From positions 62,001 through 126,000 of IMG/VR virus record IMGVR_UViG_3300035145_003993: a stretch of DNA of 64,000 bases. One strand, written 5' to 3'. The notes under the pieces are model-generated. The model made no database searches. It was not told the DNA's origin and was given only the letters and a program-made list of their open reading frames with translations. A program made the translations under genes and the position numbers. This document shows positions 1 to 64,000 of this stretch, piece by piece (the first letter of the stretch is position 1; the number at the start of each line of letters is the position of its first letter).

Positions 1-3000
1 AAAGAATTGCCTAATGTTGTATACTTTCTTAAGATAAAATTTCAGTGTAATGCTACTTGGGGGATTATTTATGTTCGAACTGACTTCATCGTTATAAAAA
101 TAAGCGTTTAAATCTTGCGCGTTATATATACCACCATCACCACTCGTATTATTGTTATAATAGATACCAGTTGAAGAAGAATACAAAATTCCACCTTCAT
201 TGAATGGTAAAAGACCATAATCTCGGCCATCAACGTGTCTCTCTGAATTTAAAGAATGAGGATTTACGTATGTAGGTATTCTTCCTGCTGGAAGTGTATT
301 TAATTGAACACTATTTTGAGTAGCTGTATACGGGTTAAGTCTACACATACTATTAATATCATTAGGATTAGGCTTAAAAGAAACAGTAAACACTTTATAG
401 TTGGTCCTGAAAACTCCTTGTGCATCTAAAGTATTAAAATTAACTTTTAATGTTAACGGTGTATTTGGACCGTATAAGCTATACCATAATTCTGATTCAG
501 GCAAACAAACATGAGAATTTCCATATCTATTAGGAAGAAAACCAGATAAATTATTTCCTGTTAAAGGGTCCCGGTCTCTGCCTATTTTGTTTGGATCATC
601 CCAATGATCATTTATTTTTTTTCCATTTCTCCACTCTATTTCTCCAAGATAATTTTCATCTCGGATTAAGTCTATTCCTCCATCATATTTTAATCCATAC
701 AACATTGTGTTTTGATCATAATTTGATTTTGAATAATTCTTTGCATAACCAGAGTAGTTGCACTGCAGGGTAACAAAATTTACATTAACGACATTATTTA
801 TATTACTCGGGAATATAGAAACTGATTGTGGCTTATTACCATTATCAAATGTATCGTCAACATTATTCATATAAACATCGTAACTTGTAGGCTCGCTACT
901 TAAAGTCTGTGAAGAATTTTCTAAAACAAATGCTCTAACAGCTTGCGCTGTAACTAGATTATTATGTTTGTTGTCAGCAGCAATTTCTTCATCTAAACTT
1001 TGCAACACGTTAACTTCTGTTACAGAATTATTCGGGTCGTCATTATCAGCATTTGCATCGTTTGTAACACTACCTAAGACTTTGTAGTTATTCATTGTCT
1101 TAAGTTTGTCATTTGTAATTGTATCATTGGCGATATTACCGCCAACAATTGATGTTGCTGCGATTGAACCGGTTGCTGTGCCTTGAGCATCAACACCACC
1201 AGTAACTGCTCCATTTTCTATGTTTAAAGTCTGTACTTTACCAGCTTCAGCTGTGTTTGCTTCTGTATATCTTAAAACATCACCTGTTGCTCCAGTCGGA
1301 AGAGAAAATGCTGCTTCTTGCCCTTCAACATTGTAAGGTGAAGAAATAATCCAACCAGAGAATTCTGATCCTCGGCCGCTTACAGGATTACTCCAGATCT
1401 TTTTCCAAGTAATATCAATGTAAGGAATATCAGAAGTATTAAATTGAATGACTTTTTGATTAACTAGGAATTCTGATGTATTTGAACTGTTTGTGGTGCC
1501 AATTAATTTTTTGTAGATACTACCTTGTGAATTAATTGTTACTTTTTTAATTGTGCCACTAGCTAGAAAATAAATTCTAGTAGAATCGTTGTGTGACAAG
1601 TTATCCCAAGCATTAATTTGATTATTTATCGGCAAATTCAGAGTAACTTGTTGTTCTGAATTTGTAAATACGTAATAATCTTTGAATTTGAAAAATCTTT
1701 CCTCTAATGCAATTACTTGGCCCCAATTATAAGTATTATTTGTATTAACTGGTCTAACAAGTTGAGTGTAGCTATGAAGTCTTTTTTTCTTTTCGTCTTT
1801 TGCTCTCCACGAGCCATTATGGTAAACAAATATTAACTTACTAGTTTCTTGCAAGTCAGTCCAAGAATATGTGCATGTTTTAGAGGTAGAAAGTACTATA
1901 TTAACTTTTGCAGAACCTAAATTACTATCATTAACATTATTAACATGTGTAACTGGAATAATTTCTATTGTTTTAAGTTCATCAGCCGTATTTGGTAGAG
2001 TAAACGTATATTCTATAGTATCATTATTTCTAGAACTAAAAATGTAAGTATAATCTGATTCTAGCGTTATATTATTTCTAACACTAGTGCCCGCACCAGT
2101 GCCAGACACACCAATCCAATCATGTTTTCTTGCAACTCTAGAAAAAGGTATTGTATTAACTTTGTCACTATTACTACTATCTAAAACCAAAACTTTATCA
2201 TCAAGAGCAAGTTCTTCCTCAGTTAATACTGGCGCTGAACTGAAGTCTGGGGTTACAGTTAAATCACTTAAGAAATTTGAATACGAAACTCTTTTAAGCT
2301 CATTACTATCATTAGAATCTGAAATAAGGACGAAGTCACCTGGATCAGGCTTAAAAATGCTTACACCGTCAACAACTTTAACTTTAATAGTTTGCATTGA
2401 AATTACAGATTTGTCAAGATGTCTGGCTAAAACAGAATCATCTTTGTATTTAGCTTGCCATGGATTGGTTCTTGCACTATCGTAAGTAAACGATATATCT
2501 GAGTCGTCAAAAGTCAAAAGCACGTGTTCTTTAATTTTTTGTGCAGTTACATTCTTTTTTGCACCTGGGTTTTCTGAAACGTCTAGCATGACAAATTGGT
2601 CTGTCGAAGCAATGTCTCCACTTAAAGCTGTTGATGGCCATGTAAAGTCTGCTGCAGCTGAAGCAGTAATGCCTCCATTGTCATTTAGCGCTGCTACGAG
2701 GTTTGAAATACTTACGTCTAAGTTGTCTTCATTATCAATATAAACAAATCTATCAGGATTTGCAATTAGTTGACCGGGATTTGCAGGATCATCGATTTGA
2801 TCAGGCTTGACATTGATATTTAAAGTATTACCAGTAAGTGTTAAACCAGCGCCTCCTTGGATTTCACCTGCACCAGAAAACTTAACAAACGTGATATCAT
2901 CTGTGTTTACTGTGTCACTATTTGAATCGCTCGTGCAGATAAATCCGTTACCTTTATTTGTATCACCATGTTCTACATAAATAAAACTACCACTTGCTTG

Positions 3001-4911
3001 GAAACCTGATGCAAAATCTGATGTTCTTTCAAAAGACCAAGGACTACCTACACTGCCTTTAGAAATAAGCTCATAAATTCCGTTATGAATTGCACTCGTT
3101 TGATTTTTAACTAAAATTCTAGAGCCAATAATAATATTATTAGGGTCAGATTCGTCTCTTTCAACAAGACTATTTACAGGATATCCGTCGATAGAACCGA
3201 GTTCACCATTAAGATTTGCTATAAGTGTTGATACATTTAATGTTGCATCCAAATTTTCTGTTGTTGCAACAATACAAGTATCTAAAACAGATGCAACTGA
3301 TTGAATTGTATTGTCAACGTATTGTTTAGTTGCTGCATCTGTATTCTCAATAGGCGCTGCAAGACCTCTTATGTTCTTGCTACCCATAGAAATACCAACT
3401 ACATCGGTACCGCCAACATTTATCGTGAGTTTATTTAAAGAATCAGAGGTGTCGCTTACAACATATCCACTAAGATCTGGAGATGCAGGTAAGTCTGCAT
3501 TTGTCAAAAATGATTGAGAATCAACCCACCCTTTCGTTGCAAAAATAGCTTGACCTGCAGTTTTTTCTGTATCTGTTAAAAGTGTTGAATCAAATGTGTA
3601 TGTAAAACTATTACTAGCACTTAGCGTTCCTGTAAAGAAAGATGAAGATGCAACTGATGCAATGTTAATTTCTTTATCAGCAGAGGATGCTAAACTTAAA
3701 GTCGGAATAGTAAATTCAGGGTCAGTTGCAGAGGCAAAATTAACTTTTAAATTATTTTTACTTAATTCAATTCCTTCACCTTCAGCAACACTGTCAGGCA
3801 AAAGTTGAATTGATTGGTTATCAAACAAATTAAAAGTGTTAAGATCAAGATGCGCACCTAAATGTGGGTCTGAGTCTTCAATTATAGCTGTTAGACCCGT
3901 AGAATTAAAGTCATTCCAAACAAGAGGACTTGTACCTAAAATAGAACCTGTTGTTGTTGACGAAGAAAAGAAAATCTTTCCTGCATTATCTGTTCCTTCA
4001 ATAACTGATACAGATAGCCCAGAGAAATCAATATCACCACTTAAGTCATCTGCTCTTGTTAAAACAAATTCTGTAGAACCATCTCCTGCAGCTGTTACAA
4101 TATAGATGCCGTTTTGAGTTTTGTCTGTTTGATCTTTGACTAATAATCTATCTTCAACTTGAAAAGCATTTACACCATCAATTAATAATGCACCTGGATT
4201 ATTAGCTGTAAGTGTAAAAGATAAACCATCATATGCTGCATCTAAGTTTTCTGTTGTTGCAACTTTTACAGGTGATTTAACAAGTAATAAATTATCATAT
4301 TTAGTATTACCATCTATTGTTAATGAAGGTGATGAAGAAACAGCAAATCTACTATCTTTTACGCTTAAAGATAACTGATTTCCACTTTGAGAAACTAATC
4401 TAATGCCTTGACCACTTTGTTTTGCGCTTCCTACATAAAGATTTCTAACAGCATCAACTGAGTTTCCTAAATCATATGTAACATCACTTGCAGGAACATA
4501 GTGACCATTACTATCAATATACCAACGATCTGCTTCATTGGTTTTAAATATTAACTTGTTATTTGTAGAATCGCTAGCGTCATAATTTGCTATAACTGCT
4601 TGTTGTTGTGTTGTTACATCTTCAGAATTAGTTGGACCTGCAAATATTCTATCAACTTCTGCATTAGAACTACCTGTATCAGATGCAGATATTGTGTATT
4701 GCGCACCTTCGCCTTCATCAGCAGCACTTGGTCCTTCAATTGTTATACCTGTGCCTGCTTTAAGCAATTGATTCCCTACTAAGTTTTTAAGTTCATTTGA
4801 CTTGAAATTACCAAAAGAACCACTTACTGCATTAACCTCTAACCACCTTCTATCAGATAAGCCTAACTTTCCTTCTTCATCTGCTCTAGGAACTAAGTTC
4901 TTTGTTGCCAT
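1..4911 (-). CDS. Giant virion structural/tail-fibre-like protein (>=1637 aa, runs off the left edge; absent from the supplied ORF track)
   Basis: ATG at 4911 with AGGAG SD; frame open in every line checked down to base 1. Starts MATKNLVPRADEEGKLGLSDRRW. Carries two copies of the fibre module V(K/V)ATTENLD...R(L/I)LVK(D/N)Q...NGIY (about 4260-3950 and 3310-2830). Confidence 0.8.
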   Translation of the reverse strand, partial: MATKNLVPRADEEGKLGLSDRRWLEVNAVSGSFGNFKSNELKNLVGNQLLKAGTGITIEGPSAADEGEGAQYTISASDTGSSNAEVDRIFAGPTNSEDVTTQQQAVIANYDASDSTNNKLIFKTNEADRWYIDSNGHYVPASDVTYDLGNSVDAVRNLYVGSAKQSGQGIRLVSQSGNQLSLSVKDSRFAVSSSPSLTIDGNTKYDNLLLVKSPVKVATTENLDAAYDGLSFTLTANNPGALLIDGVNAFQVEDRLLVKDQTDKTQNGIYIVTAAGDGSTEFVLTRADDLSGDIDFSGLSVSVIEGTDNAGKIFFSSSTTTGSILGTSPLVWNDFNSTGLTAIIEDSDPHLGAHLDLNTFNLFDNQSIQLLPDSVAEGEGIELSKNNLKVNFASATDPEFTIPTLSLASSADKEINIASVASSSFFTGTLSASNSFTYTFDSTLLTDTEKTAGQAIFATKGWVDSQSFLTNADLPASPDLSGYVVSDTSDSLNKLTINVGGTDVVGISMGSKNIRGLAAPIENTDAATKQYVDNTIQSVASVLDTCIVATTENLDATLNVSTLIANLNGELGSIDGYPVNSLVERDESDPNNIIIGSRILVKNQTSAIHNGIYELISKGSVGSPWSFERTSDFASGFQASGSFIYVEHGDTNKGNGFICTSDSNSDTVNTDDITFVKFSGAGEIQGGAGLTLTGNTLNINVKPDQIDDPANPGQLIANPDRFVYIDNEDNLDVSISNLVAALNDNGGITASAAADFTWPSTALSGDIASTDQFVMLDVSENPGAKKNVTAQKIKEHVLLTFDDSDISFTYDSARTNPWQAKYKDDSVLARHLDKSVISMQTIKVKVVDGVSIFKPDPGDFVLISDSNDSNELKRVSYSNFLSDLTVTPDFSSAPVLTEEELALDDKVLVLDSSNSDKVNTIPFSRVARKHDWIGVSGTGAGTSVRNNITLESDYTYIFSSRNNDTIEYTFTLPNTADELKTIEIIPVTHVNNVNDSNLGSAKVNIVLSTSKTCTYSWTDLQETSKLIFVYHNGSWRAKDEKKKRLHSYTQLVRPVNTNNTYNWGQVIALEERFFKFKDYYVFTNSEQQVTLNLPINNQINAWDNLSHNDSTRIYFLASGTIKKVTINSQGSIYKKLIGTTNSSNTSEFLVNQKVIQFNTSDIPYIDITWKKIWSNPVSGRGSEFSGWIISSPYNVEGQEAAFSLPTGATGDVLRYTEANTAEAGKVQTLNIENGAVTGGVDAQGTATGSIAATSIVGGNIANDTITNDKLKTMNNYKVLGSVTNDANADNDDPNNSVTEVNVLQSLDEEIAADNKHNNLVTAQAVRAFVLENSSQTLSSEPTSYDVYMNNVDDTFDNGNKPQSVSIFPSNINNVVNVNFVTLQCNYSGYAKNYSKSNYDQNTMLYGLKYDGGIDLIRDENYLGEIEWRNGKKINDHWDDPNKIGRDRDPLTGNNLSGFLPNRYGNSHVCLPESELWYSLYGPNTPLTLKVNFNTLDAQGVFRTNYKVFTVSFKPNPNDINSMCRLNPYTATQNSVQLNTLPAGRIPTYVNPHSLNSERHVDGRDYGLLPFNEGGILYSSSTGIYYNNNTSGDGGIYNAQDLNAYFYNDEVSSNINNPPSSITLKFYLKKVYNIRQFF

Positions 4912-5001
4912 TTTAATTTGACTCCTAATAATTTATTTCTAATCTAATTATGCAATCAATTTTGTTTAATCTTATATTGATTAATTAATTATTATGTATT
5001 G

Positions 5002-8000
5002 TTAAGTTCCTTCAACATATTCCTCAAAGAAAGATTCACCAGTAATTTCTTCGAGTCGTCTTATCATTTTCTCCATGTTTACTTTTACTTTTTTACCTGT
5101 CTTTTTATTTTCAGACCAATAAACCCAATCACCTTCTTCATTGTGAGGAGATATCTGTGTAACATTTCCTGCTTCATCTTGAACAAACATTTCTGCAGAG
5201 CCACTAACATCTTTTGAATAAATATGTGCATGATTTCCTCTAACAGATGGATCAGAAGCAGTTACTTTTGTTGCAATAGGACCAGCGTTAACAATTTCTG
5301 TGGTTGATGATGCACTATCACCAATAATGTCAATTGCAACTGTTTCAACATTTCCTGAAAGAACTGATAGTTGTAGATTTCCGTGAGTTTGTGCAGGTGC
5401 TCTAACTTTAATTCTGCCGTATACGTCATATACTGATGAGTAGTAACCTTGGAAGTATATGTCTCCAACAATATCACCAGGATCTGTATACATTTTTTGT
5501 AATTTTATTTGTGGGCCAATTCCACTAGTATTACTGGTGTTTGACTGAATTGTAAATGTTGGGTCGTACGCATTCTGCGAAGAACCCATGCTAAGAGTCA
5601 ATCCTGAGTCGGCGATATGTTGCAAAGTTACATCTTGATCATTCCCAAAATAAATTCTAGAAGAATCTCCAAGATATAGATTTGCCCATTCTCCAGATGT
5701 CGAACCTAGATTATATGTATCTGCTGTTGAAGGTACAACGTTAGAAGATACACTTGTTAAATCTACACTACTAGGAGTCCAATGTAGACCGTTTGCCGCT
5801 GTGTATGTCAAGACATCATTGTCAGATGGATTTTCTGTAGAAGTGTCTAAAACATTCAACTCAGCTGCAGTTGACTTAACTAATGTTCCACCTAAAGAAA
5901 GACCCGAGTCTGTAGCGTTATGTAATGGAATATCTACTAATAAATGACCACTGATATTTCCTTCAATAGACAAGCCTTCAGTCGATGCGTTTCCTGCAAA
6001 TAATCCTCCTGTGGCTGTGTAAAAATATAATCCTGCAGATTCTATATTGTTTGTAGGACTTACAATTTTAGATCTGACTGCTGTATATTCATGTAAAGTA
6101 GACACTGAATTTTTAGCAGTAGAAGTTATTGTTCCAATTATATCATTTCCTGCAGGAGAAGATGTTTCAGAAAGAAATTCTATTTCACCTCCAGTTGCGA
6201 TGCCTGTGTTGGCATTTTTTATTGTAAGACGAGGAGTCAATGCTGGATCTAAAGACATGTCTAAAATCAATCCTGCATCTGGATCATGTTCTAAATAAAC
6301 ATCTTGATCATTCCCGAAATAAATTCTAGAAGAATCACCTAAGTATAAATCTGACCATTCAGCAGCTGTAGAACCTAGTGATCTCGTATTCGAACCATCA
6401 GGTAAAACGTTAGATGAAATGTTTGTTAAGTCTGTGCTACCTCCAGATACTGATGCAAATGTTAATACGCCTGAGCCATTTGTTTGTAATACTTGTCCAG
6501 AAGTTCCGTCTGACGTTGGAAACGAGTAAGCATTATTAAATGTAATAGTGCCAGTTTCATCAATTTTAAGTCTGTTAGAAGTTGTACCTCCTGTGCCTGT
6601 ATTAAATTCTAAAGTTCCGCCATATGTTGAACCATCAACTGTTGCACTAGATCTAATAATAGCACTTTCTAAGAAAGATGTACCATTATGTCCGTACATT
6701 ACAAATTTACCGAGTTCATCTGCTGCAACAACTGCTGTAGGCGTAGCAGGTGTTCCTCTTGCTTTTTGTAATAAAACATCCGGACCATCTGCAGAAGTAT
6801 GATATTGGTCTATTCTCATTGAACCTTCGTATTGTACGTCTCCTACAAGATGTAGTGTTCTTGCAGGAGAACTAGTTCCAATACCTATACGATCATTTGA
6901 TGTATCTATAGTTAACAAGTTTGTAGATAATACACTAGAACCATCACTATTAGCAACCAATATAGCGTTATTAGTTAAAGTAGAAGGCATTGAGTAACCA
7001 TCACTAACCAAAAAAGTTCCTGATGCGTCTGGTAGAGTTAAAGTTCTGTTTGATGCAAGAGAGCTTTGACCTTGAATTTGTATGTAGTTTGTTCCGTGTT
7101 TTTCACCTGTTCCATCTTCATGTATTCTTAAGGGGTTATCATAATGAAAACCAACAGAGTTAACGTCAATCCACATACGTGCATTTTCTGGATGAGCTCC
7201 AGTTCCTCCAGATGCATCTGACGCGCCTTTGTCTGGGAGTTCCAGGTAAAAACCAACTCTTCTATTTGCAGCACCTGCTTGATCATCAATTGCCCCAAAC
7301 CATTGTTCATACCATAATTGGCCTTGCCCGTACTGTCTCGTGTTAGAAGAATACCAGTTGGCAAACTTTACCTTTACAGTATCTTCATTATAAGCAAAAA
7401 ATTGTGATCCTGATCCTCCGAGAGATAGTCTGTTAGTTACAGAAATATTTTGTGATGTTAACAAACCATTACTATCAGCACCACCTGTATTGTTCCAAGT
7501 TAGATTTGAACTTAAAGCCACACTAGAACTGTCACTATTAGATGTCAAGACAGCGTTATTAGTAAGTGTTGTAGGTAATTGATAGTTACTCTGTGTAGAC
7601 TGATTTGATGCATTTCCAATAAAAAACTTTCCTTCATTTAAGTTAGGAGTAGCATTTGTTCTTCCTGCACCACCAACTAAAACTTCACCATTGCTTGCAT
7701 CAGACTTGACAATTTTACCAATGTTTTGAATTAAATTGCTTCCAGTAGGAGGAGTATTCTGAAATTCTCCTGCAGTTGTAGAACTTACATAAAGAGTATC
7801 TCCTTCACTATACTCAGCATTAGTATCAATCCCTTTAAATAGCCCACTATAAACAACATACCCTTCAGCTTCTGCTGCAATGTCACTTTGCACAAATCCA
7901 AAAGCAGGCATTGTAGCAGAAGAATTAGATTGAGCCAAAGAAACTTCTGGTTTGTTTCCACTATGACCAGAAATATAGACTAATTGTCCTTTAGTTAATG

Positions 8001-8265
8001 CTGTTGTCGTAGAAGGATTTTTAACTGGGAATGATAAAGCTTTTGGTAAAGAATCACCTTGTAAAAGAGCAATATCACCATCTTCATCAGGAAAATTAAT
8101 TGTTCTATCATCTGTAGGGTCTGTAACTGTTAGTTGTAATTCGAAATCGTCAGCTGTGTCGCCTTCAAACGCTAATCCACCTGAACCTATTACTATTCTA
8201 TCTGTTGGTTTTAGAACTTTCTTTGATCCGTTATTATAATATACAAACTTTTCTATATCAGCCAT
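5002..8265 (-). CDS. Tail-fibre-like virion protein, 1087 aa, with internal duplications
   Basis: G/S/T-rich mosaic. Modules TDPTDDRTINFPD, RIGIGTSSP and FPTSDGTSGQVLQTNGSGVL; duplicated LYLGDSSRIYFGNDQDV block; C-terminal SAEMFVQDEAGNVTQISPH. Confidence 0.8.
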   Translation of the reverse strand: MADIEKFVYYNNGSKKVLKPTDRIVIGSGGLAFEGDTADDFELQLTVTDPTDDRTINFPDEDGDIALLQGDSLPKALSFPVKNPSTTTALTKGQLVYISGHSGNKPEVSLAQSNSSATMPAFGFVQSDIAAEAEGYVVYSGLFKGIDTNAEYSEGDTLYVSSTTAGEFQNTPPTGSNLIQNIGKIVKSDASNGEVLVGGAGRTNATPNLNEGKFFIGNASNQSTQSNYQLPTTLTNNAVLTSNSDSSSVALSSNLTWNNTGGADSNGLLTSQNISVTNRLSLGGSGSQFFAYNEDTVKVKFANWYSSNTRQYGQGQLWYEQWFGAIDDQAGAANRRVGFYLELPDKGASDASGGTGAHPENARMWIDVNSVGFHYDNPLRIHEDGTGEKHGTNYIQIQGQSSLASNRTLTLPDASGTFLVSDGYSMPSTLTNNAILVANSDGSSVLSTNLLTIDTSNDRIGIGTSSPARTLHLVGDVQYEGSMRIDQYHTSADGPDVLLQKARGTPATPTAVVAADELGKFVMYGHNGTSFLESAIIRSSATVDGSTYGGTLEFNTGTGGTTSNRLKIDETGTITFNNAYSFPTSDGTSGQVLQTNGSGVLTFASVSGGSTDLTNISSNVLPDGSNTRSLGSTAAEWSDLYLGDSSRIYFGNDQDVYLEHDPDAGLILDMSLDPALTPRLTIKNANTGIATGGEIEFLSETSSPAGNDIIGTITSTAKNSVSTLHEYTAVRSKIVSPTNNIESAGLYFYTATGGLFAGNASTEGLSIEGNISGHLLVDIPLHNATDSGLSLGGTLVKSTAAELNVLDTSTENPSDNDVLTYTAANGLHWTPSSVDLTSVSSNVVPSTADTYNLGSTSGEWANLYLGDSSRIYFGNDQDVTLQHIADSGLTLSMGSSQNAYDPTFTIQSNTSNTSGIGPQIKLQKMYTDPGDIVGDIYFQGYYSSVYDVYGRIKVRAPAQTHGNLQLSVLSGNVETVAIDIIGDSASSTTEIVNAGPIATKVTASDPSVRGNHAHIYSKDVSGSAEMFVQDEAGNVTQISPHNEEGDWVYWSENKKTGKKVKVNMEKMIRRLEEITGESFFEEYVEGT

Positions 8266-8279
8266 TTTTTAACCTTTTC

Positions 8280-8813
8280 TTAATTGTTTAGTGCATCTAA
8301 TTCTGCTTGACATTCTGCCATTTCAGCATCAATGTCTCTTGGCATAACATTACCTTCAGAGTCAAACTCAAAATATTTGTCTACTGCACTGTCTCTATTT
8401 GTCATTGTGTATTGTGATGTTTGTAAAGTACTTCCATCAAGCATTAAGTTTAAATCTAAACCAAAAAGACCTGTGTCACCATCTAATATATTAGTAGGAA
8501 CTAAATTGTCGTTATCATCTATATCTAAAGACCAAAGACTTGAATCACTTTTCTCTGCGTAAAGTTTTCCTTTGATAACAACGTCACCGCCAAATACTGC
8601 AACTGAGTTAGGAATACTATGCTCAACGCCGCATTTAGAACCATGAACATATAGAAATGTTTCTTCTCCTAAACCTGTGAGCATTGTTTCAGGGATCCCG
8701 CCTACGTTATCTAATGCATTATTATCTGGGTATATAATTAGCTTAGGGCTTGACGAGCCAGATCCAATAATCTTATTTGTTCTTATCTGTCCACTTAAAA
8801 AGTCTTTTGCCAT
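8280..8813 (-). CDS. Hypothetical virion-associated protein
   Basis: 177-aa ORF co-oriented in the structural operon; contains a fibre-like VFGGDVVIKG motif. Confidence 0.55.
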   Translation of the reverse strand: MAKDFLSGQIRTNKIIGSGSSSPKLIIYPDNNALDNVGGIPETMLTGLGEETFLYVHGSKCGVEHSIPNSVAVFGGDVVIKGKLYAEKSDSSLWSLDIDDNDNLVPTNILDGDTGLFGLDLNLMLDGSTLQTSQYTMTNRDSAVDKYFEFDSEGNVMPRDIDAEMAECQAELDALNN

Positions 8814-8815
8814 TT

Positions 8816-9034
8816 TTATCTCTCAATCACAATATAATGAATATTCATTTCAACGTCTTCACTTTTAGTTATTACTAAATAAGTATTTGTTAGTTCAGAT
8901 ATATAAATATTAACATTCGTATTAGATGTTATTTTAACAATAGGGCTTTGTGAATATGTTTCAACAAAATTAATTGTTATTTCTTCTTCACCTAATGCGC
9001 TATTTACTATTCCTTTTTCATAATTTGTAGACAT
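8816..9034 (-). CDS. Small beta-rich protein, H-type-lectin-like; paralogue of 9037-9363
   Basis: INFVETYSQSPIVKIT..NVNIYISELTNT aligns with the next gene. Confidence 0.5.
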   Translation of the reverse strand: MSTNYEKGIVNSALGEEEITINFVETYSQSPIVKITSNTNVNIYISELTNTYLVITKSEDVEMNIHYIVIER

Positions 9035-9036
9035 TT

Positions 9037-9363
9037 TTAACTCGCATCATACACTTGAACGTGAACTTTTCCTGTGAAGTTGTTTGAGCTTTCTATTACT
9101 AAACCTGTTGTTGTTAAGCTCGTAATAAATATATTAACATTTTCTGCTTCAGGTGTCAAACCAATTACAGGAATTTCTGTGTAAGTCTTTGTAAAGTTAT
9201 AAGTTTCTTGGTAAGAGTCAACAAAATCTACAATTGCAACTTCTGCATCAACTCCTAACAAATCATCAGCAATATCTGTTTCTAGATACTGTTTATAAAC
9301 AGGTTTAATTCTTATAAGAGGATAACTTTTTCTTAATCTATTTGCGTCATATATCTTAGGCAT
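9037..9363 (-). CDS. Small beta-rich protein, H-type-lectin-like
   Basis: YNFTKTYTEIPVIGLT..ENVNIFITSLTTTG. Confidence 0.5.
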   Translation of the reverse strand: MPKIYDANRLRKSYPLIRIKPVYKQYLETDIADDLLGVDAEVAIVDFVDSYQETYNFTKTYTEIPVIGLTPEAENVNIFITSLTTTGLVIESSNNFTGKVHVQVYDAS

Positions 9364-9373
9364 AAACTATTCC

Positions 9374-10714
9374 TTAAAGTTTTTCTGCGACTATATTAGC
9401 TAACTCTGACCTATAGCCTCGAGTAAAATTAACATGACCTGTTAAACTTTCATCCTTTAACTTTTCGGTCACAATTGTTAAACCATTAGAAAATTTATTA
9501 ACATAAGGTAAATCAACTTGCTCTATATCACCTAAAAGTATTACTTTAGAATTTCTTCCAGTTCTTGTAATTACTGTTTTAAGCTCATGAACAGTAGCAT
9601 TTTGTGCTTCGTCTACAATTATTATAGAATCATTAAAACTTCTACCACGAATATGTGATAATGGTGCTACGTCTATTTGTCCTTTTTCCATCATCATTTC
9701 AAAATAAGTCAAGTCTCCAAATTGATTTCTAAAATTGTCAACAATAGGTGCAAGCCACGGTGACATTTTTTCGTTTAAGTCACCAGGCAAAAAACCAATA
9801 TCTTTCCCTACAGTTTGTATAGGTCTAGTAAAAATAATTCTCTTTTTAGTATTTTTTTCAATAAACTTAAGTGCTGTCATTAAAGCTAGATAAGTTTTGC
9901 CGCTGCCAGGTATTCCTGTAAGTGTTACAAGTGGAATTTCTTCATTTAATAATAATTCTAATGCAAAAATCTGTTCTTTATTTTTAGGCTCAATACCACT
10001 TTGTTTTTGTAGCTCTTGTTTTGTTTCTAATATAACTAAGTTTTTAGTATTTCTCATCATCAAACAAGATTGATTACTTCCGTTGTTAGCCTTTAAAATA
10101 ACAAATTCATTTTCACTTATATTTAGGTTATAACCGTTGTCAATAAGATCTTCTTTTATTTTTAAATGATTACCAGAATATGCTCTGTTAATAATATCTG
10201 AATCGACTAATAGTTCAACGTGTCCTTGGTATAAATTGTCTGCCTCAACAAATTCATAATCTGCGTAGTAATCATTTGCTTCTATACCAACAGCGTCACT
10301 TTTAACTCTAAGATTGATGTCTTTAGTTATAACAATAACTTTGTTTTCTTCTTCATTTTTATTAATGACAAAATAATTTGCATTAGAAATTATGATATTA
10401 TCATTAGTGTTTTTATCTAATCCTTCTAAACCTTCCCATGAAGATAAAGAACTTACTTTTAGATTTATATTATGTTTTTCAATAAAAACTCCAGTATTTA
10501 AACTGCCTTTTTCTCTTAACTCATCTAGAAATCTGTTGTAAAATCTTGCATTTTCCCCTAATAAACCTTCTCTTGTTTTAAACCGATCCATTTCTTCTAG
10601 GACAACCATAGGAATAACAATATCATTCCCATGCATGTTAAACAATGCATGCTTATCATAAAGAAGTACACTTGTATCAACAATAAAAGTTTTTCTGTTC
10701 TGTTTTTTGTCCAT
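9374..10714 (-). CDS. phoH: PIN domain-PhoH family ATPase (PhoH2/YlaK type)
   Basis: N-terminal PIN motif FIVDTSVLL...VLEEMD...ITKDINLRVK; Walker A GIPGSGKT; IGFLPG; RGRSF; IVDEAQN; GDIEQ. Confidence 0.92.
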   Translation of the reverse strand: MDKKQNRKTFIVDTSVLLYDKHALFNMHGNDIVIPMVVLEEMDRFKTREGLLGENARFYNRFLDELREKGSLNTGVFIEKHNINLKVSSLSSWEGLEGLDKNTNDNIIISNANYFVINKNEEENKVIVITKDINLRVKSDAVGIEANDYYADYEFVEADNLYQGHVELLVDSDIINRAYSGNHLKIKEDLIDNGYNLNISENEFVILKANNGSNQSCLMMRNTKNLVILETKQELQKQSGIEPKNKEQIFALELLLNEEIPLVTLTGIPGSGKTYLALMTALKFIEKNTKKRIIFTRPIQTVGKDIGFLPGDLNEKMSPWLAPIVDNFRNQFGDLTYFEMMMEKGQIDVAPLSHIRGRSFNDSIIIVDEAQNATVHELKTVITRTGRNSKVILLGDIEQVDLPYVNKFSNGLTIVTEKLKDESLTGHVNFTRGYRSELANIVAEKL

Positions 10715-10781
10715 AATCTGATAAAATCTTTCTTTATAATCTATAATAATTATTAAATTTATTAGAAAGGTTTATTAAATT

Positions 10782-11045
10782 ATGAATAATTCGAAAAATA
10801 ATCTAGACAATATTACATGCTATAATGCACATAAAATTAAAAATAAGTCTTGTCAAAATAAATCGTGTAGATATTGGCACGATTTAAATAAACAAGATAG
10901 TAATTGTATTCTTAACAAAGTAAATTCTGATGAAGATTTTACTTTACAAGAAATAGGTGATCTATTTGGAATAACTAGAATGAGAGTCTGTCAAATAGAA
11001 AAAAATGTTTTAGAAAAAATTAAAAAAAATTTAGTCTTTGTTTAG
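10782..11045 (+). CDS. Stand-alone sigma-70 region-4 HTH protein with Cys-rich N-terminus
   Basis: FTLQEIGDLFGITRMRVCQIEKNVLEKIK matches the sigma70 r4.2 HTH; N-terminal C/H cluster (CYNAH, CQNKSCRYW, NCIL). Confidence 0.75.
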   Translation: MNNSKNNLDNITCYNAHKIKNKSCQNKSCRYWHDLNKQDSNCILNKVNSDEDFTLQEIGDLFGITRMRVCQIEKNVLEKIKKNLVFV

Positions 11046-11249
11046 AGTAAACTTTACAAAGTCGCCTAAAAATCCTTTTAAGTGCCTTAAACTTTTTCTT
11101 AGCCTAACTCCTGCTGCTTTATTACCTTTATTTGCCTTTTGAGCATCTAGTTCAATTGAATCAACTAAAAGCCTAAGATGCCCATAATGATCTTCTACAG
11201 AGTCTAAAACAATATCTTGAACTTCTTCTGTTAATACTTCTTCTGTCAT
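11031..11249 (-). CDS. Histone H1-like Hc1-family nucleoprotein
   Basis: DAQKANKGNKAAGVRLRKSLRHLK resembles the Hc1 signature GNKAAG.R.RK. Confidence 0.65.
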   Translation of the reverse strand: MTEEVLTEEVQDIVLDSVEDHYGHLRLLVDSIELDAQKANKGNKAAGVRLRKSLRHLKGFLGDFVKFTLNKD

Positions 11250-11260
11250 ATTAATTCTCC

Positions 11261-11482
11261 TTAAATAATTAAATTTTCTTTTTTATTTTCATTAGCTTCT
11301 TCATTAGGATTTAATAAAAAATGAATTTTTCTCATTAGGTCAGTATTTTCTAATTCAAGAGATAAAATAGATATAATTTTAATAATTTCACTATCATTTA
11401 CACCAAAATTAATTATTTCTTTTACTATATTTCTACTTTTTTCAATTGATTTTATATCATCTGCATTTTTAGCTTTAAGCAT
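11261..11482 (-). CDS. Hypothetical protein
   Basis: 73-aa ORF in a tight operon. Confidence 0.5.
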   Translation of the reverse strand: MLKAKNADDIKSIEKSRNIVKEIINFGVNDSEIIKIISILSLELENTDLMRKIHFLLNPNEEANENKKENLII

Positions 11483-11949
11483 TATAAATACCTTTGAAAT
11501 ACTTCTTTTTTGAGTTTAAAATTACCATTATTAAATTCTAATAGATTAATTACTATATTACTATCAATTTCATTTTTGTTTAATATTATATTACCTTTTT
11601 CTTTACTTTCAATAAGGTATTCAGCTAATTCCCAATCTGAAATGTGACATTGATTTTTTTCAAGTAAGTCAACTAAATTATTAAAATTATTTGATATTAA
11701 ATTAAACTTAATATCATCTATTGTTGTTACTAATGCAGATAAACTTTCATTTCCCCATTTAATTTCGCTTTTTAAAACTTCTGTAACTCTGTGTATAATA
11801 TTACAATTTTCACACATTACATATTTTTCTTCACACTTATCTTTTATCAACTTTGAAAAAACAGGAAATTTATGATAGACAGGTTTTGTTTTGTTTTTAA
11901 AAATTGATAAAGTACATTGACATTCAATTAAGTGTTTAACATAATTCAT
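11482..11949 (-). CDS. Hypothetical protein with putative Zn ribbon
   Basis: ECQC...CENCNIIH cysteine pairs; overlaps its neighbours. Confidence 0.55.
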   Translation of the reverse strand: MNYVKHLIECQCTLSIFKNKTKPVYHKFPVFSKLIKDKCEEKYVMCENCNIIHRVTEVLKSEIKWGNESLSALVTTIDDIKFNLISNNFNNLVDLLEKNQCHISDWELAEYLIESKEKGNIILNKNEIDSNIVINLLEFNNGNFKLKKEVFQRYL

Positions 11950-13150
11950 TAGAATCCTCTTTATTTTGAAGAATAATATATCCTATAGAACTCAAGGTTT
12001 CAGCTAATTTATTTCCCAATATTTTAACTGACTCAATACATTTGTATGAATATAAATAATTATCTATTTCTTTTAATCCAAATATTGCTATATTATTATA
12101 ACATACTATTAAATATTTAACTTCAGATAACATTTCTATGTTAGACATAGGAATTAATATTTCAACTATATTCGTGTTAATCCTAGCCTTTCTCTTGAAC
12201 AAATATTTTTTTAGGCTACTATCATTACAATCTTTAAGTTTTTCATTAATAATTTCATTAATTTCATTATTTGGATTAAAAATTTCTATATTATGCCACT
12301 GGGCTTTTAACATTCCTATACTAGATTTTTCTACTGAATTTTTGTACATACTATCACCTAATTCAGCACTAACTAATTGACAATTTAATACTTTAGATAA
12401 ATCTTCTAACTTAAAAGGATCTTCATTATCAAATTTAACTATATAAGGTAAAATATGAACTTTATTTCTTAAAATAATATTTTTAATTGCTTTTACACAA
12501 TTATCTGTCATTCCTCTACAAAATATAATTAAAGGCAAATTATTATCTTTTGCTTTGTCAATCAAAGGAATAAGTTCAGATTCTCTTTCAATAAAGACAT
12601 CTAAAACAGATATCAAATAACTTTGAGTTTTAGACTTTGATTTACTAAAATATATATTTGAAAAATCTTTATGAATACTAACATTAAAAATAGGATTTTT
12701 TCTTTTTTTCACTAAAACTTCAGAAGAATTTGTAGGATTACAAATTATAGTTGCATTTGGTCCAGAAAATTCTAAAATATTTTTTATCAAATCAGAGTTT
12801 TTTTTGACTGTTAATTGATTAAAGTATTTTGTTATGTTATCTAAACTTTTTTCTACGTTTTTTTCGTTTTCAAAAATACTTTTATTTTTTAAAATTAAAT
12901 TTACAATATAACAAGATAAAAGATAAGAACTACCAGGATATATTTTTTCTGATTTGTGGAAATAATTTAAAAGTATATCTGCATATGGAGTTTCTCTGAA
13001 TTGTTCTGAAGAACATATGTATTTGAAAAAATTGAATTTTGACAAATATACTCTATTACTCGAGACAATTCTCAACCTAGAATTTTTAAATTTTTCATTT
13101 AATTTTGATAAACTTAAAACTGTGTTTAATAATGTACTATTCTTATTCAT
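11936..13150 (-). CDS. Highly diverged GroEL/chaperonin-like protein
   Basis: ELIPLIDKAKDNNLPLIIFCRG and KLEDLSKVLNCQLVSAELGD resemble the GroEL apical domain; the GDGTTT ATP motif appears replaced by PGSSYL. Confidence 0.6.
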   Translation of the reverse strand: MNKNSTLLNTVLSLSKLNEKFKNSRLRIVSSNRVYLSKFNFFKYICSSEQFRETPYADILLNYFHKSEKIYPGSSYLLSCYIVNLILKNKSIFENEKNVEKSLDNITKYFNQLTVKKNSDLIKNILEFSGPNATIICNPTNSSEVLVKKRKNPIFNVSIHKDFSNIYFSKSKSKTQSYLISVLDVFIERESELIPLIDKAKDNNLPLIIFCRGMTDNCVKAIKNIILRNKVHILPYIVKFDNEDPFKLEDLSKVLNCQLVSAELGDSMYKNSVEKSSIGMLKAQWHNIEIFNPNNEINEIINEKLKDCNDSSLKKYLFKRKARINTNIVEILIPMSNIEMLSEVKYLIVCYNNIAIFGLKEIDNYLYSYKCIESVKILGNKLAETLSSIGYIILQNKEDSNELC

Positions 13151-13243
13151 AGATTAAATTATAAAAATATTTTATTTAATGTTAATTTTAACCCAATATA
13201 AAACTTTTTGTAAATATAATGGAAACTTATTTTTCATTTTGAT

Positions 13244-14878
13244 CTACATTTCTATATAACTTTCAATAAAATTTTTAGGAAGATGATGTTTATTTTTATT
13301 ATAAACTCTTTCCCAATCTCTATCAAGTATATATGTTATTGCTTCATCATTTTCTGATCTGATACTTCTTCCTACACTTTGTATAACTGTTCTTGTAGTT
13401 TGAAGATCATACCACCAATTCCATTTTTTAATTTTTTTACCTACAACTTTATCACCTAAATATGGAAACGGTATTTTACAAATTATTTGAAATTTAGATA
13501 ATTCTCCTTTTAAATTAACTCCTTCAGCCATTGAAGGAGAAATTAATATAGTAGGTTCTTTTGATTTAATGTGATTATCTAAAACTTTATCTCTATTTTC
13601 TCCGTAAGCAATTAATAGTCTTTTAGATCTTATAGATCTTTTTAAGAATTCAGCAATTTTTGTATTGTGTGTATGAATAATACCTTTTTCTTTAGGATGA
13701 TTTTTAATTATTTCTTTAACCATTGATAACATATTAGGTAAAGTTTTATCAATATTTTTCATAGACATGCTTCCCGCGGGAGAGTATACTATCGGACTTT
13801 TTTTAGGATCAAAAGGAGAGTCTTCTTTTACAGAAATAGTTTTATCAGATGGTAATCCTAACGTTAAAGAAAATCCTTCATGTGATAATATCGTTGCTGA
13901 CATGAATATTACAAAATCGGCATATTTTAGTAAATAATCATGAGCATATTCTGCAACTTCAATAGGTTTAAAAATAAATTTTTTATATGAATCATTTGAT
14001 TTTTCAATATCAAAAACCCAATTGTCTTTGTTGTATAAATTTATAAAGTTTAATATTTTTTTCTCGTGAGATACGAGCATATCAAGTCTTTTAGTTATTT
14101 TTGAAAATTCTTCTAGTTTTTGTGTTGTTAAACCAAATCTTTCCATTTGACTTGTGATATTTTTTATTTTACTAGATATTTTTGGATAATATACGTTTTT
14201 AATCCATAAAAAAGTTTGATACTGAGTTTTTAATGTTTTATCTAACTTTATTTTTAAAATCTTTTCAGCGAAATATTCAGAAATTGATATTTCTACAAAT
14301 CTAGATAATTCGTTTTCTAAATTATGAGCTTCATCTATTATAAGAACTCTTTTATTTGGAATTTTTTGACTAAATGATTTTTCTGTAAGGAAATAACTAA
14401 AATTTGTTATTCCTAAAGATTTCTCCATAAAATCTTTTTTCATTTTTTTATAACAACAATCATAACTACAACTACTATATTTTTTTGGAATACTTTTTGA
14501 TCTAAGACCAGTTTGTATATCTTTACAAGAAGTATTTTTATCTATAGAACATTTATAGTTTGAAGAAGAATATAAAGAGACTAAACCTGTTGATTTTGAA
14601 AAATCATCTTCGTATTGTTTTTGAAGTATTTTTTGAGTTGTTAAAAAATATGCTCCATTGTCATATTCTCTTTCGTATTCTGAATTGTTGATTAATGATT
14701 GAGCAATAGTTAGTCCTATTGCAGACTTTCCTACACCTGTCCCGCAATCAATAATTGCGTATTTTTTATTATTCTTGAATTCTTCTAGAACTTTGTTTAT
14801 TACGTTTTCTTGTTGTTTTCTTGGAGATTTATAAGGGAAAAATTTATCCCAATCATTTATATTAATAATATTATTCAA
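13244..14878 (-). CDS. DinG/XPD-like SF2 helicase
   Basis: Motif I GTGVGKS; IIDEAHN; MSAT; EGVNL; QSVGRSIRSEND; Cys cluster (YKC..C..CSYDCCY) at the Fe-S position. Confidence 0.88.
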   Translation of the reverse strand: MNNIININDWDKFFPYKSPRKQQENVINKVLEEFKNNKKYAIIDCGTGVGKSAIGLTIAQSLINNSEYEREYDNGAYFLTTQKILQKQYEDDFSKSTGLVSLYSSSNYKCSIDKNTSCKDIQTGLRSKSIPKKYSSCSYDCCYKKMKKDFMEKSLGITNFSYFLTEKSFSQKIPNKRVLIIDEAHNLENELSRFVEISISEYFAEKILKIKLDKTLKTQYQTFLWIKNVYYPKISSKIKNITSQMERFGLTTQKLEEFSKITKRLDMLVSHEKKILNFINLYNKDNWVFDIEKSNDSYKKFIFKPIEVAEYAHDYLLKYADFVIFMSATILSHEGFSLTLGLPSDKTISVKEDSPFDPKKSPIVYSPAGSMSMKNIDKTLPNMLSMVKEIIKNHPKEKGIIHTHNTKIAEFLKRSIRSKRLLIAYGENRDKVLDNHIKSKEPTILISPSMAEGVNLKGELSKFQIICKIPFPYLGDKVVGKKIKKWNWWYDLQTTRTVIQSVGRSIRSENDEAITYILDRDWERVYNKNKHHLPKNFIESYIEM

Positions 14879-14931
14879 AGTTATTCCTTAAACTTTAGAG
14901 TTAAAACAATATTATTATATTAAAATAAATT

Positions 14932-15393
14932 TTATAAGTTTTTAAATAATATATTTTTTATAATAATATTAGCTTCGTCAGGAGAATCACAATAAATTAC
15001 TTCATTTTCTTTGTCATTAAAGTATAATGTAACAATATCTTTACCTTTTTCTGTATCAATACCAATTTCAGCATGAATTAAGTTTTTAAAATTTAAAACG
15101 TCACTAGCTGTATTTATTCCAGAATTATCTCCTGACAAGTTATCAGAATTAGATGACCTAAGATTTCTTCCAGGTGCTATATAATTCTCTTTTAATATAT
15201 AATCAGAATATAAGTTTAATGATATTTCTTTTATATGACTCTTTTTAAAGTATCTTTTATTAGAGTTATAGTATAAATTGCTTATAAGTGATTTTACATC
15301 TTTTAAAGAACTTTTTTCATTTATATTTTCTAAAATATAATTTGATTCAGCTCTTGATAACATAATGTAACAATTATCGTATTTTAAATACAT
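14932..15393 (-). CDS. Hypothetical protein
   Basis: 153-aa ORF, no recognised motif. Confidence 0.5.
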   Translation of the reverse strand: MYLKYDNCYIMLSRAESNYILENINEKSSLKDVKSLISNLYYNSNKRYFKKSHIKEISLNLYSDYILKENYIAPGRNLRSSNSDNLSGDNSGINTASDVLNFKNLIHAEIGIDTEKGKDIVTLYFNDKENEVIYCDSPDEANIIIKNILFKNL

Positions 15394-15395
15394 AT

Positions 15396-15653
15396 TTATT
15401 TCTCTTTTTTAACATCTTCTTCATCAAATATTTCAACAGCAGCTGAAATGTATTTATCTAATGCTGCTTGTCCTAAAACGTAACCAATAGTTAAACATGA
15501 TGATGAAACTACCATACCTAGTAAAAGTGTAGTTTCATAAATATCTAAAGTTCCTATATGAGTTATTAGATAACCCATTAAAAATTTTGTTGTAAGCTCT
15601 GAAATAATGTAGGCTAAAAATTTTTTACTTCTAATTGGATGTTTATCTATCAC
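15396..15653 (-). CDS. Two-TM membrane protein (holin-like)
   Basis: SKKFLAY start, two hydrophobic segments, charged C-terminal tail. Confidence 0.45.
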   Translation of the reverse strand: MIDKHPIRSKKFLAYIISELTTKFLMGYLITHIGTLDIYETTLLLGMVVSSSCLTIGYVLGQAALDKYISAAVEIFDEEDVKKEK

Positions 15654-15830
15654 TTTAATGTCCTTTTTAATTTTTTATAAATTATAAATATATTAAGTTT
15701 TACACAATATATAAGAAAGTTCTATTTAAATTAAATATTTTGATATTTATATTACGTGACAATATTTTTGTGATTTATAATATTTAAATTAAACTAATAA
15801 AGAAAAACTAAAAAAAGAAAAGTAATCAAA

Positions 15831-16694
15831 ATGTCGATAAGATTAGATGAAAATACTGTTGAAGCTAATATTGCAATTGTTTTAACTGATATTATCGGAT
15901 CGACTAAGTTTGTTCAAAAAAATGGATCATATACAGCAGCAAAATGGTTTGGAGCACACGATAAAGCTGTTATGAATTTTATTGCAAGACATAACGGACA
16001 GCTTATAGATGCTTCTGATGGACATTTAATGATGTTTTCTACAGTTGTTGATGCAATTGGTTTTTCATTTGAATATAAAAAATATTTAAGAAAGAAAAAA
16101 TTCCCTTTCAGGAGTCGCGTTGGTATACACTGGGACAAGATGTTAATCGTAAAGTCTGAAGCACATATTGTAAGAGCTGGAGGAAAGCGAATAAATCTAG
16201 AAGGTATAGGCAAAAACATTGCAGCACGTACTATGTCAATATGTGGTGAAGAACAAATCCTTATGTCAAGCCAAGCTTATATGCAATACAAAAAATTTGG
16301 TCATAGGAGTAACTACATACCTCAAAAAGCACTATCAGCCTTAGTCGGACTCTATTCCTTTAAAGGGGTTTCAGAACCTGAAGCTATTTACGCGATTGGT
16401 TTGATTGAGGCACAGCTTCAACCACCACCTGACGGTGAAAAAGCAAAAAGAATTGGTGGAGCTAGAAAAATAAGAACGAGACTAAGAAACAAAAACCTGA
16501 AAGAATTAGTTTGGTGGATAACATTAAAAATTTTTTGGATTTCTTTGGTTTTTATTTTTGTTTTTTTGATAAAAACAGCAGATAATTTCCATACTAATAG
16601 TATGTTTTATACTCTAACTGGCATCGATTTAAATTATTATATTGGATGGATTATTCCATTGTTTAACCAAATAGTTGAGTTGTTAAAAACTTAA
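15831..16694 (+). CDS. Class III nucleotide (adenylate/guanylate-type) cyclase with C-terminal TM segment
   Basis: VLTDIIGST; LIDASDGHLMMF; RVGIH; NIAART...QILMS; hydrophobic C-terminus. Confidence 0.85.
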   Translation: MSIRLDENTVEANIAIVLTDIIGSTKFVQKNGSYTAAKWFGAHDKAVMNFIARHNGQLIDASDGHLMMFSTVVDAIGFSFEYKKYLRKKKFPFRSRVGIHWDKMLIVKSEAHIVRAGGKRINLEGIGKNIAARTMSICGEEQILMSSQAYMQYKKFGHRSNYIPQKALSALVGLYSFKGVSEPEAIYAIGLIEAQLQPPPDGEKAKRIGGARKIRTRLRNKNLKELVWWITLKIFWISLVFIFVFLIKTADNFHTNSMFYTLTGIDLNYYIGWIIPLFNQIVELLKT

Positions 16695-17162
16695 TATTGA
16701 ATACCAAGGCGTTGGTCTACCGAAAACTATCGAGCCATTATATTCTTCATTTATAGCTGTACAGTTCAAAATAGATTTGATTCTAAGCTCAACAGTTGTC
16801 TGAGAGGTAGTAATAAGCACACATCTCGCAAAAGATTCAGATTTGTATCTATGTGTATTATCATTCCATGTTGCTGTACTAAGTTGGCAATCTTTACCAA
16901 GCCACACTGAGTTTGTAACGTCATACCATTGAAAGACCATATAACCTCCCGTATACGTTGTGCGTTTATCTATAAAAGCACTTGCTGTAAGTAATACAGA
17001 TAAACCGCTACTAATAACTAGTTGACCGTTTGAATTAGTTATACCTGTATGAGTAGCGCTAGTACATGGGATTCGTGTATTTACGTTTAAATCGGCTGGA
17101 ACACCAAGTGTGCTTTGTGTCTTATTAACATCAGGATTTGCTAAAAAAGGGGCATATGTCAT
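16683..17162 (-). CDS. Hypothetical beta-rich (C1q/TNF-like) protein
   Basis: Alternating aromatic/hydrophobic strands, TVELRI motif; co-oriented with three similar small genes. Confidence 0.4.
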   Translation of the reverse strand: MTYAPFLANPDVNKTQSTLGVPADLNVNTRIPCTSATHTGITNSNGQLVISSGLSVLLTASAFIDKRTTYTGGYMVFQWYDVTNSVWLGKDCQLSTATWNDNTHRYKSESFARCVLITTSQTTVELRIKSILNCTAINEEYNGSIVFGRPTPWYSILSF

Positions 17163-17171
17163 CTTTAACTC

Positions 17172-17573
17172 CTATAGTACAACACAAATAGAACTATTTA
17201 ATGTGTGATTCTCATCATTAAACTCATAATAGTGAATAGCTAGTTCATCGTTTGTATATTTAGCACACCCTACTGAACCACCAGAAATACTATTTGAATA
17301 CCCGTCAGATGTATCAAAACCAAAACCTCCTGTAGGTGTCGGGCAGTGACCTGCATTAGACAACAAGTTTGGAGATCCTCCTCCTGTATCATAAGTGTAA
17401 AGGTCACTGAAAGCTAAACCATTTTCAACAAACATTTTAGTAGTATGAAATGCGCCTGCACTTGTTCGAACTTCATCAATAGTTAGTTTATTTAGTTGAC
17501 CTACTACTCCTGTATCTTGACCAGAGTTAATAATTCCTACTGCAAACATTCCTCTTGGTAATCTATAACTCAT
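17172..17573 (-). CDS. Hypothetical protein (possible virion accessory)
   Basis: 133-aa G/S/T-rich ORF with SD. Confidence 0.45.
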   Translation of the reverse strand: MSYRLPRGMFAVGIINSGQDTGVVGQLNKLTIDEVRTSAGAFHTTKMFVENGLAFSDLYTYDTGGGSPNLLSNAGHCPTPTGGFGFDTSDGYSNSISGGSVGCAKYTNDELAIHYYEFNDENHTLNSSICVVL

Positions 17574-18013
17574 GTTCGTACTCCATAAATAACTAAGTCT
17601 GAATTTCCGATTGTCGTGGTTGAAAAATATGAGTCTGTCACCCTTAATTCAACATCAACTCCACCTTCTAGGGTAATTGCACTCGTATACATATCTGTGT
17701 TGAAAACATACGATCCATTAATATTACTATCCCAATCATTATGAGTAATGTACGGAAAGTCTGTATTTAATACATTATCTACATGCCATTTTATTTCAAT
17801 AGATCTATTAACATCATCAGGTTCAACTGACGCGTAACAAATCCACTCACCAGCAGGCAGACTAACCACACCGTTAGACACAGAAACTCCATGTCCACTT
17901 GTTCCTGTTGATATACTATAATTAATAGTATCACCTACAGACACAGATGCAGAATTTGCTTCAAGGTAAACGAGATATGTGCCTAGAGTTGCTTTTTTGT
18001 TGTTAAAACTCAT
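17570..18013 (-). CDS. Hypothetical beta-rich (C1q/TNF-like) protein
   Basis: VVSLPAGEW...VELRV; ATGA overlap with the next gene. Confidence 0.45.
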   Translation of the reverse strand: MSFNNKKATLGTYLVYLEANSASVSVGDTINYSISTGTSGHGVSVSNGVVSLPAGEWICYASVEPDDVNRSIEIKWHVDNVLNTDFPYITHNDWDSNINGSYVFNTDMYTSAITLEGGVDVELRVTDSYFSTTTIGNSDLVIYGVRT

Positions 18014-18022
18014 AATTCACTC

Positions 18023-18349
18023 CTAAACAATAAACCAATTTGCCCCATTACTTTGTAATGTAAGTGACTCGTAACGATTTATAATACTAACTGATGATTT
18101 GTTATCTATTAACTCTGTCCCACCAGAAATTCCTCCGTCACGGACGAGTCTTATTGTATAACCATTCGCATTGCTTTTAATATTATATTGATAACCATTA
18201 CCACACGTAACTGCTGAAGGGAGAAAAATGTCAATGTTTGCGCTTGCCGTTACTATATACGTCTCTCCATCACCTCTGTGATTAGTGATTGTATAATTAC
18301 TGCTTGGCGCAATACTGTTTGTATAAAAATTAGATTTTATATAAGTCAT
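18023..18349 (-). CDS. Small tail-fibre-domain-like protein
   Basis: IDIFLPSAVTCGNGYQYNIK...ESLTLQSNGANWFIV is typical of phage fibre modules. Confidence 0.55.
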   Translation of the reverse strand: MTYIKSNFYTNSIAPSSNYTITNHRGDGETYIVTASANIDIFLPSAVTCGNGYQYNIKSNANGYTIRLVRDGGISGGTELIDNKSSVSIINRYESLTLQSNGANWFIV

Positions 18350-18494
18350 ACTTTTCCCTTAACACATTATATATCGTTATATATCTATATATAAAACTAG
18401 AAAGAGAAAATCATGCAAAAAAATAATAAAAAGAAAAACACAAAATCAGACGACGCTTTACGACCATTTATATATTTCATTTGGGAGAAGAAGA

Positions 18495-18965
18495 ATGTCT
18501 AATAAAGAAGAAAAGACTCAAAAACAATTTACACAAACAGAAAAAGCAAAACGAGGTTGGTGGTTTAGCGTCGTTTTTATGATTCTTGTTATATGTTTAA
18601 TAATGTTCCTTGCTTTTATTCCTTTACAACAGGACAATCGAGATATCATTGTGGGTATGATTGGTATGATTACAGGAGCAATATCTTCAATGCTTTCAAT
18701 TGCTGCAGGACGAGACCCATCTGAAGTAGAGGAACTAAAGGATAAACTATCATCAGCAAATGCTGACCGTGCAGCTTTGATTGGACGTTTAAGAGATTCA
18801 CAAATTCAGATGCAGCTACTTAGAGAGCAAATATTTGAATTACAAAGTGCTGTAATTGACAAGTTGTCTTTGTTTAAAGGACAACATCCAATCAAAACTA
18901 AAAATATAAATCAAGTTGTTTTACATGATGAAGTTGAAGAGTGGCTTCCAAAATTAGAAAAATAA
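18495..18965 (+). CDS. Two-TM + coiled-coil membrane protein
   Basis: Hydrophobic segments at about aa 22-44 and 51-71, followed by a heptad-rich helix. Confidence 0.6.
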   Translation: MSNKEEKTQKQFTQTEKAKRGWWFSVVFMILVICLIMFLAFIPLQQDNRDIIVGMIGMITGAISSMLSIAAGRDPSEVEELKDKLSSANADRAALIGRLRDSQIQMQLLREQIFELQSAVIDKLSLFKGQHPIKTKNINQVVLHDEVEEWLPKLEK

Positions 18966-18982
18966 ATTTTTTTATATTTTAT

Positions 18983-19288
18983 TTAATTACACCACCAGTC
19001 ATCAAAAGAACCAAAATCTATTTGCTCATATAGACTATCAGGTATGCTTCCAACACAATCGTAACTAAACCATTCTCCTTCAAGTCTATACTTTCTTAAC
19101 TTCTCGTGTAATATTTTTTCTTTCCACCCAATATTTTTAAACTCTGCTATTAATTTCAGTCTATTAGGATTACCCGTTTGAAGCTGTTTTAATCTTTTTT
19201 GTGGGTCTTTAGATCTACCTATTTTTATCATTCCAGTTTTGTCTGATTGAATTAGATATAAACTGTCTTTGTTCATTTTAACACTCAT
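18983..19288 (-). CDS. T5orf172/GIY-YIG-like domain protein
   Basis: LYLIQ...IKIGRSKDPQKRLKQLQTGNP...EKILHEKL..YRLEGEWF. Confidence 0.85.
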   Translation of the reverse strand: MSVKMNKDSLYLIQSDKTGMIKIGRSKDPQKRLKQLQTGNPNRLKLIAEFKNIGWKEKILHEKLRKYRLEGEWFSYDCVGSIPDSLYEQIDFGSFDDWWCN

Positions 19289-19322
19289 AATTATAATTAT
19301 ATTTTATTAATAAAGGAATTAT

Positions 19323-20606
19323 ATGATTATTGTAACAGAAAATAAAAAAAATCACTATATGATTAAAAATTTTTTAATTGATTTTAAATCTTATCAAAAT
19401 ATAAATGAGAGTAGTAATGATAAAACTCATAAGTTCCACAAGGCATTTAATGATATGCCTGGACAAGACAATCCTGTTGGTTTTTATCCAAAAGTAAAAG
19501 ATAAAGAAAATGAGATAATCACAGACAAAGATATCACTAGGATTGCAACAGATGAGGAAATAGAATTTGTTGCTAATAAAAATAAAAAATATAAAAAATT
19601 TTTAAACAAATTTATCAATACAGCAAAAGTTTTACCATTTATGGCAGCTGTCTTATTATATAATTCAACACATATAGGATCTCCACAACATTATAAAGCT
19701 GTCGAGTTAATAAATGATGCAAATGAAAACGTTCAAGAAGAAGTTGATTTTAATGAAAAAAAATTATCATTGACAAAAAACGAAAAAGATATATTTATAG
19801 CTATAAAAAATAATCAATATGCATTTGATGGAGTTACTCAACAAAATGAAACTTCTTTGTATAATTTTGAAGGTTTTGCTTCAGAACCTTATAAAGATGC
19901 TGGAGGAATGTCGATAGGTTACGGAACTCAGCTTTTTTCAAAATGGAAAAATCCAAATAACTCAGGTTGGCAAAAAGTATTTTTTGAAAATATTCTAGGT
20001 AATCAAAAAACAAATAATCCAAAAACAGTTATAAGAAATGATATTGAAACAAAATTATCTGATATTACTAGTATTACTAAAAATGAAGCACGTAAAGCTA
20101 TAAATAAAATTCTTAAAAATAGAATAAAGTCTTTAGATTCTTACATTTTAGAACTACCAGGCACAGTACAGTTGGCTTATCTTGATATGACGATTAATAT
20201 GGGAGAAAATTTTAATATGCCAAAGTTTAAATCTCAATTGAAATACACATCAGATTTAATCAAAGAAGGAGAATTTGAAGTAGCAATTCAGGCTTTATCC
20301 GCTTCAATGAATCAAGCAGAGTTTAAAGTTGACCCTAATTATTTATCAATTATGCATTCTGATGATGAAAGTTATGATCCTTCAAAAGAAATTTATAGAT
20401 CTGCTTGGGCTACACAAAGTAAAAAAGCTTATTTAGCTAGTTCTGAAGAAGGAGAAATTCATAGGAGACCAAGATTCCTTTTAAGTTTAATGCAAGAAGG
20501 AGTTGACTTATTAAGAAGTAAATTAAATACTAAAAAAGAAAATACTAAAAAAGATGTTAACGAATCATATAGTATTAAAAGATTATACAAACATTTATTT
20601 GTATAA
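19323..20606 (+). CDS. Protein with a phage lysozyme-like (GH24/pesticin-type) muramidase domain
   Basis: LYNFEGFASEPYKDAGGMSIGYGT has the E-x8-D..T/SIGYG lysozyme signature; LAYLDMTINMG. Confidence 0.7.
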   Translation: MIIVTENKKNHYMIKNFLIDFKSYQNINESSNDKTHKFHKAFNDMPGQDNPVGFYPKVKDKENEIITDKDITRIATDEEIEFVANKNKKYKKFLNKFINTAKVLPFMAAVLLYNSTHIGSPQHYKAVELINDANENVQEEVDFNEKKLSLTKNEKDIFIAIKNNQYAFDGVTQQNETSLYNFEGFASEPYKDAGGMSIGYGTQLFSKWKNPNNSGWQKVFFENILGNQKTNNPKTVIRNDIETKLSDITSITKNEARKAINKILKNRIKSLDSYILELPGTVQLAYLDMTINMGENFNMPKFKSQLKYTSDLIKEGEFEVAIQALSASMNQAEFKVDPNYLSIMHSDDESYDPSKEIYRSAWATQSKKAYLASSEEGEIHRRPRFLLSLMQEGVDLLRSKLNTKKENTKKDVNESYSIKRLYKHLFV

Positions 20607-20617
20607 GAAAGAAAAAA

Positions 20618-21370
20618 ATGAAAAAATCACTATTATTGTTCACTTTATTTTTGACAAACTTTGCTTTTGGTCAAGTTAACATAGAATCTATTAGAAATAA
20701 TGATAAACAAAAACCTCTTTGGGGAGAAGTTAAAGGTGGTTTAGAACTCCAAAGAGGAAATGTAGATATTACTTCTTTTGATTTAGATATCTTAGTTCAT
20801 TATAAAAAAAAGAAACATCATATCTTTTTACAATCAAAAAACTCTCAAGGGCAACAGGATGATAAAAAGTTTAAAAATAATTCTTTTATACATCTTAGAT
20901 GGACTTGGATGACCTGGGATATAATAGGTTTAGAACTTTTTACACAACTTCAACAAGATGAATTTAAATCACTCAAAATAAGACAATTAAATGGCGGTGG
21001 CTTTAGAGCTGAAGTATTAAAAAGAAAAGATTTTTCTTTAAGTTTAGGAACAGGAGTAATGTTAGATTACGAAGAAGTAGCTGAAAAAGAAAAAAGTTCT
21101 TTTTTTCGTAGTACTTCTTACTTAACCCTTATAAAATATTTTGATAAAAAGAAAAATAATTTAACGCTGTTTACACTTTACTATCAACCTTTATTTATCA
21201 ATGTAAACGATTATAGGATTAATCTAGAAGCAAACGTCCGTACAATTTTAATATCTTCTTGGAATATCTTTGTGGACAATTCAATTAATTATCTTTATGA
21301 TACAAAACCGCCTGAAGGTATTAATACAAATGATTTAATCATAAAAACTAATATTACATACACTTGGTAA
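20618..21370 (+). CDS. DUF481-like outer-membrane beta-barrel protein
   Basis: Signal peptide; amphipathic strands; GGLELQRGNVD; FTQLQQDEF; C-terminal TNITYTW ends in an aromatic residue (BAM signal). Confidence 0.75.
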   Translation: MKKSLLLFTLFLTNFAFGQVNIESIRNNDKQKPLWGEVKGGLELQRGNVDITSFDLDILVHYKKKKHHIFLQSKNSQGQQDDKKFKNNSFIHLRWTWMTWDIIGLELFTQLQQDEFKSLKIRQLNGGGFRAEVLKRKDFSLSLGTGVMLDYEEVAEKEKSSFFRSTSYLTLIKYFDKKKNNLTLFTLYYQPLFINVNDYRINLEANVRTILISSWNIFVDNSINYLYDTKPPEGINTNDLIIKTNITYTW

Positions 21371-21373
21371 ATT

Positions 21374-21625
21374 TTAATTATTTTCTATATACTCGAATAT
21401 CTCTTCACAACTATTTATTTTTTTTATTTCTTCTAAACTTATATCACCACAACTTTTAACATAATGAATCGCTCCACGATGTAAACCTAAGCAATCTGTT
21501 ACAATATTTTTAATTTGATCACAGAGTGTAATTTTGTTACTTATATCTTCTTTATTATCAACTTCAGAACATGAAAGCGTAAAAGTAAAGAAAAACGCAA
21601 AACATATAATTATTTTTTTTAACAT
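21374..21625 (-). CDS. Putative lipoprotein
   Basis: MLKK-hydrophobic-TLSC lipobox; further Cys residues. Confidence 0.55.
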   Translation of the reverse strand: MLKKIIICFAFFFTFTLSCSEVDNKEDISNKITLCDQIKNIVTDCLGLHRGAIHYVKSCGDISLEEIKKINSCEEIFEYIENN

Positions 21626-21659
21626 TGTAAACTTCCTGTCAAATCCATATGATCTATAT

Positions 21660-21800
21660 ATGGACTATAAAATAACAAGTAAAGAACTTACATGCATAAA
21701 CATACTTATTAAAGTATTAGAAGAAGCAATAAATAGAAATTGCTTTACTGAAAAAGAAGTAAATAATATACTAAAAACAATCGATACATTAACTAAATGA
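21660..21800 (+). CDS. Small hypothetical protein (likely start 21660)
   Basis: MDYKITSKELTCINILIKVLEEAINRNCFTEKE. The track's upstream extension overlaps an antisense gene. Confidence 0.45.
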   Translation: MDYKITSKELTCINILIKVLEEAINRNCFTEKEVNNILKTIDTLTK

Positions 21801-21809
21801 TATATAATT

Positions 21810-22790
21810 TTAAATATTTACATCAAAATCTAAAATTCTTATCGACTCGGGAGAAGCATTTTCAATATTACTTAAAACAATTCCAATATTATCTTCATGT
21901 AAATCTGACGTTGTAATATAACCTAAAATTTTTTTAAAGAAAATTATATCTTTTCCAAAATCTACTTCACTAAAATCTTTAACCAAAGATAATTTAGACA
22001 TTTGTTCATAAATTGTTTGGTTACTTATATTAGGAAAAATTGAATCTAATTTTCCTGTTCTTTTTATTTTAGACACTTTTTCTTTAATCTCTTCCCCAAA
22101 TTCAGGAAATAGTTTTGTAAAAGATAAATAATCCCGGTGTAAATCATAATCACTTAAATCTAATTTTGATTTTTTTAATTTTCTTCTTTCAAAATGTACT
22201 AAACTCATCAACGTTTTTGTAATAAACTCTTTAAAATTTTTAGAGTCTTTTTTAAATTTATTATTTTCTCCTTCTAAACAATTCCAAAAAGTTGGAAAAA
22301 TTTTCTTTAATAAATTTAAATCTTGTATTTTATCTAATTGAACAACTTTTTCGCTAATTACCCACCAAGGATTTGAGTTAATTTTGTCCCAAGAATATAT
22401 TTGTACAAATCCTTCTTGAGCACCTGATCCATGTTTTCTATTAATTTGTATATCTAATTCTTTTTTATTATTTATTGCACCTGAAATGTTCATTGCAATT
22501 TTTAAAACCCATGGACTATTATTTAAAGAATAACCTTCTCTACTTAATCCTTGCCCTATTAAATTAATATTGTCTTTGTATAAAGTATTTTCTAACTTTT
22601 GATAAATCAAAGAAGTCTTGTCACGATAATAGTCATAATCATCTTCAGAGACAGATTCTTTAAATTTTAATATGACATTTTGCAGCATATCAGAATATTT
22701 TTTTATCTCTTTATCATCTGAAGATTTGAGGCTTTCATTTAAAAACTTGTTCCAGTCTTCGATTAATAAATTCCATTCTTTATTATTCAT
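21810..22790 (-). CDS. Protein-kinase-like-fold enzyme with N-terminal WNKFLNE leader
   Basis: GQGLSREGY (Gly loop), VLKIA (VAIK Lys), DLHEDNIG (catalytic loop), RILDFD (DFG-like). Confidence 0.75.
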   Translation of the reverse strand: MNNKEWNLLIEDWNKFLNESLKSSDDKEIKKYSDMLQNVILKFKESVSEDDYDYYRDKTSLIYQKLENTLYKDNINLIGQGLSREGYSLNNSPWVLKIAMNISGAINNKKELDIQINRKHGSGAQEGFVQIYSWDKINSNPWWVISEKVVQLDKIQDLNLLKKIFPTFWNCLEGENNKFKKDSKNFKEFITKTLMSLVHFERRKLKKSKLDLSDYDLHRDYLSFTKLFPEFGEEIKEKVSKIKRTGKLDSIFPNISNQTIYEQMSKLSLVKDFSEVDFGKDIIFFKKILGYITTSDLHEDNIGIVLSNIENASPESIRILDFDVNI

Positions 22791-22883
22791 AATTTTCTTT
22801 CTGATTTTTGAAATATTATATTATATATTTTACAATATAATTAAAAGAAAATTAAAATAACTTAAACGTAGTAATTTTAAATT

Positions 22884-23237
22884 TTAACCGTCAAATTCAT
22901 CATCGTCAGGAAAAGGATTCCCTTCAGTATCAAGTCCTATATTAAAGAGCATGTTTTCATTATATCTATTAAGAAAATCATTGATTTCTTCATTTGAAAT
23001 ATTTCTTCCCGTCAATTGTCTTCCAAATCTTCTTAAAAATTCTCGATTGTTATTTGCTCTTTCTTCATCTGATCGTTTAATATCTTCAATTTGGCTTTCA
23101 ACGTCTGAAAGAGCTAAACTTGTTGGATCTTGTCCATCATCTGGTAGAGGTGCAAAAATATCATCATCATCATTATAATTGTTTTCTGCAATAACTTTTC
23201 TTATAATACTTCTTAACTTACTCTCTGTTATTTTCAT
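22884..23237 (-). CDS. Hypothetical protein with MKITESKLRSIIRKVIAE leader
   Basis: SD AGGAG; leader shared with 24883-25380 and 25490-25951. Confidence 0.65.
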   Translation of the reverse strand: MKITESKLRSIIRKVIAENNYNDDDDIFAPLPDDGQDPTSLALSDVESQIEDIKRSDEERANNNREFLRRFGRQLTGRNISNEEINDFLNRYNENMLFNIGLDTEGNPFPDDDEFDG

Positions 23238-23371
23238 ATAAACTCCTATTAAGTCTTATTTTATATATTATTATTTATATATATTATTGTTTAAATAAAT
23301 ATCATATAAATTATGAATATAGATTAAGGTCATCCAGAAAATAGACACCTTATTCGAGAAATAATTTACTT

Positions 23372-23917
23372 TTATACTTCAATAAAGTCAATAAACGACG
23401 ATTCACGTAATTTTTTCAATACAATCAACTCGCCAACTTTATAATAACACTTAGATAAAGAACTATCAATATCTCCTGAAAGTTGATGATACTCAATATC
23501 AGGCCTCATCATATACTTATCCCACACACTTTTAGCATCATCAGACACTTTACCACGATCACTCATCAAACAAACACCCTCCTCCGACGCCTTTTCAATC
23601 AATATTTCATAAAGTAAAGGCCCAAAACCTTTAGTCACAGGAAAAGTCTCAAATATAAAAAAGTTTCCTGATGATCTTTCACTCAATTCTCTTTCAAAAT
23701 CAATCGCTCCACTCACCACATCATCCTTAACATCATACTCAACTCGACCATAGTCTCCATCCAGATCGTATACAATCTTAACCTTACTCCCGTTTCGAGA
23801 TATTTCTTCAAGATTGTTAACAATCCTTAATATACTCTCTACACTCGCTACTTCAAAGCTCTCACTTAAAGAAACACGCCATCCTTCAACTAACTCTCGA
23901 TACTCTTTTCGATTCAT
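23372..23917 (-). CDS. GNAT-like acetyltransferase-fold protein with leader
   Basis: KGFGPLLYEILIE...LMSDRGKVSDDAKSVWDKY fits GNAT motif A plus S-x-x-A-x-x-W; coding strand is very C-poor. Confidence 0.6.
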   Translation of the reverse strand: MNRKEYRELVEGWRVSLSESFEVASVESILRIVNNLEEISRNGSKVKIVYDLDGDYGRVEYDVKDDVVSGAIDFERELSERSSGNFFIFETFPVTKGFGPLLYEILIEKASEEGVCLMSDRGKVSDDAKSVWDKYMMRPDIEYHQLSGDIDSSLSKCYYKVGELIVLKKLRESSFIDFIEV

Positions 23918-23957
23918 AAGTTAAATCCTGTTTGATTTTTTTACTCTGTCTATATAT

Positions 23958-23999
23958 TTAAAAAATAAAATTTTGAATATAATTTTCTAATAACTTCAT
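23958..23999 (-). CDS. 13-aa mini-ORF MKLLENYIQNFIF (leader-like remnant)
   Basis: AAAGGA SD upstream; resembles KILLESYILN of the adjacent gene. Confidence 0.3.
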   Translation of the reverse strand: MKLLENYIQNFIF

Positions 24000-24040
24000 A
24001 TAAAATTCCTTTAATTATATAGTAAATATTTATTAAAATT

Positions 24041-24886
24041 CTAAGTTAAACTATTTAAACAAACAACGTTGTTTTGAAAAAGACCAATTATTTTTTTCCA
24101 CACTTCTAAAGAATCACTGTGAAAATTTTGATAAAATTCATTAAAATCTTCATAATCTTCCATTTTATCTCTAAATATATTTTCATCAACTTGATTAATA
24201 TGTCTGTTTATAATAGTAAAAGCTCCTAAACTTGGAATAAAATCCATACCACCAACGCCTTCAGTAAAACCATAATGTTTTAAAAATATCAAAGCATCGT
24301 TCTGATATATTGTTGACAGTTCACGATATCCATTTACATCTTTTAACATTGAATACTTATTTATAATATCTTTAGTAGATCTTGACATTTTATAATCTTT
24401 ATAATCATACCACCCTACGAAATCGACAATTCTATGCCAAATATCATGTACCATCCAATCTAAATTATCTTGAACTAAATTAACTTTCCCTTTATCAAGG
24501 AAATTTCCAACATTAATACAGATAAATACGGGTAATTCATCTTCAAATTCTCCACCAACACTGTCAATATCTTTCTTAGGAATAAATGACTTAATATGAT
24601 CAATTATGTTTTCATTCTTTTCGAAAATATAACATTGTTTGTGTATAAATTCAAATTGTTCATCACTCAAATATACTCTTTTTGAACCATCATATTGATC
24701 AAACATATTCGAAAATAATTTCTGATCACAGTTTATACCTATTAGCCACGCATTAAGATCAAAATTTTCTTGAGAAACTTTTTCTTTCGATAGATTTTTG
24801 TTTAACTGAAATTTGCTAAAACGTCCTTTTTCAAGTAAAAGGTTTAAAATATAACTTTCTAACAATATTTTTTCTTTTTTATTCAT
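24041..24886 (-). CDS. Hypothetical protein with LLESYILNLLLE leader
   Basis: 281 aa; contains WMVHDIWH (HD-like, possibly metal-binding). Confidence 0.6.
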   Translation of the reverse strand: MNKKEKILLESYILNLLLEKGRFSKFQLNKNLSKEKVSQENFDLNAWLIGINCDQKLFSNMFDQYDGSKRVYLSDEQFEFIHKQCYIFEKNENIIDHIKSFIPKKDIDSVGGEFEDELPVFICINVGNFLDKGKVNLVQDNLDWMVHDIWHRIVDFVGWYDYKDYKMSRSTKDIINKYSMLKDVNGYRELSTIYQNDALIFLKHYGFTEGVGGMDFIPSLGAFTIINRHINQVDENIFRDKMEDYEDFNEFYQNFHSDSLEVWKKIIGLFQNNVVCLNSLT

Positions 24887-25380
24887 TTGTCAATTCTATT
24901 TCCAAATTTATTATATTTGTTACCAAAAAAAGCTTTTCTAAATGAATCAATTTTTTTCTTATTTTCAAGATCAATTATTTTTTTTGAACTTTCTCTTGCA
25001 TCATATAACGATTTTGTTTTTAAATCAAAACCTTCAAGATAACTTATTGCGTCATTCACACATTCTTTAAATTCTATAGGATTCTCACTTTTTGTATGTT
25101 CTTCATATAGAAAATTTATAAATTTATGAAAATGTCCAGGGTCATTATAAACTTCTTTTGTCAAATTACTTAGGTCTTCACCATTAATTTTTACAAAGAC
25201 ACCAGTGTTAGGTGACATATTAATATTAAAGTATTGATCATCTTTTATAGGAAAGTTATTTTTTAATTCTCTTTCCATTTCTTCGAAAAATTTTTCTTTT
25301 GTATTATATTTTGTTATAGAACTAGATTCTTTAATTATTTGTCTTATAAGACTTCTTAATTTGTTCTCTGTTATTCTCAC
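24883..25380 (-). CDS. Hypothetical protein with MRITENKLRSLIRQIIKE leader
   Basis: GTG start with AGGAG SD. Confidence 0.65.
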   Translation of the reverse strand: MRITENKLRSLIRQIIKESSSITKYNTKEKFFEEMERELKNNFPIKDDQYFNINMSPNTGVFVKINGEDLSNLTKEVYNDPGHFHKFINFLYEEHTKSENPIEFKECVNDAISYLEGFDLKTKSLYDARESSKKIIDLENKKKIDSFRKAFFGNKYNKFGNRIDK

Positions 25381-25489
25381 GTTAACTCCTAAATAACTTT
25401 ATTTATAAATCTATATATTATCTTATATTATAAATTAAAGTCTATTCGTGATAAACGTAAGACAATCTTTTTACTTAATACTGAATTTT

Positions 25490-25951
25490 TTAACTCATTA
25501 ATTTTTTAAACTCAACTAAAACTTCTTTAATGTTTTCACTCATTTTTACAATGTCATATAAAAATATATTATTATGATCAATTTCAACTCTTACTACAGC
25601 ATAATAATCAGGTTCTGGGAATTTAAGTTGATATGGTTCTGCTTTCACCAATAAATATCCACACTCGCCCATATTATCTCGACTCCAAATTGCATTATGT
25701 CTAACAAATTCATTTGTAAACAAAGCAGCCGTATATGCATCATGTCCTAAATCCAATCCTAAATCCAATCGATCAGAAATCTTGTGTCCAATAGTAACTA
25801 ATTCGTCTCTAAGCGTATCTTCATCTAATTTCTTTACAAACAAATCAGTAAAAATTTCTTTTTCATCACGATCATGTAGGTTTTCTTCACCATATGACTC
25901 TTTAATTACTTGACGAATAATATTTCTTAATCTACTCTCTGTTATTTTCAT
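25490..25951 (-). CDS. Hypothetical protein with MKITESRLRNIIRQVIKE leader
   Basis: AGGAG SD; last minus-strand gene before the divergence point. Confidence 0.65.
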   Translation of the reverse strand: MKITESRLRNIIRQVIKESYGEENLHDRDEKEIFTDLFVKKLDEDTLRDELVTIGHKISDRLDLGLDLGHDAYTAALFTNEFVRHNAIWSRDNMGECGYLLVKAEPYQLKFPEPDYYAVVRVEIDHNNIFLYDIVKMSENIKEVLVEFKKLMS

Positions 25952-26040
25952 TTTTTTCTCCTAATGAAATCTTATAACTTATAATATATATCTTTTATAA
26001 TATAAAAAAAATTTAATTTATATAAACGTTGTGACTCAAG

Positions 26041-26460
26041 AGCCACTCCTTCTACATCAAAACTCAAACAAAACAGTCATAACACACTTCAAACATTCTT
26101 AAAACTTCAAATATATACACTTTTAAAAATTTCATATAAACCTCTTCAATTCTTATTTAAAATTTGGATCCAAATTTATCTCTGTTAAATCTTTTAATCC
26201 ACTTCAATTAAAACACACATCAACTCAATCAAGTCTTTACTCACACAATTCTCAAATCAAATCACACATACCTCACACCTCCTTCAGCAAACTCAAAAAC
26301 TTTTCAAAATTTTTCTCCGGAAATTTTTCCCGAAAAACCACTTTTTACTTTTTACACTTCGCCACATTTTTTGCCCACATACACACACATATAACACGTC
26401 TTATCTAATACACACTTCTCTCACATTTACACTTTCTCACACTTTCTTTTATATGTGGTA
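26041..26460. other. Non-coding G-depleted (CA/CT-rich) tract
   Basis: 16 G in 420 nt on the + strand (manual count); no ORF >=60 aa. Confidence 0.8.
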
Positions 26461-26543
26461 CAAGGTATTCACTTATACTACATCTCTCGAGTAAAAAATT
26501 TTCTCGGAAAAAAATTGGCTAGTCGGTTAGCGCTTTTTTCGCG

Positions 26544-26638
26544 GTTACACTTCAGAGAGTTAACGCTGGGGCCTCCCCCAGGGGGGCCTCAGAAGCGCCC
26601 AGTTACACCCCGGGGCATAGAGGGGCATCAAGTGTAAC
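26544..26638. repeat. GC-rich palindrome flanked by GTGTAAC boxes in both orientations
   Basis: GGCCTCCCCCAGGGGGGCC hairpin at 26570-26588; GTTACAC at 26544 and 26602; GTGTAAC at 26632. Confidence 0.75.
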
Positions 26639-26689
26639 TCGAGCGATTGAAATACACAAGCTTTCGAGGCATGACCAAATTGATCGGTC

Positions 26690-27005
26690 AAGTGTAACTC
26701 ATCCCTGAAAATGGTATAATAAACCATAAGGGGGGAACAGGAACAACGGATTCCTAAAGGTTAAAATAAAAAAAACCTCAAGCCTTAAAAAACTTTTTGA
26801 AAACTAGGAATAAAAACTTCAGGCATTAATAAGTGTAACCCTATAATAATAGGTTTATAATAAACCATAAGGAACAACGGTTCCAATAAGGACAAATTAA
26901 AAAAATCCTTCAAGTTTAAAAAACTCTTTGAAAATTAGGAAATAAAAACCCAGCATTAATAAGTGTAACTTTTAAATATATAATTTATTATAAACCATAA
27001 GGTAT
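26690..27005 (+). repeat. Tandem about 130-140-bp imperfect repeat, each unit carrying a promoter
   Basis: GTGTAA at 26692, 26833 and 26963. Shared AACAACGG(A)TTCC, TTAAAAAACTyTTTGAAAAyTAGGAA and GCATTAATAAGTGTAAC segments. Confidence 0.9.
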
Positions 27006-27067
27006 AAAGGCCTTATTAAATAATCTTTAACTTACCTACAACCCTATTATAAAAGGATTAAATTAAA

Positions 27068-27679
27068 ATGGAAAACTCAACACTAATGCAACAATTGTTT
27101 CAAGATTACATTCAAAACGGTGGTCAACCTAAAATTACCAGTTTCCGTTTGCATCTTGAAAAGCTAATGAAAACAGAAATCAAGCCCCTTTGCGGAGGTT
27201 CAAGAAGACTTGCCCCAGGAGCTCATGATTGGAGAAACGAATTAAAAGATCGATTTGGAGGTCGAGGTAATAAATGGATGAAAGTTTCCATTGAGGAAAT
27301 TAATCCATCTCTCGATAAATTTGATGCTGAAGGTTATGATACAGAAGATTACCGATCTCATATCGAACGAGCCGGTTTCGCTTGGATTCGATATTATGGA
27401 CCAAAGCTTAATAATGGAATTAAGGTCGCGGCATTTACTGTTCATACATTTGATGCAACAATTTATCAGCCTCAAACTCAGCACTATATACCGGTTGATC
27501 GTTTGGATGAAACAATTGAACCATTAAATGGAACTCCATTCAGCCTAAAGCTTGAAGAAGCTGGATCGATCGTTCAAAATGATACTGATGATGAAGTTAC
27601 TCCTTTAGATGAGGAATCCGCGAACTTAAACGATGAAATCCTAAGTCAAATCCAAGATTTGGAACTAGAGGACCTCTAA
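27068..27679 (+). CDS. Early protein, paralogous family A (copy 1)
   Basis: FRLHLEK..KPLCG..WR..L..RF.GRG.KW..AWIRYYGP..LNGTPFSLKLE, acidic tail; AAAGGA SD. Confidence 0.85.
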   Translation: MENSTLMQQLFQDYIQNGGQPKITSFRLHLEKLMKTEIKPLCGGSRRLAPGAHDWRNELKDRFGGRGNKWMKVSIEEINPSLDKFDAEGYDTEDYRSHIERAGFAWIRYYGPKLNNGIKVAAFTVHTFDATIYQPQTQHYIPVDRLDETIEPLNGTPFSLKLEEAGSIVQNDTDDEVTPLDEESANLNDEILSQIQDLELEDL

Positions 27680-27935
27680 GATCACCGGGATAATATAAAC
27701 TCCCATGATGCCCGTATCGTTTGATTGAAGTCATAAATAAATCTGAACTGATAGTTTGGATGGTCAAACGATAAAACTTTACTTTGATTATTTGCTTATA
27801 ATATAAGTGTAATGATAAATGAATCGTTCAACATTTAAAATGATTGTTCGATCGATTAAGAACTTTTAGTGTAATTGATCGTTTGATTAATTATAATTTA
27901 TAATCTCAACTCATTCATTTAAGGAATCGTCGTTA

Positions 27936-28190
27936 ATGGAAGAATACTCAACCCCTCTATGTCTTATTACATCGTTCTTTTTGTCAATCTTCGCTTACAC
28001 TTCGTCTCAGTCAAACGAATTACCTATCCAGCATTTAGAGTTCGATGAAATGATCATTGAACCGAGTGAATCGATGAAACGATCAATACAGATAATCGAA
28101 TTCGACGATCATGTCATCGTTTCTAGGTCAATCGCTTTAGCTGACAAAAACGAAGATGACGATGAAGACGACGAAGATTATGGATGCTAA
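27936..28190 (+). CDS. Small secreted/membrane protein with acidic tail
   Basis: Hydrophobic N-terminus, repeated IQ..EFD motif; downstream of promoter 27869. Confidence 0.6.
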   Translation: MEEYSTPLCLITSFFLSIFAYTSSQSNELPIQHLEFDEMIIEPSESMKRSIQIIEFDDHVIVSRSIALADKNEDDDEDDEDYGC

Positions 28191-28336
28191 TATCTAGTCA
28201 ATCGTTATAAAAGTAATGCTTCAAGATTCAAACGACCAGCTTCATCACATTTTCTCTCAAGTGTAACTCATCGTTTTATGAAGTATAATATATCATAAGG
28301 TCCAACAAATTAATCAACCACCCAAAAGGATTTAAT

Positions 28337-28498
28337 ATGTACAAAGTAATTAATCAAGAACTAGAAAAGTTTGTTAAATCATTTAAAACTCGTCAAGAGG
28401 CTGAAGTTTATATCGCTCGACAAGGGAACAAGACTTACGAACTACTTGATCGTCAATACCCAGTTTATATCATCGCATCTTCATCACCTTCTAAATAA
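28337..28498 (+). CDS. 53-aa hypothetical early protein (not in the track)
   Basis: MYKVINQELEKFVKSFKTRQEAE...; AAAGGA SD after promoter 28261. Confidence 0.65.
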   Translation: MYKVINQELEKFVKSFKTRQEAEVYIARQGNKTYELLDRQYPVYIIASSSPSK

Positions 28499-28508
28499 GG
28501 ATAATGTC

Positions 28509-28766
28509 ATGGATTTTAATCAAGATACACTCAATGATCGTTTATATAAAGAACATCCAGAACTCAGCTCGAATTGGTCGTTTATGGATTGGGACGATGA
28601 CAAAGCAACGATAACATATCAATTCGATGATGGATCTGATGATGAGGTCTTCATTTATAAAGACGGATCGATTCATATTTCAGAAAAAACGATATACGAA
28701 ATGAATAAGATCTTAATGAATCAAGTTACATATCGATATTTCAATCATTCTGTATCATATCACTAG
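28509..28766 (+). CDS. Hypothetical early protein (start MDFNQD)
   Basis: AAGGA SD at 28497; C-terminal part of track ORF 28371-28766. Confidence 0.6.
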   Translation: MDFNQDTLNDRLYKEHPELSSNWSFMDWDDDKATITYQFDDGSDDEVFIYKDGSIHISEKTIYEMNKILMNQVTYRYFNHSVSYH

Positions 28767-28984
28767 TCTGGCTCATATCTTAAGTGTCTAGGTGTTACAG
28801 CATCCTCGATCGTCGGCTCTAGGTTAGGTGGTATATCCATCTATCCTTCTTAGAAAAGACTCGAAGCCAGATCAAGCTTCAAACGATGAAGTTATTTAAT
28901 CAAGTGTAACTCTCATTCGTATAGAGTATAATAAACCATAAGGCCGGCCTAATCAATCATCTATTCATCCAAAGGATTAACATC

Positions 28985-29251
28985 ATGAAAAAAATTACAA
29001 AAGATCAATTCTACAGACTAATCATGTCCTGTAACCCAGAACTTCATAAACTTCCTCAACACATCCAAGATGACATCTCCGATCTACGTAAAGTCACTAA
29101 GAATGGCAAAGCTCATCTACTTCTTACTCATCCAGAAGGCCAAGATAATTACTTCCTTGATTACGTCGAAGTAGATATGCTATGTGAAGAAGAAATTGAT
29201 GAAACTAGACTACATGCTAAAGAAAATAGAGGACGTCTTGTCGCCATTTAA
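28985..29251 (+). CDS. Hypothetical early protein
   Basis: Promoter 28904, AAAGGA SD. Confidence 0.7.
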   Translation: MKKITKDQFYRLIMSCNPELHKLPQHIQDDISDLRKVTKNGKAHLLLTHPEGQDNYFLDYVEVDMLCEEEIDETRLHAKENRGRLVAI

Positions 29252-29442
29252 TAAGTTTAATTAAACTTAAGATCCTACAAGTTACTAGTATATCTTATAT
29301 CTACTTTAATATTACCTTTTGAGTACTTCAAGATTCAAACGGCCAGTTTCATCACATAAGTGTAACTCTTAAATCCGAATGGTATAATATATCATAAGGT
29401 CCAATAAATCAATCAACCAATTAATCTACAAAGGATTTAAAT

Positions 29443-29637
29443 ATGAAAGTTCGAAAAAGAGCATCTCAAACAAATAATATCTCAGTTTGGGCAGAAGCTA
29501 ATAAAAAAGGTGGTTTCATTATTTACATGGGGATCAAAGGAACAGACGCTAAATCGATCGTTGGGGCCGCGGCATACAAAGAAACTCTCGAATATAATTT
29601 AAGAAAAGCTAAGTTCAAGCACGGAATCAAACTTTAA
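29443..29637 (+). CDS. Hypothetical early protein (basic)
   Basis: Promoter 29360, AAAGGA SD. Confidence 0.7.
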   Translation: MKVRKRASQTNNISVWAEANKKGGFIIYMGIKGTDAKSIVGAAAYKETLEYNLRKAKFKHGIKL

Positions 29638-29815
29638 GATAACAGATCGTTCGGTATACTTCTAACTTTAACCTCATCTTTAAAATGTCTAGATAAAACA
29701 TCGCTCGGCTTCATCACAAATTTCTCTTAAGTGTAACTCTTAAATCTGAATGGTATAATATATCATAAGGTCCAATTAATCAAACAAACCAATCAAATCA
29801 AAAAGGATTTAAAAC

Positions 29816-30454
29816 ATGAATAACTCAAACCTACAAACCTCTGAACAGGAGAACAGCATGTCTACAATTCAAAAACTTTTCCAAGAATATCTCGAATCAG
29901 GCGGTCAACCAAAACTTACAAGCTTCAGATTTCATATCGAAAAACTAATGAAGACCGATATAAAACCTTTATGCGGTCGATCTGGAAAGTCTTCATCAGG
30001 TAATGATTGGAGAAAAGATCTTATGAATCGATTTAAAGGTCGCGGATCAAAATGGGTCTTTGTAAGTCTCGAAGAAATTAAAGATACTCTCGATCGTTTT
30101 GACCAAGAAGGAATTGATACAGAAGATTACAGATCTTGGACTGAAAAGAAACAAAAAGCTTGGATTAGATTTTATGGTCCAAGGCTCGATAATGGAATCA
30201 AAGTCGCGGCATTTACAGTTCATACCCTAGATTCAACAATCTATCAGCCTCATACATTACATTATATTCCAATCGATCGTCTAGATGAAACAATTACTCC
30301 ATTAAACGGGACTCCCTTCAGTCTCAAGCTTGAAGTTGATGATGTCCAACAGGAAAATGATACTGAATCAAACGAAGAAATTATCGAATATATCTCTAAA
30401 TTTGATGAAGATCTCTTACAAGGACTCGAAGATTTACAGAACGATGATCTATAA
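29816..30454 (+). CDS. Early protein, paralogous family A (copy 2)
   Basis: Co-linear with 27068-27679, with long identical stretches (GIKVAAFTVHT, PLNGTPFSLKLE). Confidence 0.88.
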   Translation: MNNSNLQTSEQENSMSTIQKLFQEYLESGGQPKLTSFRFHIEKLMKTDIKPLCGRSGKSSSGNDWRKDLMNRFKGRGSKWVFVSLEEIKDTLDRFDQEGIDTEDYRSWTEKKQKAWIRFYGPRLDNGIKVAAFTVHTLDSTIYQPHTLHYIPIDRLDETITPLNGTPFSLKLEVDDVQQENDTESNEEIIEYISKFDEDLLQGLEDLQNDDL

Positions 30455-30660
30455 ATCTAATTAAATCTTAATCCAGATCTTAGAAATCATTCCTCGTTAG
30501 ATGCTTCAATACTACAAGTAATCGCTGCATCACACTCAAGATGTATATTTTGTCGATTGATGAAATATACAAGACAAACATACGATTAAATCAGTTTATA
30601 ACTTTTTTGAATTGTTATATGAACAATCATATTTCTCATAAAGTAAAGTCTGGAGCCAAA

Positions 30661-30825
30661 ATGGATATTGTATCGTTATCATTTCTTACTAAATCTATTG
30701 TACCAGTGTGTCTAATGATGATTCCTATCATGACAATTTCTGGAACAGGGCCCGTAAGGTCTCTAATGACGGGTCTATCGATCTACTTTGGATTTATTAT
30801 CCTTAACTCTTTACACGTAATTTAA
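30661..30825 (+). CDS. Small membrane protein (likely start 30661)
   Basis: GGAG SD before MDIVSL; two hydrophobic segments. Confidence 0.4.
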   Translation: MDIVSLSFLTKSIVPVCLMMIPIMTISGTGPVRSLMTGLSIYFGFIILNSLHVI

Positions 30826-30871
30826 ACTAAACGATCTACACTACAACATTATAATATTACAAGGAAAAAAC

Positions 30872-31102
30872 ATGTCTGAGACACCTTTAAAGTTTATTAA
30901 ATGCGCTACGATGAATTCTGGATCACCTGTCACTATTTCTTTTCAATCAGTTTCGCATGTCGTTAAAAACAAGTCTGCGCACGATGAAAATAGAAGTACA
31001 ACTTGGATAAACTTCCATTCAGGTAAATCAATTCATGTAGACACTCCGTACGAAAAAGCTGAGTTATTATTTACTAGATTTTTAAATGAGACTTCAATTT
31101 AA
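30872..31102 (+). CDS. Small protein, family B (FlbD-like pattern)
   Basis: VSH..NK..HD..TWINFHSGKSIHV; paralogue of 31820-32047. Confidence 0.7.
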   Translation: MSETPLKFIKCATMNSGSPVTISFQSVSHVVKNKSAHDENRSTTWINFHSGKSIHVDTPYEKAELLFTRFLNETSI

Positions 31103-31251
31103 TTAACTTATCTAAATCAATCTGTGAAAGTGCCTTGCCCAGTTTATAACTCGCATCATCAAAAATGAAAGTGTAACTATTATTTATTTTGAGTATAATA
31201 TATCATAATCCAATTCAAATCAACCACTAACTAAAATAAAAAAGGATTAAA

Positions 31252-31416
31252 ATGAGTTCCAAACAAAAACAACAATTCCTAGATTCAATTAATGAACTTG
31301 TAAAACGATCAAACGAAGAGTATAAGAAAGGAAATATAAAAGAAGCCAAGCGTTTATCAAGGGACGCAAATCAATTAAACCTTCACTTTAAATCTATGCT
31401 TAATGAAATGATCTAA
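31252..31416 (+). CDS. 54-aa helical hypothetical protein
   Basis: Promoter 31171, AAAGGA SD; MSSKQKQQFLDS... Confidence 0.6.
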   Translation: MSSKQKQQFLDSINELVKRSNEEYKKGNIKEAKRLSRDANQLNLHFKSMLNEMI

Positions 31417-31544
31417 TGACAAAACCCAATAAGAAATTAAAAGAATTAAACCACGAGATTCAATCTGAAAGAAGATTGAAAGGTTTAACTGGTAGGCTTG
31501 AAGATTTAATTAGACAAAGAAATCTTCTTCTTGCAAAGAAATAG
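31416..31544 (+). CDS. 42-aa basic peptide
   Basis: TAATG coupling with the upstream ORF. Confidence 0.45.
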   Translation: MTKPNKKLKELNHEIQSERRLKGLTGRLEDLIRQRNLLLAKK

Positions 31545-31662
31545 ATTTTATATTAATGAAAGTTTTAAAATATTATTTTTGTGTAATTAATTAAAACCAT
31601 TGTTATAATATACCATAATCCAATTCAAATCAAACAACCACCAAAAAAAAGGATTTAAAATT

Positions 31663-31815
31663 ATGCCTCTATTATTATTATCTGCACTTATTATTTACGG
31701 ATTAATTTCTTTTGCAGTTGGTTTAATAATACTACATCCTGTTCCAACATTGTTCGCAACAGCTTTATTCATTACTTTTAACTTTATCAATACTTTAATC
31801 CTTAGAAAGGTCTAA
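31663..31815 (+). CDS. 50-aa membrane peptide
   Basis: Promoter 31581, AAAGGA SD; entirely hydrophobic. Confidence 0.55.
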   Translation: MPLLLLSALIIYGLISFAVGLIILHPVPTLFATALFITFNFINTLILRKV

Positions 31816-31819
31816 TCTT

Positions 31820-32047
31820 ATGACAACAACAGCACTCAGAACTTACACAACAGTTAATTCATCATCAGAAATCACAGTCGCTCTAAATTCAGTATCTCAT
31901 ATTATTGAAAATAAAAACCCTCATGATGATACTTCATTAGATCAAAGAACATCGTGGATTCATTTCCATTCAGGAAAGTCAGTTCATGTAAGTGAATCAT
32001 TCGAAAACGTCAATGATGACTTAGTAGAGTTTTATAAAACTCGCTAA
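31820..32047 (+). CDS. Small protein, family B (copy 2)
   Basis: VSHII.NK.PHD..TSWIHFHSGKSVHV. Confidence 0.7.
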   Translation: MTTTALRTYTTVNSSSEITVALNSVSHIIENKNPHDDTSLDQRTSWIHFHSGKSVHVSESFENVNDDLVEFYKTR

Positions 32048-32059
32048 CAAGGAATATTA

Positions 32060-32239
32060 ATGGTAAGAAAATTATTTGATGCTTCTCTCTTTTTTATAAT
32101 GTTTGCTTTAGCTTTTTTAGCTTTTATTAATCTTCTAGAGCAATATCCAACCTTTACGTATTCTGTAATTGCTATTTTTACTCTTGCAGAAGCTTATGAT
32201 CGATCTCTTCCAAAATACAAACAATACTTGAAACGTTAA
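32060..32239 (+). CDS. 59-aa membrane peptide
   Basis: AAGGA SD; two TM-like segments. Confidence 0.5.
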   Translation: MVRKLFDASLFFIMFALAFLAFINLLEQYPTFTYSVIAIFTLAEAYDRSLPKYKQYLKR

Positions 32240-32247
32240 GGAATAAA

Positions 32248-32538
32248 ATGACTGTATCTAATAGAATTAAAATCGAATGGGAATTTGATATATCAGTAAA
32301 TGAAGAATTACAAAATCGTCTAAACTTATCTGAAGGGCAGATATATGAAATGCTTGAAGACGAAGACGAAGAATCAAGACTACATAGTTTATGTTGTGGA
32401 GAAACAGGAACTCCAGAATGGATAGATCTAGATCTTTTCTTTGAAGACCCTCGAAGTATAAGTGAAGATGAAATTACAGAAACTTTATCTGATGATTATG
32501 GTTGGCTGATTAAATCATGGGAATGGCAATATGTGTAA
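32248..32538 (+). CDS. Acidic hypothetical protein
   Basis: IKIEWEFD...LSDDYGWLI; the stop codon lies in the next promoter's -35 box. Confidence 0.7.
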   Translation: MTVSNRIKIEWEFDISVNEELQNRLNLSEGQIYEMLEDEDEESRLHSLCCGETGTPEWIDLDLFFEDPRSISEDEITETLSDDYGWLIKSWEWQYV

Positions 32539-32656
32539 CCTTAATTAATTTAGCGTATAATGTCTCATAAGGGGAATTTAGAATGAAACTTATTTTTATG
32601 TTACTACTACTTTATATTATCTTCCATGCCAACACACCAAGAAAAAGGAAATAACA

Positions 32657-32896
32657 ATGAATATAATTAAATACTTGAAAGAATTCTTCTACGCATTTTC
32701 AGCAGGTTGCGTTTTATTTTCTTTTGTATCACTCATCATTTTAATTATCCTCGCTCCATTTGGATTATGTATTTATCTCGGAGATACTTTAGGATATCAC
32801 AGCGTAATTTCATTTAGTTCTGCTATTATGTGTTATGCAATATACTGGATAATCATCAGACACTTTAACTTAATTGATATCAAAGGTTTACAATGA
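32657..32896 (+). CDS. Membrane protein
   Basis: Two TM segments; AAAGGA SD. Confidence 0.6.
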   Translation: MNIIKYLKEFFYAFSAGCVLFSFVSLIILIILAPFGLCIYLGDTLGYHSVISFSSAIMCYAIYWIIIRHFNLIDIKGLQ

Positions 32897-33168
32897 ATGA
32901 TAATGAAAAGATCTCTTTTACAACAGGAGCTAATGGAGAAATCCTTGTATGGGAAACTCCAAAGGGTGAAGCAGCAAAAATTGAACGCAATCTTGCGGAA
33001 AGAATTGATTATTACGTCGCATTTCAGCCTCTCAAAGAAAACAATCTCGTCTTCATTCCCAAAAGAAAAACTGTTGAATCAATTATACAAGCTTGGGATC
33101 AATTCCAATCTCACTTAGCTATTCAATCTGATTCTTATATTTTATTCAACCCAAATGAAGATGTATAA
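32893..33168 (+). CDS. Hypothetical protein
   Basis: ATGA overlap with the upstream gene. Confidence 0.6.
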   Translation: MNDNEKISFTTGANGEILVWETPKGEAAKIERNLAERIDYYVAFQPLKENNLVFIPKRKTVESIIQAWDQFQSHLAIQSDSYILFNPNEDV

Positions 33169-33177
33169 TACTCTTAA

Positions 33178-33297
33178 CTACTTTTCCGTAGATCTTGTCG
33201 CTGTTTTTTATATCTTGAATAATGCTTGATATTTCAACACTTAGTATCATCACAAAAGTGTAACTTTAATTTTTTTTGAGTATAATACACCATAAGG
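33178..33297 (+). repeat. About 120-bp promoter-cassette direct repeat, copy 1 (copy 2 at 34310-34427)
   Basis: Shared CTACTyTTCCGTAGATCTTrTCGCTGTTTTTT...ATCACAA(AA)GTGTAACTTTAATTTTTTTTGAGTATAATA.A.CATAAGG. Confidence 0.9.
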
Positions 33298-33348
33298 CAA
33301 TTACCTTTAAAATTAATTACTCCCCCACCAAAAAAAGGAAAATACAGC

Positions 33349-33750
33349 ATGATTACTGATTATATTATTGCTTCAGTTATGATTAACAATGTTCCCCCAT
33401 CAGCTTATGAACAAGGCTTCGATGATTTTTTACAGGATATGGATGATCCAGTTCTTTTCTCACACTTTGTAAATAAATACAATGTTACTGAAGGCATAAT
33501 AATTAAAACTCATGAAAATAATTCCGGTTATAATGTACCCTGTATTACAGCCTATGTTGATTATAATACTTGGAATACTTGGTCTGAGGATATGAAAGAA
33601 TTTTGGAATATGATGTTCCACCCCGAAATTCAGAAAAAAGAAAAAAATGAATGGGGAATTGATTGTATACTACCAAAGCTATCAGATGAAGAAATTGATA
33701 ACATCATTATTCCGCTAGAAAAACTCAAATCAAGATTTCCTAATGTGTAA
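33349..33750 (+). CDS. Hypothetical early protein
   Basis: Promoter 33258; ends in GTG TAA, the next -35 box. Confidence 0.7.
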   Translation: MITDYIIASVMINNVPPSAYEQGFDDFLQDMDDPVLFSHFVNKYNVTEGIIIKTHENNSGYNVPCITAYVDYNTWNTWSEDMKEFWNMMFHPEIQKKEKNEWGIDCILPKLSDEEIDNIIIPLEKLKSRFPNV

Positions 33751-33822
33751 TTTAAATTAACCCTGTTTTATAATAAATCATAATCCAATAAAAACCATCA
33801 TTTAATTCAAAAGGATAAAAAC

Positions 33823-34227
33823 ATGGAAAACAAAATCAATCTATCAAATGAAATCCGCTATGTTGTTGATTATAGATCTTGTCCAAGTGGCTTAGGCTCA
33901 ATCTTCTTAGATGAAGTTGGAGGGAATAAACAGATCCTCATTACTGATCAAGATACTGGTCCTAAGGATATGTCTGAAGCTAAAGAAACATTCAATCCGG
34001 ACTCGATGCCTGATTTCGTTGATCACATCCCGCTTGACTCCCAGTTCTGGGATATCATTAACCAATGCCTCGGAGCTATCCTCGTATCACATCATGTTAA
34101 ATACGTTATCGATTCAGAACTAGCTTATGATTGTCCAGATCTTACTGATCCCGATGGTGGTGATAATAAAACAATCTTTACAATTCAAAATTGGCTAAAA
34201 GCTCGTGATATCAAAGGTATTTTATAA
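33823..34227 (+). CDS. Hypothetical early protein (family shared with the C-terminus of 40714-41337)
   Basis: ILITD..PDFVDHIPLD..Q.L..IL. Confidence 0.7.
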   Translation: MENKINLSNEIRYVVDYRSCPSGLGSIFLDEVGGNKQILITDQDTGPKDMSEAKETFNPDSMPDFVDHIPLDSQFWDIINQCLGAILVSHHVKYVIDSELAYDCPDLTDPDGGDNKTIFTIQNWLKARDIKGIL

Positions 34228-34309
34228 ATTAGATTCGAATATGTAAAAAACATACTTCAGGTATATTACCCTATCTAATCGTAATAATCACTAAAACAGA
34301 CGATTTTAT

Positions 34310-34427
34310 CTACTCTTCCGTAGATCTTATCGCTGTTTTTTTGTATCTAAAAAATGCTCAGTATTATATCACACTGTTTCATCACAAGTGTAACTTTAAT
34401 TTTTTTTGAGTATAATATATCATAAGG
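34310..34427 (+). repeat. About 120-bp promoter-cassette direct repeat, copy 2
   Basis: See 33178-33297. Confidence 0.9.
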
Positions 34428-34464
34428 TAATTCAATCAACCATTCAATCAAAAAGGAAACAAAC

Positions 34465-34755
34465 ATGACTTCAATAAGAACAACTCAAATCGGTGATACT
34501 CTCGAAATCAAAAAGATTACACAAATATCTGGTCATCATAAAGATTATCTGTTCTTAACTAATCATTCAGATAATCCTAATTGTCCATATCCAAAAACAA
34601 CAAACATCTCTCGTATAGTTCACCCGGGAACAAAGGTTGCAGTTATCGCTAAAGGCAGACCACAAGATAAATACAACGAAAGCTTTATTACTGTAGTTCA
34701 TAATAATTTAATTTTCGATATTCGTTCATCAGATCTAAGAAGATTCTGTAAGTAA
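34465..34755 (+). CDS. Hypothetical early protein (SH3/KOW-like)
   Basis: IGDTLEIK..GTKVAVI; promoter 34388. Confidence 0.65.
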   Translation: MTSIRTTQIGDTLEIKKITQISGHHKDYLFLTNHSDNPNCPYPKTTNISRIVHPGTKVAVIAKGRPQDKYNESFITVVHNNLIFDIRSSDLRRFCK

Positions 34756-34826
34756 CTCTTAAGGTGTGTAACTCTGCTCTCTCTCCTATTATAATATATT
34801 ATACCAACAATACAAAGGATTCTACA

Positions 34827-35195
34827 ATGAATAATCAAATCTCCCTCCAACAATGGAATGAACTCATGTCTCTCGTCAAAACAAGCGCTGCAACTGAAAA
34901 ACAAATCAAAGGTGCTATCTACTCCGGAACAGATGAACTTAAGAACGGCAACCAACGACACTACTGCTACGATAACCTCGATCGGTATGATGTCCCCGGT
35001 CTAGATCTTACAATCAAAAAAGATTCAGACGTTGGAACTCTCACAGTCTACAACGGCTCAGAACAAGCAAGAGCTCCTATTACATTTGAACAAGGCCTCT
35101 TCATCGCTACTAACTTCTTCAAATACGAAGGATACGATATGTCAGAACAAATCGTTTGTGATTGGGTTATGGATGGCAATAAGAGTGTCTTTTAA
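34827..35195 (+). CDS. Hypothetical early protein (start MNNQIS)
   Basis: AAAGGA SD after promoter 34766. Confidence 0.65.
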   Translation: MNNQISLQQWNELMSLVKTSAATEKQIKGAIYSGTDELKNGNQRHYCYDNLDRYDVPGLDLTIKKDSDVGTLTVYNGSEQARAPITFEQGLFIATNFFKYEGYDMSEQIVCDWVMDGNKSVF

Positions 35196-35209
35196 GAAAT
35201 TAAACAAAA

Positions 35210-35359
35210 ATGAATTTCGAAAAAGAAAAGCAAGCATTAAGAACCCTATACGCTTCTAAGAAGCAATGGTTTCAGTCGACTCCGACATACGGATGTTGGA
35301 TTTATCCGGACATTTATTACATTAAATTAAAAGATCTAGAGAATAAATACTCTAATTGA
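35210..35359 (+). CDS. 49-aa hypothetical peptide
   Basis: MNFEKEKQALRTLYASKKQW...; weak SD. Confidence 0.35.
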   Translation: MNFEKEKQALRTLYASKKQWFQSTPTYGCWIYPDIYYIKLKDLENKYSN

Positions 35360-35567
35360 TAATGATTGTCAAAATCAGTACGAGTCTCGAGCTAAGAGTC
35401 GAGTTCTTTGGCAGTTTATTAAAAAAGAATTATCTGTTTAGCTCTGTTAATGATTTTAAATTAAGTTAATAGGTTTTATCGTATAAGTAAAAAAGATTAA
35501 AACAGGTGTATTTAAGTCCATTTGAGACTATAATAAATATATAATGTTTTATAGAGGAAAAGAGAAG

Positions 35568-35828
35568 ATGAAAAGATTGTTATTTTTGGTGTTGATTTTG
35601 TTTAGTGTGTGTTGTAGTGAAGAGGCATTGGGAGAAGACGAGTTGAGGGTTGAGTGTAAGAGACCGGGAGGAAGGGTGGAGGTATATCGAGTGAAGATAA
35701 AGAGTTTGTTTGATTTGACTCGGTCGAGGAGTGCCTTTTGGCATTTTGTGGGTGTGAGGAAGAGTGATGGAAAGAGAGTGGAGGTTGTATCGAACGAGTG
35801 TTATGTAGAGAGGGAGTTGAAGAGATGA
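35568..35828 (+). CDS. Putative lipoprotein in a C-depleted tract
   Basis: MKRLLFLVLILFSVCC signal/lipobox. Confidence 0.6.
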   Translation: MKRLLFLVLILFSVCCSEEALGEDELRVECKRPGGRVEVYRVKIKSLFDLTRSRSAFWHFVGVRKSDGKRVEVVSNECYVERELKR

Positions 35829-36151
35829 GTGTTATATTGGAGATAAGGGATTTAGAAAGAGGAAGACGTTTATTTAAGATGCAGCATGAAAGTGTTGATT
35901 GTAGTTTTGTTGAGTGGAAGAGGGAAGAGACTTTAGCAAGGGAGTTGGGATATGAAGATTCATTAGAAGAGATTCATAGTGATTGGGAGCTTGATGCAGG
36001 AATGATGATATCGATGTTGAAGAGATATAGGGATAGGGGAGTTGAGAGAGTAGATTGGAAGTGTAAAGGTGAGGGATTATCTATTGGAGAGATTATAGAG
36101 GATTTAACGTATGAGTTAGAATGTAGTTGGGATTCTTGGATTGATGATTAA
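35825..36151 (+). CDS. Hypothetical acidic protein in a C-depleted tract
   Basis: ATGA overlap; G-ending codons dominate. Confidence 0.55.
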   Translation: MSVILEIRDLERGRRLFKMQHESVDCSFVEWKREETLARELGYEDSLEEIHSDWELDAGMMISMLKRYRDRGVERVDWKCKGEGLSIGEIIEDLTYELECSWDSWIDD

Positions 36152-36361
36152 AGAGATGTTTGGATATTCTATTGTATAAGAGATATATTATGTGTAGAGT
36201 TAGATTTTTACAATAGAGGTTATAAAAAGATTTTTTATTATAGTCTGAATAGATTAGAGATTTAATTTTGTGTTATATGATTTGAGTGTAATTAAAATAA
36301 AAAGTGATTATAATGAATTATAAGGTTTAATAAACAGCCCAACCAAAAAAGGAAGCTTAAA

Positions 36362-36583
36362 ATGGTCGAAAACAATGAGGAAAATAGATTAAGACTTGTA
36401 AACGAGTTAATGGAAAATATTGATTATGATCTGCTCTGGCATTTTGCTAAAGAAAAAATGTTAGATGATTATAAAACTAATGATGACTGCTTCCAAGAAG
36501 ATTGGTATCATAAAATTGTTTTGGATCTTGGAGAACAAGAATTAAATAAAAATATAAGTGATCGAGAATTCAATGAACAATAA
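36362..36583 (+). CDS. Hypothetical early protein (homologous to the N-terminus of 40714-41337)
   Basis: NEENRLRLVNELM...NDDCFQEDW. Confidence 0.7.
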   Translation: MVENNEENRLRLVNELMENIDYDLLWHFAKEKMLDDYKTNDDCFQEDWYHKIVLDLGEQELNKNISDREFNEQ

Positions 36584-36782
36584 TCTTCATACAAGTTTGT
36601 TAAGTTTAGATAAAGACAATAGTGATTTTAACTATAGAGATAGTAATACTTCTATTGAGTATTCAAAGAAAGTTCTTGGTCTAAGATATTTTATTTTTAA
36701 TCCTGTTTCAAATGATAGAAAGGACAAATTATGTTTCATTTCTCAGAGCAATGGAGAATCCCAACAGAACAGCAAGCTTTAA
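36573..36782 (+). CDS. Hypothetical protein
   Basis: Overlapping ORF in the operon. Confidence 0.4.
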   Translation: MNNNLHTSLLSLDKDNSDFNYRDSNTSIEYSKKVLGLRYFIFNPVSNDRKDKLCFISQSNGESQQNSKL

Positions 36783-37024
36783 TTAATCCTGCTTCTGAGT
36801 TTGTTGGAGAAACGAAGATTTTTAGAAAGCCTTCATTTAAAGATTTAATTGATAAGGGTGTTAAGATAAGAAGGACTAGATGGTGTCGTGGTGTAGCTAA
36901 TATTGAAAACTATGCTAATTCCTTAGAAGATGTAAGTGGTTGTAATGAATATCGAGCATATCATTATTTTGATAGTGAATATAAGATATGGTGTACTGAA
37001 TGGTATGAACTTTCTCATCCGTAA
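36731..37024 (+). CDS. Hypothetical protein
   Basis: AAAGGA SD. Confidence 0.55.
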   Translation: MFHFSEQWRIPTEQQALINPASEFVGETKIFRKPSFKDLIDKGVKIRRTRWCRGVANIENYANSLEDVSGCNEYRAYHYFDSEYKIWCTEWYELSHP

Positions 37025-37033
37025 AGGATAAAG

Positions 37034-37330
37034 ATGAAACATATAAAAAGATTAAAGAAAATTCAGATTATTGATAAATGGTTATCTATGATTGGTGGTG
37101 AAAGAGAAGTTGAAGGTGAATTGATATGTTATAGTAATCATACAGGAAACTTTAAGCTTTATAATGACGGAAGTTTATATTATTATGATCTTTTGCTAGC
37201 AGAAATAATTGATGGAGTACATACAGTATATGATCATACAGCATCTGGTGGAAGTTTTATTTCGAAATCTACAAGTTATCATGTTAACTACTTAAAAGAA
37301 TTTGCGTTAAACGTAGTAAGTTATAATTAA
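37034..37330 (+). CDS. Hypothetical protein
   Basis: AAAGGA SD; SKSTSYHVN motif. Confidence 0.6.
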   Translation: MKHIKRLKKIQIIDKWLSMIGGEREVEGELICYSNHTGNFKLYNDGSLYYYDLLLAEIIDGVHTVYDHTASGGSFISKSTSYHVNYLKEFALNVVSYN

Positions 37331-37431
37331 GAGTTTATATTATTTGAGTGTAATTAAAATAAATTATAGGTATAATAAACCATAAGGTTCAATTAATCAA
37401 ACAAACATTCATTCAAAAAAGGAAATAAAAA

Positions 37432-37884
37432 ATGGATCCAGCAATTACAAGACTTAATGAAAAAATCTGTGAAGAGTATGAAATAAGGATTACCTGTGAC
37501 CAAAGTCATATTATTGATAGATATGAAGAAGGTGAAATAGAAGAAGTTTCATTTATTGAAGGTTTCTATAACAGTAAAAGAGAATCAACCGTTGAAAATA
37601 TCGGATTAAATGTTAAAGAAATTGTTGAACATGTTCTTAAGTCATATACACAATTTAATTCATTCGAAGAGTATTTTAATGATAACTTCAACTATTCAGA
37701 TGATTATTTTATTGTACGTAGGCAAGTTAATAAAGACCGAAATGAACCAACTATAGGTGATGTCGAAATGTGGAAAATTGGTGAAGAAGATTTGTATGCG
37801 CAATATACGCATATAAAGCTTACAATTAATTCAGCACTATTAAGTGTCGATATGATTAGATCTTTAATTGAAATGGAAGGTTAA
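37432..37884 (+). CDS. Early protein family C (copy 1)
   Basis: Paralogue of 43016-43495 (YEEGE.EE, FNY.DD, E.WK.GE..LY). Confidence 0.8.
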   Translation: MDPAITRLNEKICEEYEIRITCDQSHIIDRYEEGEIEEVSFIEGFYNSKRESTVENIGLNVKEIVEHVLKSYTQFNSFEEYFNDNFNYSDDYFIVRRQVNKDRNEPTIGDVEMWKIGEEDLYAQYTHIKLTINSALLSVDMIRSLIEMEG

Positions 37885-37909
37885 GTAATCATTTAAAAGG
37901 ATATAAAAA

Positions 37910-38176
37910 ATGAATTCCGATCTAATCGAAATCACAACAACTAGACAACATAAAAACGGTACTCGAATGTTTAAGTGCAATCGAACTGGAGCATTATATG
38001 GAAGTTATACTTCAGGTTACGCAAGAAGAAAAGTTAAACCAAATTCCACGTTTTATCAACTCAACAAGAAAGTTTTTTACAGTGCGGAAAAGAAAGCTGT
38101 AGTACGTGTTATGATAAAATCAGAAGCTGATCGACTCGAGCTTATTAACCAACGCAGTTTAAAATTTAGAAGATAG
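37910..38176 (+). CDS. Basic hypothetical protein
   Basis: NGTRMF..GALY...G..RR; weakly similar to 50975-51361. Confidence 0.65.
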   Translation: MNSDLIEITTTRQHKNGTRMFKCNRTGALYGSYTSGYARRKVKPNSTFYQLNKKVFYSAEKKAVVRVMIKSEADRLELINQRSLKFRR

Positions 38177-38186
38177 GAAAATAATA

Positions 38187-38447
38187 GTGAGTGACAAGCA
38201 TAGATTCGAAGAGATTATTGGTAAAATTAAAGTGCTACTTGATGAAGCTTTAGAGCTCGTACCTGAAGGTATTTCTAAATCTCGAGCTAAGTCTTATTGG
38301 TATGCTCATATGGTTGTAAATATAGACGAAGACCATGAATATATGAGTGGTAGTATGTGTTCTATGCAAGATACATTGGAAGAATTCGATGAAATCGATG
38401 AAGTAGATGAAGAAGAAGAAAATGAACCAAGATATTGGATGTCGTAG
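38187..38447 (+). CDS. Early protein family D (intact copy)
   Basis: LDEALELVPEG..RAKSYWY..HEYMSGSMCSM. Confidence 0.75.
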   Translation: MSDKHRFEEIIGKIKVLLDEALELVPEGISKSRAKSYWYAHMVVNIDEDHEYMSGSMCSMQDTLEEFDEIDEVDEEEENEPRYWMS

Positions 38448-38566
38448 GAGGAAGAAGACGATTACATTGCTACTAATCCTTTTCACACAAGGTCAGGAGT
38501 TTAGAGATTTACTACTATTGAAGAGAAAAGGATTAAATCAACTATTGTCATTTGGAGATGTGAAAA

Positions 38567-38779
38567 ATACTATATACAGTTTGGGTAGGTGGAATAGAGG
38601 TTAATGATGACTACTTCGATAACATTCACGAAGCTCGCTTATTAGCAAGAGAATATGTTAATGAAGGTTACACAGACGTTTTTATAGAAGCAAGAAAATG
38701 GTCTGAGATTTTTCAAGATGATTTAAACAAAATTAAAAGAAACAGAAATAAAAAGGAAAAACAAGATGCCAATGCCTAG
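38567..38779 (+). pseudogene. Family E reading frame lacking an in-frame start
   Basis: YTVWVGGIEVNDDYF...EYVNEGYTDVFI is homologous to 42776-42967. The upstream ATG is followed by TGA, and the upstream GTG is out of frame by one A in an A5 run. Confidence 0.5.
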
Positions 38780-38969
38780 AGAATATACTATTTTGATGAG
38801 AGATTTAGTTGAAGACGAAATGTTAGATGCTAAAGAAGTTCTGTTCAATCTTTTAAACTGGTTGCCTGAAGATGATGTATATGAGTTCAGTCAAGATGAA
38901 TATGATGTTGCAATAAACTCAGCATATAAATCAAAGTATGATTCTTTGGATGTAAGTAATGAGGAATAA
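38766..38969 (+). CDS. Acidic hypothetical protein
   Basis: AAAGGA SD. Confidence 0.6.
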   Translation: MPMPREYTILMRDLVEDEMLDAKEVLFNLLNWLPEDDVYEFSQDEYDVAINSAYKSKYDSLDVSNEE

Positions 38970-39164
38970 ATGGAGAACAAATATCCTTTTAAAACTGGTG
39001 ATATTATTAATTTTAGAAGCAATTATTATGGTTTAATAGTTAGTGCAAAATACCGTAATAGTTATATTTGGCTTGAAGTTTTAAATACCAACTCTGATGT
39101 TAGACAGCTTAACTTAACTTTTTTAGAAAATCATAGTTACGCTTATAAAGTTATTAACGTATAA
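38970..39164 (+). CDS. SH3/KOW-like small protein
   Basis: FKTGDIINF..YGLIV. Confidence 0.55.
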   Translation: MENKYPFKTGDIINFRSNYYGLIVSAKYRNSYIWLEVLNTNSDVRQLNLTFLENHSYAYKVINV

Positions 39165-39230
39165 GTTAGATTAATTGTTTGTTATAATATATTATAAAAT
39201 AACAGCAATCATTCTCTCAAAAGGAAAAAA

Positions 39231-39509
39231 ATGCTTAAAAACGTTTCTTATAAAAACAAGTTTTCTTTAACTTTTTTTATCATGGCAAAGTTAATTTCAC
39301 TACCTACAGCTTTTTCAATAGTTAATGGCGACTTAGATAAAGCTTTTATTCTATTATCAGTCTATAGTTTTTTAATATTTATAACAATTGTTTTATCAAT
39401 AATTCCTGATAAGAAGAAAGAAATAAAAATCCCAGATGGAGAATTCTATTCAGACGGTATGGTATTAAAAATAGTTAACGGAAAGATTCAAGATTTTAAA
39501 AATTTGTAA
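39231..39509 (+). CDS. Membrane protein
   Basis: Two TM segments; AAAGGA SD. Confidence 0.6.
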   Translation: MLKNVSYKNKFSLTFFIMAKLISLPTAFSIVNGDLDKAFILLSVYSFLIFITIVLSIIPDKKKEIKIPDGEFYSDGMVLKIVNGKIQDFKNL

Positions 39510-39582
39510 GTGCAATTTAAATAAATTATAAGTATAATATACCATAAGGCATTAACAATCAATCATTCAAAAGGAAAAAAAC

Positions 39583-40035
39583 ATGTCTAACTTAAATTAT
39601 AAACCAGCACATAATGTAACTCGAATCAGAAGAATAACTTGTATGAGTCACGATATTGAAGGTATATGTCATTTTGAAGTGGATGGTGCTGATTACTCTT
39701 CAGATATTAAATTTTTTGAAATGGCATATATAGCTCAACGTAAACAGTTGTTTAAAGATATGGGATGGGGCAAATGGACTAAAATGGGAGACTTGGGGTT
39801 TCAAAACTATCTTCTTGTAAAAGAAAAAAATAATTATAGTTTAAGTTATTATGAAAACAAATTTACATACAGAGTATCAGCTCAAATAAAATGTTGTGGT
39901 AAATGGTTAGGATTAGGAAAGTTTACTAATACTTGTAATAAATGTGGTGCAGATTATAATGGTAGTGGACAGCTCTTAGCTCCTCGACATTATTGGGGAG
40001 AAGATACAGGCGAGCACTGGACTGATTGTATTTAA
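39583..40035 (+). CDS. Hypothetical protein with C-terminal Zn ribbon
   Basis: KCCG...TCNKCGADYNGSGQLL.P..WGE. Confidence 0.7.
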   Translation: MSNLNYKPAHNVTRIRRITCMSHDIEGICHFEVDGADYSSDIKFFEMAYIAQRKQLFKDMGWGKWTKMGDLGFQNYLLVKEKNNYSLSYYENKFTYRVSAQIKCCGKWLGLGKFTNTCNKCGADYNGSGQLLAPRHYWGEDTGEHWTDCI

Positions 40036-40062
40036 TTTAAACAAGAGAATTATAGAATTATT

Positions 40063-40416
40063 ATGTTAATATATCAAGAAAAAATGTTAAAAGAAAATTT
40101 GCCTTGGAAAAATAGCGAAGAAGTTTTAAGATTTAATATTGAAACATTTAATAAATACTTTTTGAAGGTAGGAAAATCTGATCGATATGGATCAGAAACT
40201 GCCCTAATAAGATTAGACGAAAGTTTGTCATCAATGAGAGAATTAGGAAGTCAATTTTTATTTCTCATTATTCTAAAGTTAATTAACATTGAAATTAAAA
40301 ACTTACAGTCAAGAAAAAATCAAAATTATTCAGATAAACAAATGACAAACAAAGCAATTGCTAACATGATTTTCCATTCAGATATGTTTAATCAAGCTAT
40401 TAGTATAAGGAATTAA
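40063..40416 (+). CDS. Hypothetical protein
   Basis: 117-aa ORF in the operon. Confidence 0.5.
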   Translation: MLIYQEKMLKENLPWKNSEEVLRFNIETFNKYFLKVGKSDRYGSETALIRLDESLSSMRELGSQFLFLIILKLINIEIKNLQSRKNQNYSDKQMTNKAIANMIFHSDMFNQAISIRN

Positions 40417-40420
40417 AATA

Positions 40421-40612
40421 ATGTATGAAGTTGTAAGAAATAATAAAGTAATTAGTAAGCATAAATCAAGAAAATTAGCTGAAAAGTCTATGCATAGAGC
40501 AATGAAAAAAGAATCAGAATTACTTTCACAAAAAAACAACATGTATTCTTTTATTGGTTGGAATGATAAAACTACTTATACAACAGGATTTTATTGTGTA
40601 AGACAAAGATAA
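40421..40612 (+). CDS. Early protein family F (copy 1)
   Basis: Near-duplicate of 42408-42596. Confidence 0.75.
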   Translation: MYEVVRNNKVISKHKSRKLAEKSMHRAMKKESELLSQKNNMYSFIGWNDKTTYTTGFYCVRQR

Positions 40613-40713
40613 TAGTTTAACAAATGTGTATTTGTAATAAATTATTATTATAATAAAACATAAGGTAATTCATTTAAAAAAACTTTCAACCACTCAGTCA
40701 AAAAGGATATAAT

Positions 40714-41337
40714 ATGGCTCTTTCAAGAGATAAATATGTTAACAACACAGAAGAAAATCGAAATAAACTAATTGACAAGATCTTATGTGATGCAAAATTA
40801 GATAAGGTTTTAAATATAGCTTATCAAGGTCTAATAGAACGTTATATTGATAATGATCAAGCATTCATTGAAGATTACTATGAAATATTTCCAGACGAAG
40901 ATCCTGAACTAAATGGTGTTCAAGAAGAAGAAAAAAATAAAATTATTTATTATCATGGACATCACAGCAATCCGTGTGTAGTAGGAGAAATACACATACC
41001 TACTCTTATAAAAATGACTGATGGTTCACATCATACAGATATTGAAGTTATCATGATAACACATGACATTATATGTGAAGATTATAATGACAACCTTAGC
41101 GACATTACCAAAGTCTGGGATAGCCAAACGCAATCTGAAGTTTATAACAGTCGATATGATACTGACCCAGATACATGTATTCATATCCCCTTAAACATAG
41201 GAGAACACACATCCTTATCCAGTCAAGTCCTCAAGCAAATTTTATTAAAGAAAAACGTAGAGCTTGTCAAGATTCAATATGACGTCAACGGTCACTACAC
41301 TCTTGACGAGTTCCTAACAGAATGTTTAGGTGTATAA
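40714..41337 (+). CDS. Two-domain fusion protein (36362-like + 33823-like)
   Basis: See findings; promoter 40626. Confidence 0.7.
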   Translation: MALSRDKYVNNTEENRNKLIDKILCDAKLDKVLNIAYQGLIERYIDNDQAFIEDYYEIFPDEDPELNGVQEEEKNKIIYYHGHHSNPCVVGEIHIPTLIKMTDGSHHTDIEVIMITHDIICEDYNDNLSDITKVWDSQTQSEVYNSRYDTDPDTCIHIPLNIGEHTSLSSQVLKQILLKKNVELVKIQYDVNGHYTLDEFLTECLGV

Positions 41338-41340
41338 GAA

Positions 41341-41547
41341 ATGAAATACTATGCTTACATACCATCAGACTGTGGTCAAGAACCGATTGGTACAAATGGT
41401 AGAATACTATTTAAAAGTAACACGAATGAAGATGCAATTAAACATGTAGAGAAAACTCTTGGTAATAGATATATGATTTTCAGTTATACTAATCTTTATA
41501 ATAAAAGGAAAAAATATAAACTTGTAATGGCTAGTCATTATATTTAA
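41341..41547 (+). CDS. Small protein family G (cf. 48988-49185)
   Basis: YYAY..F..AIK..LG..Y.IF. Confidence 0.55.
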   Translation: MKYYAYIPSDCGQEPIGTNGRILFKSNTNEDAIKHVEKTLGNRYMIFSYTNLYNKRKKYKLVMASHYI

Positions 41548-41592
41548 TTACTTCTCTAATTACTTCTAATTAAATCTTCAAGAGAAAATTTT

Positions 41593-41919
41593 ATGAAATT
41601 ACTAAATCCAGACGCAAAAATCGAAATCATTTGGGAGTTAGGTCATTATACTAGAGACAATGATTATATACCACCGAAAGATAATTTGTTTGATATATGT
41701 ATTGACATGGATAATGATCTAGGCATTGAACATGAAAATCTTTCTGATGATGTTCTATATGATTTATTAATAGATTATTTAAAACTCCCTAGAACTGTTG
41801 TTCTAAGTGGTTTAGAATCAGGGCATCCACGTATCGATGATTATCTCTACATTTATGATACTTACCTATCAAATATATCTAATGGCTTTGCTCCAAAATC
41901 TTTTAAAGAAATTAAATAA
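41593..41919 (+). CDS. Acidic hypothetical protein
   Basis: KIEIIWE pattern, like 32248 and 59149. Confidence 0.55.
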   Translation: MKLLNPDAKIEIIWELGHYTRDNDYIPPKDNLFDICIDMDNDLGIEHENLSDDVLYDLLIDYLKLPRTVVLSGLESGHPRIDDYLYIYDTYLSNISNGFAPKSFKEIK

Positions 41920-41932
41920 CAAAGGAAATTAT

Positions 41933-42310
41933 ATGAAAACTTTAGTTGTAAAATTTAATACTAGCGATAATCCTTGGATTCAAAAAATCGAAGAAGCAGA
42001 ATTCTCTAGAGAAAAAATTGAGTCCATTGCAAAAAGTTTAATTGTTGAATGTACAGGAAGAGATTATACATCTTCCTTTCAATATGGTAAACATGTCTCT
42101 TTTGTTATAGAAAAAGTTTGGGATAGTACATGTGGATCTATTATTCCTTTTTATAAAGCTTTACTTATAGTGTTAAGAGAAATGTATAATCCTGATGATG
42201 GTTGGAATGGAGGAGCAACAGCAGCAATAAGATGTATTGAAACACGTTTAGCTTATGCTTCACCAGGGTTTATTGAAGCTAAAAGATATAATGAATTATA
42301 TGGAAGTTAA
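41933..42310 (+). CDS. Hypothetical protein (start MKTLVV)
   Basis: AAAGGA SD. Confidence 0.6.
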   Translation: MKTLVVKFNTSDNPWIQKIEEAEFSREKIESIAKSLIVECTGRDYTSSFQYGKHVSFVIEKVWDSTCGSIIPFYKALLIVLREMYNPDDGWNGGATAAIRCIETRLAYASPGFIEAKRYNELYGS

Positions 42311-42407
42311 AATGATCAAGGTTTAATTAAGTGTAATTTAAATCAATTTGGTATTATAATAAACCATAAGGTAATTCAATCAACCATCCAACTAAAAAGG
42401 AAACATA

Positions 42408-42596
42408 ATGTTTGAAGTAGTAAGAAACGAAATAGTTATTAGCCGTCATAAAACAAGATCAGCAGCTGAAAAGAAAATGAATCAATTAATGAAGAAAGAG
42501 TCATCAGAACAGTCTGCTAAAAACAGTTTATATGCTTTCATTGGATGGGAATATAGAATACCAACAACTGGTGTTTATTGTGTAAGAGAAAGATAG
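42408..42596 (+). CDS. Early protein family F (copy 2)
   Basis: MFEVVRNEIVISRHKTR..TGVYCVRER. Confidence 0.75.
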   Translation: MFEVVRNEIVISRHKTRSAAEKKMNQLMKKESSEQSAKNSLYAFIGWEYRIPTTGVYCVRER

Positions 42597-42605
42597 GAGT
42601 AACTA

Positions 42606-42776
42606 ATGAACTTTATAAGGTTTGAAGTAACAGGTATGTTGAGAGATGGTAGCAGATTTGAGAAAATGGTGTTCAGCTCCTTTAAAACAGCATCAATGAT
42701 CAATCTATACTCTGGTTCTGTTTGGGGGATTACTGAAGATGGTAAGCGTAAATTGTTAAGAAGGGTATATAACTAA
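42606..42776 (+). CDS. 56-aa conserved phage-type protein (not in the track)
   Basis: AGGAG SD; FEVTG..DGSRF..MINLYSGSVWG..GKRKLLRRVYN. Confidence 0.65.
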   Translation: MNFIRFEVTGMLRDGSRFEKMVFSSFKTASMINLYSGSVWGITEDGKRKLLRRVYN

Positions 42777-42967
42777 TGATGAACTATACCGTGTGGGCTG
42801 GAGGAACAGAAGTTTGTGATGAATATCTCAACAGTTTGGAAGCTGCACAAAGAATTGCAGACGAGTATCGTAAAAAAGGATATGATGACGTTATTATAAT
42901 GTGGCAACCAGAAGAAATTACCGTGGATGATCTTGTAAGTGTAATTAAGAATCATCACCAATTATAA
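42776..42967 (+). CDS. Early protein family E (intact copy)
   Basis: YTVWAGGTEVCDEYL..EY..KGYDDV. Confidence 0.7.
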   Translation: MMNYTVWAGGTEVCDEYLNSLEAAQRIADEYRKKGYDDVIIMWQPEEITVDDLVSVIKNHHQL

Positions 42968-43015
42968 TAAATCACAAATCATATTCACTCAATCATTCAA
43001 AAAGGATTTAATTAT

Positions 43016-43495
43016 ATGAATCAATCAGCAATCAAAGAACTTAATGAGTTAATAAACGAAGAGTACTCAATTGAAATCAATCTATCACAATCTGTAATTT
43101 TGTGTGGTTATGACGAAGGCGAACTTGAGGAATCGTTTTACTACCCGTCAATCTACGACATTAAGCTTCACGCAAAACCAGAAAACATCAAAGAAGAATT
43201 AAGAAGTTCTTTAAACGTCTTAATGAAAGAAATTGTAGATTACGGAACACTTGAAAAATATTATCAGGAATGTTTTAATTATACAGATGATAGTATTGTT
43301 TCATTGAGACTAGTTAATGAAAATAGAACAAAACCCTCTGAAGAAGAAGTTGAATTATGGAAATCTGGAGAGTATAGTTTATATCATGAGTATACATACT
43401 TTGAGACTAAAATAAATGGCACAACAATTGGTGCAGAGTTAATCAGCAAGTTAATTGAAAGTGAGGAGTATGATGTCGAACAAGTTACGGTTTGA
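43016..43495 (+). CDS. Early protein family C (copy 2)
   Basis: Paralogue of 37432-37884. Confidence 0.8.
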   Translation: MNQSAIKELNELINEEYSIEINLSQSVILCGYDEGELEESFYYPSIYDIKLHAKPENIKEELRSSLNVLMKEIVDYGTLEKYYQECFNYTDDSIVSLRLVNENRTKPSEEEVELWKSGEYSLYHEYTYFETKINGTTIGAELISKLIESEEYDVEQVTV

Positions 43496-43705
43496 AAAAA
43501 TTAAAGATCAGATTAAAGAGTTAATTGATGAAGCAATTGATCTTGTACCTGAAGGTGGTGTTAAGGAACGTGCTCGATCTTACTGGTATCACACATCATT
43601 ATGGCATTAGACAATGATCACGGTTATATGGGTGGAAGTATGTGTACTATGGAGGATACTGCTAACGAGTTTGATGAAGACAATGAGGATGAATATGATC
43701 GATAA
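43473..43705 (+). pseudogene. Family D copy with a 1-nt frameshift near 43590
   Basis: MSNKLRFEKIK..LVPEG..RARSYWY in one frame; HIIMALDNDHGYMGGSMCTMEDT..EFDE continues in another. Together they match 38187-38447. Confidence 0.75.
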
Positions 43706-43934
43706 AGAAACAGCAAAAAAGATCTCAGAAATTTCTTTAGTTCTTGGTAAAAGTAAAAAATTTAATATAGATTTAGAAATAAAAATAATTAATTATCTTG
43801 AAGGCGTTCAAGTTAACTGGTTTGGATCTGGTCATAGTTTTATGTGGAGATCTACTAATTGGAATCCAAATGAACTAGAACATTATTCTGGTAATAATGA
43901 GTGTAATATATATAAGTGGAAGTATATCATGTAA
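43695..43934 (+). CDS. Hypothetical protein (start MIDKET)
   Basis: C-terminal part of track ORF 43614-43934; GAGGA SD. Confidence 0.5.
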   Translation: MIDKETAKKISEISLVLGKSKKFNIDLEIKIINYLEGVQVNWFGSGHSFMWRSTNWNPNELEHYSGNNECNIYKWKYIM

Positions 43935-44143
43935 TGTCTGAAAGATATGTTTTATTGTTTTTAAGTTTTTGGTTTTCGACATTTTTCTTTTCAATGTCTA
44001 TTACAGATAGTTTATTATGTTTTGAATGTTTATCCTTAATTGATAAGTTTTTAGCAACTTTATTGTGTATTCTTTGTAGTTTCGAATTATCGAAAAAAAT
44101 AATTCTAAAATTATTAGAAAAAGAAAAAACATCTGAAAAGTGA
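43934..44143 (+). CDS. Membrane protein
   Basis: TAATG coupling; two TM segments. Confidence 0.5.
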   Translation: MSERYVLLFLSFWFSTFFFSMSITDSLLCFECLSLIDKFLATLLCILCSFELSKKIILKLLEKEKTSEK

Positions 44144-44161
44144 TTTAAGAAAGAAGTTTAA

Positions 44162-44434
44162 ATGAATCCTGAATATGATAGAGGTGATATCCTAATAAAA
44201 AGAATTTCTAATGGGTGGTTAGTTGTTCAAGGAAGCGAGTATGATGAGGACCGTACTCAAATATTTGTGTATGAGGATAAAGAAAATCCTAACTATATAG
44301 CTGAATCATTGTATAATTTGTTATGCGATCAATTTGAATGTTATATGCAATCAAAAAATACTGCAGGCATTAATATGAGATTTTCACATAAATCATTAAG
44401 TGAAGAAGAAGAAGAGAAAGATAAAGATATTTAA
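44162..44434 (+). CDS. Hypothetical protein
   Basis: IKRISNGWLV motif, common in small phage proteins. Confidence 0.6.
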   Translation: MNPEYDRGDILIKRISNGWLVVQGSEYDEDRTQIFVYEDKENPNYIAESLYNLLCDQFECYMQSKNTAGINMRFSHKSLSEEEEEKDKDI

Positions 44435-44526
44435 TTTTTAATGTGTATATTCATTTATTAATTGGTATAATATACCATAAGGAATAAAACAAATTAATTA
44501 ACTTTTCTTTTAAATGGAGTTTTATT

Positions 44527-44694
44527 ATGGCAGCTAACGTATTCTTTTCTATTATTTTATTTATTTTAATTCTTTCTTTTTTTCAAATGTTTTTCTATTT
44601 ATTGGCAGTTTATCCTCAAGTTGCTTTTTCAATTGTAACATTTATCGTATTATTTAGTTTATACTATGATCTCTATCTTGTAAGAAAGAGTTAA
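44527..44694 (+). CDS. 55-aa membrane peptide
   Basis: Promoter 44443, GGAG SD; hydrophobic. Confidence 0.5.
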   Translation: MAANVFFSIILFILILSFFQMFFYLLAVYPQVAFSIVTFIVLFSLYYDLYLVRKS

Positions 44695-44706
44695 ATAACA
44701 AAGTTT

Positions 44707-44943
44707 ATGAAAAAAAATAAAATCAAATTATCTTTTTCATCAAAAGAAAAAAGTATTTTAAAAGACTTAAGATCTTTAAAAGGGCACATTTATAGATTAC
44801 CTTCTTTTTTCAAATATAAAAACGAAAGATATATTTTCTGTGTTCAATCTAGCGGAAAACACTATATTGAGAAAATGGCGAAAGAAGGATCTTATTGGGA
44901 AATTCTATGGCTAAAAAATGAGAATATATATCTTTTGAAATAA
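44707..44943 (+). CDS. Basic hypothetical protein
   Basis: 78-aa ORF. Confidence 0.5.
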   Translation: MKKNKIKLSFSSKEKSILKDLRSLKGHIYRLPSFFKYKNERYIFCVQSSGKHYIEKMAKEGSYWEILWLKNENIYLLK

Positions 44944-45036
44944 GAAATTTTATGTGTATAATTTATTTAATTAATGTATAATAAAACATAAGGTTTATAA
45001 TTAAAAATTTCAATCATTCATTCATTAGGAAAAAAA

Positions 45037-46215
45037 ATGGATATTTCAAACTATCAATCAGAATATAATAATCTTGTAACTTTTGTTGATCTTATTGTTA
45101 ATAAAGGTAAAATAAAAAACAATAAAGATAAAAAAGAAAAATGGGCTTCGTTTAAAAAAGAAAACGAATCTGAAATTAGGGATCTCCTTAATATTCCTAA
45201 TGAATTAAAAGATAATCCTTGTAATCTTGTCAGTTTCGATATTGATGAAGAAAAAAACTTATTATTATTAAACTATACTTCACAAGCTCATAATGTTCTC
45301 CATGTTTATAAAAATGGATGGTCAAATGAACTTAAACTTTGTAGAGGGTTAGTTTTTTCTATTAAAAATAAAATTAAGTTAGTAAGTAGAGGATTTGAAA
45401 AATTCTTTAACGCTAACGAAACTAAAAAATCTCTTCAAGAAGAATTAACAAGAACTTACGATAAAGATCAATTATTCGATGCTTATGAAAAAATAGATGG
45501 TCACATGATAGAGTTTTTTGAACACGAAAATAAAATGTGTGCTACTACTCGAGGAAAATTTAATACTATATCTTCAAAAGAATCATTAAGTTTAATTTCG
45601 TATGAAGAATGGAATCAATGTAAAGATTATTTATTATCTAAGTATAATATAAACTTAATGACTATTGTAGCAGAATTAGTTACTCCATTTTCAAAAGTCT
45701 TAGTTGATTATTTCAATGATGAATGTGTTTACATATTAGCATCATACGACAATAAAGGAAATAAAATCAGTTATGACCTTTTAAAAGAAATATCAAGTTT
45801 TATTAATAAATCTAAATTACCAGAAAAGAGAAGATACACACTTTCAGAAATGTTTAAAGAAGTTACAAGAAGAGATATTAATAACCATGAAGGATGGGTT
45901 CTTAATCTCGATGGTGTCTTACTTAAATTCAAGTATAACAATTATATTGGAATGATGGTTAGTAATAAGATGTGTTATAAATATCTTATGCAAACTATGA
46001 TTAATAAAACAACTAATAAAATGGTTTCTACTTTAGACAAAGAATCTATAAAAGAAGTTGAATTACTTCTTAATAATATTGATCTTAAGATTACTGAATG
46101 TAAAACTATTTCTACTTATAAACCTTTATATGAATTATGGTCTGATGAGGAAGGAAGCTTAAACTACTTCAGATTGGTCTGTCGGAAATTTTACAAAAAC
46201 CTAATTAATGTGTAA
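45037..46215 (+). CDS. RNA ligase, T4 Rnl1-like
   Basis: LLLNY..CRGLVF..VSRGFEKFFN; motif I YEKIDG; AEL; motif IV EGWV; motif V LKFK. Confidence 0.88.
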   Translation: MDISNYQSEYNNLVTFVDLIVNKGKIKNNKDKKEKWASFKKENESEIRDLLNIPNELKDNPCNLVSFDIDEEKNLLLLNYTSQAHNVLHVYKNGWSNELKLCRGLVFSIKNKIKLVSRGFEKFFNANETKKSLQEELTRTYDKDQLFDAYEKIDGHMIEFFEHENKMCATTRGKFNTISSKESLSLISYEEWNQCKDYLLSKYNINLMTIVAELVTPFSKVLVDYFNDECVYILASYDNKGNKISYDLLKEISSFINKSKLPEKRRYTLSEMFKEVTRRDINNHEGWVLNLDGVLLKFKYNNYIGMMVSNKMCYKYLMQTMINKTTNKMVSTLDKESIKEVELLLNNIDLKITECKTISTYKPLYELWSDEEGSLNYFRLVCRKFYKNLINV

Positions 46216-46294
46216 TTTACTATTTATAAAGTTATAATAAAACATAATCTATATCCTTAATAAAAAATCAACTTTCTTTTAAAGGAAAATAAAA

Positions 46295-46990
46295 ATGAAT
46301 AAAGGCTTTCAATATGAAAAAACGATTTTATCGTTAATGAAAACAAACGGCTACGTTTCTGAAGAATTCTTGACTCAAGAATCAGCAGGAAGTGATAGTA
46401 CAAAACCTGATCTTGTTTTGAATTTAAACGGAAAAGATCTTAATATTGAACTTAAAGAAAGCATCAAATCACAAGCTGGTGGAACAAGTATTAGATATAC
46501 AAATGGTTTGTTTGAATTGGTAAAAGACATTGATGGTATAGATAAACAAGATATCTACGACTTACTTTGTAATAATAAAAATCACTTTGATAACATATTA
46601 GATTTTCATCAAGCTAATAATATACCTTTTTCAACTAGTAAGAAAAAATGGTTGGAATCTGTTGAAAGAGGTCTCTTAAAAAAGACAAATTTCAAAATCG
46701 ATTGTAAACCATCTTTTATAGAAAATCATTATACTAATAAAAATACTTATTACATCAATATAGGTAAAAAAGGTCTTTATTATATGAAAGAAGATATTGC
46801 AAATCTTGGAGTTCCAAGATTTAAAGCTAAAATTGACTTAGAAATAAGATTAACTAGAAACGGGTCTAAGTTAAACTCTAAAGGCGAAAGAGTATGTTCT
46901 TCATCATTAAGAATTCAATCAAGAATTAAAAAACTAGAAAAAAGCCCGTTTAGTCTTGAAAATATCGATTCAATGTTAAGATTTAAATAA
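46295..46990 (+). CDS. PD-(D/E)xK restriction-endonuclease-like protein
   Basis: KPDLVL...NIELK; YYINIGKKGLY. Confidence 0.7.
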   Translation: MNKGFQYEKTILSLMKTNGYVSEEFLTQESAGSDSTKPDLVLNLNGKDLNIELKESIKSQAGGTSIRYTNGLFELVKDIDGIDKQDIYDLLCNNKNHFDNILDFHQANNIPFSTSKKKWLESVERGLLKKTNFKIDCKPSFIENHYTNKNTYYINIGKKGLYYMKEDIANLGVPRFKAKIDLEIRLTRNGSKLNSKGERVCSSSLRIQSRIKKLEKSPFSLENIDSMLRFK

Positions 46991-47076
46991 ATGTTCAAAA
47001 AGTTTAAAGTGCATCTTTTCTTTTTAAATAATATAATAAATCATAATTTCAATCCTATCATTTAAAGGAATTTCTT

Positions 47077-47814
47077 ATGAATGACAATAATTTAAAATCA
47101 AATCTCATTTCAGCATTAACTGAATATTTTAATGAAAACAAACAAGGATATACTAGTTTTCGATTTCATATTGATTCAATTTTAAAAGAACACATTAAGC
47201 CATTAACTTCTAGATCTATGAACTCTTCTAAGTCAAAAAACAGTGGTTGGAGACAAGATCTTATGGATAGATTTAAAGGAAGAGGTTCTAAATGGGTTTT
47301 TGTTTCTCTTAAAGAAATTGAACCAACTTTAAAGAAATTAGAAGATCAAGGAATTAATTGTCAAGATTATAGAAAAAACATTGAGCGATTAAATAAAGCT
47401 TGGATTAGATTTATGGGTCCAAGAATTATTAATGGAACACCTCATGCATCTTTTGAAGTTCGAACTCAAGGCTCAACAATTTATCACCCTCATCAATTAC
47501 ATTATATTTCTTTAGAAAACATTAAAGTTGATTCTGAAGAGTCTTATATCACATTAATGAAATCTACACCAAAAGCTTTAAAATTAGAAGAAGATTTTAA
47601 ATCTAATCCTAAATCTTTAGAAGAAACAAAAGAAAAAGTTAAAAAAATGAGAAATAAAAAAGAAAAGAAAATTTCTCAAAAAGAAAATGTTGTTGTAGAC
47701 AATGAAAATGTAGAAATAAACCTATCTGATATTCCTAGTAGTAATAATCCCGATGATTGGGAAGCTTTCCTTTCTGCTGAAGGATTAGTTGATTTTGATG
47801 ATCTAGACTTATAA
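47077..47814 (+). CDS. Early protein family A (copy 3)
   Basis: FRFHID..IKPL..WRQDLMDRFKGRGSKWVFVSL..AWIRFMGP..TPKALKLE. Confidence 0.85.
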   Translation: MNDNNLKSNLISALTEYFNENKQGYTSFRFHIDSILKEHIKPLTSRSMNSSKSKNSGWRQDLMDRFKGRGSKWVFVSLKEIEPTLKKLEDQGINCQDYRKNIERLNKAWIRFMGPRIINGTPHASFEVRTQGSTIYHPHQLHYISLENIKVDSEESYITLMKSTPKALKLEEDFKSNPKSLEETKEKVKKMRNKKEKKISQKENVVVDNENVEINLSDIPSSNNPDDWEAFLSAEGLVDFDDLDL

Positions 47815-48063
47815 AATACTTTATGTATATAACAATCTGCTTCATCACATTTGTTCTTGTGTTTTAATAGAAAATAAATCTCATGAATAGAAACTTTATT
47901 TTAAACTTTATTTTAATTTGTATATTTTTATATCTTTTAGTATATCAAACTTCGATAACTTTAATATTTTTTCTAGGAGCTTTTGTCTATTCTTTTATTG
48001 ATGCTATTATTAAAAAAGACTTGTAGAATATATTTACTAAACAACCTTATATAGAGTTAATAT

Positions 48064-48282
48064 ATGTTTAGTAAAAATGATCTGGTTAAATTATATAATG
48101 GAAATTCTTATGACATCGGTATAATAGTAGGATTAAAATCTTTAAATAGAAATTCTTTTTTTGGTTTAGAAGAAGATTATATACAGGATGGATGGGAAAT
48201 ATATTCTATACTAATCAATAGCAAAATAATAGAATGTGATGTTAATATAAAAAAAAATATAAACTACATTGTTAAAATATAG
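48064..48282 (+). CDS. SH3/KOW-like small protein
   Basis: NDLVKL..IGIIV. Confidence 0.5.
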   Translation: MFSKNDLVKLYNGNSYDIGIIVGLKSLNRNSFFGLEEDYIQDGWEIYSILINSKIIECDVNIKKNINYIVKI

Positions 48283-48314
48283 TTTATATACTAAAAGGAG
48301 TTTAGTTTTACTTT

Positions 48315-48632
48315 ATGATTAAAGAATTGTCTCTAATAGCATTAATGCTAATGACATTATTGTTATTTTTATTATCTTCGTGTCAGTTTGAAAAACCTAA
48401 TAAGAAAGGTCATCCAAGAAAAGATTTATATCAAATATATTGTATTCATCCGACTTTAGGGTATAAAAAATTTATTGTAAGTAAAAATACTTGGAATTAT
48501 CCCATTTATAATAATGGTAATACTTGGATTTTTATTGATATAAACGGAAATAAAGTTGTTTCTTCATTAGGATGTTATACAGATAAATCGATGAAATTTA
48601 AACAAGTAAGTAATAAAAGAAATGAAAAATAA
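48315..48632 (+). CDS. Putative lipoprotein
   Basis: Hydrophobic segment followed by LSSC. Confidence 0.55.
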   Translation: MIKELSLIALMLMTLLLFLLSSCQFEKPNKKGHPRKDLYQIYCIHPTLGYKKFIVSKNTWNYPIYNNGNTWIFIDINGNKVVSSLGCYTDKSMKFKQVSNKRNEK

Positions 48633-48912
48633 TAAAAACTCTAGTCTTATTACAAAGATTAAAGAAAATGATTTAATTTCTTTAAGAAAAGGAATACCAT
48701 CTTATCCTGTTTATTTCAATAGAAATAATGTTTTTTCATTAAATTTTGATAAATTTATATCTTGTGAAGAAATCTTAATTGTTTTAAAAAGTATTTGTTT
48801 AAAAGGAAAACACGCATATAAATGTCTTTTAGATAATGAACTAGTTTACATATCAGATTTAAACAAAGCTCATTTAAAACTTAACGTTAGATTTTGTTTT
48901 ATTAAAGCATAG
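48622..48912 (+). CDS. Hypothetical protein
   Basis: Overlapping ORF in the operon. Confidence 0.45.
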   Translation: MKNNKNSSLITKIKENDLISLRKGIPSYPVYFNRNNVFSLNFDKFISCEEILIVLKSICLKGKHAYKCLLDNELVYISDLNKAHLKLNVRFCFIKA

Positions 48913-48987
48913 AATTTTATTTTTTTATGTGTATTTATTAATTAATAATGGTATGATATATCATCAATCAATAAAAAGGAATTTATT

Positions 48988-49185
48988 ATGAAAAAATTTT
49001 TTGCTTATAAAGGTAATCTAGATTTAGATACAGCAAAGAGAAAAAAAATTGGCAATACAAAATTTCATTTAAATTCATTAGATATTGCAAAAAAAAGATG
49101 TAATAGAATTTGGGGTGAAGGTAATTATAATTTGTATATTTTCGAAAACTTTAATGATAATAAAACTTTTTTAAAAGTAGATTAG
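48988..49185 (+). CDS. Small protein family G
   Basis: Promoter 48929, AAAGGA SD. Confidence 0.6.
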   Translation: MKKFFAYKGNLDLDTAKRKKIGNTKFHLNSLDIAKKRCNRIWGEGNYNLYIFENFNDNKTFLKVD

Positions 49186-49192
49186 AGGTAAT

Positions 49193-49462
49193 ATGAAGAA
49201 TAGTCAAAAACAAGATTTAGCTCTTATGTGGATTGATATCATGGAAGAATATAGCATTTTTCTAGATGGAGATTTGATTATTGGTGACGAATTAAATAAT
49301 TATTTTAATTACAAATATAATAAAGACAAAGACGAGCTAACAGTTAATTTTGAAGTTAATGAAGGTTCTGCTTATTTTAAAGTTTTTAATGCTTCAAGTA
49401 TAAGTAAGTCAAAAGTATCTTTTAATAAAATTGCTTTACTTCACCAACAACAATCAAGTTGA
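49193..49462 (+). CDS. Hypothetical protein
   Basis: GAGG SD. Confidence 0.55.
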   Translation: MKNSQKQDLALMWIDIMEEYSIFLDGDLIIGDELNNYFNYKYNKDKDELTVNFEVNEGSAYFKVFNASSISKSKVSFNKIALLHQQQSS

Positions 49463-49471
49463 TAGTAAAAA

Positions 49472-49753
49472 GTGATAAAAAATATAAAAATTAGAGTTAC
49501 AACAGATTGTTTTGAATGTGATGATCTAAAAGATTTAGATGAAATTAGTTTAACCAATTTTTTTGATTTAAATACAAATATTAATCATCTTAGAGAAATT
49601 TCTTCAATTAAAATAAAAGACAATATCCTAACAGCTGTTAATAATGGAAAATTAGTTTGTATTGAGAATTTAGATATGACTTGGGAAAATTATTTTAAAA
49701 TTCTAGATAGCATATCAGATTTAAAAATAAATAACAATTTAAGTGTAAATTAA
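49472..49753 (+). CDS. Hypothetical protein
   Basis: GTG start; 3' end overlaps the next -35 box. Confidence 0.45.
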   Translation: MIKNIKIRVTTDCFECDDLKDLDEISLTNFFDLNTNINHLREISSIKIKDNILTAVNNGKLVCIENLDMTWENYFKILDSISDLKINNNLSVN

Positions 49754-49922
49754 ATTATTACATAATATAATAATAATATAAAGGATCAATATGGAATGTT
49801 ATTACGATTACATTATAAGAATGTGTATTTGTTACGAAGAAGAAATTATTAATACTTCTTACAAAATTTTTAACTTAGGATTTTATTTGGTTTAAACTTT
49901 ATTTGAAAGGCAAGTAATCTAT

Positions 49923-50213
49923 ATGAAAACTATATTTTGTTTTTCTGTGGTTATTTCTGTGTTATCTGGATGTACAGATGCAGAATTTTCTAAAATAACA
50001 ACAATTGGTCAAAGATCTGAAGCAGTTTGTTTGAGTGGAGGGATTTTATCATTTCATGGTATATCAACAGGAAAAGTTAGTAATGAACAAAATAGTGATG
50101 GATATTATGCAGTTTGGAATGTTATAGAAGCTCCTTATTTTAAACACATAAAAAAAGGTGATATTACACCTCTAACATTATCAAGTGATTGTAACATTGC
50201 TTATATTGATTAA
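49923..50213 (+). CDS. Putative lipoprotein
   Basis: VLSGCTDAE lipobox. Confidence 0.7.
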   Translation: MKTIFCFSVVISVLSGCTDAEFSKITTIGQRSEAVCLSGGILSFHGISTGKVSNEQNSDGYYAVWNVIEAPYFKHIKKGDITPLTLSSDCNIAYID

Positions 50214-50221
50214 AGGAAAAA

Positions 50222-50581
50222 ATGAAAAAGATTTTCTTACTATTAAGTTTTTTAATTGCCTGTGAAGCAGAATCCAAACTATCAGAAGAAGAATACAGAA
50301 GAATTGGTTATAAAGAATTTTTATGTAATAAGATAGACTTTATTGATACTAAAAGTGATAGTAACCCTTATTACAAAATATACTCTGAAGTAGAAGTTAT
50401 TGACAACAAAAAGTCTGGTTTAATATTAAGATGTTTTGATACATATAACTGTATACCAGAAGTTGTTTCTTATCAAGAAGTTATTTGTCAAAAATTATTT
50501 ATTATCGATAATAAAAAACCACTTTATAAAGAGTGGGATAATCATACAATTCTAGTTAATAATATAAAAACTATAAAATAA
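50222..50581 (+). CDS. Putative lipoprotein
   Basis: MKKIFLLLSFLIAC. Confidence 0.65.
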   Translation: MKKIFLLLSFLIACEAESKLSEEEYRRIGYKEFLCNKIDFIDTKSDSNPYYKIYSEVEVIDNKKSGLILRCFDTYNCIPEVVSYQEVICQKLFIIDNKKPLYKEWDNHTILVNNIKTIK

Positions 50582-50630
50582 AATTAAATTTAACGATATA
50601 TAGTAATTCTATAAATAGAAAGGATTATTT

Positions 50631-50765
50631 ATGAGATATTTTTACGTTATACTAACATCAGTTTCTTTAGTTTCTTTATTTACTTTTTTAAATGAAAGCG
50701 AAATAGAAACTCAGCATTATGACATGTCTGAATATGAAATTACAATTACTCCTAGTAAGAATTAA
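50631..50765 (+). CDS. 44-aa membrane-anchored peptide
   Basis: AAAGGA SD; QHYDMSEYEITITPS resembles 27936-28190. Confidence 0.5.
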   Translation: MRYFYVILTSVSLVSLFTFLNESEIETQHYDMSEYEITITPSKN

Positions 50766-50974
50766 AATTTTTATTTTTTATGTGTAAATTTAATCTTAAT
50801 TTAATATAATATACTATAAATAATTTTAAGACACTTTAATTAAATTATTGGTCTTAATAAAACAGTTTTAATAATAAACCTTTATTTTTAAGTCTGTATA
50901 TGTTTAGATTTCTTATAATATTTGATTTCTAAACTGCCCAAAAAATTTTTAACACGTTCTCTGAAAGGAATACA

Positions 50975-51361
50975 ATGGGAAATATTAATTTTGATACTAA
51001 TCGCTTTGTTGAAACTTCTTCTACTACACAAATTTCAAATGGTACAATGATGTTTATGGACACTATGAATCCAGGTGTTTATTACACAGCTAATAGAAAC
51101 GGTAATGTTAATCGAATTATTAAGACAAACGAACAAGTTGTGTCTACAAAAGATAATCAAACTACATTAACAACTTCAAGAAAGCGAACTCGTTATAATA
51201 GAATTAATTATCGTCAACCTAACAATGGATCTTTTATTCCACTACACCGTTTAAATGATCAACTTCGCCGAATTCAACAAGTTGCTGAAAATTATAATTA
51301 TCATGTAACTTATACTTATACTGACAGTCGAAACAATCAGATTCTTGTTACACCTCGATAA
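50975..51361 (+). CDS. Hypothetical protein (N/R/T-rich)
   Basis: Promoter 50782 with a long leader; AAAGGA SD. Confidence 0.65.
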   Translation: MGNINFDTNRFVETSSTTQISNGTMMFMDTMNPGVYYTANRNGNVNRIIKTNEQVVSTKDNQTTLTTSRKRTRYNRINYRQPNNGSFIPLHRLNDQLRRIQQVAENYNYHVTYTYTDSRNNQILVTPR

Positions 51362-51443
51362 AATTTATTATACATAGTTTATTTCTTTGATAAAATAAAA
51401 TTAGAGCTTCTTATGATAAAAAAATATTTTAAGAAGTTCATTT

Positions 51444-51516
51444 GGGCTTTTAGTGTAATGGTTAGCACGTCACTCTCATAAAGTGTTTAGTCTGGGTTCA
51501 AATCCCAGGGAGCCTA
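51444..51516 (+). tRNA. tRNA with CAT anticodon (Ile2 or elongator Met)
   Basis: Acceptor GGGCTTT/GGAGCCT; D stem GTGT/GCAC; loop CTCATAA; T arm CTGGG-TTCAAAT-CCCAG. Confidence 0.85.
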
Positions 51517-51542
51517 TTTATTAAATTTTTTAAGAGTTTAAA

Positions 51543-51908
51543 ATGAAAAATAATATATGGTCTAGAAATAGACATGTACTTAAAAAAATAAAAAACCCTT
51601 CTAAAAGAAAATATGAGATTGAAATAGTAATACCTGAATTGACTTTTGAAGGTGATAAGAAAAAGCCAGATTTTGGTAAGCTTTGTATAAATTTTTGTCC
51701 TAATGACTGTGTTATTGAACTTAAATCTTTAAAAGAATATATCTACGAATTTAGAAATCAACTTTACTCATATGAAAGAATAATAAATGTAATTTTTGAT
51801 GATATTATGGAAATATATAATCCGAAAAGTTTAAGTATAATTTTAAGTACAAATCCAAGAGGTGGTATATCATCAAAATTAAAAGTCGATTCTGAAAATA
51901 ATGTTTAA
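51543..51908 (+). CDS. QueF-like T-fold protein lacking the catalytic Cys
   Basis: PELT...[26 protein letters not shown]; the canonical CPxTGQPDF is replaced by EGDKKKPDF. Confidence 0.8.
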
Positions 51909-51931
51909 AATATATAGATAAAGGAAAACAG

Positions 51932-53230
51932 ATGTTAAATAAAAATAACTTAGACTTTAAGATCAAAAACATAGATTTAGCTTCTTGGGGAAGAAACGAA
52001 GTAATACTTGCAGAAAAAGATATGCCAGGATTAATGTCTTTAAGAGAAAGATATGGAAAAACAAAACCCTTAACAGGAGCAAGAATTACTGGGTGTCTTC
52101 ATATGACAATCCAGACTGCAGTATTAATTGATACACTAATTGAATTAGGTGCTCAAGTTAGATGGATGACTTGCAACATTTTCAGTACACAAGATCACGC
52201 TGCAGCTTATATTGCAAGTAAAGGTATTCCTGTTTTTGCTTGGAAAGGAATGACTGAAGATGAATATGAAGAATGTTTAAATGATGTTTTATGGTTTGAC
52301 GATCAAGGGCCAAATATGATTTTAGACGATGGAGGAGATCTTACTAAATTTATAATAGAAAATCATTCTGATCTAATACCTAACATTAGAGGGGTCTCAG
52401 AAGAAACAACTACAGGGGTACTTCGTCTTAGAGAATTTGAAGAACAATTAAAACTTCCTTTTCCTGCGATTAATGTTAATGATTCTGTTACAAAATCTAA
52501 ATTTGATAATAAGTACGGTTGCAAAGAAAGTTGTGTTGATGCAATTAGAAGAGCAACAGATACAATGATGGCAGGAAAAGTTGCAACAGTTGCTGGTTAT
52601 GGTGATGTTGGAAAAGGATCAGCAGCATCATTAGCAGCTGCTGGATGTAGAGTTATTGTAACTGAAATTGATCCTATTTGTGCTTTACAAGCTGTTATGG
52701 ATGGATTTAAGGTAACTACAATGGAAGAAGCTGTTGTTGAATCTGACATAATCGTAACAGCTACCGGTAACTATAACGTTGTTAATAGTCATCACTTTAA
52801 TCAAATGAAAGACAATGTGATTGTTTGTAATATTGGACACTTCGATAATGAAATTGACGTTAAATGGTTAATAGAAAATGCTGAAGAAACAAATATTAAA
52901 CCTCAAGTTGATCTTTATAATTTAGATGGAAAATCAGTTATATTATTAGCTAAAGGTAGACTTGTTAATTTAGGTTGTGCAACAGGACATCCAAGTTTTG
53001 TAATGTCAGCTTCATTTACAAATCAAGTCCTTGCTCAAATTGAACTTTGGACGAAATCTTCTTTTTACGAGAATAAAGTTTATGTTCTTCCTAAAATCTT
53101 AGATGAAGAAGTTGCTCGACTACATTTAGAAAAAGTTGGTGCAAAACTTGATATATTAAGTGAAAATCAAGCTGATTATATTAATGTAGAAATAGATGGT
53201 CCTTTTAAAAATAAAGATTATAGATATTAA
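51932..53230 (+). CDS. ahcY: S-adenosyl-L-homocysteine hydrolase
   Basis: [13 protein letters not shown]; [12 protein letters not shown]; LDDGGD; EETTTGV; [12 protein letters not shown]; GYGDVGKG; NIGHFD; [18 protein letters not shown]; C-terminal YRY. Confidence 0.97.
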
Positions 53231-53302
53231 ATAAAAAAATTATACAATTATTAATATAGTCATATAATAAAAATAGATTAATTAATTTTAATCTAAAAAC
53301 AA

Positions 53303-53375
53303 GCTGGTGTAGCTCAATTGGCAGAGCAGCTGATTTGTAATCAGCAGGTTAAGGGTTCAAATCCCCTCACCAGCT
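53303..53375 (+). tRNA. tRNA-Thr(TGT)
   Basis: GCTGGTG/CACCAGC; anticodon arm GCTGA-TTTGTAA-TCAGC; GGTTCAAATCC. Confidence 0.95.
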
Positions 53376-53423
53376 TTCCCGTAATTAAACAATTACAGAC
53401 ACAGACACAGAAAGGAGTTTGAT

Positions 53424-53627
53424 ATGGGAGATTCAAATAAAAATGGTTACGAGATTCGTGAGAGTTTGCTTGGACTTGCAGTTGGAATTTTGGATACAAG
53501 AAATGCAACATTACGTGAAAACGAGTATATAAAGCCAGAAGGACAGCAACAAGAAATTCAACCTTACGATGTACAAGAAGTTTTACAAACTGCTGAAACA
53601 TTGTATCAATTCGTCTCCAAGAAGTAA
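53424..53627 (+). CDS. Conserved phage-type hypothetical protein
   Basis: NGYEIRESLL..A..L...EVLQTAE.LYQFVSKK; AAAGGAG SD. Confidence 0.7.
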   Translation: MGDSNKNGYEIRESLLGLAVGILDTRNATLRENEYIKPEGQQQEIQPYDVQEVLQTAETLYQFVSKK

Positions 53628-53636
53628 TGAGTTTTT

Positions 53637-53804
53637 ATGCTGCATAAAGTAGTAAGATTATTATTGAGTTTACATGGAATTTTTCACGTTATTGAAACAG
53701 CGTTAAATCTATATGAAGGTGCTTATCTTAGTGCAGCATTAACTTTATTCTCTTCGATTATCATGTTACTTGGAGCTTATATTGATTATGATCATCACAA
53801 GTAA
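53637..53804 (+). CDS. 55-aa membrane peptide
   Basis: MLHKVVRLLLSLHGIFHVIE...DHHK. Confidence 0.5.
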   Translation: MLHKVVRLLLSLHGIFHVIETALNLYEGAYLSAALTLFSSIIMLLGAYIDYDHHK

Positions 53805-53833
53805 TTATGTCACCATGATCATGGTGTCACTTT

Positions 53834-53905
53834 GGGATATTAGCTCAATGGTAGAGCAGTGGACTTTTAATCCATTGGTTGTAGGTTCGAGTCCTACATG
53901 TCCCA
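53834..53905 (+). tRNA. tRNA-Lys(TTT)
   Basis: GGGATAT/ATGTCCC; GTGGA-CTTTTAA-TCCAT; GTAGG-TTCGAGT-CCTAC. Confidence 0.95.
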
Positions 53906-53909
53906 TTCA

Positions 53910-53942
53910 GCATCCTTAGCTCAGTAGGAAGAGCAGTATACT
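53910..53942 (+). pseudogene. Orphan tRNA 5' half (acceptor strand, D arm, 5' anticodon strand to U33)
   Basis: GCATCCT-TA-GCTC-AGTAGGAA-GAGC-A-GTATA-CT; positions 34-36 coincide with the endonuclease stop codon. Confidence 0.75.
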
Positions 53943-54785
53943 TTACATATCAGAAAGATATTTTTTAACTAGTCTTCTTACATGAGTATGACTTATATCT
54001 AGATCTCTAGCAGCTTTAGAAACCCAACCCCAACACTTTTCAGTGTTTTTAATGTGATTTAATCTTGATTTAAGAAGGCTTTTAGCTTTTTCTTCTTTGA
54101 TTTTTAAATCATTTTTTCTTTTCGCTTTTCTTCTTTCAGACTTGTTTTTTCGCAATTCAAAGTCTATTTTAAAATTATCAAACTTATTCTTTCTTATTCT
54201 TTCAATTAAATTAGATAAAAAAGCATCATCGTAAACTTTTGAGTAATGAATCTCATACAACACCCAACCTTGTTCTTTAATTAAATCGTGCCTTTCTTGA
54301 TAATACTTTTTAAGAGACTTATCTTTATTGTAATGTTGCTCACCATTTACTTCTATTCCAAACATGACTTCAGGTATTGCAATATCAATAGAGAAAAATC
54401 TGTTTTCTAACGGCTGATATTCTTCAATGAAATCTATATTTTTTTTCTTAAGAAATTTCTTTAATTTTTCGCAAGGAATAGAATTAAATTTGTTTTTTGA
54501 ACGCCAAGGATGATTATCTGGATTTTCCTTAAGATACTTTTTTCTACTGTTAGATATTTTTTGTTTAAACTCTTTGGTATATACTCCTTTGTTAAAACAT
54601 TCTCGAGAGCAGTATTTTCTAACTGAGTTGGTTCTTGTATTTTTTATTGAAGTATTACAAGTCTTACAGAAAGAATCTTCAATGACTTTTTTATTTCCAC
54701 ACCATCTTTTATGATTGCCTGCTTCTTTTTTAGGTATCTCTTTTTCACATTTTTTACAATACATATTTATCCTTGGCTTGAACAT
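53943..54785 (-). CDS. Free-standing Vsr/DUF559-like (homing-type) endonuclease with N-terminal Zn-finger motifs
   Basis: CKKC..H..WC; CKTC..KYCSREC; SIDIAIP..GIEVNGEQHY..ERHD..QGWVLYEIHY. Confidence 0.8.
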   Translation of the reverse strand: MFKPRINMYCKKCEKEIPKKEAGNHKRWCGNKKVIEDSFCKTCNTSIKNTRTNSVRKYCSRECFNKGVYTKEFKQKISNSRKKYLKENPDNHPWRSKNKFNSIPCEKLKKFLKKKNIDFIEEYQPLENRFFSIDIAIPEVMFGIEVNGEQHYNKDKSLKKYYQERHDLIKEQGWVLYEIHYSKVYDDAFLSNLIERIRKNKFDNFKIDFELRKNKSERRKAKRKNDLKIKEEKAKSLLKSRLNHIKNTEKCWGWVSKAARDLDISHTHVRRLVKKYLSDM

Positions 54786-54861
54786 ATAATAAATATGATT
54801 AGATCAATGCTAATGCAAAATTAATTTAACAATAAATAAAAAAATAATAATATAATCGTAT

Positions 54862-54948
54862 GCCTTCTGCATCCCCACTGGTCTTCTAAGCCGGCCTCAT
54901 CAATCTAGGGGAATTGGAGAGTGTGAGGTTCGAATCCTCCAGGAGGTG
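54862..54948 (+). ncRNA. D-armless tRNA-like element with an Arg(TCT)-type anticodon loop and a possible 8/4 fold
   Basis: GCCTTCTG/CAGGAGGT 8-bp stem; CTGGT-CTTCTAA-GCCGG; long variable arm; GAGG-TTCGAAT-CCTC T arm; only 8 nt where the D arm should be. Confidence 0.55.
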
Positions 54949-54950
54949 CT

Positions 54951-54988
54951 TAAGCCCAAGAGTTCTGGTTCGAGTCCAGATAGGCGTA
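54951..54988 (+). pseudogene. Orphan tRNA 3' half B
   Basis: TAA-GCCCA-AGAGT-TCTGG-TTCGAGT-CCAGA-TAGGCGT-A. Confidence 0.7.
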
Positions 54989-55019
54989 TTGGTCGTAGGT
55001 TCAAATCCTACCGGGTGTA
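54985..55019 (+). pseudogene. Orphan tRNA 3' half C
   Basis: CGTAT-TGGTC-GTAGG-TTCAAAT-CCTAC-CGGGTGT-A. Confidence 0.7.
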
Positions 55020-55167
55020 CTACAAATACTTATATTCACGCAATCATATAAAAATTGGTGGCCTGATTTATTTAAATAGAAATTAAAATATTTTAAGTGT
55101 AATTCAAAATAAATTTTGATATAAATCTTATATACTTTAAAATAATTCAAAATAAATAGGATAAAAA

Positions 55168-55557
55168 ATGAAATTTTTAATTGACGAAGACGTATTATTT
55201 TCAACATCACCTCAAGAATTAAATGTAATTAAAAATAATCTAAGAAAAATTTTTTTAGAAATTCATGAAATAAAAAAGTGGAAATGGGAATTTTCTAAAG
55301 AAACAATTCAAGTTTGTATTAGAGATGGAAAATCATATCAAGACAATTCGGAACATTCAAAACCTACACTTTGGATTGCTTTAATTTGGGCTAATAGGAA
55401 AGGATCAACAAGATCTCCTGAAGAAGATAGAGAAATTTTTATTTCGAAAAGTACTATGTCTAAACCTTATTCTGAACAGAATGTATATACGTATCATTCT
55501 TATTCTGATTTGTTACAAAAATATAATTCAGGTAATTTAAATTTAATTATCAGATAA
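55168..55557 (+). CDS. Hypothetical protein
   Basis: Promoter 55097, AGGA SD. Confidence 0.6.
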   Translation: MKFLIDEDVLFSTSPQELNVIKNNLRKIFLEIHEIKKWKWEFSKETIQVCIRDGKSYQDNSEHSKPTLWIALIWANRKGSTRSPEEDREIFISKSTMSKPYSEQNVYTYHSYSDLLQKYNSGNLNLIIR

Positions 55558-55587
55558 ATATTTATCATATAAACAAGGAATATATTT

Positions 55588-55842
55588 ATGATAAATGAAG
55601 AACTAAATAAATCTGATCTTAGAAAAATAAAATCTTTAATTAGACAAGAAATTAAGGATTTCGAAAAAGAAACCTTAGAAAAAAAAGTAAAATATATAAT
55701 TAAAAAAGATTTTAAAAATATTGAAAATATAGATAAAGATTTTGATAAAAAAGTAGAAGAAATTACAAAAGACGTTATGCAAGCTTTTCATGATCTTCTT
55801 TACAAAGAAAAATATATTTTAAAAACAAAAGTTAAAAAATAA
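55588..55842 (+). CDS. Helical hypothetical protein with an INEE..IKSLIRQEI leader-like start
   Basis: AAGGA SD; resembles the ITE..LRSLIRQ leaders. Confidence 0.6.
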   Translation: MINEELNKSDLRKIKSLIRQEIKDFEKETLEKKVKYIIKKDFKNIENIDKDFDKKVEEITKDVMQAFHDLLYKEKYILKTKVKK

Positions 55843-56001
55843 AAAAGTGTAATTAGATATAATTCATATTATAATGACACATAATTTAACTCTGTTTATA
55901 ATTTATTAATTGATACATTGAAATCTATTAATTAAAATAAAAATCATTAACAGATCTTATTTAGATGTTATTTTGATTTTAAAAGTTAAAAGGAGTTTTT
56001 A

Positions 56002-56181
56002 ATGTCTAAAAGTAAAAAAACAGAAGAAAAATTATATAAATGCCTACATTGTAAAAAAAAATTAGTTTCTTTTCATTTTCATGTTTGTAGCAAATCCCAT
56101 CAAGAATATTTTGGTTGCAAATTTTGTGATGACTGGTGTATAAAGTGTAAAAAAGATTGGAATGACTGTAATGAAACTTAA
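56002..56181 (+). CDS. 59-aa Cys/His-rich Zn-finger protein (not in the track)
   Basis: AAAGGAG SD; CLHC..HVC..H..CKFCDDWCIKC. Confidence 0.6.
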   Translation: MSKSKKTEEKLYKCLHCKKKLVSFHFHVCSKSHQEYFGCKFCDDWCIKCKKDWNDCNET

Positions 56182-56404
56182 TAAGATATTTTTTGACGGA
56201 AAAGGCTACTTAAGAAAATGTATAGAATTAGAAGAATATCTTGATGATGAATTATTTAAAATTTGTTCAAGATTTAATTTTATTCCAATTGATAGTATAT
56301 CATTTGAGAAATATCAACCACAAACTTATTGTGATATTGTAATAAATGGATATCACATTGAATCTGTAAGTATAGAGCATCTTTATACACAAATACCACA
56401 ATAA
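56162..56404 (+). CDS. Hypothetical protein
   Basis: 80-aa ORF. Confidence 0.5.
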   Translation: MTVMKLNKIFFDGKGYLRKCIELEEYLDDELFKICSRFNFIPIDSISFEKYQPQTYCDIVINGYHIESVSIEHLYTQIPQ

Positions 56405-56430
56405 ACTCTTAAATAGTAAAGATTTTAAAA

Positions 56431-56670
56431 ATGAAAAATTCAGAAATTAAAAAGTTCTTCAAGAATATTAAAAACTTAAATTTAAGTAATATTGAAAAAA
56501 ACAAAATGATGGAAATGATGCAAGTTAGAGGTATAAATAAAATAAATAAAAAAATGTCTTATAGTAATTTAAAAAGTATCTTAAACAAAAAGAATGGAAA
56601 AATTACTAATTTAGTTTTAGGACCTGAATGGTCGAAATTAATTTTTGTAGATATAAACATAGAAATATAA
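56431..56670 (+). CDS. Basic hypothetical protein
   Basis: 79-aa ORF. Confidence 0.45.
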   Translation: MKNSEIKKFFKNIKNLNLSNIEKNKMMEMMQVRGINKINKKMSYSNLKSILNKKNGKITNLVLGPEWSKLIFVDINIEI

Positions 56671-56673
56671 AAT

Positions 56674-56934
56674 ATGGATAATAAAGAAATAATAGAAGTC
56701 TTAAAAGAAGATATTCATAATAATGCTTTTGTAATTTTTTGTGTTAGTGAAGATGGATCTGTAACAATGATTACAACAGGTGATATAAGTAAAATACAAA
56801 AAGATATATGCTCTAATATGATAATTGTATCAGGTGATCACTCAATAATTTTATCTTCTGTTCTTTTCTTAGAAAGAACATTCGAAAATATCATGTATAA
56901 ATTTAAAGTATTTTTCGAAAGAATTTTCAAATGA
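56674..56934 (+). CDS. Hypothetical protein
   Basis: 86-aa ORF. Confidence 0.5.
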   Translation: MDNKEIIEVLKEDIHNNAFVIFCVSEDGSVTMITTGDISKIQKDICSNMIIVSGDHSIILSSVLFLERTFENIMYKFKVFFERIFK

Positions 56935-57024
56935 AATACTTTAAAAGTGTAATTTTGTAATATAAGTTGTATAATATATCATACCAAAAAACAATAACCT
57001 TAATTATATTATTAGGAAATAAAT

Positions 57025-57591
57025 ATGGGTAATAAAGCTTTTAAAAGATACATTAGAGAAAGGTATCAAGGAAGAGGTAATTCTTGGGTAAGAATTGAAA
57101 AAGATAGTGAAACATATGAAAAAATTATTAATCATCTAAAAGATTTAAATTTAAACTTAGAAAACTGTGATTATATAAAACATATAACAAGAGAAGGTTT
57201 TGCTTGGATACGATTTTCAAAACCTGAAGGGACGCAAGAAGAACCTATTTCAAGATTTGAAGTTAGATATAAATCTTCAAAAATTGATCAACCAGAATCT
57301 TTTCTTTTAATCGATGATAATACAGCAAAGAATTTTAAACTATTAGGCAATACTCCTTTAAAGCTTCAACTAGAAATTGATCCTAAGAATAGAAAACAAA
57401 AAGATAATCTTGTAAATAGTATTAAAAATCTTAAAAAGAAATCTTCAAATAATATTAATCAAGATAATTTTGAATCTTATGAAGAAGTTAAAATTATTAA
57501 GGAAAGGCCTTTAACTAAACCTTCTAATAGAGAACTTGAAGAATGGTATGAATTCTTAAAGATAAATAATCTATATGAAGAAAATGTGTAA
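57025..57591 (+). CDS. Early protein family A (copy 4, N-terminally shorter)
   Basis: RERYQGRGNSWVRI..FAWIRFSKP..FEVR..KIDQP..LGNTPLKLQLE; ends in the next -35 box. Confidence 0.8.
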   Translation: MGNKAFKRYIRERYQGRGNSWVRIEKDSETYEKIINHLKDLNLNLENCDYIKHITREGFAWIRFSKPEGTQEEPISRFEVRYKSSKIDQPESFLLIDDNTAKNFKLLGNTPLKLQLEIDPKNRKQKDNLVNSIKNLKKKSSNNINQDNFESYEEVKIIKERPLTKPSNRELEEWYEFLKINNLYEENV

Positions 57592-57774
57592 CAAATAAAA
57601 ATTTAAAGTATAATCATTCATGATAGATTTAATTTTAATATCTTTTTTCGTTTTAGTCTTTAGTTTTCTTCACAGTTTTTATAACAACAGAAAAAGATCA
57701 GACTTTTATTTTATTTTTGTTTTAACAGAAATATCAATTATATACAGTTACTTATACTATATTGGGAGGATTTA

Positions 57775-58110
57775 ATGAGAATTAAATGGATTGAAGTTAA
57801 AAATGGAGATGCTGTTTATTTCAAAGAAAAAACAGGTTCTGGTTCTGTAGTAAAAACTAAAAATCATGGTAGATATTTTATGCCAGCAAAAATTGGAATG
57901 AGAATTAAAGGAGAAATTAATCCAATCGAAAAGCACGAAAGGTTTATTTTTCAAAATTCAAAAGTTCAAATGGTAGATGGATCTTCTCGCATAGTTAAAT
58001 GTTTTTTAATTAGAGTTTCTGATAATTCAAACTTAGCTATCAGTGAACAGCAACTAATGCAATATTTTTATAAAAAAGATGAAAGTAGTTTAAGTGGATA
58101 TGATTGTTAA
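57775..58110 (+). CDS. Hypothetical protein
   Basis: GGGAGG SD. Confidence 0.6.
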   Translation: MRIKWIEVKNGDAVYFKEKTGSGSVVKTKNHGRYFMPAKIGMRIKGEINPIEKHERFIFQNSKVQMVDGSSRIVKCFLIRVSDNSNLAISEQQLMQYFYKKDESSLSGYDC

Positions 58111-58327
58111 TAGTAGACCAAAAAAATCAAAAATAGAAATTGATTTAAAAGGACCAAATGGTAATGCTTTTATATTACTTGGATTAGTTGAATCTTTAGG
58201 GAAACAATTAAGTTTTCCAAAAGAAGTTATTAGTGATATAAAAAAAGTTATGATGATGGGATCGTATGAAGATTTAATTAAAACTTTTGATATTTGGTTT
58301 GGTGATCATGTCATACTCTATAGATGA
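58094..58327 (+). CDS. Conserved phage-type hypothetical protein
   Basis: IDLKGPNGNAFILLG..MM.GSYEDLI..F. Confidence 0.65.
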   Translation: MDMIVNSRPKKSKIEIDLKGPNGNAFILLGLVESLGKQLSFPKEVISDIKKVMMMGSYEDLIKTFDIWFGDHVILYR

Positions 58328-58580
58328 TATTAAATTAGGTGATATGCTTTGGGTTGAGTTAAAAGGTCCAGACCAGAACTATGGTTATGGTGAAGTTATT
58401 AATATTTGGAAAGATTCAGACACAGGATATGAATTTTTTGATTTTCATTGTTTAATTAACGGAGGACAAAGGTCTGGTAGGATTGATTTAATAATAGAAA
58501 AACCGACTGCTAGAATGACATCTAAACTTTTGCAATCAAGAAAAGAATTTAACGAGATTATGAAAGAAAAAAATAGATAA
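58308..58580 (+). CDS. SH3/KOW-like hypothetical protein
   Basis: IKLGDMLWVE..GYGEV. Confidence 0.55.
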   Translation: MSYSIDDIKLGDMLWVELKGPDQNYGYGEVINIWKDSDTGYEFFDFHCLINGGQRSGRIDLIIEKPTARMTSKLLQSRKEFNEIMKEKNR

Positions 58581-58595
58581 AGCGTTTAAATAAAA

Positions 58596-58811
58596 ATGAA
58601 TAATATATCTGTTGGTGATTTAATAAAATATAAATCTTATGTATATCCAAAAGGATTAATTTGTCTAGTTGTAAAATTAGATAGAATATATAATATCCCA
58701 ACAAAAAACTATTTCGAGCAATATACTCTTTATTGTTCAAATACTAAACATAAATTTAGAATATGGAATAGTACATGCAAAAATTCATCAAGTCTAGAAA
58801 AGGTAAATTAA
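58596..58811 (+). CDS. SH3/KOW-like small protein
   Basis: ISVGDLIKY..GLICLVV. Confidence 0.5.
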   Translation: MNNISVGDLIKYKSYVYPKGLICLVVKLDRIYNIPTKNYFEQYTLYCSNTKHKFRIWNSTCKNSSSLEKVN

Positions 58812-58812
58812 T

Positions 58813-59097
58813 ATGTCAAATAAATTAAATTGTTCTTCATGTAAAGCTGGAATTCTCTGTCAATGTAAAACTAAACAAAAGAAAAAAAGAGAAAACGTAA
58901 ATCATCCAGATCACTATTTGAGAAACAGTGGTCATGAGGTAATTGATGTAATAGGAGCTTGGAATTTAAATTTTGAATTAGGAAACGCTGTTAAGTATAT
59001 TGCAAGAGCAGGAAAAAAAGATTCTAATAAAGTAATTGAAGATTTAGAAAAATCAATTTGGTATATTAAAAGACAAATAGAAAATATTTCTAAATAA
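58813..59097 (+). CDS. DUF3310 family protein
   Basis: VNHPDHY..EVIDVI..FELGNAVKYIARAGKK..EDLEKSIWYI. Confidence 0.88.
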   Translation: MSNKLNCSSCKAGILCQCKTKQKKKRENVNHPDHYLRNSGHEVIDVIGAWNLNFELGNAVKYIARAGKKDSNKVIEDLEKSIWYIKRQIENISK

Positions 59098-59148
59098 TTT
59101 ATATTTTAATCATTAACGCTATATATAAAAAAAACATTAGGAGTATTA

Positions 59149-59364
59149 ATGATTAAAATTAGAAAAATAGTTTGGGACTTTAGTGATACTGAGTTTGAAG
59201 ATTGTGACTATGAAGAAGCAAGAAAAATTGCTGTTCTTCCTAAAAGTCTTAAAATAAACGAAGACGATCTTGACTCAGATGCGGAAGAAGAAGATATTAT
59301 CTTTTATCTTGAAGAAAATTATAATTTCTCTGTAAAGGAAATAAAAACTGATTTGGACGACTAA
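59149..59364 (+). CDS. Acidic hypothetical protein
   Basis: AGGAG SD; KIVWDF pattern. Confidence 0.6.
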   Translation: MIKIRKIVWDFSDTEFEDCDYEEARKIAVLPKSLKINEDDLDSDAEEEDIIFYLEENYNFSVKEIKTDLDD

Positions 59365-59411
59365 AGTGTAATTAAAAAATTTATCGATTATAATATATTA
59401 TAGGAGATAAA

Positions 59412-59954
59412 ATGAAAGATCAAATAAAATTAAAATTTTCTGGTGTAAAACATAAATGGATTTATTATCACACAGATTCTAAAACTTTTAATTTAATAGT
59501 CAACAAAATTTCAGATAAAGTTCATACTAACGAAATTGATAGTAAATCAGCTATTAATCTTGTAAAATGCTTTAAAAAACAAGAAAAAGTTTTTTTGAAA
59601 TTTATTAAAACTATTGGAAGAAAAAATTTTTCTTGTCTATGCTATTTAATAGACAAAGATAATAATAAAATTCATATTAATCTTGATCCAAAAACACTTC
59701 TTGACTCAAATATATTAAATGGGACTCCTAAATCTCTTAGACTTTATAAAGTTGAAAAGGATAAACATAAATGGAAAAAACCTAATGATGGATTTGATGA
59801 TCCTGTTTCATATCCTCCAGTTGAAGAAGAATTAACAGAATTAGGATATAGTATGTATAAAGATTGGTCTCAAGAAGTTGCATTATCTGGATTAACTTCA
59901 AAGCAATATTATAGAAAACTTTTAGGAATTGACAAATATTATAAGAAGGATTAA
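59412..59954 (+). CDS. Hypothetical protein, possible distant family A member
   Basis: KFSGVKHKW and LNGTPKSLRL echo RFGGRGNKW and LNGTPFSLKL; promoter 59366. Confidence 0.6.
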   Translation: MKDQIKLKFSGVKHKWIYYHTDSKTFNLIVNKISDKVHTNEIDSKSAINLVKCFKKQEKVFLKFIKTIGRKNFSCLCYLIDKDNNKIHINLDPKTLLDSNILNGTPKSLRLYKVEKDKHKWKKPNDGFDDPVSYPPVEEELTELGYSMYKDWSQEVALSGLTSKQYYRKLLGIDKYYKKD

Positions 59955-59956
59955 AT

Positions 59957-60154
59957 ATGGCTACCTGTTTTGATTGTGGAGATAAATACCCTGATAAAAG
60001 AAAGTTTTTAGGTTATAATGTTTGTATTAAATGTGGAGACAAAATCGCATCAGATGAAGTAGTAAGAAAATCAAAATGTATTGCACCTCTTTTTAATAAA
60101 GGTGCCTATCAATATATAGGAAATATTAAAGAAGCTAAACATATTGGTAGATAA
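59957..60154 (+). CDS. DksA/TraR-type C4 zinc-finger protein
   Basis: CFDCGDKYPDKRKFLGYNVCIKC fits CxxCG..I...R......CxxC spacing. Confidence 0.6.
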   Translation: MATCFDCGDKYPDKRKFLGYNVCIKCGDKIASDEVVRKSKCIAPLFNKGAYQYIGNIKEAKHIGR

Positions 60155-60182
60155 TTATTTCTAAATTAATAAAGAGAATTTT

Positions 60183-60659
60183 ATGTCTGAAGTGTGGAAA
60201 AATGGTAAAAGAGAGATCGTAAGCTTTAATGATATCATGTCTATTTTAGAAGATGTATCTAAGTGCAAACAACACAAAATAATTATTGGATCTGATAGCA
60301 TTAAACTTGGACACAATTTTATTTTTACGAAAGCTATTTGTATTTTAAATAAAGATTATTATGATAAAAGATATTTTTATCTAAGAAAAAAAATCCAAGA
60401 TGACTTTTATTTAGATTTATCAAAAAGACTTTTAAAGGAAACATCAGACTCTATTTCATTAGCAATAAATATAAGAGATAAAGTAAATACTGCAAATATA
60501 GAAATTCATGCAGATATAAATCCCGATCAGAATCATATGTCTTCAAAATATAAAAATACTATTACAGGATATATTCAAGGATGTGGATTTAAAGTTAAAA
60601 TTAAACCTAATTCTTTTGTAGCTTCATCTATAGCAGACCAACATACTAGAAAAAAATAA
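60183..60659 (+). CDS. RNase H-like YkuK/DUF458 family protein
   Basis: IIIGSDS; RLLKETSDSI; EIHADIN; GYIQGCGF..IKP.SFVASSIAD. Confidence 0.85.
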   Translation: MSEVWKNGKREIVSFNDIMSILEDVSKCKQHKIIIGSDSIKLGHNFIFTKAICILNKDYYDKRYFYLRKKIQDDFYLDLSKRLLKETSDSISLAINIRDKVNTANIEIHADINPDQNHMSSKYKNTITGYIQGCGFKVKIKPNSFVASSIADQHTRKK

Positions 60660-60661
60660 TA

Positions 60662-60883
60662 ATGTATAGTTTTGTTTTTCATGTTAAAAAAGAAAACAAA
60701 ATTATTGGTCACGATTTTAGCAGCCAAACTAAAAACATAATAAATTATAATATAAAGCCAGGTATATATCTTGCGTTTTCTATTGAAGACAATGAAGAAA
60801 TAGATGATTATCTACTTTACTTTTTATACAATAACAAGATCTTATTAATTAAAAAAAAGATAGCCTTAGAATTAAAAATCTAA
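60662..60883 (+). CDS. Hypothetical protein
   Basis: 73-aa ORF. Confidence 0.45.
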   Translation: MYSFVFHVKKENKIIGHDFSSQTKNIINYNIKPGIYLAFSIEDNEEIDDYLLYFLYNNKILLIKKKIALELKI

Positions 60884-60927
60884 ACTAAATTTGTCCTATT
60901 TATATTATCTAATATAGGAGATTATTT

Positions 60928-61182
60928 ATGCCAAAATTAGTTTTTACTTTTTCTAATGACAATCAATTATTTGACGTGGGAAATAATAATAAAGTTATTG
61001 TTATAGAAAATATTTCAAGCGAGTATACTGAAGAAATTTGTGATATTATTGAAGAAAATAAACTTCCTTATGAAGAAATTAAAAATTTAGTCGAAAGTTT
61101 AGGAGGAACTATTGACATGTTTATTCTTAATCATCTTATAAATTTTTATAAAAAAAATTACTTAAAGGGGTATTCAATTTAA
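60928..61182 (+). CDS. Hypothetical protein
   Basis: AGGAG SD. Confidence 0.55.
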   Translation: MPKLVFTFSNDNQLFDVGNNNKVIVIENISSEYTEEICDIIEENKLPYEEIKNLVESLGGTIDMFILNHLINFYKKNYLKGYSI

Positions 61183-61227
61183 ATTTCGTGTCTAAATTAT
61201 AAAGGTTAAATCAAGAAAGGAAATTTT

Positions 61228-61593
61228 ATGACAATTGACACAATGATAAATTCAATTCTAAAGGAATACGACTATATGTCTTGCTATAATGGAACAAAAA
61301 GAAAATTAAACACTTATACACTAATGCAAGAAGATAATAATCTTATTTTTAAATGTCTTGCAACAGGTCTATCAGAAAATGATATTAAAATCTCTTTTGA
61401 TGATAAAAAACTTTATATAAAATCTTTAAATATCCAAGAAGAAAAAGATTTTGGGACTTCTTTTAATGACTCAGTTTATTTAAGTAAGAGAATTGATCCA
61501 AAAGAAAGTTATGCAAAACTATCAAAAGGAATTTTAACAATTAAAATGCCTTTACTAAACAAAGAAGGAAAACAAGAAATATCTTTTAAATAA
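61228..61593 (+). CDS. Small heat-shock protein (Hsp20/alpha-crystallin)
   Basis: ATGLSENDIKISFDDKKLYI..A.LSKGILTIKMP. Confidence 0.85.
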   Translation: MTIDTMINSILKEYDYMSCYNGTKRKLNTYTLMQEDNNLIFKCLATGLSENDIKISFDDKKLYIKSLNIQEEKDFGTSFNDSVYLSKRIDPKESYAKLSKGILTIKMPLLNKEGKQEISFK

Positions 61594-61629
61594 TAATATC
61601 GATATAAAATTCATATTCTTTTATAATTT

Positions 61630-61659
61630 AAACCAAGTCTTAAAAAGCTTGGTTTTTTT
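61630..61659 (+). terminator. Intrinsic terminator between convergent genes
   Basis: AAACCAAG-10-nt loop-CTTGGTTT followed by a T run. Confidence 0.75.
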
Positions 61660-61663
61660 GTAT

Positions 61664-61897
61664 TTATTTTAAAGATGAATATAAAACTTCATATCCGTCT
61701 GTTATTTCAACACAATCTATGTTATCTTCTAAAGATCCTACATATCCAATATTGTCTAAATACAATTCACAATCAGAAGAATATAATTTAGCTTTATGTT
61801 TATCTAGTAAATTTCTTAAGTCTTTTAAAAAATTATTAATCTTATCTTCAGGACTTGATTTCAAAACTATAGTTTCATTTTTAAAATCTTGTGACAT
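61664..61897 (-). CDS. Hypothetical protein
   Basis: 77-aa ORF ending at the terminator. Confidence 0.55.
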   Translation of the reverse strand: MSQDFKNETIVLKSSPEDKINNFLKDLRNLLDKHKAKLYSSDCELYLDNIGYVGSLEDNIDCVEITDGYEVLYSSLK

Positions 61898-62056
61898 TTA
61901 TACTTTCTTTCTATAAGTACTGGCAAAGTCCAGGGATTGAAAAAGCAATAAAGTAACCAATCGCTAAATATATAGGTGCGTCTTTTTGTTTTAATTTAAG
62001 CATGATATTTTTCCTTAACTTATTTTTATGCTAATTATATCAAGTAAACTCATTTT

Positions 62057-62233
62057 TTATATAAAACTTAAATTTTCTTTTTGAATACTTAAAATATGTT
62101 TATTAACGTATATAGTACACCATTTAAGATTATCTGAGTTTATATAATCACTTTCAGAAAGAATTAAACAGATTTGACCTTTTAACTTTCCTTTTTTTAA
62201 AATTCCAAGTTTATTAAATGCTTTACTATTCAT
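62057..62233 (-). CDS. 58-aa hypothetical protein (not in the track)
   Basis: MNSKAFNKLGILKKGKLKGQICLIL...; no clear SD. Confidence 0.35.
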   Translation of the reverse strand: MNSKAFNKLGILKKGKLKGQICLILSESDYINSDNLKWCTIYVNKHILSIQKENLSFI

Positions 62234-62257
62234 ACATTCTGTTTCGTCAAATTTTCT

Positions 62258-62890
62258 CTATCTTTTATTTCCTATAAATAAAAAAGATATTAATAATATA
62301 AGTAAAGTCCAAATTGCATTTGGATTTTCTCTTTGATTACAACTATTATTATTTATTTCTTGAATATAATATTGATCTTTATCATAATTGTTTAATTCTT
62401 TTTCATTATTATGTGATTCTAAATTGTTTTCATGTAATTTTTCTTTATTAATTTGACAACTTTGGCCCCATAAAGTTATACACTCATCTTCAAAATTTAA
62501 AATTCCATCCCCATCAATATCATCATCACACATATCACCAAGTCCATCACCATCACTGTCTAATTGGTTTTCATTATAATCATATAGACAATTATCACAC
62601 ATGTCACCAACACTGTCACCATCTCTGTCAAACTGATCTGTATTAGAATATCTCATACAATTATCAGAAGAGTCTTCTATTCCATCATCATCATAATCAT
62701 CTGCATGTTGGTATGAGTCTCCTAAGTCTGTATTTGATATTAACACAGATCCTTTTCCGCCTCCACCTCCACCACTTTGCTCAGGTGTTCCACAGTCATT
62801 ATAATTGTTATCGCATTCATAACTTTGGCTATATGATACATTATTAATAAAAATTAAAAAAGTTAAACAGACATAATTTAAATGATTCAT
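62258..62890 (-). CDS. Secreted thrombospondin type-3 repeat protein with MYXO-CTERM-like anchor
   Basis: Signal peptide; DDYDDDGIEDSSDNC, DRDGDSVGDMCDNC and DSDGDGLGDMCD repeats; C-terminal SC...hydrophobic helix...basic end. Confidence 0.85.
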   Translation of the reverse strand: MNHLNYVCLTFLIFINNVSYSQSYECDNNYNDCGTPEQSGGGGGGKGSVLISNTDLGDSYQHADDYDDDGIEDSSDNCMRYSNTDQFDRDGDSVGDMCDNCLYDYNENQLDSDGDGLGDMCDDDIDGDGILNFEDECITLWGQSCQINKEKLHENNLESHNNEKELNNYDKDQYYIQEINNNSCNQRENPNAIWTLLILLISFLFIGNKR

Positions 62891-62891
62891 T

Positions 62892-63719
62892 TTAATATCC
62901 TTTTATCAAGTGAATCCACCCAGGCAAATAAGAACTTCCATTTGAAGTAAATACTGCATTTTCGAATGCTTGTTTTGGATACTTCGTTACACCGTTATAA
63001 TCACCTGTACCATAGCCACATTTAAAACATCCACTCCATTTCCCTGCAGGATCATTGACATAATAGTTTTGACCATCAAATGATTTAACAACTAAAACAT
63101 GTCCTGAAGATGTGAAATAACCATGAACTATTGCGATATAGCCTTGAGACAAAGATATACGCAAATCTTCAGGAGAAGCATTTGTATATGTATTTATTGT
63201 ACTATTAGAAGCATAGTGTCTATAAATATAGTTTAAACCTGATGGTGATTGTGCCATATCTTTACCCCATCTAGAAAATATATCATCTGGATGAATATTA
63301 TATTGAAAGTAACTTAATACCATTGCAATTGAAGTATTTTGACATGTTGCATAAGGATAATGTTTATTGTTATATTGATTGTAATATGGAATAGAATTAT
63401 TATTTGAACTTTCTAATTGCTGTTGAGGTTGTTCTGACCAAAGTTGATGAGGCTTAGAATTTATATTACATAAAGTATATGCATCTCCTTCTTTAACACA
63501 CACACAAGGTCCTTCAACACAATCATATTGTTTTTCTTGAATATTGTATTCTACTGCATAATTTGAGTAAATACATTGATTATCGCATGAAGCTCCAACG
63601 TGTTTTGTTTCTGAATATGATTTATTTCTAAAATCAGTTTCATAACCTTGATAACTAGATAATTCATCTGAACAATTTAAAAGTAAAGATGAAAAAATTA
63701 ATAATAAAATATATTTCAT
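62892..63719 (-). CDS. Lipoprotein with C39-like cysteine peptidase domain
   Basis: LLLNC lipobox; IPYYNQ; TCQNTSIAMVLSY; GHVLVVKSFD; VNDPAG. Confidence 0.85.
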   Translation of the reverse strand: MKYILLLIFSSLLLNCSDELSSYQGYETDFRNKSYSETKHVGASCDNQCIYSNYAVEYNIQEKQYDCVEGPCVCVKEGDAYTLCNINSKPHQLWSEQPQQQLESSNNNSIPYYNQYNNKHYPYATCQNTSIAMVLSYFQYNIHPDDIFSRWGKDMAQSPSGLNYIYRHYASNSTINTYTNASPEDLRISLSQGYIAIVHGYFTSSGHVLVVKSFDGQNYYVNDPAGKWSGCFKCGYGTGDYNGVTKYPKQAFENAVFTSNGSSYLPGWIHLIKGY

Positions 63720-63831
63720 GATATCTCCTATATAACTACAATATAAATATATTCTTTAGTTTATAAACGTATTCTGTTTTACTATGTATACGTCTTGTTT
63801 CGTCAAAATTCTGAGATCTTTTTTCGAATAC

Positions 63832-63853
63832 AAAAAAACCAGCAAAAAGCTGG
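63832..63853 (-). terminator. Probable intrinsic terminator (minus strand)
   Basis: CCAGC-AAAAA-GCTGG hairpin preceded by an A7 run on the + strand. Confidence 0.6.
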
Positions 63854-64000
63854 CTTCTTATTAAGTTGAAATTTTTTTTAAATTGTCTTTTAAAACAACA
63901 TCAATTCCTCCTGACGGGAAAAGTACAAAATATCTTTTTTGATTATTAACTATGTTTTTCTCAATTACTAATCTCTTAAACTCTGAAATGACTATGACTG

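What the first reader, a model, noticed from the sequence alone, without database searches (positions are those of the whole stretch)
53910..55019. Split-tRNA locus: an orphan 5' half, a D-armless Arg(TCT)-like RNA and two stacked orphan 3' halves
Seen: a perfect 5' half stops at U33 exactly where the antisense endonuclease ORF ends. Beyond the ORF, directly after a TATAAT (54851-54856), three T-arms are packed into 95 nt (54925, 54964, 54995), each followed by an acceptor 3' strand and discriminator. Half B starts in an anticodon loop with TAAGCC, the same word as the Arg loop upstream. The short 5' segment GTATGCCTTCTGCATCC holds overlapping strands able to pair with each 3' strand: GTATGCCT with B, GCCTTCTG with A, and GCATCC with C. 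GCATCC is also the start of the orphan 5' half (6/7 pairs with C or A). Established: anticodon nucleases cut in this loop, split tRNA genes exist in archaea, 8/4 tRNAs are described, and integration into tRNAs leaves displaced 3' fragments. Inference: either (a) functional half-tRNAs or alternatively folding tRNA mimics used as spare parts or decoys against anticodon nucleases, joined by the phage Rnl1, or (b) scars of repeated invasion.
Basis: partly seen in the sequence, partly recalled or inferred. Interest (0 to 1): 0.78.

Follow-up and report, generated by a model that had tools for sequence, protein, structure and literature searches.

The report
Broken tRNA-Arg gene, rearranged replacement tRNA
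A phage arginine-tRNA gene was split by a selfish endonuclease gene that sits next to a replacement arginine tRNA of a structurally rearranged, so far unannotated type found in hundreds of phage genomes; the 'half tRNAs' are leftovers of the displaced genes.

Summary
It is not a split-tRNA system. Related phages carry, at the same position after tRNA-Lys, intact canonical tRNA-Arg(UCU) genes. Their 5' part matches the orphan 5' half, and their 3' parts match half B (one allele) and half C (another allele). Between the fragments lie a 280-aa free-standing homing endonuclease gene with a Vsr-like fold (closest solved structure I-Bth0305I) and the 'D-armless Arg-like RNA' (54862-54948). The endonuclease gene is present or absent as one clean unit among relatives.

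That RNA is the interesting part. It belongs to a large family of tRNA-Arg genes with no D hairpin. Instead, the short linker after the acceptor stem pairs with a segment downstream of the anticodon arm. A D-loop-like GGA motif follows that segment. All helices covary. Members sit inside phage tRNA arrays in place of a canonical tRNA-Arg(UCU). Nearly all carry Arg anticodons, and most encode CCA. They occur, unannotated, in at least 345 GenBank phage genomes, and ARAGORN misses them. I found no description in the literature held here.

Best reading: endonuclease-driven disruption of a canonical tRNA-Arg gene, compensated by a rearranged tRNA-Arg lacking the target. Function as a tRNA is inferred, not shown.

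The parts
53833..53906 (+). canonical tRNA-Lys(UUU); the conserved left neighbour of the tRNA-Arg position in all relatives
   Evidence: ARAGORN; Rfam tRNA 77.3 bits; Lys followed by Arg in L006, L007 and L008
53910..53943 (+). 5' remnant (positions 1-34) of a canonical tRNA-Arg(UCU) gene, cut in the anticodon loop after CTT
   Evidence: 26 of 34 identical to the intact Arg of L007 and 25 of 34 to L006; alignment of 5' halves; its acceptor strand pairs 6 of 7 with the 3' strand of remnant C (ARAGORN -i joins them)
53943..54785 (-). free-standing homing endonuclease gene (280 aa): N-terminal Cys-rich part, Vsr-like nuclease core, C-terminal helical part
   Evidence: ORF; Pfam weak REase_MTES_1575 match; AlphaFold model top PDB match I-Bth0305I catalytic domain 3r3p, E 4e-4, TM 0.74, then Vsr; homologues scattered in 28 phage records, many beside or overlapping tRNA-Arg; absent as a unit in L401
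54826..54856 (+). promoter-like AT-rich stretch (TTAACA, spacer, TAATAT / TATAAT) that would start transcription about at the first base of the rearranged tRNA
   Evidence: consensus scan, 9 of 12, not above chance in this AT-rich DNA; 35 of 36 bases identical in L010. Function inferred.
54862..54948 (+). rearranged-core tRNA-Arg(UCU) gene (ncArg). Acceptor 54862-54869 with 54940-54947 (8 bp). Linker strand X 54872-54876 with X' 54908-54912. Anticodon arm 54878-54894 (anticodon 54885-54887). Helix V 54896-54898 with 54919-54921. GGA 54916-54918. T arm 54925-54939 (4 bp). Discriminator G 54948. No encoded CCA.
   Evidence: covariance model built without it scores it 52.6 bits, E 4e-12; family covariation; not found by ARAGORN or Rfam tRNA
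54949..54988 (+). remnant B: 3' part (anticodon-loop remainder to discriminator) of a second canonical tRNA-Arg(UCU) allele
   Evidence: 39 of 42 identical to the 3' part of the intact Arg gene L008:497-571; in L402 it follows the matching 5' half of the same allele across the insert; a metatranscriptome contig carries the intact Lys-Arg form
54989..55020 (+). remnant C: 3' third (variable loop to discriminator) of the first canonical tRNA-Arg allele
   Evidence: 29 of 32 identical to the L007 Arg 3' end and 26 of 32 to L006; the same kind of remnant already follows the intact second allele in L008

Best explanation
The locus is a canonical tRNA-Arg(UCU) gene destroyed by a mobile insert. It is not a split-tRNA system.

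Proposed history:
1. An ancestral Arg gene (type 1) after tRNA-Lys was overwritten by a second allele (type 2). This left the type-1 3' third behind (remnant C); L008 shows this state.
2. A cassette then entered the anticodon loop of the type-2 gene. It holds a free-standing Vsr-like homing endonuclease gene, a short AT-rich promoter-like stretch and a complete tRNA-Arg(UCU) gene of a rearranged structural class (ncArg). L402 shows this state.
3. The endonuclease probably cuts intact canonical tRNA-Arg(UCU) genes of co-infecting relatives near the anticodon loop. Repair then copies the cassette in. The old gene fragments serve only as flanking homology and persist as scars. The window's type-1 5' half next to a type-2 3' half fits such a recombinational transfer.

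ncArg keeps the phage supplied with an AGA decoder and lacks the sequence context of the target.

ncArg is inferred to fold into a tRNA-like L shape. It has an 8+4 bp acceptor/T branch and a normal anticodon arm. The D hairpin is replaced by pairing between the 5-nt linker after the acceptor stem and a segment downstream of the anticodon arm. A GGA motif follows that segment and could play the part of G18 G19 A20, A20 being the main ArgRS identity element in E. coli (my own knowledge).

Shown: the anatomy, the homologies, the presence/absence of the endonuclease gene, and the family with its covariation, array context and anticodon restriction.

Inferred: endonuclease activity and target, transcription, processing, charging with arginine, decoding, and the three-dimensional equivalence.
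For: Remnants:
- Intact Lys-Arg pairs occur in L006, L007 and L008.
- Identities are 26/34 for the 5' half, 39/42 for B and 29/32 for C.
- L402 has both halves of one allele flanking the same insert. L401 lacks exactly the endonuclease unit.
- The block of promoter-like stretch plus ncArg, B and C (54827-55023) is about 96% identical to L010, with sharply diverging flanks. It occurs in at least three genomic backgrounds.

Endonuclease:
- The fold match is to I-Bth0305I and Vsr.
- Its distribution is sporadic, and it lies beside or overlapping tRNA-Arg in T4-like phages.
- Homologues lie beside ncArg genes of other subfamilies in L080, L132 and L232. In L080 possible, degenerate 5' and 3' tRNA remnants flank the endonuclease-ncArg pair (judged by eye).
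- In L232 the neighbouring canonical tRNA-Arg(UCU) carries a group I intron in the anticodon loop (Rfam 57.5 bits).

ncArg family:
- At least 46 distinct members came from a capped IMG/VR scan.
- They sit in tRNA arrays on the same strand as their neighbours. ARAGORN of 46, and 45 of 46 loci hold no canonical tct tRNA.
- All helices covary: 97% of cells paired against 67% in shuffles, and the X:X' helix is 98.5% paired with double changes in 5 of 5 pairs. RNAalifold predicts the same structure.
- Anticodon-blind scans give 34 of 35 and 83 of 92 Arg anticodons.
- CCA is encoded in 27 of 46 members.
- 345 GenBank phage records hold it, with no feature under almost all of the 25 listed matches.
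- The complete genome of E. coli phage Av-05 has 14 ARAGORN-called tRNAs, none for Arg, and one ncArg inside the array.
- AGA makes up 74% of Arg codons in the window.
Against: - There is no direct evidence that ncArg is transcribed, processed, charged or used. The metatranscriptome contigs covering ncArg and B are shallow (depth 3.5-6.4) and could be DNA carry-over.
- The window copy lacks CCA and has two G-U pairs in the acceptor stem.
- Its single-sequence fold is no more stable than shuffles (z 0.61).
- The endonuclease's activity and target were not tested. Its Pfam match is below threshold, and the model is only moderately confident (pLDDT 67).
- Only a few family loci have this endonuclease nearby, so the link between the two is opportunistic rather than general.
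- B and C are as conserved between the window and L010 as ncArg is. I attribute this to recent spread of the block, but it does not exclude a role for them.
- The alignment used for the pair counts was fitted to the model structure.
Confidence: 0.7

Rival explanations
1. ncArg is a structured tRNA-like RNA that does not decode. It could be a decoy or sponge for an anticodon nuclease, ArgRS or a modification enzyme, or a processing or priming element. The phage would then rely on host tRNA-Arg(UCU).
For: It lacks the canonical D arm, on which many tRNA-binding partners depend. It is missed by ARAGORN and, for the 8/4 type, by the Rfam tRNA model. An Rnl1-like ligase in the window suggests that tRNA damage matters to this phage.
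Against: The family keeps what a decoder needs: a 12-bp acceptor/T branch, a 7-nt anticodon loop, a T loop and often an encoded CCA. It replaces, rather than accompanies, the canonical Arg(UCU) gene in arrays. Its anticodons cover several Arg codon boxes (UCU, CCU, ACG, UCG), which fits decoding better than mimicry of a single target.
Confidence: 0.17
2. The fragments are functional. The 5' half and one of the 3' halves are joined, by splicing of a long intervening sequence or by trans-ligation with Rnl1, into a working tRNA. Alternatively the halves serve as spare parts against anticodon nucleases.
For: ARAGORN with introns allowed joins the 5' half and C across 1037 nt. The break is in the anticodon loop. 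Rnl1 is encoded. B and C are well conserved between the window and L010. The leader can pair with the ends of B and C.
Against: - No group I intron signal was found in the window even at E up to 10, although the same search finds one in L232.
- The joined product would have a mispaired 7-66 pair, an irregular anticodon stem and a non-Arg anticodon.
- The intervening DNA holds an antisense ORF and a complete other tRNA gene.
- B lacks part of its anticodon loop.
- The 5' remnants of L010 and L401 are degenerating.
- The halves come from different alleles.
Confidence: 0.04
3. The arrangement is an assembly artefact: a normal tRNA array collapsed or mis-joined at repeated T-arm sequences.
For: Three T arms lie within 95 nt. 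The source is a metagenome.
Against: Independent Logan contigs of the source sample overlap across all junctions with no differences. The same block recurs in other samples and contigs: L010/L399, L400, L401 and L402.
Confidence: 0.01

Closest known systems
Free-standing homing endonucleases in phage tRNA regions (T4 SegB), and collaborative homing of a free-standing endonuclease with a neighbouring intron
   Same: A selfish endonuclease gene sits in a phage tRNA cluster. It is present or absent among relatives and is flanked by co-converted DNA. SegB is reported as frequently associated with tRNAs (PMC13096335). L232 shows the intron-plus-neighbouring-endonuclease arrangement. The collaborative-homing concept is from my own knowledge of the cyanophage psbA case.
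   Different: Here the insert lies inside a tRNA gene and destroys it, and it sits beside a structurally different replacement gene. The enzyme has a Vsr-like fold rather than the GIY-YIG fold of SegB (own knowledge). Its activity is untested.
I-Bth0305I / Vsr-like homing endonuclease family and 'fractured genes' (PMC2677866)
   Same: The best structural match of the ORF's core is this family. A free-standing endonuclease gene lies between two pieces of a host gene.
   Different: Fractured protein genes are rejoined by split inteins. Nothing here rejoins the tRNA halves. Sequence-level membership (catalytic motif) was not established.
allo-tRNAs and other 8/4 or 9/3 tRNAs (PMC5389517)
   Same: An 8-bp acceptor stem plus a 4-bp T stem and a long region between the anticodon and T arms. 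They are found in bacteria and their phages.
   Different: allo-tRNAs keep a D stem-loop (long stem, tetraloop) and are related to tRNA-Ser and tRNA-Sec. ncArg has no D hairpin, carries Arg anticodons, and also exists in 7/5 versions.
D-arm-lacking mitochondrial tRNAs, such as metazoan mt-tRNA-Ser(AGY) (PMC4013460, PMC7609411)
   Same: There is no D hairpin between the acceptor and anticodon stems.
   Different: Those are shortened molecules with a small replacement loop, in systems with co-adapted factors. ncArg is longer than a normal tRNA (about 75-90 nt), keeps D-loop-like and D-stem-like elements at another place in the chain, and occurs in phages of ordinary bacteria.
Split and permuted tRNA genes of archaea and red algae
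   Same: tRNA gene pieces break in the anticodon loop and lie apart in the genome.
   Different: Those pieces are transcribed and joined through defined complementary or bulge-helix-bulge signals by the splicing endonuclease (own knowledge). Nothing resembling such signals was seen here (no specific motif search was run), and the pieces derive from displaced alleles.
Displaced tRNA 3' fragments left by integrating elements
   Same: Stacked partial 3' copies of one tRNA gene lie downstream of the functional copy.
   Different: No integrase or attachment-site duplication is involved. Whole genes or cassettes replaced the 5' portion by recombination inside a phage genome.

Membership tests
canonical tRNA (Rfam RF00005 / ARAGORN cloverleaf) - applied to 54862-54948 | 12-bp acceptor/T branch | tested here: met
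   8 bp + 4 bp, all positions paired in the window copy
canonical tRNA (Rfam RF00005 / ARAGORN cloverleaf) - applied to 54862-54948 | 5-bp anticodon stem, 7-nt loop with U33 and a purine at 37 | tested here: met
   CTGGT / CTTCTAA / GCCGG; the stem covaries in the family
canonical tRNA (Rfam RF00005 / ARAGORN cloverleaf) - applied to 54862-54948 | D stem-loop between positions 9 and 26 | tested here: not met
   only 8 nt lie between the acceptor and anticodon stems
canonical tRNA (Rfam RF00005 / ARAGORN cloverleaf) - applied to 54862-54948 | recognised by standard detectors | tested here: not met
   no ARAGORN call; no plus-strand Rfam tRNA match at E up to 10. Some 7/5 relatives do pass Rfam (L080 41.4 bits, L132 31.3 bits).
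canonical tRNA (Rfam RF00005 / ARAGORN cloverleaf) - applied to 54862-54948 | aminoacylation and use in translation | not testable with these tools
   needs tRNA sequencing, charging assays and reporter translation
rearranged-core tRNA-Arg family (defined here) | match to a covariance model built from other members | tested here: met
   52.6 bits, E 4e-12, full length
rearranged-core tRNA-Arg family (defined here) | linker after the acceptor stem pairs with a segment 3' of the anticodon arm, followed by a GGA motif | tested here: met
   TCCCC with GGGGA, then ATTGGA; the helix covaries
rearranged-core tRNA-Arg family (defined here) | Arg anticodon, position in a phage tRNA cluster on the same strand as its neighbours | tested here: met
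   TCT anticodon; downstream of Met, Thr and Lys genes on the same strand
allo-tRNA (8/4, 9/3) | 8/4 or 9/3 acceptor/T branch | tested here: met
   8/4
allo-tRNA (8/4, 9/3) | tRNA-Sec-like D stem-loop with a long stem and tetraloop | tested here: not met
   no D hairpin; feature as described in PMC5389517
split tRNA gene / intron-containing tRNA - applied to the 5' half plus C or B | a self-splicing intron or defined joining signal between the halves | tested here: not met
   no group I intron or other Rfam match in 53700-55200 at E up to 10, while the same search finds one in L232. Archaeal-type joining signals were not searched for specifically.
split tRNA gene / intron-containing tRNA - applied to the 5' half plus C or B | the halves fit together into a regular tRNA | tested here: not met
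   5' half plus C gives a 7-66 mismatch, an irregular anticodon stem and anticodon TAG; 5' half and B come from different alleles
free-standing homing endonuclease (Vsr-like, I-Bth0305I type) | Vsr-like nuclease fold | tested here: met
   Foldseek top PDB hit 3r3p, E 4e-4, TM 0.74; Vsr 1cw0 and 1vsr follow; the model core has pLDDT about 80
free-standing homing endonuclease (Vsr-like, I-Bth0305I type) | presence/absence polymorphism at one locus among related genomes | tested here: met
   present in the window, L402 and L400; absent as a clean unit in L401; sporadic in T4-like phages
free-standing homing endonuclease (Vsr-like, I-Bth0305I type) | catalytic motif of the family at the sequence level | tested here: inconclusive
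   conserved D...E-x-N/D-G-x-Q-H block in 5 homologues; Pfam match below its cut-off; no PDB sequence match
free-standing homing endonuclease (Vsr-like, I-Bth0305I type) | site-specific cleavage of the allele that lacks the endonuclease gene | not testable with these tools
   needs an in vitro cleavage assay

The most novel reading that the evidence does not exclude
The Arg-like RNA is a genuine, charged and translating tRNA-Arg of a widespread phage-borne class. In it the D domain is topologically permuted: the strand after U8/N9 runs straight into the anticodon stem, and the partner strand plus the G18-G19-A20-like loop come from the variable region. In the 8/4 subfamily this forms a pseudoknot with a variable-arm-like helix. 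The class would have evolved because canonical tRNA-Arg(UCU) genes or molecules are under attack, either by homing endonucleases at the DNA level, as at this locus, or by tRNA-directed defence nucleases at the RNA level.
Probability: 0.5. Interest if true: 0.9.

Novelty: new variant of a known kind. Interest (0 to 1): 0.8.

Why it matters
If the rearranged RNA is a working tRNA-Arg, the bacterial translation apparatus accepts an elongator tRNA whose D arm is built from a different part of the chain. That apparatus includes RNase P and Z, the CCA enzyme, ArgRS, EF-Tu and the ribosome. This is unexpected outside mitochondria and useful for tRNA engineering.

Phage tRNA inventories would also be systematically incomplete. 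The commonest phage-supplied decoder of the rare AGA codon would be invisible to annotation in hundreds of sequenced phages, including culturable coliphages, Vibrio phages and Acinetobacter phages. That would bias studies of codon adaptation and of tRNA-based counter-defence.

The locus itself is a clear natural record of a homing endonuclease breaking a tRNA gene beside a target-free replacement. It links selfish-element conflict to tRNA structural innovation.

The family occurs in cultured E. coli phages, so all of this can be tested directly.

Tried and rejected
- **Group I intron between the 5' half and a 3' half.** Rfam found nothing in the window, either at gathering score or at E up to 10.
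- **ARAGORN with relaxed thresholds or mitochondrial mode.** It produced only implausible overlapping calls made from T arms (Ser-CGA, undetermined) and the 5'-half plus C join.
- **Close relatives in the GenBank phage collection.** None covers the locus. Relatives came from IMG/VR and JGI metagenomes instead.
- **MAFFT alignment of the family.** It misaligned the downstream strand. A covariance model built from a consistent subset fixed this.
- **Single-sequence folding of ncArg.** Uninformative.
- **Promoter and terminator scan.** Matches did not exceed chance in this AT-rich DNA, and no terminator was found.
- **Endonuclease sequence searches.** A PDB sequence search gave nothing, and PHROGs gave only families of unknown function.
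- **RNA evidence.** Only Logan contigs of two marine metatranscriptomes were available. They hold the L010-type ncArg plus B at low depth. This is not proof of transcription.
- **Literature.** Seven full-text searches and three papers read found no description of this tRNA architecture. Subscription journals are not covered, so prior description cannot be excluded.
- **Not done.** I did not build a separate model for the 7/5 subfamilies. Their helices rest on a script-based segmentation.
Full report
**What is in the sequence.**
On the plus strand the window holds the following, in order:
- a canonical tRNA-Lys(UUU) at 53833-53906;
- three bases later, the first 34 nt of a tRNA (acceptor strand, full D arm, anticodon-stem 5' strand and CTT) at 53910-53943;
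- a 280-aa ORF on the minus strand (53943-54785), whose stop codon overlaps the last base of that fragment;
- a 76-nt AT-rich spacer with TATAAT at 54851-54856;
- 159 nt holding three T arms at 54925, 54964 and 54995.

ARAGORN and Rfam see no tRNA downstream of tRNA-Lys. Independently assembled Logan contigs from the source sample (a wetland metagenome) overlap across all junctions without a difference. The arrangement is therefore not an assembly collapse.

**The fragments are remnants of displaced canonical tRNA-Arg(UCU) genes.**
The window is part of IMG/VR contig 3300035145_003993. Relatives found through the flanking small proteins have an intact tRNA-Arg(UCU) directly after tRNA-Lys (L006, L007, L008).
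- The orphan 5' half matches the 5' part of the L007/L006-type gene (26/34 and 25/34).
- Half C matches that type's 3' end (29/32 and 26/32).
- Half B matches the 3' part of the different allele in L008 (39/42).

L008 already carries a C-type 3' remnant behind its intact gene. The stacking therefore began with one allele overwriting another.

L402, a 255-kb metagenomic contig, shows the next state. The 5' half and the 3' half of the L008-type allele are separated, exactly after CTT of the anticodon loop, by the same insert as in the window.

L401 has the same insert without the ORF. Its 5' remnant joins directly to the sequence that in the window lies about 10 nt upstream of the ORF's start codon. 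The roughly 855-nt ORF unit is thus a clean presence/absence difference.

In the ORF-less relatives the 5' remnants are decaying (27/37 with gaps in L010).

The block from the promoter-like stretch through the Arg-like RNA, B and C (54827-55023) is about 96% identical between the window and L010. The flanks diverge at once. The block occurs in at least three genomic backgrounds. It therefore behaves as a recently spread unit.

**The ORF is a homing endonuclease.**
- Pfam gives only a sub-threshold match to a PD-(D/E)XK restriction-enzyme family.
- An AlphaFold model was built on five homologues. Mean pLDDT is 67, and about 80 in the core.
- Its best match in the PDB is the catalytic domain of homing endonuclease I-Bth0305I (3r3p, E 4e-4, target TM 0.74), followed by Vsr.
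- Homologues occur in only 28 of about 50,700 phage records, scattered over T4-like phages of five host genera. Many lie next to or overlap tRNA-Arg.
- Homologues also lie beside Arg-like RNAs of other subfamilies in unrelated contigs L080, L132 and L232.

In L080 the ORF end overlaps the RNA gene by 33 nt. Sequences that look by eye like degenerate 5' and 3' tRNA remnants flank the pair.

In L232 the free-standing homologue sits next to a canonical tRNA-Arg(UCU) whose anticodon loop holds a group I intron (Rfam 57.5 bits, gathering score 50).

Together these point to the anticodon-loop region of canonical tRNA-Arg(UCU) genes as the target of this endonuclease family. This is an inference; cleavage was not tested.

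**The Arg-like RNA (54862-54948) is a complete gene of a large family.**
A capped scan of IMG/VR searched for CTTCTAA followed 22-50 nt later by a T loop. It returned at least 46 distinct sequences with the same plan:
- a 12-bp acceptor/T branch, either 8/4 or 7/5;
- only 7-11 nt (mostly 7-9) before a normal anticodon arm;
- an 18-37 nt region before the T arm.

In every subfamily, 3-7 nt of the short linker pair with a segment of the downstream region. Examples are TCCCC/GGGGA in the window, and CCTAC/GTAGG, CCCAC/GTGGG, CCCGA/TCGGG, CGG/CCG, CTC/GAG and CGC/GCG elsewhere. A D-loop-like motif ending in GGA follows directly.

A covariance model built from six members, not including the window, scores the window copy at 52.6 bits (E 4e-12).

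On the model-based alignment of 39 sequences:
- 97% of cells form standard pairs, against 67% in shuffles and 38-52% when partners are slid.
- 22 of 25 pairs show changes on both sides.
- The linker helix is 98.5% paired, with double changes in 5 of 5 pairs.
- A further helix that crosses it, making a pseudoknot in the 8/4 subfamily, is 81% paired although the model did not fit it.

RNAalifold predicts the same nested structure on its own. The alignment was fitted to the model, which favours the structure. The script-based segmentation and the slid controls argue that the signal is real.

**Evidence that the family are tRNA-Arg genes.**
- Members lie inside phage tRNA arrays on the same strand as their neighbours. 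ARAGORN calls only 2 of 46. Only 1 of 46 loci has another tct tRNA, and arrays reach 36 tRNAs.
- Two scans that do not specify the anticodon gave Arg anticodons almost exclusively. The 8/4 scan gave 32 TCT and 2 CCT among 35 hits. The 7/5 scan gave 60 TCT, 18 ACG, 3 CCT and 2 TCG among 92 parsed hits. Both scan patterns include the GGA motif, which may bias them toward Arg.
- CCA is encoded in 27 of 46 viral and 20 of 29 'genome' members.
- One 8/4 member finds 345 GenBank phage records: Vibrio 307, Acinetobacter 32, plus Aeromonas, Escherichia and Salmonella. Almost all of the 25 listed matches have no feature under them.
- In the complete genome of E. coli phage Av-05, ARAGORN finds 14 tRNAs in one array, none for Arg. 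The family member lies inside that array (79.4 bits).
- Members also occur in contigs filed as bacterial or archaeal genomes. Most of these are tRNA arrays in metagenome-assembled genomes, plus isolates of Brucella and Vibrio.
- In the window, AGA makes up 74% of Arg codons at 28.7% G+C. A UCU decoder is therefore plausible cargo.
- The conserved A after GG could correspond to A20, the main ArgRS identity element in E. coli. This rests on my own knowledge and is not tested here.

**How the locus most likely works.**
The endonuclease cuts canonical tRNA-Arg(UCU) genes of related phages in mixed infections. Repair copies in the endonuclease gene with its neighbourhood, including the rearranged tRNA-Arg gene. 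That gene both lacks the target context and replaces the lost decoder. The old gene pieces persist as scars and as flanking homology. The window's mixed pair of remnants, a type-1 5' half with a type-2 3' half, fits recombinational transfer between backgrounds.

The TATAAT 6 nt upstream of the first base would let transcription start at or near the mature 5' end. The promoter match does not exceed chance. B and C would then be a 3' trailer.

**RNA evidence.**
Two marine metatranscriptomes contain contigs covering the L010-type RNA plus B at depth 3.5-6.4. One of them also holds a contig with the intact Lys-Arg form. This is compatible with transcription but not proof of it.

**Rivals.**
- A non-decoding tRNA mimic cannot be excluded (about 0.17).
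Still, the two substitutions that distinguish L010 in that putative leader:B helix both keep pairing. I leave this as unexplained.

**Novelty.**
Homing endonucleases in phage tRNA regions are known. So are fractured genes, 8/4 tRNAs and D-arm-less mitochondrial tRNAs (PMC13096335, PMC2677866, PMC5389517, PMC4013460, PMC7609411). I found no description of a tRNA whose D-stem partner and D-loop-like motif lie downstream of the anticodon arm, or of an Arg-specific phage family of that kind. The evidence is seven full-text searches and three papers. The library lacks most subscription journals, so this is absence of evidence only. I rate it a new structural variant of a known kind (tRNA), found through an otherwise ordinary endonuclease scar.

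Noticed in passing
L232 (genome contigs MAG), minus strand about 4411-4695 and 3277-4353: A canonical tRNA-Arg(UCU) gene is interrupted in its anticodon loop by a roughly 225-nt group I intron (Rfam Intron_gpI 57.5 bits). A free-standing homologue of the window's endonuclease follows directly, and a rearranged tRNA-Arg lies about 85 nt upstream. This looks like an intron-plus-neighbouring-endonuclease (collaborative homing) arrangement in a tRNA gene.
   Followed up: partly
L044:3908-3994, L168:1606-1691(-), L185:2140-2226(-), L187:2981-3067(-): RNAs with the same rearranged 8/4 plan carry a GTA (Tyr) anticodon and lack the GGA motif. They score 43-54 bits with the Arg-based model. The architecture may therefore not be strictly confined to Arg.
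   Followed up: no
L009:3230-3316, L010:3867-3953; L133 about 2703-2800 (E. coli phage Av-05): Unusually long (about 87-100 nt) tRNA-like genes with a TAT (Ile, AUA) anticodon and a long region before the T arm. ARAGORN calls some as tRNA-Ile(tat) of 87 nt. The Av-05 one is not called at all.
   Followed up: no
window 54858-54865 with 54981-54988 and 55013-55020: The leader GTATGCCT can pair 8 of 8 (with G-U pairs) with the end of remnant B, and also with the end of remnant C. In L010 the two substitutions in the leader:B pairing keep it. This could be chance or a precursor processing stem.
   Followed up: partly
L080:2257-3159 with 3127-3201; L001:2487-3152 with 2426-2501; L132:723-1751 with 660-751: Endonuclease ORFs of this family repeatedly overlap the end of the adjacent (rearranged or canonical) tRNA-Arg gene by 15-33 nt, in sense or antisense.
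   Followed up: no
L400 (Ga0098057_1031681), whole 1314-nt contig: This endonuclease gene looks like a chimera. Residues 69-280 are 76% identical to the window's protein. By eye, its N-terminus resembles the more distant paralogue that sits upstream of tRNA-Lys in L010/L015.
   Followed up: no
window 45037-46215 (+), 9374-10714 (-): An Rnl1-type RNA ligase (Pfam RNA_lig_T4_1, 56.5 bits) and a PIN-PhoH fusion protein are encoded in the window.
   Followed up: partly
source-sample run X1, 160-nt contig laid on window 54862-54950: A second variant of the rearranged tRNA-Arg (9 differences) is present in the same wetland sample, presumably from another phage.
   Followed up: no
L008:276-332: A damaged tRNA-like stretch (Rfam tRNA partial match, model positions 8-63, GTT anticodon) lies between Thr and Lys. 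It is another decaying tRNA gene in these arrays.
   Followed up: no
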